A DNA stretch of 63,214 bases, filler included, from Collodictyon triciliatum (lineage: Eukaryota): assembly GCA_043381765.1 (NCBI GenBank). It is 8 parts of 8 records of this genome, joined end to end, with 100 filler letters (N's around TTAATTAATTAA, not from the genome) between each part and the next. Parts side by side here need not be neighbours in the genome. Positions count along the whole stretch, not along the records: positions 33,733 to 42,058 come from JBHJMP010003476.1; 7 more parts are not named here. One strand, 5' to 3'. A program made the translations under genes and the position numbers. Shown here one piece after another: positions 1 to 63,214 of the stretch; positions within the stretch are counted from its first letter, which is position 1; the number at the start of each line of letters is the position of its first letter. The notes under the pieces were generated by a model. It was not told where the DNA came from. It saw only the letters and a list, made by a program, of their open reading frames with translations, and did not search any database.

Positions 1-400
1 AAAAAAAACATAAAAACATAAAAACATAAAAACATAAAAACATAAAAACATAAAAACATAAAAACATAAAAACATAAAAACATAAAAACATAAAAACATT
101 AAATAAACATAAAAACATTAAAAACATTAAAAACATTAAAACATTAAAACATTAAAACATTAAAACATTAAAACATTAAAAAAAATTTAAAAAAAACATT
201 AAAAAACATTAAAAAAAACATTAAATAAACATAAAAAACATAAAAATAAAAGCTATGAAAATAAAAAAACATGAAAAACAGAAAAAACAGAAAAACAGAA
301 AAAACAGAAAAAACAGAAAAAACAGAAAAAACATACAAAACATACAAAACATACAAAACATAAAAAAACATAAAAAACAAAAAAAGATTAAAACATAAAC
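1..400. repeat. Degenerating AAAAACAT tandem repeat at scaffold end
   Basis: Perfect (AAAAACAT)n at the start, drifting to AAAACATT and AAAAACAG variants. Confidence 0.9.
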
Positions 401-781
401 AGAAACAATCAAAAAATATTGGAAAAAGAGTTGACAATACTAATATGGAAGTCTATATTTGGATATATCTTTTTTCTATAATCGGAAATTATCTGCAAAT
501 ATTTTTTTCTCGAAAAGGTGCGATTATTCAGGCGCAAGTTTGGAATGGGCTACGTTGCAATATAAGCAATCTCTCATTTGTGTGCTTTAAGTCGACACAG
601 AGATGGACAGTTCCGGGGCTGTTATAAACTGGCATAAGATGCACATGCTCGCCGCCCTATCCTTGTCGACAGTTGGGTCGACCGTGGCTGAATCATTCAA
701 AAAATGCAGACAGAATAAATGAAATAGTTAGCTGCTAAACATTGATTGCTTGAAAGGTTTCTTTAATCAAACGTTGTATTC

Positions 782-3700
782 CTATTGAGGAATGCCGTCC
801 TTATCTTTGTCTTTCTTCCCTTTGCGAGTATCGGGGCGAATAAGAGTTAATCCCGAGCCAACAAATAATGGGCGAAATGACTTGACATCCTTTTCACTGC
901 GACGCAGCCCTTGTGGGGGTTCAACACGATACAAGATTTGTGTATCTCTGCGAGCTTGCAAGCTTTCAATAGACTTGGTATCAACACGCATGCCCTTTCT
1001 TCTCATCTCTCGGAATAAAGCTTCCGCATGGTCATCCATTTCAAAAGCCACCAAGGCGATAAAAACTGCAGCATCATTTAAATTAATAAGAAAAAGTAGA
1101 GTAGGGTCAAGTAAAGTAAAAGCAAAGTAAAGTAAAAGTAAAAGTAAAAGTAAAAGTAAAAGTAAAAGTAAAAGTAAAAGTAAAAGTAAAAGTAAAAGTA
1201 AAAGTAAAAGTAAAAGTAAAAGTAAAAGTAAAATGAAAACAATTTTTGTGCATATTACCCCGCTTTTCAGAGCTATTTTCATACGATATAATTTAAGGAC
1301 TCTCTTTGGCAACATACCCTCGTTAGCAACATGCTCCGAGTTCATATATCCCAGTATGCGGGCGAGTTTAACCACCCGAGAGAGACTCTCGGTGTCTCTA
1401 TTCCTTTGGATGATTTGAATTATCTTGCTACAGTTTCTGCGATGCATTTTCTTAATACCGAATACTTTTATTTGTTGAATCAAATATTTTTACACTTAAT
1501 AACGAAACAATAGTCTTAAAGATGTATGCCTTCCGACTACCTAGAAGGGAGCCTCAATCCCCTTGAGTCAGCATTCTCTAGAACTATATTATGAAAAATT
1601 CATAGTAAATACCATGCCAAGGACATGCACACATAAAGTTTACAAGATATTACAAATGAGGCCTTTAATATGGGTCTAGATCGATTACGTGATAAACAAA
1701 TATCGGCTTTATCATATCGACAGAAATTATGGATGACCAAGTTATATATGTCGCCCTTATGGCAGACATCTCCCATGGTTTTAATGTTAATCATATCATC
1801 AATGATATGCTCGGTAAGGCCTGAAGTTCATACAATGTCAGTTGGACAATTTCCAATTAAAGTATTTTAAAATTTTTTTTGATTATGCTCTTTACACATG
1901 TCACAAAAGGGCTAATTGTAGCACTTACCGAGCCTCGACGACATGATAGCATGTTTGATAGCCCACAGATAGTGGTATTCCTTTAGGTGCATTCTTGCAC
2001 AATCAGTAAACCTTTTCCGATCAAAAGATTAAATGTTAAGATGCAATTGTCTTTTCTTTTTTGAATTGAATAAAGGGAAAAAATGCCATTATATTTAATA
2101 ACTTGGCAGAGCCAAAGGTATCTTAAGTTTAGATTATGGTATATGAGAAACTGGGGTTGTGTACTTACTGCGAGAAAGCCTTCCTATCACCAATTTTCTG
2201 CAGATAGGAAAAAACCTTTTCCACGAAAGAGCACACTTCCCGTTGCTGGTCGCTAGGTTGAATACTCGCAGATTGGTTCATCCTTCTCTGCAATTCATCC
2301 CAAGCTGGTGCAGCGATTTCATATCTCCATTTTGCTGAGTCTCTCAACTTGGGCATAGAAATATTATTTTGAATTTTGTGTGTCAAACTTTCCCCAGCCT
2401 TGGTCTTGTTTGAGCTTATTTTATCAAACAACGAAAAGGCTTTTAAACCTGAATCAATGAGTTCTTCCCTGAATTCGTACTTCTATTGGCATGTAGCGTT
2501 GAAAAAAGGAAAGTAATATTGAAAATGTGAGCAAAACATTCAATAATTCTGATCTTTCTAGGTCTGAAGCGAGAAAAAAAAAACTTAAATGCCATAAATG
2601 TGTTTTAAAAGGTCACATGTACCAATGAAATCTTGGCCAAGGAAAACCAATCTTCAAATGAGGTGCGATTATGACTAGAATTTTCGAGTGCAATTATTTG
2701 TTTCCTAACAAGGGACTTGCAGCTATATCCCGGAGTATTTTGAGCCTGTATACCAAATGAAATGAATAGATGGAATTATCGGGTACCCTTTGATTAACAG
2801 TTTGCTGGTCTTAATAAAGAGAAACATGGTATTTGAATCGGACCTTTAAAATCATGTTTATTGTCTCGTTCGCCAATGGAATAAGTTTGTCGTCAATTCC
2901 AGATTCTTGATATAAACCCATTTCTTGAATCGATTCCTATTGATGGAATGCCATTACTATTATTTGGTATGGTAGAAGGAATCAAAAAGCATCTAAATCA
3001 AATAAAAATGACAACATTAAAATCATAACGAAAACTACGAATAAAAACACTGACCTCAACATTCCCTGCTCGGCATATAAGCATAATTTCGAAAAGTTTC
3101 ATATTGTTCACCCTAGTTTTTTTACTGCGTTTCAAAGCATCAAGAAACTTTTGCGATATTTCAGCATCAGTTAGATTGTTTCCATGTAACTCCTTTCTAG
3201 GATTACACCTCAGCAGTGCTTTTTTTTTTAATTTTAAACATGTAGTGAATTTATTTGTGTCTCATAATCAACACAATATTTTTAGTGAAGTTGAAGGAAA
3301 ATTGTACATTTTTTGAAATCCTAAAATAGCTAAGCAAAATATTTCAACCAGACACACCTTCAATAAAGTCCTCGAAAACAGTTTTATTTGTTGACATTTT
3401 CTGTGGGTTTAAATAAATTCATATTCAGTTATATGCGTGTAAAATCGGTATATGATTGTGAAAGTAGGCATATGGTTCCTTTTCTAACTCTAACCTTTGG
3501 GAGCTTATCATAAAAATTGTCAAGGTCACTCATTTTTGTGAGCCTGTTTGTTGTTTTTAAGAACGAGCTATAAAGTGCTGGATAGGTTGGTCCCTTAGAA
3601 AGTAGCTCCAATGAGAAATCAACTTCTCCTCTTCTGCAGAACGCCAAAGTAATCAAAATAAGACTATGAAAGAGATGCTGATTAACATATTCGGAAAATC

Positions 3701-6700
3701 TGGAAAAATTACACACCTCATCATACTTTGGAATATGCCACTGCAAAGTTTGATATAACTCTCGGTATCATCCAGGCTTGATCCAATCCTCTTGAACTAT
3801 GACCACGTAATCAGAATATTAAAATATAAGCATCATAAAAATTGACATCTAAACAGGCTTAGCCAACATAAATATAATAGAAAATCAGTATAATGAATTA
3901 AAAAATTGAATGATCTATTTCATACCGATTGCTTGAACTTTGAAAAAATGCATATGGCAAAATCTCTGGCGATATGAAAGTTATGGTCCAATACAGTATG
4001 AAAAAATTCATCTTGGAGTTCCGAATTTTCTGATTCGATCTAATCATATTTGAACAGCATGTAAGAATGGTAAACAAATCAATAAATGTAGTATATTAGT
4101 ATTGGTGGGAGTCACATGAAAGTACCATTAAATTGGAGAGAAGAGAAAGAGTTTTGTCATTAATCTTGGATTCTGGATTCTGAGACTTAAACTCTTGAAG
4201 TTTACGATAGGCCGATATTGCATTTTCAACTTGTTTGATCTGGATCGGTGATATATGTCATTTTTTCAGAATCGTTTTGATGACCAAACAGCAATTCGTC
4301 ATCGGTGATGCTTTACTGAATTTTTTTTTGATCATTGTGTATGCCTTTGTTAAAGCAAACAAACAAACCTTGCAATAAACTTTATGGAGGAAAGTAAGTT
4401 AAGATAATATAAGTTGAATATCAGGGCATGATAGACATTTTCTCACTTTTTTACATTTTCAACATGAATCTTCGCCGAATGTAACATATTAGTTAGAATT
4501 TTTGTTGTTTGCATAATCGTATAAACCTGTGACGTAGGCATCTAAGGTACGATTATCCAATTGAAGATTAAATCTATCGCTTTCAAAGAATTCCTGAAAC
4601 GAACTTAAATAATTAATCAAACATAAAAAAAAAAAGGAGCAAAACTTGATTTTTTTAGATAGGCAACGATATTTTTAAATTTTTACTATTTGATGAACGA
4701 AATCAAACCATACAAATCATGGATTTGATTAAATGTGACACTTGTTCAACACGAAGAAAAAAACCTTATATGTGTTATGTAGTCCACCAGCGTCGCCGGC
4801 TTCGGCAAAAACTGAATATGCGTTAGGTTGAGTTAAAAGAAAATACACACTTACATGTCCTCGTTACAAATATCATTAATTACCTTCAAGGGATGTATTA
4901 ATGATGTCAGTGTCAGGTGTGAATGACCCTGTTATGTTTGATTAGCATGAATGAAATAAAGTCAAGATGTACATGCCAATATTACCCAACAGTAGCTTTC
5001 ATGTATAGTCACCTGAAAGGAAAGAAAATTCGAGTATGCGCCTTGTTACGCAAGTGAGTTTTGTTTTATGACAGGCTGACAGGAAATCTTCGATTAAGGA
5101 GGGCTGAAGCGGACAAATGTTTTTTTCGACATCTGACTGTAATGATGCCACAAAGGATTTAATATGGCTTTTTCTTTCCTAGTTCTTCCAGAATAAACCG
5201 AAAGTTAATTGCGAACTGCGAAATCATGTAGATGGTGTAAATGAGCCAAACCCAAAGTCTGGAAACCACTAAACTGTTTTTTTCATTACAACTTTTCAAT
5301 ATGCACCCATATACATAAGGCAAAAACGTCTTTGAACAATCCATAGTCCCGAGTAAATACATAGACTCTGCAACATTAAATTCAAGCTAATTTGTCCCTT
5401 GATGCATAAATATGAAATAGAATAACTACATACATAAATTTAACATAAGAAATCAAACCTGTAATTCTTCCTGTTTTTGCCACATTAGCGACAACGGAAG
5501 AGCGAATTACTGAATTTCGGTGTATGTGTAATCTCTAAATAATTTATTATACTTTACTATCAAATCAAGTATTTAAATGAAGGTTTTGAATTTAAAATAA
5601 AGCAAAATCTGCGAAGGGCATCATGATATTCACTAGATTAGATAATCCAATTATTGTCTGATTGTTTGTCTTGGCAGACCTTTGCTTTATGAAGAATATT
5701 GATTGAATTTTTGATAATATTGCCGTCATCCAATGAGCGCAAGGTTGTATTGACACATATCGGATCAAGCTTTCCATTTGAAGAGGCGATTTTGTTAAAG
5801 AAATTCATGGCACTATCGACCTTGTGTTCAGAGCTAGGCACTGCCGAGAGGCCTTCTAGCATGAAATTATGAATCTGGGAATCCTAATGCAGGTAAAATT
5901 CCCTCAGTAGTTAAAACAATAACCCTGGGTCACACTTTTTTCAAGGATGCGACCAAGAGATTTGTTTATGCTGAGTTTTTTTTTTCGTGAAGGGATGGGA
6001 AGGTATTGGTTTATAAATTAAGTGAAAATGAATGGACATTTTTCCAATAAACAAAAACAACAACCACATCCAACGCTTACTGGGGTAATACCGCGTTGAA
6101 TCATGGAATCATAAGTATTCAGGAGGTCCTGTTTGTTCCCGAGCTGACAAGGAAATTCATTATATATTAATCCTAAATAACTTGACATTTTATTTTATTG
6201 GTTTTCACTCATGATAAAGTATTTGTAATGCTTGTTTATATATCTGAATGAATTTTTACCTTGCTCAAGGCGAGAATGATACTGTGATAATCTTTATATG
6301 TGGGGTTCATACCAGATCCAATAATATTCTGCGGATGATTACAAGAAAAGGTTTACACATAGGGGAAAAAACCATGTCATACTTATCTACTGAAATTTAT
6401 GTTTGTTACAGTACATAATCCACTCCGTCTATGGGAACATATTTAACCTGGTTCCAAAACTTAAAAGTCAGATGATATTTCTCTGTCTTGTTGTATACTT
6501 GCATAGCCATGGTATTGATTTCATCTGTTCTTCAAAGTGTGTTACGGTGTTTATGGTGGCATACCACGTGATGATTCATGACACATGTGATTTATTACAA
6601 AAAAAAAAAAACGAGGGGTTTCTCACAAAATGATTGCGTGTTGATGTAAAAAAGAAAAGAAAAGAAGAAACCAAATCAAGGGTGGATGATGAAATATGCT

Positions 6701-7275
6701 GTTCTTTGGTAAAGAGGCGAAAGAAAGAAAAAGAAAGAAAAAAAAGGACAGCAACTTACGGCTCATCGGCATTTTCAGCAGCCTCATCTCTTCTAAATCA
6801 TAGAGAAACTACACTTTCGCATAGAATGGGGTTAAATTCTTAGCTCTGAAATAATGAAGATAAATTATGTGACAGAAAGGTACAAAAAGCGGTACCTTTT
6901 CGTATTTTTTTCGAAAAACCCACTGCCTTAAGCGCTTCAAATATATTTCGGGAAGCTTATCTGCATAGTTTATCTCGTAAAGAAGCGATTCGGCTTGCGT
7001 GCTTGCTTCATCTGGTGGGGTTGCAATAGCAAGAGTTGCAGTGTCCAGCAATTAGTTGACGAGTTGAAACGGTGCAATAACAGGCATCAACCAGGATGGC
7101 AAGAGCTTAGCAAAGCATCGTGTTAAGCATGGCATATATATATATATATATTGAGTCTGCACAAAAGTGATCATATTACCGCCGCACCTTTTGCCTGACT
7201 GAAGCTCCGGATGAATAAGCGAGAAAAAGAGCGCAGTGAACCACGCGCAGCCTCCGCAAAGACAAGAAGGCGCAT
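782..7275 (-). CDS. Large multi-exon pentatricopeptide repeat (PPR) protein, probably mitochondrial
   Basis: Spliced exons near 6.08-6.33 kb give PTYKDYHSIILALSK-LGNKQDLLNTYDSMIQRGITP, a typical PPR motif. The last exon has a second one, AVFIALVAFEMDDHAEALFREMRRKGMRVD, then TAG at 782-784. The proposed first exon from ATG 7275 reads MRLLVFAEAARGSLRSFSRLFIRSFSQAK (presequence-like). Many GT-AG introns; internal exon boundaries not fully resolved. Confidence 0.7.
1131..1232. repeat. (AGTAAA)n microsatellite inside the last PPR intron
   Basis: Direct tandem hexamer; explains the poly-Leu run in ORF 782..1483. Confidence 0.9.
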
Positions 7276-7673
7276 CTGATCGAACACCGTGCCGCACTTT
7301 TGGAGAGTTCGAGGAGCTGTGGACTGCTTTCAGAAAGGACGTTTTTGGAGTTGAGCCCATGTGTGTGACGAAACGTTTAACTAATCTTGCGTGGCCAACC
7401 TTGTTGCCCGAGAGACGCTTAACTGTTGCCTCCCAAACCCAACAAACCTCGGGGCTGGCGGTGCAGACAGCAATCGCAAAAGCAGCAGCACAGGCAACTT
7501 TTATTTTCCAGTTTAAAGCATATGGTACGGTACCAAATCTATTTTTCGGATGTATTTTTTTCCTTTTTTTTTTTCCTTTTTCCTTCGCCCGTTCGCACTC
7601 TGAGAACGCACTTTGCCTGGCAGAGATCGTCGCTTGTGTTTTGCCTTCTTTTTCTCATTCTTACGACCCTCCT

Positions 7674-7846
7674 CTTTTCTCTTCTCTTTTCTCTCTTTTC
7701 TCTTTTCTCTTTTCTCTTTTTCTCTCTTTTCTCTTTTCTCTTTTCTCTTTTCTCTTTTCTCTTTTCTCTTTTCTCTTTTCTCTTTTCTCTTTTCTCTTTT
7801 CTCTTTTCTCTTTTCTCTTTTCTCTTTTCTCTTTTCTCTTTTCTCT
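7674..7846. repeat. (CTCTTTT)n heptamer repeat
   Basis: Direct tandem array, probably in a 5'-UTR intron of the ZZ-finger gene (acceptor TTCAG ~7906). Confidence 0.9.
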
Positions 7847-7947
7847 TGTGAGCCTTCTGCACTCATGTTTGCCTTGCATCTCTGCTCGCTCATACATCTT
7901 GTTCAGACACCGAGTGATTCCATCGCAGACACAGGCCCGGGCTTCGA

Positions 7948-8012
7948 ATGTCCCACGACGGAGTAACCTGCGACGGCTGCAAAGCACAAAACTTCGAGGG
8001 GATTCGATACAA
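7948..8012 (+). CDS. First coding exon of a ZZ-type zinc-finger protein (KCMF1-like E3 ligase); remainder lost at scaffold end
   Basis: ATG 7948 reads MSHDGVTCDGCKAQNFEGIRYK, then a GTGAGT donor. Matches the ZZ consensus H-x-G-V-x-C-D-x-C-x3-N-F-x-G-x-R-Y-K-C found at the extreme N-terminus of KCMF1. Divergent from the PPR gene. Confidence 0.75.
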
Positions 8013-8259
8013 GTGAGTCTGTGTCTGGCGAAGGGCACGATCTTCCTCTTCCACTCGCTTCGAATCAATCAACCTGATAATATTGAGGGCCTTTCACTCC
8101 GTCATCGTCAAGCATACTTTTTCTTCTTCCTGGCTGTTGCCTCCAAAACTTGCTTGTGCATTAAACACCACTGACCAGTAATCCACTCCTTTCGCTTGGT
8201 TTTTGATATTGTCTCATAGTCTTCCCAACAAAAAAAAACAAAAAACAAAAAAAAAAAAA

Positions 8260-8293
<34 letters not shown>

Positions 8294-8326
8294 AAAAAAA
8301 CAAAAAAAAAAAAAAAAAAAAAAAAA

Positions 8327-8426
8327 NNNNNNNNNNNNNNNNNNNNNNNNNNNNNNNNNNNNNNNNNNNNTTAATTAATTAANNNNNNNNNNNNNNNNNN
8401 NNNNNNNNNNNNNNNNNNNNNNNNNN
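8327..8426. other. Artificial scaffold spacer N44-TTAATTAATTAA-N44 (12-mers also at 16813, 25248, 33677, 42103, 50522, 58940)
   Basis: Identical 100-nt block seven times; the 12-mer places stop codons in all six frames. Confidence 0.97.
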
Positions 8427-9171
8427 CCAACTTTCTGTTAAGCAATAGCAAGGAAGCCAATGCAATCAGTTTTACAAGAACAGAACTATATATTAAAATA
8501 AAAGACTTGCAGATAACAGAGGCAAAGCGTTGGAATAAAACTGAATCTGATGCTAGTTTTAGAGGTGAAACAGTCGGATGGATGACATGGCCAACGCATG
8601 AGAATTATCCGATACTGCCGCCAGAGAAAGCCAAACGGTGAGTCCAAAGGGTTTGTATACCAAACCCATCTGTAATTCGCCTCCGGACTTTCCCACTACC
8701 AAAACAGTGTCGGAACACCCAACCTAATTGCATAATGTGGAATCTACATACAAATGATCCTATATTACTATATGGCTCAATTTCAAGTACTACATTTTCC
8801 TTATTTAACATCACAGACTTTTTACTTTCATTTTCGGCAAGTAGATTCAAGTTCTTATGCTTGCTAACCACACAAGACATCCATGTGTCATCTTGTGAAT
8901 TCCCACGCTCAATCTCTTCTGTTGGTAAGTGTAGAATTGTGTTTCTATCGGCCTTAGAAACGTCACCCATACGCAACACGCTTGTGATTCTCTCTGCATT
9001 CACACCACCATTGATCTCCGTCTCTCTGACACCACTATCATCGGTATGTCGTTTGCAAAGTTCTTTCGCAGAAGAGATGAATTGGTTTAAGACACACCAA
9101 GACAAAAACCTTGTCCACTAACACCACAACTCCCAGAAGTCGTCGGAAGACTCACGCCCAATTATTTTGCC

Positions 9172-10570
9172 ATGTTCGGTCGGGGGGTTTATTTAGAAGA
9201 GCTGCGTGATATCACAGGTACTCGTGATATTGCCGGATTAAAAAAGAATACGAGATTGGACCTTCGATTCAATCATCTAACGCATATTCCCCGAGGAGTT
9301 TTCGAATTGGTTCATATAAAAGAGTTGGATCTTTGGCAAAACAAGCTCTCGTCGCTGCCTTCAGAATTATCATATTTGACTAATCTCAAAGAGCTCGGCA
9401 TTGCTGGAAATCAGTTATCGTCACTTCCCCCAGAGATATCTTGCTTGACAGGCCTCACCTTTCTTAATGTCTGCAGCAACCCGGTAAGTTTTATTTTTTG
9501 TTTGACTGAATTCATTCACAGAGACACTTAAAAAAACTACTTTTCTAGATGGAGGAGCTCCCACCACAAATCACGGCGCTCAGCAATCTGAAGGAGCTCT
9601 TTATTTCATACGGAGGAAAGGTTAGTATAAAGAGAGCTCCGCGTGGTATCACAAATTTGCGCTGCTGGAACAAAAAAGGAAGCGAACATTATCAACATCT
9701 TCGCTCTCTTGAGCTCTACGAAACGGTAAATATAAAAATAGCTTTAAATATCCTTTTAAAAATCATCGAATACATACATACATACATACATACATACATA
9801 CATACATACATACATACATACATACATACATACATACATACATACATACATACATACATACATACATGAATCCGCACATACAGATACAGATAGATTCAAT
9901 AGCAAATCCAAGATGGTCTCCATCTACGGAGCAAGTCAGATTCAGCTCGTTGAGCGTATATGGGATGGGTATTTCCACATTGCCAGAGAGCATCACACTG
10001 TTGCAAAATCTTACCTATCTGTGCCTAGGAAGAAATTACGTACGTTTGCCTAACATACACAGTAAACGAAATAGTAATTAAATATATATAAAAAAGGAGA
10101 TACATATACGACGAATTTATAGAAAAATACTCATATAAACGAGAAAAAAAAAGCTGGACCATATACCCGATTGCGTCTTTTCTCTCGCTTCGATTCGGAG
10201 ACTCGATATTTCAAACAATCAGGTAGTAAGAATTTAGGAATTGATACGACGAACATGTATCAATCTTCGAAATATTTTAATGAATTTTTAAATCTCTGCT
10301 TTTCACGATCAGATTAGAACCATACCCTACTCCGTAAATCGACTTTATAATCTCGAAATACTGGATGCCACAAACAATATGGTGAAATAGAGCGTTAATA
10401 TGCAGAGCCAATAAGTTCCTATCTATGTTGTCTTTTCATCGCTTGAAAGTTCTGGTGTACAGTCTATATTATTTATCTAAAGTGATAAGAAAAAATTTTA
10501 TCGAACAATAATACAGATACGTGAGCTGCCGTCATTTCACGGAACTCAAGAGAATATTACGGAGTAAAGG
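9172..10570 (+). CDS. Leucine-rich repeat protein, multi-exon, 3' end possibly degenerate
   Basis: Repeated LxxLxLxxNxLxxLP units: LDLRFNHLTHIP, LDLWQNKLSSLP, LGIAGNQLSSLP, LCLGRNY-LDHIP, LDISNNQ-IRTIP, LDATNNM-IRELP, with GT-AG introns. The frame closes at TAA ~10567. Confidence 0.8.
9770..9866. repeat. (TACA)n microsatellite in an LRR gene intron
   Basis: Direct tandem tetramer. Confidence 0.95.
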
Positions 10571-11278
10571 AATATAATATAACCAAATACAAGAATTTGA
10601 AACGCCGACACTGCAATAATAAAAAAAAAAAATCCGAAAATATATTTCTGGTTTGGCAGTAGGAATGCGGGGGCGACATAACAACGTTGGACACGAACAC
10701 CATCTGCCCTTTTTCAATTCCTGATTTAGTATCTCATACCTGAATATATTGGCGAATTATGTTGATTTGGTTGATTCATACCGTTTTTGTACGTGTCGGT
10801 GTCGTGATCAAAAAGAACACACAGAGCCAGCGGCTTTGTAAACGTGGGCATTTAGAAGAAACGACTATCGAACAAATGCCAATCATCACCAATCTACCTT
10901 ATCTTGGCTTGACCTGTGGGCCCATCTGCGAAGACTGATGGTGGGATCTGGAAAACTCTTCACTCAATTTTCGCCACAGGAACCCCGCGGATTGTGGGGA
11001 TTTGCGGTCGAAGTGTTTTTCGAATAAGCAACCGCCCTCAAACTCAAACTGTAACAAAGAAAAAAGAACACTAATAATGCAAGTAGAGCTGATTGTGTCA
11101 CGATCTCAGGAGTTAGCTGGGTTCAAAATAGAAGCCTTTTTTTTCCACTCAATACTTGTTGCGAAGGGCACACCCACACAATCTCTTCCCTTTATTCTCC
11201 GCACATGAGCATTTTTTTATCATTTGCGTCGGTATTATCATTGATTTGGTGTGATCGTCTGCTTAGTATAATTCTACC

Positions 11279-14196
11279 ATGGCCGCCGTTGCTTTCGACG
11301 AGTTTGGACGTCCATTCATCATTCTGCGAGAGCAAGAAAAGCAGGAACGCCTCAAAGGAGTCGATGCCCTCAAGGTTAGTGGCGTCTTGTAAGCGACCGT
11401 CGTGATAGACATTTATGTTTCTTTCGTATGTTTCGACGTGTGTGCGTGCGGCGCGCTTTTAAACTTAAACTTAATCTGTTTCAGTCCATCATACTCCTGC
11501 TACTGTCAAACGTGTGCACTATGACCATAGCCTCTGTTGAAATAATTCGAAATGCTTGTTAATCCACGCTAGGCCAACATTCTTGCTGCCAAAACAGTTG
11601 CCCACACCATGCGCACCTCCCTTGGCCCTAAAGGTACTTAACATTTGCCGACTAACCTTTGCTCAGCTATTTAAACGACATGTGAGTTCCTTTCTCACCT
11701 TTCAGTCACAATGGCTAATAGTATTGGTTGGACGCGTGTGTTGAGTGAGTTTTACTTTTCGCGAATATCTAGCTCATAGACAACGATGAATAATCATTAG
11801 GAATGGACAAGATCCTCGTCAGTCCTGATGGCGATGTTACTATCACCAACGACGGAGCAACCATCCTTGAGCAAATGAACGTGGAGAACCAGATCGCCAA
11901 GCTTCTTGTCCAACTTTCAAAATCACAAGATAATGAAATTGGAGACGGAACAACAGGTGTTGTGGTGCTTGCTGGTGCCCTCCTGGAGCAAGCTGAGCAC
12001 TTGATTGACAAGTAGGGATAGTCAACCATTTTGGAGAAAGCCTCTTGAATACAATTTACACTTTTCTGTTTGGAGTTTTCTGAAGTGTATAAAAATTACC
12101 CATAGAGGAATTCATCCAATCCGCATTGCTGATGGATACGAACGTGCTTGTGCCATCGCCATCGACCACCTCAGTACCATCTCAGAGACATACGAATTTA
12201 CTCGTGATCAGATTGAACCCCTCGTTTTGAGCTGCATGACCACCCTTAGCTCCAAAATGTATAATTGTCTATGCTTTCAACCATTTTTATGTTGTNNNNN
12301 NNNNNNNNNNNNNNNNNNNNNNNNNNNNNNNNNNNNNNNNNNNNNNNNNNNNNNNNNNNNNNNNNNNNNNNNNNNNNNNNNNNNNNNNNNNNNNNNNNNN
12401 NNNNNNNNNNNNNNNNNNNNNNNNNNNNNNNNNNNNNNNNNNNNNNNNNNNNNNNNNNNNNNNNNNNNNNNNNNNNNNNNNNNNNNNNNNNNNNNNNNNN
12501 NNNNNNNNNNNNNNNNNNNNNNNNNNNNNNNNNNNNNNNNNNNNNNNNNNNNNNNNNNNNNNNNNNNNNNNNNNNNNNNNNNNNNNNNNNNNNNNNNNNN
12601 NNNNNNNNNNNNNNNNNNNNNNNNNNNNNNNNNNNNNNNNNNNNNNNNNNNNNNNNNNNNNNNNNNNNNNNNNNNNNNNATTCGTAACGCAAAGAGTGAG
12701 TTCTAATATAGAAGACAATGAATTGTCAATATTTGGCGGAATATGTGCTTTTTATTTTATGCATATCCACATCCGCCGTCTCTGAAAACCATGACCGTCA
12801 TTATCACACTATTTCCAGTTGCCGTTTTGACCTGCCCCTTCGAACCCCCAAAGCCCAAGACCAAGCATAAGCTCGACATTGACAGTGCTGAAAAGTACAA
12901 ACAGCTTCAGGTTTCTGATAATGGACGAATAATGTTAGTTGTCTTTCTCCGTCAAGTTGAAATTAAAAAAAAAAGTCTCATATGCATGTTTACAAATATT
13001 CATCGCATGGCGCGGGTGCTTAGGAAAACGAGCGTGAGTATTTTGTTGATATGGTTAAGAAAGTGAAAGACTCTGGCGCTACTTTAGTTCTGTGCCAATG
13101 GGGATTTGATTATGAAGCCAATCACTTGCTGATGCAAAGCAAGCTCCCCTCTGTTCGTTGGGTTGGAGGTGTTGAACTTGAAGTGAGTTCTTGGCTTCTA
13201 TTATCACATTCCCCAAACTTTCTAGATTTCTATCTCCTATTCATATTAATGAATATAGCAAATATGACACTGTTTTACCCATTCATAATCACTTGAATTT
13301 CCTCCTAGCTCATCGCCATAGCCACTGGCTCCCGCATTGTTCCTAGATTCTCTGAGCTTAGTCCTGAGAAGCTCGGAACTGCTGGTGTTGTGCGCGAAGT
13401 TTCGTTTGGAACCACCAAGGAGCGTATGCTGTATATCGAGGAATGCCCCAACTCTAAGGCTGTCACCGTCTTTATCCGTGGTGGAAATAAGATGATTATC
13501 GATGAGGCGAAACGTAGTGTCCACGATGCTATGTGTGTTGCCCGTAATCTTATCCGTGACAACCGCATTGTGTATGGAGGCGGTGCTTCAGATATCTCGT
13601 GCGCTCTGGCCATCAGCAAGGCTGCAGATCAGATTTCCTCGGTGGAGCAGTACGCCATGCGCGCTTTTGCAGATGCTTTGGAGGCCATCCCAATTGCCCT
13701 AGCAGGTGCCTATTCAATGGCTCTACTAATTATATACAATCTATAATGTGGTAATCTTATTGTTGTTGTTTTTTTGTTTTGTTTCGTTTTTATTTATTTA
13801 TTCTCTTGATGTCATCTTTGGCTAAAATTATTTGCATATTCTTAACCGTTTGTATCATTCGCAACGAATAGAAAATAGCGGTCTCTCTGCAATTGATTCG
13901 CTTGCCAAAATCAAGGCAGACCAAGTTCAGCTCAGTAACCCACGCCTTGGTGTTGATTGCAATGCCACAGGAGCCAATGACATGAAAGTGCAAAATGTCT
14001 TTGATACCCTCATTGGAAAGCGTGAACAGCTTCGCCTGGCAACTCAAGTAATTTACTATTATGTTGGTGTGGTGCGATGAAAGCTTTGTATGCCTTGCGA
14101 GTAACAAAATATTCATTGCTTGGAATCGATGATTAGGTGGTCAAGATGATTTTGAAGATTGACGATGTTATGAAGCCTGCCGAGCTTGGTCAATAA
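11279..14196 (+). CDS. CCT5: T-complex protein 1 subunit epsilon (chaperonin CCT5), multi-exon, internal N gap
   Basis: [19 protein letters not shown]..., [79 protein letters not shown], ending [20 protein letters not shown]. All introns checked are GT-AG. Confidence 0.97.
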
Positions 14197-14811
14197 GTCA
14201 CCTGTTTTCTGGTATATTCTTATTGGTATTTTGCGTTCCATTTATTGTTTCTTTTTACTTTTTTTTTTTTTTTTTGGGAAACCCCCAGCGACGGTATTGT
14301 AACCACTAACCAGTCAAGAAAAATAATCGTAAATTTATGTAATAATAAGAAAAGTGCGAATGACCTCGTGATGAAACATGAGACAGAGCCAGTCCCTCTG
14401 TTACTGCTTCGTCTCACACCCCGGCTTACACGGATTAAAAGACCTATACCCATCTGTCCAAACGATATATATGTATCTGAAAGGTGTATAAATCTTTTTA
14501 ATCGCTGATTTTCCTTTCTTTTCCTTTGCCTTTTGAGATTCTCTTTTCTCCTGCATCGGCATAGCGAACCCTTTTGAAGGCAAAAAAAAAAAAAAGGAAT
14601 GACATACACCTCGTCCAATTACCATAACTTAATTGCAGGACATTGATGTTTATTTGTTTGCTTTTATTCATGGAACGATATACAGGTTGTGGTTGTGGTT
14701 GTTTTTTATTCGTATATGAATTGAAAGCGGGTTAGGTCATCCTGTAGAAACCACATGAGAGATACCTGGAATTAGCTGGGAATTGGCTTTGATAGAGCAC
14801 ATTTATTTTAC

Positions 14812-15619
14812 TACCACCAAACCACCTTGCACTGCAGGCGACAAGCAGATGTGTTTGAGTTTTCGCGTATTTGTGAATCTTTTTCTTTTATCAGTTTTTT
14901 TTTCCCTTTATTCGATTTTCTTTTTTCAAGTTGATTTTACTTTTGAGTATTGAAGCAACTGGACAGGGGTAACTAAAGGGACTCTTTCAAATATTTCTAT
15001 TTATCCATATGTCATGACAACCGGATTTACGATATGTGTGGAAATAAAGCGGATGCGCAATGGGAGTGCGATGACCCGCCCTGCGATAGTAATGAAAACG
15101 AAGTAGAAAGTGTGTTGTGCGCCACCAGGAGAAGTCATGTATGATTCTATGAGTATCCTCCTTTCTTTTTTCTTTTTTTTTTCTATAGAATCCCTTGGTT
15201 TCTAGTCACGAACCAAATATGACAATCAAAACGAGAAAAAATGGACTGAAGAAGAATACCTCAAAAAATATCCCTTGCATAACAACGAACTGGATAGGGT
15301 AATCATTTTGGAGAATTTGTTGCAGCATATGGTTTCCAGCAACATAGGCTAGACCTCCAAATATGACAAGTATAACGGAAGCAGCGATGAGGCGCAGGAC
15401 AAGTATTTTGAAGAAGGAGGGTATTGAGGCCATGCAAAACTGTATGTGTGCACTCCTGGTGTTGGGTTTCGACTGCGTTGATGGACTCTTGGATGGTTTG
15501 ACTAAGGGCATCTCAATACCATCATGTATGTCCCCATGTTCTGAATACCCGACAGCTTCGACCGCCTCCGCTTTTTGGCCGTGGGGAATGCAAAACCTTT
15601 CCTGAGTGATTTTACACAT
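14812..15619 (-). CDS. Hypothetical membrane protein (3' exons; boundaries uncertain)
   Basis: Exon with hydrophobic segment FFKILVLRLIAASVILVIFGGLAYVAG followed by a GT donor, and further exon-like segments downstream. No family recognised. Confidence 0.35.
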
Positions 15620-16623
15620 TCAAAACTTTCCTCTTTCTCACTTTTATGTGATGGAAACTTTGATCACAAGCCTTTAAGTTAGGTTGTTGTTGTTGTTTTT
15701 TCAAGAGACTCCTGTTCTGATTGACAAAACATGAAAGAATAAGAAAGGAGGAGGGAAAAAAGAACAAATATTCCAGCTATTCTGAGGGTTTATACGAACA
15801 AAGAAATAAAAAAAAATTGACATTCTTTTCCATCCAAGTATGGAGTACCATTGAACTTTGTGACCAGTTTTAGGTAAACCCGGCTTCCTGGGAGGCTGGT
15901 TGGCAGGTAACCCAGACTTGGTTGGTGATTATCTGGGGAAAAGGGAAATGAGAAAGAGCCATGGCAACATTAAAGGGGGAAAAATTGGGGAAAGAGACTC
16001 CATTAATAACCAGAGAGGAAATGGTGGGACAGAGAAAGAGAGCAATATTCCGGAGAGGAGGCTTTTACCGCGTTGTGGTAGGGGGTGCGGATCTAATGTT
16101 GCCTTAGTGGATTTTCACCCGAGAGTGTGGACAGGATGTGTTTGAAGTCCAAAAAAAAAATTCAACATCCGGCGCGTTGGGATTCCATAACAAATAGTAC
16201 TAATTGGGGGAAATGTCAACAAAATCAAAGCCCTTTTTTTGTGTCATCAAGTTTTACTGTACTAATATTCATAATTGTTAAGTTTTATTGTATTATAGGA
16301 CTGATAGATGGTTATTAAAGGAAATAAATTGGGTAAATACATAAAATCCAGGTTTGAAAAAAAGTTTCACAAAATCCCGTTTGTGGAAAGTGGGAATCGT
16401 GTAAGTCCCGTATTTCCCAACACATGCTATCAGACGACCACAGGCCAACCACATCCAGATATGGAGAGCGCAATATATACATGCAGTTGGATGAGTGACG
16501 CATTGTTCCTATTGTTTCGACACGGTTGAGGATATATATTCCGCCGTGTGAATGCATTATCGCTGGCTTGTGTGGTCTGTGTTATCGTCCTTCAAATCAT
16601 AAATCAGTGTAAGCAAACGAGAA

Positions 16624-16710
16624 GGACAAGAACAAGAACAAGAACAAGAGCAAGAATGAGAGCAAGAGCAAGAGCAAGAGCAAGAGCAAGAGCAAGAGCA
16701 AGAATGAGAG
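16624..16710. repeat. (ACAAGA/GCAAGA)n hexamer repeat followed by poly-C at scaffold end
   Basis: Direct tandem array. Confidence 0.85.
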
Positions 16711-16737
16711 CGAGGTGGCAGAACCCCCACGATATCC

Positions 16738-16768
<31 letters not shown>

Positions 16769-16868
16769 NNNNNNNNNNNNNNNNNNNNNNNNNNNNNNNN
16801 NNNNNNNNNNNNTTAATTAATTAANNNNNNNNNNNNNNNNNNNNNNNNNNNNNNNNNNNNNNNNNNNN

Positions 16869-16972
16869 GAGAAAAGAGAGAGAAAAGAGAGAGAAAAGAG
16901 AGAGAAAAGAGAGAGAAAAGAGAGAGAAAAGAGAGAGAAAAGAGAGAGAAAAGAGAGAGAAAAGAGAGAGAA
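16869..16972. repeat. (GAGAAAAGAGA)n 11-mer repeat at scaffold start
   Basis: Direct tandem array. Confidence 0.9.
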
Positions 16973-17103
16973 GCAGAAGTGAATGCAGAGAGGGGAGAGA
17001 CCCGAGAAAATCAGAAAAAAATAGATGGCGCGTTATTTGGGAAATGCGACTTGGGCTTGTACTCTTTTTTTTTTCTCTTTTTATTTTTACTGTCATAGTG
17101 TCA

Positions 17104-17778
17104 TCACTCGGCTTTGGTCAATGTCTGGTTCTTTTTGTGTGCTCCCAACCAATCCTTCTTGTCACGGATCCAGCCGGCCTGAAAAACGCTCTTCAGTTGG
17201 CCGATCTTGAGTGTTTCTCCAGCAGCGCGAAGAATTGCTGGTAGTGGGACAATCCCTGTAACAAAGTGTAGGATATTGATGAGCAAAGCACAAAGTATAT
17301 TCTCTTGGCGTGAGGGCATCAAAATGGAAACCACTCTCTTTAGAATCACCTTAATCCACTTTGTCATGTCGGCAATTGATGGCGCTATTGCAAGGGATAA
17401 AAATGTAAAACAATTACAGTGTGTAATCCAAAATAATGCAGCAGAGACCCAACCTTCCTCTTTTTTTTTTTTATATATAATTTTTTCTTTCATAATTCTA
17501 TCAGATTTACATTAAATCTAGGGGGAATATCACTTGAATCGAATGAAGGAAGTTTCTTTTTCTTTACTGGAAATAGGTTCTAAATGTACAGAATAAATGG
17601 GATGCACTTGTGTATTTCAAACCTAGTAAATGATAAGTCCGTGTTGTGGTGTCAATCACAAATGGGCAGCCGTCTAATTTACCAGAAAGGCTGGCTGGAG
17701 AATCAGCTGATATTTGTTAAGCTAACAACTAGGCTCCTTAGATTAATATCAAGAAGCAAATGGACGTCGTGAATTTGA

Positions 17779-17874
<96 letters not shown>

Positions 17875-20800
17875 TCAAGATTTCATTCGGGATACAAGTA
17901 TGAACGTAAACAATATCTGATGATATACAAATAATGGATTAGTCAAGTGCCGCCAGTGGTGAATATTAATCCATGTAACCAAAAGTATAAAAGCTGAAAA
18001 AACCTTTCAGAGGAATACATCCAACAGCGTTGGCGTCTGTGCGCTTCTTGTAATAGTACAACGAGTCTCCCTTGGTAACAAACCATCGTTGCTACAATAT
18101 AGATTGGAATATATAACTTCTCCTTTATGGGGGAAATGGGAAAGATATTGGGAATGTAATAAAAAGCAAACTGATATAATCAAACAGGTTTTAATAAATT
18201 GATGGAGCAACAATTACCTGATAGACAGGAAATGAACCTTCTCTAAGTTTACTGAGAAGTCCTTGAAGGTTGGGAAGCTGCTCCAAAGAAATATTGAAGT
18301 TCAAAACATTCCTTTCACAATGTACATTTTTGGGACACGCCCTTCAGTAAATATAGCGGTATTATTTTTTTCTATAAAAGCATACCGTTCTTCTAAACAA
18401 AGCAATGTCAGTCTCCTTGTCTTCATGTTCGTCTCGGGAAATATTCTGTGAAGGTGTCGCATTATAAAATTCATTTTTATCCGAAAAAAGTAGTGTAGAC
18501 TCTGCAATGTTATTTGAAATTTGTTAAATTATTTTTTACTTACAGTTGACTCAGATGAAGCCTTCCTAATATTATAAAATACCATAAATAAGATATTCAT
18601 TGCACACTTTGAATGAATTTAACTTTCAACTAAGTCTAATCATAACTACCTCCTGATAAACGGATTGAATAAATTTTTATATGTCAAAATGATGGCATGC
18701 CAAAATCATTTTTTTTAAATATGTAATGTAAATCAACTCACGATGGGTTAAATTGCTCTAGCCAACCATATTGTACCAGTTTGTCTTGAACCTCTATCCA
18801 AATCTCATCATTTTCAAGTTGAATTACCAAACAAAAGGAAAATTTATTCAAGTGACTGGCAAAAGCACGTGGAAGCCTTGCATGCTCCTCGAGTGTCGGA
18901 ACAGTCACTTCTTTAATTTCCTGGATTGCAATAATAGATAATAAAGTTTATTTGCATGAATAGTGGCCTACAATTAAATGGAGGAATATCGCAATTTAAT
19001 ATCTAAAAAGAAAACCAGCTATAGATTTTCAGGCAATATAGTGTCAATGAAAGAAAAAAATAATGAAAGTATTTTTAAAACCTGTCTTTGAAGGGTTCTA
19101 ATAGCTTCTTGTGCCCCGTGGCTTTTAGGGGGATAAATGATTAAATCGTTTTCCTTCAGTACCATCCAGCGAACATTCCACCCATCTGATTCCAACACAC
19201 TAGTGGGGCCTTCTAATATAATCTAGGAATAGTGCCAGCAAATGGGCAAAACATAAATATAAATATATAAGGTCTATGGTATGGATTACACTTATGATAT
19301 GAGATAAGCGCAAACTGAAGGATCAATTTGTGTATCTTCACTGTCGTCAAATAAGGAACTCGAACTATAGTGCTTTGCAAGCTGCTCAAAATAGCATCAG
19401 ATCAGCAATAGGAAATTAAGCAATAAACAACATCAATCAAAATGGGAATGGTTGAGTCCCTGTCACAATAAATAAAGACTTACCCCTGGTATGCTATGCT
19501 CGCTACCAACAGAAGAGCTTCTTTATAATCCATTATTATTTTTTTTTTAAAAAAAAGGTATTTTAAAATTGATTCTGGCATATCTACTAATAAAAAAATT
19601 AGAGATTCAATTAATAAACCTATTGATCTTACTTACCCAATACCTATTAATTTTGTCGGTCGAACAAACAGATAAAATGTTGATTGATGGGATTTTAGTC
19701 ATAAAATGAAATGGCTGCAAGTTTTTCCCATAAATTATATTAAAATGTACCAGCAAATTGGTTTAAAACTCTTACTACTGCTTTTCATATCAAGAGATGT
19801 AGAAAAACTCAGTCGACACTTTTCTAGAGCCTCAACCCATTGCCTCGCCTATCATAAGGGAAGACAAAGTATGGCATTGATTTATATAATACTTTTCAAT
19901 AAGAGATGATAATGCATCGTGGTTTCTGTTAAATAAAATGCGAAAAAAAAAAAACAACCTCTTCTCTATCACGAGCTGCCAAATAGTATAATCTGTAGTC
20001 CTGCAAGGTTTAAAGATTATGACTCGAGCACACTTGTGTTTTGCCTTATGAATAGCTATTATTGATATTGAAAAGGCACAAAAAGACGAAAGGAAAAAAA
20101 GAAGGAAAAGGAAACATAGGATTGTATTATATACTATAATGAATAGGAATAAATGAAATGAAATTGTAGAAAGTAAAAATATTTCAAACAGATAGAAAAT
20201 TTTTTACAAGAGTATAAGAAAATTATAATAGTAAAATAAATAGTTACAGTATCTATTAGGAATGCGCCTTCTGAGTTAGCCTTAGGAATTCCTTGAGCAT
20301 CGTCAGATAAACACACATACGACATATCTCTAATAAAATAAGATAAATGAATAAAACAATCATATGTTAAGAGTTCGCAGATGCCTTTTATTTAAATTCA
20401 GCCATGTAAATATTCTAATATTTATAAGGGGTATGCTGTATGCTGAGATGAATGAGAATGTCGAGTTTGCTTACTCAAATAATATGCTCCCAGCGAAATC
20501 TTCTGGTCGACAGAGACTAGACCTATAATACTTCAAAGATTTTCCTGCAAAGTTTATGTATGTAATTAAAATTTTAATGATATGTGTGTTCGAACCCTAA
20601 CTCAATATTACGAAAAAAATAAATACCTTCCATCACAAACCATCTCTCTTTGTACAAAGAACCAGCAGATGGCCCTCTTTTGAGCAACATTCCAGACATC
20701 TAATTTATCCAGTATTTACAATTATTTACTGACCTCTTTTGGACAGACTACCCAAAAGAAAAAAAAACCTTGTCTTTTAGATCTAGGTATGTATTACAAT

Positions 20801-23800
20801 CAAGACCTTTTCGATGGTCCAGAGAGAAGAATCATCAAAACTGTCATTCCTTTTTTCTCTTTCTTGAAATTCAGCTAGTGCAGATTGCAAAATCGTTACC
20901 CATGACCTATGCATATTTTGGATTGGTTAACCTTTTTTTTTTAAAAAAAAAAAAATATGGTGAGAAGCATGTTATATTCATTTCATAATAGAATGGTCAT
21001 GACCTTAATAATACAAACTAATATTCAAATGATGATACACATTGGTGAATTATCGTGAAAATTAGCAACTCATACTTGAAATTTGAGATAAGTTGTTACA
21101 GGCGAATATGAACCATTATAGAGTAAGTATTTACCTCTTTTCTTCGGCTGAATTCGTAACCAGGTAATATTTTCTGGAGTTTGTTTCGATTACAAAGCAT
21201 CCCTCACGGTCAAGTTGTTGCTGATATATGATTATGTATGTATTAGGTATAATAATATGTTAAAAATATATAAACCAACAATAAAATTACATTATATTCA
21301 ATTTGCTCTTGAGGTAGAGTCACTTTCAGGATTTTGTGAAATGGTATACAGCCTATGGGATCTTGGTCCTCTGATGTCTGTTTTGGAATGAAATTAAGGC
21401 TCCCATATATTGTTAAATAAAGAATAGGGAATGTGTATGTTATACATGCGACAATCTTACCTTGAAGTATAGTATTTTTGTTTTTTTCATGATTACATAT
21501 CTCTCCTTCCATACTGTGACAGCATTTGACGGATTTCTTTTAAGCAAAAGACCTTCCTTCAGAATATCCTATGGTATATTTTTGAGAAATTTTAACTATA
21601 TAATATTTAAAAGAGAAACCTTCCATCAACTTACATATACTTAAGAGTATGAATCGATTAAAGAAAAAAACTTGCATTTAATTGTACATCAGTAGCTACT
21701 CGCTGGCTTAAAATTGCATCCAATGCATTAACCCACCTAATTATCATATCATAAAAGTAAAAAGTATAAATTATCGTCAAATTTTGTAAAATTATACATC
21801 TGCTTTTTCCTGTTATTCATTTCAAAGCGCTGGAAAATCATGTATATCTTATATGTAACAAAGAATGAGGGCTAAAGTACAAAGTTTCTTTTTATTATAT
21901 GCCTTTTTTTTTTATTCTTCCTTTCAATTTGTGCAAGATGGCTGAGGTTTTTGGCTTTGTTTTGATCATAATATATCATTTTTAAAAGTATAAAAATGAA
22001 ATCATAGAATCGAATGATGCTATATATTAATATTATCAAGTGCCCACATACTTTGATCTTTCAGGTTTTGTTTGTGCCAAAAAGTAGAATACTCTAGTTC
22101 TTGTGGTAACACTGAATTCATAACCAATAAATACCTTTTAAAATATGGGTGATATTAGTAAGAACAGCCATACATGCTTTTATAGGCTGATTACTGAGCA
22201 AAAAAAGGCGACCATAATGCAAAAAAAAGGAGTATTTTTTGTAGGTTATCAGCGCACAAATAAAAAAAAAGAGGGAATTTTATTTCGGAATTTAAAGAAA
22301 AAGAAAAAAGAAGAGAAGGGTACAGGACAATATGAATGCATATTATTTACTTTTGTAGATTGGCCAGAATTTCCATCAAGCTTTGTAACTGATACAACAT
22401 CAAGTAGTGATATCTCTCCAGCCGGATTCGAATCGTCGCTAGATTTGAAGTATACGAGCTTGTGTCCCTACCACGTAATATTATTGTTATCATAATCACT
22501 ACTATTACTACTTTGTCATTTTTTTCATCAGCAAATTGTATCTATTTTTTTTATTTTCAGTTCAAATCGACAAAAAAAAATTTTTTTTTTAAAAAAAAAA
22601 GACAGATAGGGAGAACCTTTAACTTAAAAAATCGATCTTTCCACGACTTATTTCTTCCTCCTCGTTTCTTTAATATACCTTCGATAGACTGCTCGAATGA
22701 AAATTTTGCAATGTCAAAAATTTAAAACTAATTGCAACAAATGATGAGAAAATAACTTTTGGGTGATGTTGGAAGAGAATTGAAACAAATATAGAGAATC
22801 ATTAAAGTAAAGGGAATATTACCGTTTCATCAAATCCTTCTGAATATGGTTCATTTAATCAAGCGAATGTAATTATGTAGGACGTATGGTGATGTTAATA
22901 ATTTTCACATCTTGGTTCAATTGATATATGATTGCCCATTCAATATTGAATTATCTGACGAATTAGTTCATAAGGCAATTTTTACTATCTCATATGCAAT
23001 CAAAAAAATTTTGCCTGATGGGAGACAGTATGTGGAAAAACGCTTTTTTAGACTATTAACTCTGGTGATTTGACTATTTTTTTTTTATTATAGCACAAAG
23101 TCAGTGAGCATTATTTGTTGATATAATTATGCAATAAATAAAATAAATACAAAGCAAGCATAGTAGAAATGCAATAAAATAATTTTGTTAATGCAAACCT
23201 CTTATGTGGAATATTTTGATTTAGTCGAGCTTTGTTCAAGGCAGAGAGCCACTGGTATTAATATAAATATATATAAAAGTAATTAATATTTTTTAATTAG
23301 TCTTTGATATTTTTTTTTGTCTTTGATTGGGCAGTTATAAAAATCGTTAAAGCAATGGATCATCTTCCTTTCCTAATACAACGAACACACTACATAAAAA
23401 CTTATTATTTCGGAGATAGGAAATCAACCATTTTCTGCTCTTCCAGAGACTTTGCGGCCAGGTAATAAGTACGTTCCGGAACGACAATATTTATTATAAA
23501 CCCCTAACATGAAATCTATCTGAGTTGTGGCCCGGTTGAAGCAATTTATTTGGATCGTTGGTATGATTACTGTTGTCATATTTGCTGGGATGGAATACAT
23601 TTAACCTTCGGCTTGACAGACGAGTGTGGAGAAGAGCCATTTGGTATGATATCGATGACAGTAAGCAGTGATATTACCCCTGCGTTTAAAAGCCAAATGA
23701 GAATAAGATTTCTGTTAAATGAAATGTAGGTCATCCTTCAATATTTTTCAAATATTTTCGTGAATGATTCACACAAAATTGAACAATCCAGAGGGTGGGG

Positions 23801-24368
23801 GTTGAGGGGGAAGAAGATAAGTTACCATCATAAATGAATAGAGATACGTGGGGTATGTTATCAATTGACAATTAAAATAATGAGGGGAAAAAAAACTAAA
23901 CAAACAGGCAAACAGAATCCCTCGAAAATTTAAGAATATAAATATGCTTCTGGAGATTAACTTGATTTGGGGTGTTTTGATTTATGCATCAAACCATTAT
24001 GTTCATTCTGATCTCTGGAGCGATAGTAAAACAAATCTGTTCCTCGAAGACTAAAGAACCTAAACGATTCGTGGTATGTGATTGAAAACATTATATATTA
24101 TATTATATAATATAATATTTTTTCCCTTTATTCGATTCAAAGATAATATAATATAACATAACATAATACACAAAAAAATAAAATAAATATGAAAAATAAA
24201 ACTAAATAAGTAGACTGAAAATAATTTGAGATCCATAAAAATTTTGTTTCTAAGAAGGGATGTTTGAAAGAGTTGTCATTATTTTCCTGCTAACCTCTCT
24301 TTATAAGCTGAGTTGAGTGTGCTGGAGGCCCACTTCAGAAGCCAACCCTCATGAACCCCTGCGTTCAT
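17104..24368 (-). CDS. Protein with six tandem pleckstrin homology (PH) domains, over 20 short exons
   Basis: Manual splicing. PH1 HEGWLLKW..YKERFFSLRGTDLFYY..RTYYLAA..WLSAL. PH2 EGILKKRGGRNKSWKDRFFKLK..WVNAL. PH3 EGLLLKR..WKERYVIMK..RKYYLV..WVTIL. PH4 GMLLKRG..YKERWFVME..WVEAL. PH5 LEGP..WNVRWMVLKEND..WLEQF. PH6 QGLLSKL..YQQRWFVTKGDSLYYY..RTYHLL..WIKVI. ATG 24368; probable stop TGA 17104-17106. Confidence 0.85.
17779..17874. repeat. (AAT)n microsatellite in a PH gene intron
   Basis: Direct tandem trimer. Confidence 0.95.
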
Positions 24369-24413
24369 GGTTGACACGTATGCACTACGGATATATACAT
24401 ATATATTCAGCAA

Positions 24414-24560
24414 AGAGAAAAGAAAAGAAAAGAAAAGAAAAGAAAAGAAAAGAAAAGAAAAGAAAAGAAAAGAAAAGAAAAGAAAAGAAAAGAAAAGAAA
24501 AGAAAAGAAAAGAAAATAAAATAAAAGAAAAGAAAAAAGAAAAAAGAAAAAGAAAAAGAA
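24414..24560. repeat. (AAAAG)n microsatellite upstream of the PH gene start
   Basis: Direct tandem pentamer. Confidence 0.9.
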
Positions 24561-25064
24561 AAGAAAAAAAGAAGCAAAGAATTTTAAAAAAGCTCATCTG
24601 CTTTTAGTTCACCCCAACCAAATCGCCCACATAGTTTTTCATCGGAACACACAAACCACAAATCCCCATAATAAACTAGTTCACTTTAAAACAAAGGAGC
24701 CGAAATAAGCAAGACTGAGAGTTAGAACAAAGAGGAAAAGGAGGAGGGACTCTGCTTCCTGTGGCGTACTAGGTATGTGTGCGTTTTGCGCGCACGCGAT
24801 TGCCGGGTGATTCTCCGGACGTGGCCGATTAAAATGAAAATGAAAAGAAAAATAATTGTAATAAAGGCGCCAATCCGAAACCAAGCAAACGTCAAACTCG
24901 TCGAGCGGGATTAATTAAATGCAAATAGAATTCTTTTCAATCCCCATCACCCACCCACCCACCAGGGCCAGATGGGCATGTCTTCATCATGCGGCGCTAT
25001 TGAGCTGCCCGACCATCCGAGCTTTGTCAAAACAACAACAAACAACAACAAAACACGACGCAAA

Positions 25065-25203
25065 CGAACAAACAAACAAACAAACAACAAAACAACAAAA
25101 CAACAAAACAACAAACAAACAAACAAACAAACAAACAAACAAACAAACAAACAAACAAACAAACAAACAAACAAACAAACAAACAAACAAACAAACAAAC
25201 AAA
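25065..25203. repeat. (AAAC)n microsatellite at scaffold end
   Basis: Direct tandem tetramer. Confidence 0.9.
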
Positions 25204-25303
25204 NNNNNNNNNNNNNNNNNNNNNNNNNNNNNNNNNNNNNNNNNNNNTTAATTAATTAANNNNNNNNNNNNNNNNNNNNNNNNNNNNNNNNNNNNNNNNN
25301 NNN

Positions 25304-25391
<88 letters not shown>

Positions 25392-25497
25392 AAAAAAAAA
25401 AAAAAACAAAAAAACAAAAAAAACAAAAAAACAAAAAAAACAAAAAAACAAAAAAAAACAAAAAAACAAAAAAACCAAGAAGACAGCCGCAACCACG

Positions 25498-39311: not shown

Positions 39312-41253
39312 ATTTTTTTTTAGAGAAAGATGTAGCATATTTCGGAGGATTGAAAGAACTTTGCTGAGTATATTATTAGTGCTGTTTAAGTCTCTTGTCA
39401 AGAATACACTTTGTTTGCTTTCTGGGCGGTTGCATTCTTTACATATGAGACATCTATACGCTTTTTTGTATTTCCTTTCAGTTTCTTATATCCCAATTCT
39501 TTTTCGCAGTTGTGGCACATCTTGGATGTTCTAAATTCATCTATACACTGCTTCAAAACGCTTGGATAGTATTTTTCGTAATCTTCTTCCGATTGTTGCC
39601 ATAAAATGCTTCATCGGACATTTTCTGCTCCAGCCTCCATACGCCAGTACAACATTCTTGCCAAATGTCTTTTCGATTCGGTCCATAAACAACTCTTCAC
39701 TTCTCTTTTATTAGCATACTGTCTCCATCTCATCTTTCGAAAAGTTACTTGTTCATAAAATCTGGAAAATTCTATCTGGTATCTTGATTTCATAGATACA
39801 TATATTCGAATTTTTTCATAATCGACCGTACATGAATTATGTTTACTCAGTTCTATCTCTAAACCGATTAAAGATACTCTTAATGTCTCAAACCGCTGAT
39901 TCTCTTCAAAAGTCACGGCACCAAAAGAAATAGCACTTTGTGAATATGTTGCCATGCATATCCCCGAAGCATTGTACTTTTCTTTTTTTCTCGCGCAAGA
40001 GTATTTTGTGATTATTAAGAGATTTGCTATCATGTCTTGTTTGATGTGCCGTGTAACGTAATTTCTTACCTGTCTCATTCACCATGTAAAAAAAATAAAA
40101 TAATTAAACTTACCTGCGTCCACTCAAACTATTTTTTGTCGCTAATAATGATAACTGCTCTTCGGAAAGTTCATCTATATAGACACATTCTTGGGGGGGG
40201 GGGGGGGTTTTTTGGGTTTTTTNNNNNNNNNNGGGAGGAAGGGGGTTGATTTTGGAATTTTGCATTTGAGATACCTTTCTTTTCAAACAATAATGACACC
40301 GCCAAGCCGTCTGTTTGTATCATGTATTTAAAATTGTAGTCTCTTTGACGTAAGACCCTTTTCTTCGTTTCAAAGAACTTATCTCATAGTACATCTTTGC
40401 ATCCTGATATATTATTCAGCAATAATTTTTTTCTGGTTGATACTAATAGACCTATCAAACATGCAGTATCTAGAGTATTATGCCATGGTATATTGGCAGT
40501 TCTTACAGAGATTGGTAGAAACTTTTTGGTTCAAATGTCCTCAAAAATGCGACTCATGTAAATCAGACATGGTATGTTCTTGTTTGGATTGACTTTGATG
40601 TCATATTCGATACCTTTTACAATATCGCTGGGAATGATATGATGCAAATGTATTTTTAGCCCATCCTTTGTATTGTTCTGGTATTTCGAGTTTCTTGAAG
40701 ATGGCTTTTTTTTAACTTTCGTAACCCTGCCTTTTTAATATCTTCCGTAACATTCTCATCTTTAGGAACTGTTTGATTTATAAATTGCAGTAACCTCTTT
40801 GCAAAATGCCTCTTAATGTTATTATGATAAGCTGTTAACATTTTCTTCGCCAAGTACGGTAATACGTGAGACAGTCCAACCAACGGAAAGCGTTCTTCTT
40901 GGGACAAAAGGAATCGAAAATAATAGAGATAAAAAGTCATCATGTCGATTCTCATTTATGGTTTTTTTTTCATAAAACTTGCTGGTCTGTCTTGTGAAAT
41001 AATTCCGACTGTCTTTAAAGCGTACGAAAAAAAAACTTTCATCGATTGTTGTGACTTGTTGTGATTTCAATATGTAGCATCTTGCAAACAGATAAGTGTC
41101 GGTAATCAAATTATGACACAATAAAATCGTATCGTTGATTTTATCATAGTCATCCACATTCTTTACAATCGACTTTTGAGATGTTTTCACATTTCGATAG
41201 GGTGGTTTTACAGACTTTAGATTCTCAGACTCAAGACGTTTTCTTTTCTTCAT
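39312..41253 (-). pseudogene. Fanzor1 (eukaryotic TnpB-like RNA-guided endonuclease), disrupted by frameshifts and stops
   Basis: Reconstructed across frames: MKKRKR..YRNVKTSQKSIVKN..CHNLITDTYLF; MLTAYHNNIKRHFAKRLLQFIN; YDIKVNP..LIYM; RTANIPWHNTLDT; FKYMIQTDGLAVSLLF; RuvC-I IV*VDAGK (D 40118-40120); KLRYT; FYEQVTFRKMRWRQY; LAYGGWS; RuvC-II IDEFRTSK (E 39536-39538); CHNC..CKEC zinc finger; RuvC-III RDLNSTNNI (D 39390-39392). Exact C-terminus uncertain. Confidence 0.92.
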
Positions 41254-41942
41254 CTGAAAGTATTTGTTTTACTTTTTCTTTAGAAAACTACCGAGTTTTC
41301 AATTTTAATAAAACTTTAGTAAATCTAATAAAAAACAACTGCACAAAATCAATTATGTAAAACTAAGCATCTACCGAGACTCTCAAAATATGCACATTGT
41401 GGAAAACAAACACAAATTTTTTTTTTTTAAAAAAAAAAAGTGATTTGAGACAAAACGCTGAGAGCCGATTCGGCGAGTTCGAAAGGACGGCCGTATAGCC
41501 ATTGCGACTGAAAGCCAATGTATCGGCCCCAAACAACATGATTATCGCCGCAAGTGTGGGCAGTATGCTTTTTTGAAATACATGTTTGGTGGCAGGTTTA
41601 TAGGGTGGGTTCTGTCTGGAAAGGCAAAGGCTTGTTTGTCATTTTTAATATTTTTGATATTATTACATAAATGGGAAATGAAGCATAAATTAATTATATG
41701 AATAGAATGAGATTTTTTTTATGTATTTTTAACCTTATTATATTACTAATCACACTATTATATTATTCAGGTCGTTTCTTGGATTGTTTTACATATTATT
41801 TTTTTTTTTTTTTTGCGAAGGCAGCTTGACTTATTGATTAAATCAGCATCACGGTCGAACGGAGTCAGAACGCCGCGTTGCTATGAAGCAAAAAACACTC
41901 GCAGACTCACCATTCACCACAGATCAGCCAACCCCGGAAGCC

Positions 41943-42042
41943 ATGAGCACTGTAACATCTGCTGCCGACGCCACCGTGAAAACTCTGGCCAGAGAGTTTC
42001 TGTCCTTTGTCGACGCTTCTCCTTCGCCTTTCCACACTGTCG
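41943..42042 (+). CDS. DNPEP: First exon of aspartyl aminopeptidase (peptidase M18); remainder lost at scaffold end
   Basis: MSTVTSAADATVKTLAREFLSFVDASPSPFHTV then a GTAAGT donor; matches the M18 N-terminal F(L)xFxxxSPSPFH(A)V motif. Confidence 0.85.
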
Positions 42043-42551
42043 GTAAGTATTGCAACGTNNNNNNNNNNNNNNNNNNNNNNNNNNNNNNNNNNNNNNNNNN
42101 NNTTAATTAATTAANNNNNNNNNNNNNNNNNNNNNNNNNNNNNNNNNNNNNNNNNNNNTTTTTTTTTCTTTTTTTTTTTTTTTTTTTTTTTTGCACAATT
42201 AGTTCGTTCCCGTGATCCTTTTGCTTGGCGGGATGCTCAAGAAGCCTGCTTTGAGAACCTCTTGGCTTCTGTGAGCTTATGTGTGAGTTCTCGGTTATGT
42301 AACCCACCCTGCGAGGTCTCGTTTTCGTGGTAGGAGACGGAAAAGCAGACCGTGTATTTTTCTTTTCTTCATTTTTCCGAGCTTCTTCTTTCTTGTTCAT
42401 ACCATATTTTCTCTTCCTTTTGCGGAAAATTCCTAAGCAGCAAGTCCGCACGGATTGTTAGATCGGCAGATCGCTTTGCATCCACGGCAACTTTTTTCGG
42501 AGGCAGATCGAGAGCACATCGCAGGAGAAAGACTCGAGCTGGCAGAATAAG

Positions 42552-42980
42552 ATGGCCCCAAACTACACTCTCACCTACGTTTACTGCGCACTCCTTTTTG
42601 TGGGAGGTAAGTACCTCTTCTCAATGTTTTTCTGTTTTTTTTCTGTTTTTTTCTGTTTTTTCTTCTCTCTCTCTGCAAAAGGGCTTTGCGAGCAAGTCCC
42701 TTCTGTGCTTGCACTGAGCAGCCGGCAACATTAACCCTGCACAGGACTCATGGGCTTCTTGAAGAAGGGCAGCGCCGCCTCGCTGGTGGCTGCATCGGCG
42801 TCTGCGGGGGTCATCGCGCTCGCCGCAAGAAACAACCGCCGCGACTTTGTCATCGCACTCACCTTCGCAATGTCGCTTTTCATGGGCTTCCGCTACGTAA
42901 ACTCCTTCAAGTTCATGCCTGCCGGCCTCGTTGCGCTTCTAAGCCTCGCATTGTGCCTCTTCCACGTCTCCTCCGTCTAA
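42552..42980 (+). CDS. TMEM14: TMEM14 family small membrane protein, two exons
   Basis: MAPNYTLTYVYCALLFVG-GLMGFLKKGSAASLVA...MGFRYVNSFKFMPAGLVALLS. Carries the GG.MG..KKGS..SL and R...S.KFMPAGL signatures; one GTAAGT..CAG intron. Confidence 0.9.
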
Positions 42981-43296
42981 GAGCGCCGCTGCAGTCTGCT
43001 GAGTCGAAGCGGTCGGAATAAAGCAGGCTGTGAATCCTTCGGCGCTTCGCAAGTTGGCTCGCTCACAGCGCAGATGGGAGAGCATCGCTTTGGTCGCTGC
43101 TGCTTCTCAAACACCTGTGCTTTTTGGGGTATTTCCATGTGCGAATGCGCATGTAGCTTGTGTAATCAGTGGGTTGGCTCCACCGGATGCAAGACGGGAG
43201 CAGAATAGGGGAAAAGAAAGAGGAGAGGGGAAGGGGAAGGGGAAGGGGAAGGGAAGGAAATCGAAAGATAAAGAAAGCTCGCAGACGGGCCGGAGG

Positions 43297-45567
43297 CTAA
43301 TCGAAGGCAGACAAATCAAAGTCCTTGACAACGTCTTTCCCACGGGACCTGAAAGTGTGATACCGTTGAATGTTATGCGCATCTCTCGCGAAGTTTGGCT
43401 GCATGTTAAAGGGGAAATACATCGGCGATTGCTTGCAAATCACACAATTTCATTTTTGGTAAAATAATAAAAAGACAGTACTTGGTTGGTTTTCGTTTGC
43501 CTCCAGCTTGTGCCTTCGCTTTCGGTGCAGGTTTTTTAGGACGCTCCTCCTCCTCCTCCTCCTCTTCGTCGTCGTCATCATCGTCGTCATCGTCGTCATT
43601 ATCATCATCATCATCACTAGCATCACCATCGTCGTCGTCATCACGATTGTATGTGTCATAGTGGTCCTCCCCATCTTCATCTTCATCCTCTCCTTCGCCA
43701 TCCTGTGACTTAGTTTTTGCTTTTTTCTCAGAGTCCAAGTTTGGTTCTTTCATAGCTGCTTCGTTCACATCCTATATTTTATTGAGTTATTATTTTGCTA
43801 TTTTTAGTTCTGATGGCATGGCGTTTGAAATAGAAGATAAAGTGAGCACAGAGAAAGAGTGAATAACAAAGATATTTGAGGTTACAGGACCAATCACTAA
43901 TATATGGTAATACACAGATATACCTCGAATTGTGCTTTTAGGATTTTTTGTCTTCGTTGGTCATCCGCCAGTAAGTCCTTGAGATATTTGTCCCTATTGG
44001 TGGCATAAGATTTTTTTTTCATTATTGTTGGTGTGATGTATGTAATGAAAATATCACAACGAGGCGGATAGGCCCAACAGACTCGTAATCTTGTGTAAGA
44101 GTTTGCTTCTAGATAAATATAGATATAAGTATATATAAATGACTCCTACAAAGGTGACTCGCCCTCTGTTTTGAGCTGTGAAGCAAATCTATCTACAGCA
44201 TCGACATCCTGTGCAGCAAAATGAAATAATAGCTCGAATCATAAATAAAGGTTCATTTCATGGCAGTTTATGAGGCAATAGAGAGATAGGAAGTTGGCAA
44301 TTAAAGTTGTATGAAATCCTTCTTCTTATTTTCCTCTGTTTTCTTTCCTGTTGTTTCTCTTTTTGTCGAACCTTTGGGCTGAAGTTGACTCCCTCTCGCT
44401 TTTTCATGATGAACGTGATATTGCTGTTGATCTGAACGTATGTGAAAAAAAAATTATTTTAACTGGGACGGGGTTTCCATGAGAATACTGGTAATAGACA
44501 TACACGATATGAACAGTGGGAACCTTATCAAGTAGAGTCTTGAGACTCCTTCGCATGAGCGGATTTGCACAATTTTTCAAGGTTTTCTTTATGTGCACAC
44601 AGAGAGGAAATGCCAACTCAGGGAATCCGATGGAATACTATATTAACGATGAGTATAGGAAGCAGCCGAATCAAAAACTATGAAGGATTTCGTTTTGTTT
44701 TGTGGATATATCATATTAATTTTGATAGAAAAATATTAAGATTAAAAATAAAGTGTGGTAATTCGATGTGAAATTTTGGTCACCGAGAAGTTGTGTATAT
44801 ATTTATTTTTCTAGCTTAGAATGGAAAATACCGAGTGAAATGAAAGGAAGTCTGTCAGAAGAAGCAAGACTTCATGCGCACAACATTCCTTAGTAAGAGT
44901 ATCAGAAAAGGAGTTGTTATATTTTAGTTTCAAAAAAAAAAACTTATCGCTCGAGATATGAAAGAATGTATATGCAACAAGGGAATAAAAAAAAACACTG
45001 AAACAAAGGTGAGCTGAGGGCCTTGATTTGTCAATTGATTGAGTATATATAATTCCTGAACATACCCAGTATTGTGGAGATGACAGCAGTGATTCAGGAA
45101 CCTTGAAGTGAATCCTACACATTATATGTGCACAAATGTTAATTTCATCGAAGATATTTATGTCGTTGTTATGAGCCAGAGGAAAGGACTGATAAATTAC
45201 GAAAAGCAATAAAAAAAAAATCGTAAGACAATTCTCCTCTATATAAGTTCTATTTCTAAAAGGCTTGGTATATCTATTAAAATGAATGAGTAGAATTGTC
45301 ACATTTAAAAATCGTCTGCTTACTTCATATCAATCGGTTTTGCCTTTGTGTTGGTGAACTTCTTTTTTGTTGTAAAGTTATCGTTTTGGATAACCTGTGT
45401 TTATAATAATCGTTTGAGTTTATTCTATGATAGATAAAGATATAGTCTATTAATAGTTAAATAAATTCAGATACTCAGATAAGCAGATTCAAATTTCAGG
45501 CGAATTTTAGAATAGATTCAAATATAATAATAATAACAATAATAAAAATAATAATGATAATGATCAA

Positions 45568-45621
<54 letters not shown>

Positions 45622-48600
45622 CAACCAACCAACCTCGATCAGAATCGAACCAACAGGAATGTAAATATTTGTCTTGGGTACGAATTAAGAAATAAGTATT
45701 GCCATGTATAAATCATTCCACATTTCAGCACGCCATATATATTATACATGGGTTTCGAAGTAATGGCCTTACATGTCGCGAAATGGAGTTCAAAACTCTA
45801 GAGAAGGTAAATCTCATCGGAAAGAATTTAGCGGTGGGAATCAATCTAAAATATAAATTCGAGGTGAATACATTTTCCATAAAGATACAGAATTAATCAT
45901 ATAATTAAATCATCGTAAAAGATAACCAACGACACCAAAATACTACGAAAAAATCATTTCAGGATAGTAATTTAGTATACCTGAGTGTTCCCAACACAAT
46001 TTGAGAGAATGGGTATATGAGCTGACGAATATCTTTTTGCTCATGATATGCTATGATTACACATGAAATATAATAATTCATAATTTATATCAAAATGTTG
46101 ATATATATGTATCTTGATAAAAAAAAATTCCTTGTTTCAATTCGAAGTAAATTTGTTTTGATAACAAATTGAAGGATAAAACAGACTTGAAATGACTTGT
46201 CCCCACAAACATATGCAGTTAACAAATTGCCAATTATAAATTTGGGAGAACGATTCCTGTTATGATAGAAAAAAAATCAACCTGGTAAAAGATAAGTTCT
46301 TATTGATGATTATAATTATTTTATTGTTATTGTTCAAGTTGATGAGTACGAATGACGAGAAAAAAAAAGGAATTTTAAATAAAACTCAAAAAAAAATACC
46401 TTTGATTTTTTTATCAAACAGTTTCTCAAGTGTATGGCCATTTGACGAATGTAAGCGAACATGTGCTGTATAATAAAAAAAAAAAAGTTGATAAAAATAA
46501 TCCTACGAGCAAACTTCAAAAAAAAAAAATGTGATTTTTGAGAACATCAAGGGGACTCTCTGTCATTTTATACCTGGTAAGATGATGAAAACTCCAATCC
46601 ATATATCTGGTGTGATTTTTTGGGGGGAATTATTATTATGGAATGAATTCTTTCTTCTTTCTTCTTTCTTCAAGTTGGACTAAATATCATCGATAAAAAT
46701 GAAAATAAACTATTCGATTTTAAACAACCTCTGTCACACAATTCATCATGAATATGATGGATGAGTGATTCACAGAGTTCGTAAACTTTGCATTTCTTAC
46801 AAAGGTCAGGTAAAGTCCCTGTGTCAATTTGTGAGTCAGAGATGGAAAGGAAAGAGTATCATCATTTTTGTGTCATTTTATTCATAGATGTCCTACATAC
46901 ACAGTGAATATAGTGTATATATTGTTTCAAAAATCATAAATCCGAGAAAAATAGCATATGGCTCACGAGTCAAACCTTGAGTGCGAGCTCGATAAAAGGA
47001 AATGGCATAGCAAAACACATCTTTCGAATATTGAGGAAGGCATCTAGGCGAGAACTCTTCTCTCCTCTGGACCAAATGACCAACAAAATCTGCGGGTAGG
47101 GATTACACATGGAATCAGTGGAATTCAAGTGAAAGATGACAACTCTGTGAATCCTGTGTATTGCAGATAACGCCTGAAGGAAAGAGAAAAGTACGGCAGA
47201 AATGTACATTATAATGCAAATAGTTCGATAAAATAGATACTTTAAAAAACTTCCGAGCTAATTTAGGCAAAAGAATGAAGTAATCCATCATTCTATCCGT
47301 TTGGTGAAGCTATTTTTTGGTGTAATTTTCGGATATGATTGGTGAATGTATAATCCTTCAATGAAGCAATACAACATATTCCTTTGTTTGGAGGCAGCTT
47401 GATTTTACAAAGATGTATACCACATATGAAAACAGCCTCGGATCAGGCTTCTTTCGCAAAAAGTGGACCAAATTTCCAAAGTACGAAAGAGCCATTTTCT
47501 TTAGTGGGCGAGATGCTTTCAAAAGTCTCTTACTGTGCGAGATGGGGAATGGCGTTGATTGATTAGCTTCGTATATATGACACGAGAAACAGGTAAATAT
47601 GCGTGAATTTGTACTTTTCCTGATGTCCGAGGGACGGGTCCCATTTAAAATGGTAATTGAATAAAGAGTCCACGTTCTCAAAACAGGCTAGAGTTTTATA
47701 CATGCATAATTAAGTTAAAACAATATATCGACTATTCAAAGTGTAATCATATCATCTACTGATGCGCAATTTTTCTTTAGAGGTCTCGATTCAACATACG
47801 AGGGACTTGGAACCACCCAATATTATTTAAAAAAATCGTGTATTCGAAAAAAAACCTATCATTAAATTTTGAAAGATTTTGCCATTTTCGATGTGGAACG
47901 GATATGCTACTCCCTCAATATCATCCCCCAAATGACAACCAGATCTTGTGCATCAATCGTGTGTTAGATTAACTTTTTTAAAAAAAAATCACGTTAAATT
48001 TATCTCTTAACAAAAGAGGAGGAGAAATTAAATAGACTTGAAAGGGGGAAAAATAAATGCGTTCTGAATTACCGAAAGGCAGAAAGGAGTTCTTGAAGTC
48101 CTGTCAGTGACTTCTCCTGTGAGATAAAATAACAATCAACTTTAGCCACATCAAGTGGAATTCGGTTGTGTTCTCATTTTTTTGTTCAATTGGCTATGAA
48201 GGGTAATCCTACCTTGATTGCGCGGTGTAGAATATCATTCAATATCGACATGGTTAAATGGGACCCATATTCATATCGTCTGATCGGGCCTTTCTTTTTT
48301 GGGGCTTCATCGAACTCTTCACCGTCAAAGTCATCGTCCTTATCGTCCTCATCATCCTCATCATCCTCATCATCCTCATCATCCTCATCATCCTCATCAT
48401 CCTCATCAAAGTCTGACGCCATCTTCTTTTTTCTTTTCTTTGGCTCTTCATCTTGAATATTACTCTCATCATTATCATCATCATCACCCTCATCAACATT
48501 CTCCTTTTATGAGGAGGGAGGGAAATAATCCATAAGTAAAAGGAATATATAATGGCGTCTGAAATCATGAACTGGGCATATTAATTTAGCAGAGAAAGAA

Positions 48601-50349
48601 TTATATAAATTTTAACCTCATCGAGAATGTCTAGGATGTTTGGGTCATTTTCTTGGATATAGTCAAAGAATTCAGGCTGAGTTTCCTGCAAATCTGCCGA
48701 TTGAAGTATTTCAATAAAACGATTCATAGGTCATCAGTGTAAAGACGCACAAGGAAAACAAAATAAGCAATTTCCATTTGACTATGAGGTGGTGTGTATG
48801 TCGATCTGGAAGCTAATAGAGATGAAGTGGAATGGTATATGAATATGATACCTCTCAGAGACTTCCTGTACTCATCTATAGTTTGATAATCCTAAAAATA
48901 ATTTAATCAGTAGATTTGTTTCCGATTTTATTCTATCATCAATTCTACAGTCAAAGAGGTGACAAATAAATACGTTTATTTCATCGCAGAGCAGTATTCT
49001 GATTATTCCTTTTCTTTTGTTAAAGCTCTTATTTTAATTTTTCTTCGTTTCATAATATCCTTTGGAAAAAAATATATGTATGCACGTGCGGCATATTGCT
49101 GCAGAAGTTACCTCGTCATCTTCCTCATCATCTGTTGAAGGGCCCTTTTTCTCTTTTCCTTTAGGCTTCGCTTTATCGGCTTTCTTGGATTTTTCTGCTT
49201 TTCTGATGTAATTGTCCGAATTTTATTTTATTTAGAGGGGTCATTGAATGGCCATTGGAATTTTGGAGGTTTGCTTATAGAGGGAAATCAAGGAAAATGT
49301 ACAGCATATTAAGCCAAATTCGTACGATTTTTGCTTCATTTTCGGTACTGCTTTTGATTCTTGCTCGAGTTCCTAGATAATGTGTGAATGATTATATATC
49401 TTTACAGGTTATCATTGTGGCTACTATTCGCAGTCCTGGCGGATGAGTCTTTCCATATTGATTCATTATTTGAATATGTATAGCGTCAAAGTAAGGAAGA
49501 AATAAATATATATTAATGAATCAAAGGTAATGTGATTAGGAGTATTAGAAACCTCTTTCAAACTCTCTTCCTCTTCGAAACCGCCTGTGCTTCCTGCGCC
49601 AAAGTCCATTTTGAAGAATGCATCAGCATCCATTGATTCAAAATCCCTATATCAAAGAAACAGTAAATTACGGTGGTTTTGGGGAAACAATGTTTGCTTT
49701 TCATTTGAAATTCAGTGGCAAGGACTCAAAATACAAAAATTAGGTTCCATGGGCTAAAGCCTTATTATATTTTGGTATCTTTTACTTAAGCAATCGAGCA
49801 GTTTCAAAGAGGATTTCTAGAATCCAAATCCAGAGGAATGGGAATATAGATGGGCACAAAAACTCCTCATACTTTCGGATAATAAGATAATGGATTTGAA
49901 GGAAACTTACAAGGAAGATTTCTTTTTCCCGGCATTTAGCTTTTTCTCAGTAGCTTGCTCATTCTCGCTACTTGGTCCTTTCGGCTCTGAAAAGATTACA
50001 TAGTCAGCCGTATTGTCCGGATTATTGGGGAGAAAAAAGGGGGAAAAAAAAAAAGGAAAGAGGCGAACCCACATAAACCAAGAAAGACGATGACTCGGGT
50101 CAAATGAAAACAAGAGCAGGATGTTATTACCATGAGAAGATCGTGTAAGCGACAAGTTGTGGTATTTGGGCTCGAATCAAAACAAAACAAAAAAATATAG
50201 GCTGAATCTAAAGCTGAACAGTAATCTCAAGCATGACTACCTTTTTTTTGGAAAGGCTTGGCTTTCTTCTGCAGCTCTTTTCTTTTGCGAATGGTTTGCG
50301 GGAGCTGATCACGCACAAACTTTTTTGTGCTTTTCTTTACTTTGGTCAT
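43297..50349 (-). CDS. NOC2L: Nucleolar complex protein 2 (Noc2/NOC2L), many exons
   Basis: MTKVKKSTKKFVRDQL.., QPEFFDYIQENDPNIL, AFLNIRKM, MFAYIRQMAIHLRN, YNWQFVNCICLW, LIYPFSQI..RLIPTAKFFPMRF, YIPV, SIGFPELAFP, an acidic tail, and the end KDVVKDFDLSAFD-TAG. Confidence 0.93.
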
Positions 50350-50391
50350 GGTTCTCCGCTGCTGGTCAAGTTGTTTTGTTTGTGTCGTTAT

Positions 50392-50394
<3 letters not shown>

Positions 50395-50477
<83 letters not shown>
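50395..50477. repeat. (GA)n microsatellite at scaffold end
   Basis: Direct tandem dimer. Confidence 0.95.
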
Positions 50478-51667
50478 NNNNNNNNNNNNNNNNNNNNNNN
50501 NNNNNNNNNNNNNNNNNNNNNTTAATTAATTAANNNNNNNNNNNNNNNNNNNNNNNNNNNNNNNNNNNNNNNNNNNNATCTACTCGGATTTTATATGACG
50601 AGGCAAAGTCTGTTTATGTTAGGATGCCTCCCCAAGCCACGTTTGTCGACATGGTTCATATTTTCTCTGACTTGCTCGACCAAAAGATTCAGCAGCAGCA
50701 GTGGCCGAGATAAGCTGAGGATTTTCATTTCCCCTTCATTTTCTTGCAATTTTTCTATTTCGGATAATAAACTCGTACTGGTGTTTGATTATAGGCGAGT
50801 GTGAATAGCAGTAGAGCAGGAAATGTGTTTTCTTAATATGGAAATTATGATTATAATATAAAATATAATATCTATGGAAATTTGAGATAATTTGGTTATA
50901 ATATATTAAATCATTATATTATTTTTAGTATATAAGGGTAATCACTTATATTAACGTTGTTCACTTCTTCCACCCGCGCAATTCAGTATTATCGGTTCTA
51001 TTTTCGCAACATAAAGCCGTTACTGGCGGGTTTGGAATCTGGCACGAGCGCATAATTCAAGGAAATGTAACGAACATCCGAAAGTGTAATAATTACATCA
51101 TATGATACCAATCATGCACCAAAAATGACTAAAATGCAGCCCTAATTAATCCATTTCCCGTGATGGAAAGTGCAATCACCAAGCCAAGCCTTCCATCACA
51201 GAAAATTGCAGAAGCGCTTGGCCTACTTTGGCCGATGATCAAAGCCTCTTTGCTTTCTCTGCTAACCAAACCAAAGGATTCGTTGGTTCTGTTCGATTCT
51301 GCTTGATTCCTTTCAGCCACCCACTCTTCCGAAAAGCGAGTCTCAGCCAGTCGCTTTTCCCTCGGCTTTGAAAGACCTTGGGCGGCTGCGAACGGCCGTG
51401 ACCGTGGCTGTGCGAATGAGTCAGAGAAGCCATAAAGCAGAGTCAGGTGGTGGTTGTATCTTTCCCCTCCTGTCCACTGGGTCGCTTCCCAGCGCCATAT
51501 TTGTTGGCGGCTCGTGCTGTAATGATGGGAAGTTGGGCGAATTCTTTCATTCTTTCTTTCTTTCTTTCTTTCTTTCATTCATTCATTCATTCATTCATTC
51601 ATTCATNNNNNNNNNNNNNNNNNNNNNNNNNNNNNNNNNNNNNNNNNNNNNNNNNNNNNNNNNNNNN

Positions 51668-51726
<59 letters not shown>

Positions 51727-51820
51727 TGGCTTCCTACACCCAACTGCTAATAGCAAGGGTAATTCCCACTGGCCATCTGTCCTCACATTTTCGCCTGCAA
51801 TCCATCTATCCCAACTCTAG

Positions 51821-63214: not shown

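Follow-up and report, generated by a model that had tools for sequence, protein, structure and literature searches.

A probably decayed Fanzor1 gene copy in Collodictyon triciliatum, from a multi-copy family

The minus strand of the window, i.e., the whole stretch of 63,214 nucleotides of Collodictyon triciliatum DNA (GCA_043381765.1) that was analyzed, carries from position 41253 down to 39162 what is probably a decayed copy of a Fanzor1 gene, belonging to a multi-copy family in which relatives lack several of its lesions. Fanzor1 proteins form a eukaryotic branch of the TnpB/Cas12 superfamily and are carried by mobile elements. The 3' end of the element is transcribed into a guide RNA (omega-RNA), to which an intact Fanzor1 binds in order to cleave DNA that matches it; cleavage relies on a single RuvC active site (Asp, shifted Glu, Asp) beside a zinc finger. 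Fanzors are under development as compact genome editors. The gene found here is of a known kind, being a new, fairly ordinary member of the Fanzor1 family. One more Fanzor1 family, reached via a decayed copy, should be considered a data point and not a new principle; its modest value lies in documenting a Fanzor-only family that exists in many copies and has DAG as a variant RuvC-I signature, and the window copy also illustrates how Fanzor1 genes with broken frames are missed by gene callers.

The original prediction had joined four ORFs, together with the frames between them, into one protein. All four are present on the minus strand, at 40822-41268 (with the ATG at 41253), 40656-40955, 39611-40078 and 39162-39485. 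For alignment, we turned 66 full-length relatives into a profile of 667 positions. Frameshift-aware alignment to this profile placed the window from 41256 to 39255 (minus strand) on profile positions 4-632 with 475 bits, as compared to 30-62 bits for 12 controls (the plus strand, the reversed sequence, four shuffles, and three other regions on both strands). Moreover, 11 stop-to-stop pieces match the same profile in strict order, together spanning positions 4-612 and scoring between 8.8 and 53.3 bits apiece. Collinearity of the motifs after joining the frames, the loss of which had been named as grounds for refutation, is thus borne out both by the pieces and by the alignment, and the motifs that had been quoted (TDGLAVSLLF, VDAGK, YGGWS, IDEFRTSKMCHNC, the second CxxC and RDLN) all occur in the order given. 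This ordered match of motifs and pieces is far beyond chance. While the collinear joining stands, the predicted length of roughly 600 aa does not: since the joined reading comprises 663 codons on the alignment path and 30 further codons to the TAA at 39164-39162, its length is nearer 690 aa. A six-frame hmmsearch of the whole window revealed no second Fanzor1 copy. The pieces and motifs, following the direction of the gene, are as follows:
39162..41253, minus strand: whole broken Fanzor1 reading (ATG 41253-41251, TAA 39164-39162).
41014..41256, minus strand: N-terminal piece with a basic KKRKR start, profile 4-81 (32.7 bits).
40695..40946, minus strand: second piece, in a different frame, profile 103-183 (53.3 bits; P0015 is 75% identical here).
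40246..40725, minus strand: three same-frame pieces split by two TGA codons, profile 186-346 (37.9, 31.4 and 51.3 bits).
40314-40285, minus strand: TDGLAVSLLF, within 40246..40725.
40109..40123, minus strand: RuvC-I VDAGK, with the catalytic Asp codon at 40120-40118 (D in 65 of 66 relatives, kept).
39978..40091, minus strand: piece after RuvC-I, profile 389-428 (28.2 bits).
39692..39877, minus strand: piece, profile 427-488 (44.7 bits).
39549..39707, minus strand: piece containing YGGWS at 39641-39627, profile 484-538 (52.3 bits; sole PDB match PpFz1 1114-1156, E 0.5).
39506..39544, minus strand: IDEFRTSKMCHNC, with the shifted RuvC-II Glu codon at 39538-39536 (PF07282, E 0.013; PpFz1 1162-1184).
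39339..39479, minus strand: second CxxC (39443-39432) and RuvC-III RDLN (39395-39384), with the Asp codon at 39392-39390 (30.5 bits).

The N-terminus is shared with the relative P0157, which begins with the same MKKRKR, aligned from 41253, and profile positions 4-380 precede RuvC-I, giving the protein a long N-terminal half. As had been predicted, the three catalytic acidic codons survive: the D, E and D columns are intact when compared to the 66 relatives, and 26 of the 30 columns that are conserved in at least 85% of these relatives are kept. Such retention would also suit a recently active or still intact gene. The RuvC-II Glu at 39538-39536 lies six residues before the first Cys in a column that holds E in 61 of 66 relatives, and the R, D, N and N columns of the RuvC-III piece are retained. 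In the G-x-W segment, the window copy retains at 39638-39636 the Gly that 64 of 66 relatives have, and GGW indeed stands in place of the usual GDW; to this our analysis adds that the RuvC-I Pro column, with P in 61 of 66 relatives, holds Ala in the window copy, which therefore reads DAG and not DPG.

The copy is heavily damaged. As assembled, it is interrupted by nine frameshifts, by TGA in frame at three places and by a 10-N gap accompanied by poly-G junk, does not offer a single open reading frame and, judging by these lesions, cannot make a protein. Six of the nine frameshifts fall in runs of 6-9 identical bases, one falls in a run of five and two lie away from runs. Two of the lesions, namely the third TGA just before VDAGK and the internal 10-N gap, are additions to the earlier reading. 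Again in gene order, the lesions are:
40962..40970, minus strand: frameshift within the interval 41014-40946, which contains an A9 run (gene strand).
40706..40713, minus strand: frameshift at an A8 run, from the frameshift-aware alignment.
40651..40656, minus strand: frameshift at an A5 run, one base too many (other copies have one base fewer in 7 contigs, 4 runs).
40531..40533, minus strand: in-frame TGA, in a column with G in 27, N in 14 and E in 6 of 66 relatives; P0015 has G.
40384..40386, minus strand: in-frame TGA at a near-invariant Trp (W in 65 of 66 relatives); TGG in 16 contigs, all 4 runs (40384 T>C).
40193..40232, no strand: assembly gap of 10 N at 40223-40232 with an adjoining G15 run and T runs, from reading the sequence.
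40132..40137, minus strand: frameshift at an A6 run, from the frame of QKIVxVDAGK versus the upstream frame.
40124..40126, minus strand: third in-frame TGA, one codon before VDAGK, corresponding to the G of IVGVDPGK in P0004; the loose-end consensus of other copies has Gly.
40088..40095, minus strand: frameshift at a T8 run, from the piece order and the frameshift-aware alignment.
39983..39989, minus strand: frameshift at an A7 run, one base too many (other copies have one base fewer in 3 contigs).
39706..39710, minus strand: frameshift away from long runs, one base short (15 contigs of other copies, from 4 runs, carry an additional G).
39544..39548, minus strand: frameshift away from runs, two bases short (4 contigs of other copies carry an additional TA).
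39462..39467, minus strand: frameshift at an A6 run, one base missing (other copies have an extra A in 2 contigs).

For the break that follows VDAG, we also considered a 44-nt GT-AG intron at 40113-40070. This candidate was ruled out, as the profile aligns FYMVNETGKKLRYT across this very stretch and the break is thus a frameshift in the T8 run.

The lesions can be read against other copies of the same element, as contigs of at least 85% likeness to it number 403, 77, 304 and 208 in four public sequencing runs from three studies. The likeness of the covering contigs ranges from 85 to 99%, with up to 19 contigs of one run over a single place and, in run X3, 25 contigs at 99% or better. The window copy belongs to a Fanzor-only repeat family of about 2.6 kb with many copies, which occurs in one run of a named organism as well as in metagenomes from freshwater and from the subsurface. 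These many diverged copies agree with the predicted existence of a Fanzor1 family of its own, as does the tree, in which the window reading forms a four-sequence subclade with P0015, P0157 and P0004 (SH-like support of 0.93). Among the 12 of 110 indels listed, frame-restoring indels of the right sign occur in other copies at at least five of the nine frameshift sites, and the gap region at 40179-40260 is replaced in other copies by 14-37 ordinary letters. The loose-end consensus of the other copies also reads DAG at RuvC-I. Some of the other copies carry indels of their own (minus 2 at 39794 and minus 1 at 40424, in one contig each), such that the window copy is not the only broken one in the family, and the contigs of the four runs revealed none that was both intact and full-length. 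A search for the stretch itself in sequencing runs returned no run with more than 0.06 of its words and listed no RNA run. Given the contigs with frame-restoring variants and TGG, the window copy should be seen as a member, decayed or in part mis-assembled, of a family with many copies.

How much of this damage exists in the organism needs to be considered when referring to the lesions, as the gene might be intact there, with the frameshifts, and perhaps the stops, being errors of a fragmented short-read assembly that mixed or collapsed repeat copies. We find this explanation improbable, although it is the best of the alternatives. The homopolymer runs at six of the nine frameshifts, along with the N gap and the G15 run inside the gene, imply that some of the lesions could have arisen in sequencing or assembly, or from a chimera of repeat copies, and the frame-restored state at no fewer than five sites, as well as TGG at one of the stops, is often found in the majority of contigs; the retained conserved columns and catalytic codons point in the same direction. 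However, the three TGA codons are base substitutions and not length errors, two of the frameshifts (about 39708 and 39545) lie away from runs, and the contigs of 85-99% likeness are other copies, which therefore say nothing about the window locus. Furthermore, at the three TGA sites, taken in gene order, the residues of the three nearest database relatives are Gly, Trp and Gly; the three stops are plain nonsense changes. We infer that the lesions of the decayed copy reflect genuine decay and not assembly error. Possible, albeit doubtful, is the broader proposal that the family keeps intact, expressed copies, that is, active Fanzor1 proteins with DAG and GGW, the window copy itself perhaps among the intact ones. 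If true, this would be a natural variant among the compact RNA-guided nucleases of eukaryotes, coming from a lineage that has yet to be mined. Intact family members would be expected to act as RNA-guided nucleases in the manner of SpuFz1 and, if they exist, could be tested as nucleases; the new programmable nuclease of the original prediction is a hope at this stage and no finding.

The assignment to Fanzor1, and not to Fanzor2 or TnpB, is supported by profile and PDB matches. The search query P0003, comprising 157 aa from the middle stretch 40246..40725 with two TGA codons read as X, was compared to 1.84 billion proteins and matched 479 representatives at E<=1e-3, 69 of them at <=1e-10, with a best value of 1e-40. 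When a profile of 40 of these relatives was searched against the PDB, the matches were SpuFz1 (5e-104), PpFz1 (5e-103) and GtFz1 (1e-80), followed by LaTranC at 2e-3, while no Fanzor2 or TnpB chain was found at E<=1. A single relative, P0005, yielded the same three proteins (SpuFz1 at 9e-37 over residues 14-607, PpFz1 at 7e-34 and GtFz1 at 7e-16), and P0003 itself had a single PDB match, to PpFz1 (E 0.0023). The predicted Fanzor1 identity is thus upheld, in that the relatives' profiles strongly match only the three solved Fanzor1 proteins, and the window stretch only PpFz1. PF07282 is present in 16 of the 40 relatives and matches one of nine window pieces in Pfam (E 0.013), with no other Pfam match. 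PDB searches with the pieces 39611-40078 and 39162-39485 gave no Fanzor match, nor was there any match in a word-indexed search with the 70-aa zinc-finger piece or in locus scans of viral contigs and of metagenome contigs.

Published descriptions of Fanzor proteins allow the same assignment to be considered motif by motif. The Fanzor/TnpB motif, as given by Bao and Jurka 2013 (PMC3627910), is D-X(125,275)-[TS]-[TS]-X-X-[C4 zinc finger]-X(5,50)-RD, and the window reading presents an Asp at 40120-40118, 194 residues, TS at 39529-39524, K-M, the two CxxC motifs at 39517-39506 and 39443-39432, 12 residues and RD at 39395-39390. Fanzor1 proteins are further said there to conserve two extra residues (G500 and E536 of SPu-1-1p; PMC3627910); Gly 39638-39636 and Glu 39538-39536 would be their counterparts, the correspondence with SPu-1-1p being drawn from motif context. 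In both Fanzor 1 and 2, the RuvC-II Glu is shifted to six residues before the zinc finger, according to two reports (bioRxiv 10.1101/2023.08.09.552727; PMC10530073), and the window copy agrees with this. The original prediction had taken this Glu as a mark of Fanzor1. It is present but, as far as these sources go, it is common to Fanzor1, Fanzor2 and some TnpBs, and thus cannot alone single out Fanzor1. DPG at RuvC-I is called 'highly conserved' and a 'dominant signature' of Fanzors in bioRxiv 10.1101/2023.08.09.552727; P0004 has DPG, the window copy has D-A-G and, as the Pro is likewise absent from five of the 66 relatives, DPG reflects a strong tendency and not an absolute criterion. Finally, the 663 path codons accord with the length of about 600 aa or more, including an extended N-terminal/REC half, of a Fanzor1.

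A Fanzor2, a prokaryotic TnpB (e.g., from contamination) or an integrated piece of a giant virus would be a very unlikely source of such a reading. In its favour, a shifted Glu next to a zinc finger also occurs in Fanzor2 and in some TnpBs, and one of the nearest protein-atlas clusters is 50% viral, namely Nucleocytoviricota, which serves as a lead only. Yet the relatives' profile reaches three Fanzor1 chains at 1e-80 or better and no Fanzor2 or TnpB chain at the E<=1 cut-off; the reading is about 690 codons long and has the long N-terminal half typical of Fanzor1; none of five window pieces matched the (prokaryotic) NCBIfam families; and exons of a WD40-repeat gene as well as microsatellites share the 8.3-kb contig with the Fanzor1 copy. 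The family may nonetheless be of viral origin further back in time.

Expression of the gene by reading TGA as sense, or by frame shifting on A-runs in translation, can practically be dismissed: although all three in-frame stops are TGA, with none being TAA or TAG, and one of them sits at the Trp column (W in 65 of 66 relatives), Gly occupies the other two sites in the closest relatives, such that no single sense reading suits all three. Furthermore, the Trp site reads TGG in other copies, ORF statistics computed with TGA, TAA or TAG as sense gave no TGA-specific signal, and nine shifts of both signs, two of them off runs, are unlike a programmed signal.

Around this Fanzor1 copy, the candidate ends and a flanking feature are as follows:
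39149..39161, plus strand: candidate terminal inverted repeat arm (weak), abutting the stop codon; 13 nt, perfect complement of 41754-41766.
41754..41766, minus strand: candidate terminal inverted repeat arm (weak), about 500 nt upstream of the ATG; pairs with 39149..39161.
41458..41620, minus strand: upstream non-coding segment common to other copies, in contigs of all four runs.

The window contains no further perfect copy of the 13-nt arms, yet 78 of 300 shuffled contigs gave some such pair. Contigs of other copies join about 41606-41647 straight to 41744-41756, and in one X3 contig, 41278 is followed directly by 41458, with 179 nt left out. Contig cover is absent at 38900-39000 and almost absent at 41829-41900, and in X3 it fades below about 39300; this should be taken as a lead only, and not as evidence for the ends or for 3' truncation. 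Reading the flanks revealed no target-site duplication. For a guide RNA, there was no Rfam match at E<=1 in 38800-42058 that could represent an omega-RNA, no RNA family match or unusual fold in the upstream segment 41458..41620 and no tRNA, and fold z-scores were unremarkable at -1.39 (38950-39250), -1.15 and +0.54. The 8.3-kb contig holds the Fanzor1 copy with a WD40-repeat gene on one side and another gene start on the other. No transposase domain was found in the scanned ORFs of the contig and no Pfam domain in the large ORFs, and a word-indexed search with the WD40 exon gave no match.

Comparison to known systems begins with the breadth of the group, as one survey (PMC10530073) counts 3655 unique Fanzors across eukaryotes and their viruses. 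Our literature search for 'Fanzor' together with 'pseudogenes' found no paper, and the supplementary host lists of the Fanzor surveys may already include this organism. Fanzor2 proteins (e.g., ApmFz2 of mimivirus) and IS607-type TnpB share with the window copy the RuvC fold, shifted Glu, zinc finger and RD. PMC3627910 describes Fanzor2 proteins as shorter and as associated with IS607-type elements that carry TnpA; no TnpA-type gene was found in the scanned ORFs of the contig of the window copy, and the profile finds no match in this group at E<=1. GtFz1 (Guillardia theta, PDB 9cer), the third of the Fanzor1 matches at 1e-80, aligns with the C-terminal half only (profile 304-592). Its locus reportedly has neither inverted repeats nor a transposase (PMC10432273), and the window locus may resemble it in this respect.

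The closest sequences are the partial relatives P0015, P0157 and P0004, which are 75%, 59% and 55% identical to the window reading and are fragments of 137, 331 and 291 aa, respectively, on short contigs; P0157 and P0004 carry Pfam PF26935 (DUF8286) in a precomputed table. Among solved proteins, SpuFz1 (Spizellomyces punctatus, PDB 8gkh) is the best match of the relatives' profile (5e-104, profile 9-612) and presents the same order of N-terminal/REC region, RuvC-I Asp, G-x-W, shifted Glu, C4 zinc finger and RuvC-III RD. It differs in that the window copy is broken by nine frameshifts and three stops and has DAG for DPG, and identity is low, the window pieces not reaching SpuFz1 directly in phmmer. 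PpFz1 (Parasitella parasitica, PDB 9cf0), a distant relative that, unlike the window copy, is intact and biochemically characterised, is the one solved protein that window pieces match directly. These matches follow in order, at 741-853 (E 0.0023), 1114-1156 (E 0.5) and 1162-1184, with PpFz1 having GNW where the window has GGW and an IDEFRTS that is letter-identical to that of the window copy.

The locus studied here, a broken gene copy on the minus strand running from an ATG at 41253-41251 to a TAA at 39164-39162, belongs to a Fanzor1 family with many copies, of which it is one that has decayed or was partly mis-assembled. The original prediction had joined four ORFs into a hidden Fanzor1 locus at 39312-41253. 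All of the named minus-strand ORFs are present, as are all of the quoted motifs, which keep the predicted order along that strand:

40314-40285, minus: TDGLAVSLLF
40123-40109, minus: RuvC-I VDAGK
39641-39627, minus: YGGWS
39544-39506, minus: IDEFRTSKMCHNC, RuvC-II Glu and first CxxC segment
39443-39432, minus: second CxxC
39395-39384, minus: RuvC-III RDLN

A profile of 66 full-length relatives (667 positions) was searched against the six frames of the whole window. The sole matching region was the minus strand at 41256-39339, three of whose frames matched (E 1e-50, 3e-39 and 5e-13); there, eleven stop-to-stop pieces follow profile positions 4-612 in strict order. It should be noted that, as the middle stretch was the basis for picking the relatives, the match at profile positions ~186-346 is partly circular, while positions 4-183 and 340-612 are independent of that choice. 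A custom frameshift-aware alignment from 41256 to 39255 (profile 4-632, 663 codons) scored 475 bits, as compared to 30-62 bits for 12 controls. Piece by piece, the signal in curated libraries is weak, which explains why the gene is 'hidden': Pfam, used on nine single pieces, matched only one of them (PF07282, the Cas12f1-like TNB domain, E 0.013), and NCBIfam matched none of five.

The motif D-X(125,275)-[TS][TS]-X-X-C4-X(5,50)-RD, as defined in the available text of Bao and Jurka (PMC3627910), occurs in the joined reading, its two spacers measuring 194 and 12 residues. There are 30 columns that at least 85% of the 66 relatives conserve; the relic retains 26 of them and has lost four (Tyr to Asn, Pro to Ser, Trp to stop, Pro to Ala). 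The RuvC-I signature DPG reads DAG in the relic, where 61 of the 66 relatives have Pro and where P0004, the closest full relative at RuvC-I, carries DPG. The loose-end consensus of the other copies reads V-G-V-D-A-G-K, so that the relic seems to share DAG with its near family.

The original prediction had taken the glutamate before the zinc finger as diagnostic of Fanzor1. The RuvC-II glutamate lies six residues ahead of the first cysteine, the shifted position described for Fanzors in the available text of PMC10530073 and bioRxiv 10.1101/2023.08.09.552727; as these sources give it as common to Fanzor1, Fanzor2 and some TnpBs, this reason alone is insufficient. The Fanzor1 interpretation is supported instead by the profile results of the relatives and by the long N-terminal half. 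P0003, a 157-aa reading of the middle stretch (three same-frame pieces at 40704-40234, split by two TGA only, with stops read as X), was compared with 1.84 billion representative proteins, yielding 479 matches at E<=1e-3 and 69 at <=1e-10, with a top match of 1e-40 at 55% identity. Many of these proteins are 560-780 aa long and align at about residues 200-350; PF07282 was present at E<=0.01 in 6 of 10 scanned, in three of the six above Pfam's cut-off. In the PDB, P0005, a 634-aa relative found with P0003, matched the solved Fanzor1 proteins SpuFz1 (9e-37, nearly full length), PpFz1 (7e-34) and GtFz1 (7e-16); no other entry reached E<=0.001. When 40 full-length relatives were combined, their profile matched the same three (5e-104, 5e-103 and 1e-80, respectively), followed only by two LaTranC chains near 2e-3; neither Fanzor2 nor TnpB chains appeared at E<=1. 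P0003 itself matched PpFz1 alone (E 0.0023, 113 residues); two C-terminal pieces match PpFz1 farther along, collinearly and weakly (E 0.5 and 1), and two other window pieces gave no Fanzor match in the PDB. With the three partial database proteins closest to its reading, all from short contigs, the relic forms a four-member subclade among 67 sequences (SH-like support 0.93):

P0015: 137 aa, 75% identical
P0157: 331 aa, 59% identical, sharing the MKKRKR start (alignment from 41253)
P0004: 291 aa, 55% identical

As assembled, the relic cannot make the protein, as it carries nine frameshifts, three in-frame TGA codons and a gap of 10 N:

Within 41014-40946, minus: frameshift, nine-A run inside the interval
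40706-40713, minus: frameshift, eight-A run
~40651-40656, minus: frameshift, five-A run
40533-40531, minus: TGA, Gly in the closest relative P0015 and in 27 of 66
40386-40384, minus: TGA, Trp in 65 of 66 relatives
40223-40232: 10-N gap, bordered by T runs and a G15 run
40132-40137, minus: frameshift, six-A run
40126-40124, minus: TGA, Gly in P0004
40088-40095, minus: frameshift, eight-T run
39983-39989, minus: frameshift, seven-A run
~39708, minus: frameshift, away from any long run
~39545, minus: frameshift, away from runs
39462-39467, minus: frameshift, six-A run

The nonsense codons are all TGA, with no TAA or TAG, two at Gly sites (GGA to TGA) and one at Trp; this probably reflects chance plus mutation bias.

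At most 0.06 of the sampled words of the relic stretch were found in any single public sequencing run. When contigs from four runs (one organism and three metagenomes, from three studies) were aligned to the relic at 85% likeness, 403, 77, 304 and 208 contigs densely covered the element, with single places covered by as many as 19 contigs from one run. By likeness, contigs of the run X3 fell at >=99% (25), 95-99% (109), 90-95% (170) and under 90% (99). The relic thus belongs to a diverged multi-copy family. At at least five of the nine frameshift sites, judging from the 12 of 110 indels listed, the sign of the indels in other copies is exactly frame-restoring:

39460: +A, 2 contigs
39546: +TA, 4 contigs
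39708: +G, 15 contigs
39983: -1, 3 contigs
40656: -1, 7 contigs

The site at 40384 reads TGG in 16 contigs, with all four runs represented. In other copies, an ordinary sequence of 14-37 letters stands in place of 40179-40260, around the gap, which means that little is missing there. Single contigs of other copies carry indels of their own at 39794 and 40424, among those listed, and no intact copy was seen among the aligned contigs, each of which spans at most a few hundred bases of the element.

The window itself contains seven identical spacers, each 44 N + TTAATTAATTAA + 44 N:

8327-8426, 16769-16868, 25204-25303, 33633-33732, 42059-42158, 50478-50577 and 58896-58995: spacers

Between them, the ~8.3-kb pieces become steadily shorter (8342, 8335, 8329, 8326, 8319 and 8318 nt). 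The window thus has the look of a fragmented assembly whose separate contigs were ordered by size and linked through a spacer with stops in all frames, and neighbours across spacers are not genomic neighbours. The true context of the relic comes from its own piece, 33733-42058, alone, where no transposase domain was found among the scanned ORFs:

36131-38928, minus: WD40-repeat gene in several exon-like ORF pieces, downstream of the relic
~41884-42056, plus: short ATG-initiated gene start, cut by the spacer

The WD40-repeat gene starts ~230 nt from the stop codon of the relic and closes with a long acidic Asp/Glu tail (~35657-36115). One of its pieces gave 71 PDB matches at E<=1, led by CFAP52 (1.6e-4) and including NSA1 (0.045), to which we would liken the exons by their N-terminal pattern, a weak similarity. 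The reading at 41884-42056 had no Pfam match; its end may resemble the N-terminus of an M18 aspartyl aminopeptidase. Elsewhere, a 931-codon open frame (30554-33346, minus), rich in Pro, Gln, Ser and Thr with a TQPQ repeat and no Pfam domain, is probably a disordered protein or a non-gene. The stretch 60900-62912 is 60% G+C, with several frames open on both strands, no Pfam domain and tandem repeats of 22-72 nt in its 3' part. The ORF at 42735-42980 (plus), on a different piece, has a pattern that may resemble that of TMEM14, a family of small membrane proteins. Microsatellites and homopolymer runs abound in the window, for example (GTAT)60 at 33733-33971 and (TCTT)28 at 37883-37993, and 38 tandem-repeat rows reach a score of at least 100; no tRNA or Rfam family was found in its 63 kb.

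As for the element ends, contigs of other copies join 41278 to 41458 and ~41606-41647 to 41744-41756, skipping two stretches, 41279-41457, which holds a T12-A11 run, and ~41619-41750. The relic thus has extra upstream sequence relative to them, in the part that separates its ATG from the candidate end, which may be insertions in the relic or deletions in the other copies. A perfect 13-nt inverted pair, its only perfect copies in the window, flanks the gene (39149-39161 and 41754-41766); as 78 of 300 shuffled contigs gave such a pair, it is a lead only. Neither element end revealed an RNA family or unusual fold. Since the available text of PMC10432273 reports that GtFz1 and two Fanzor2 loci have neither inverted repeats nor transposases, a Fanzor-only unit is not unusual.

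The protein of intact family members would bind an omega-RNA produced from the element's 3' end and would cut guide-matching DNA beside a short adjacent motif, the predicted cutting residues being the RuvC-I Asp, the shifted Glu and the RuvC-III Asp. Such RNA-guided DNA cutting is described for SpuFz1 and other Fanzors in the available text of PMC10530073 and PMC10432273, and family membership makes it most likely for intact copies here as well. The source organism may already be listed in published Fanzor surveys. The predicted replacement of the usual GDW by GGW was also seen in the relic and, as PpFz1 has GNW at this position, the Asp of GDW is not essential to the family.
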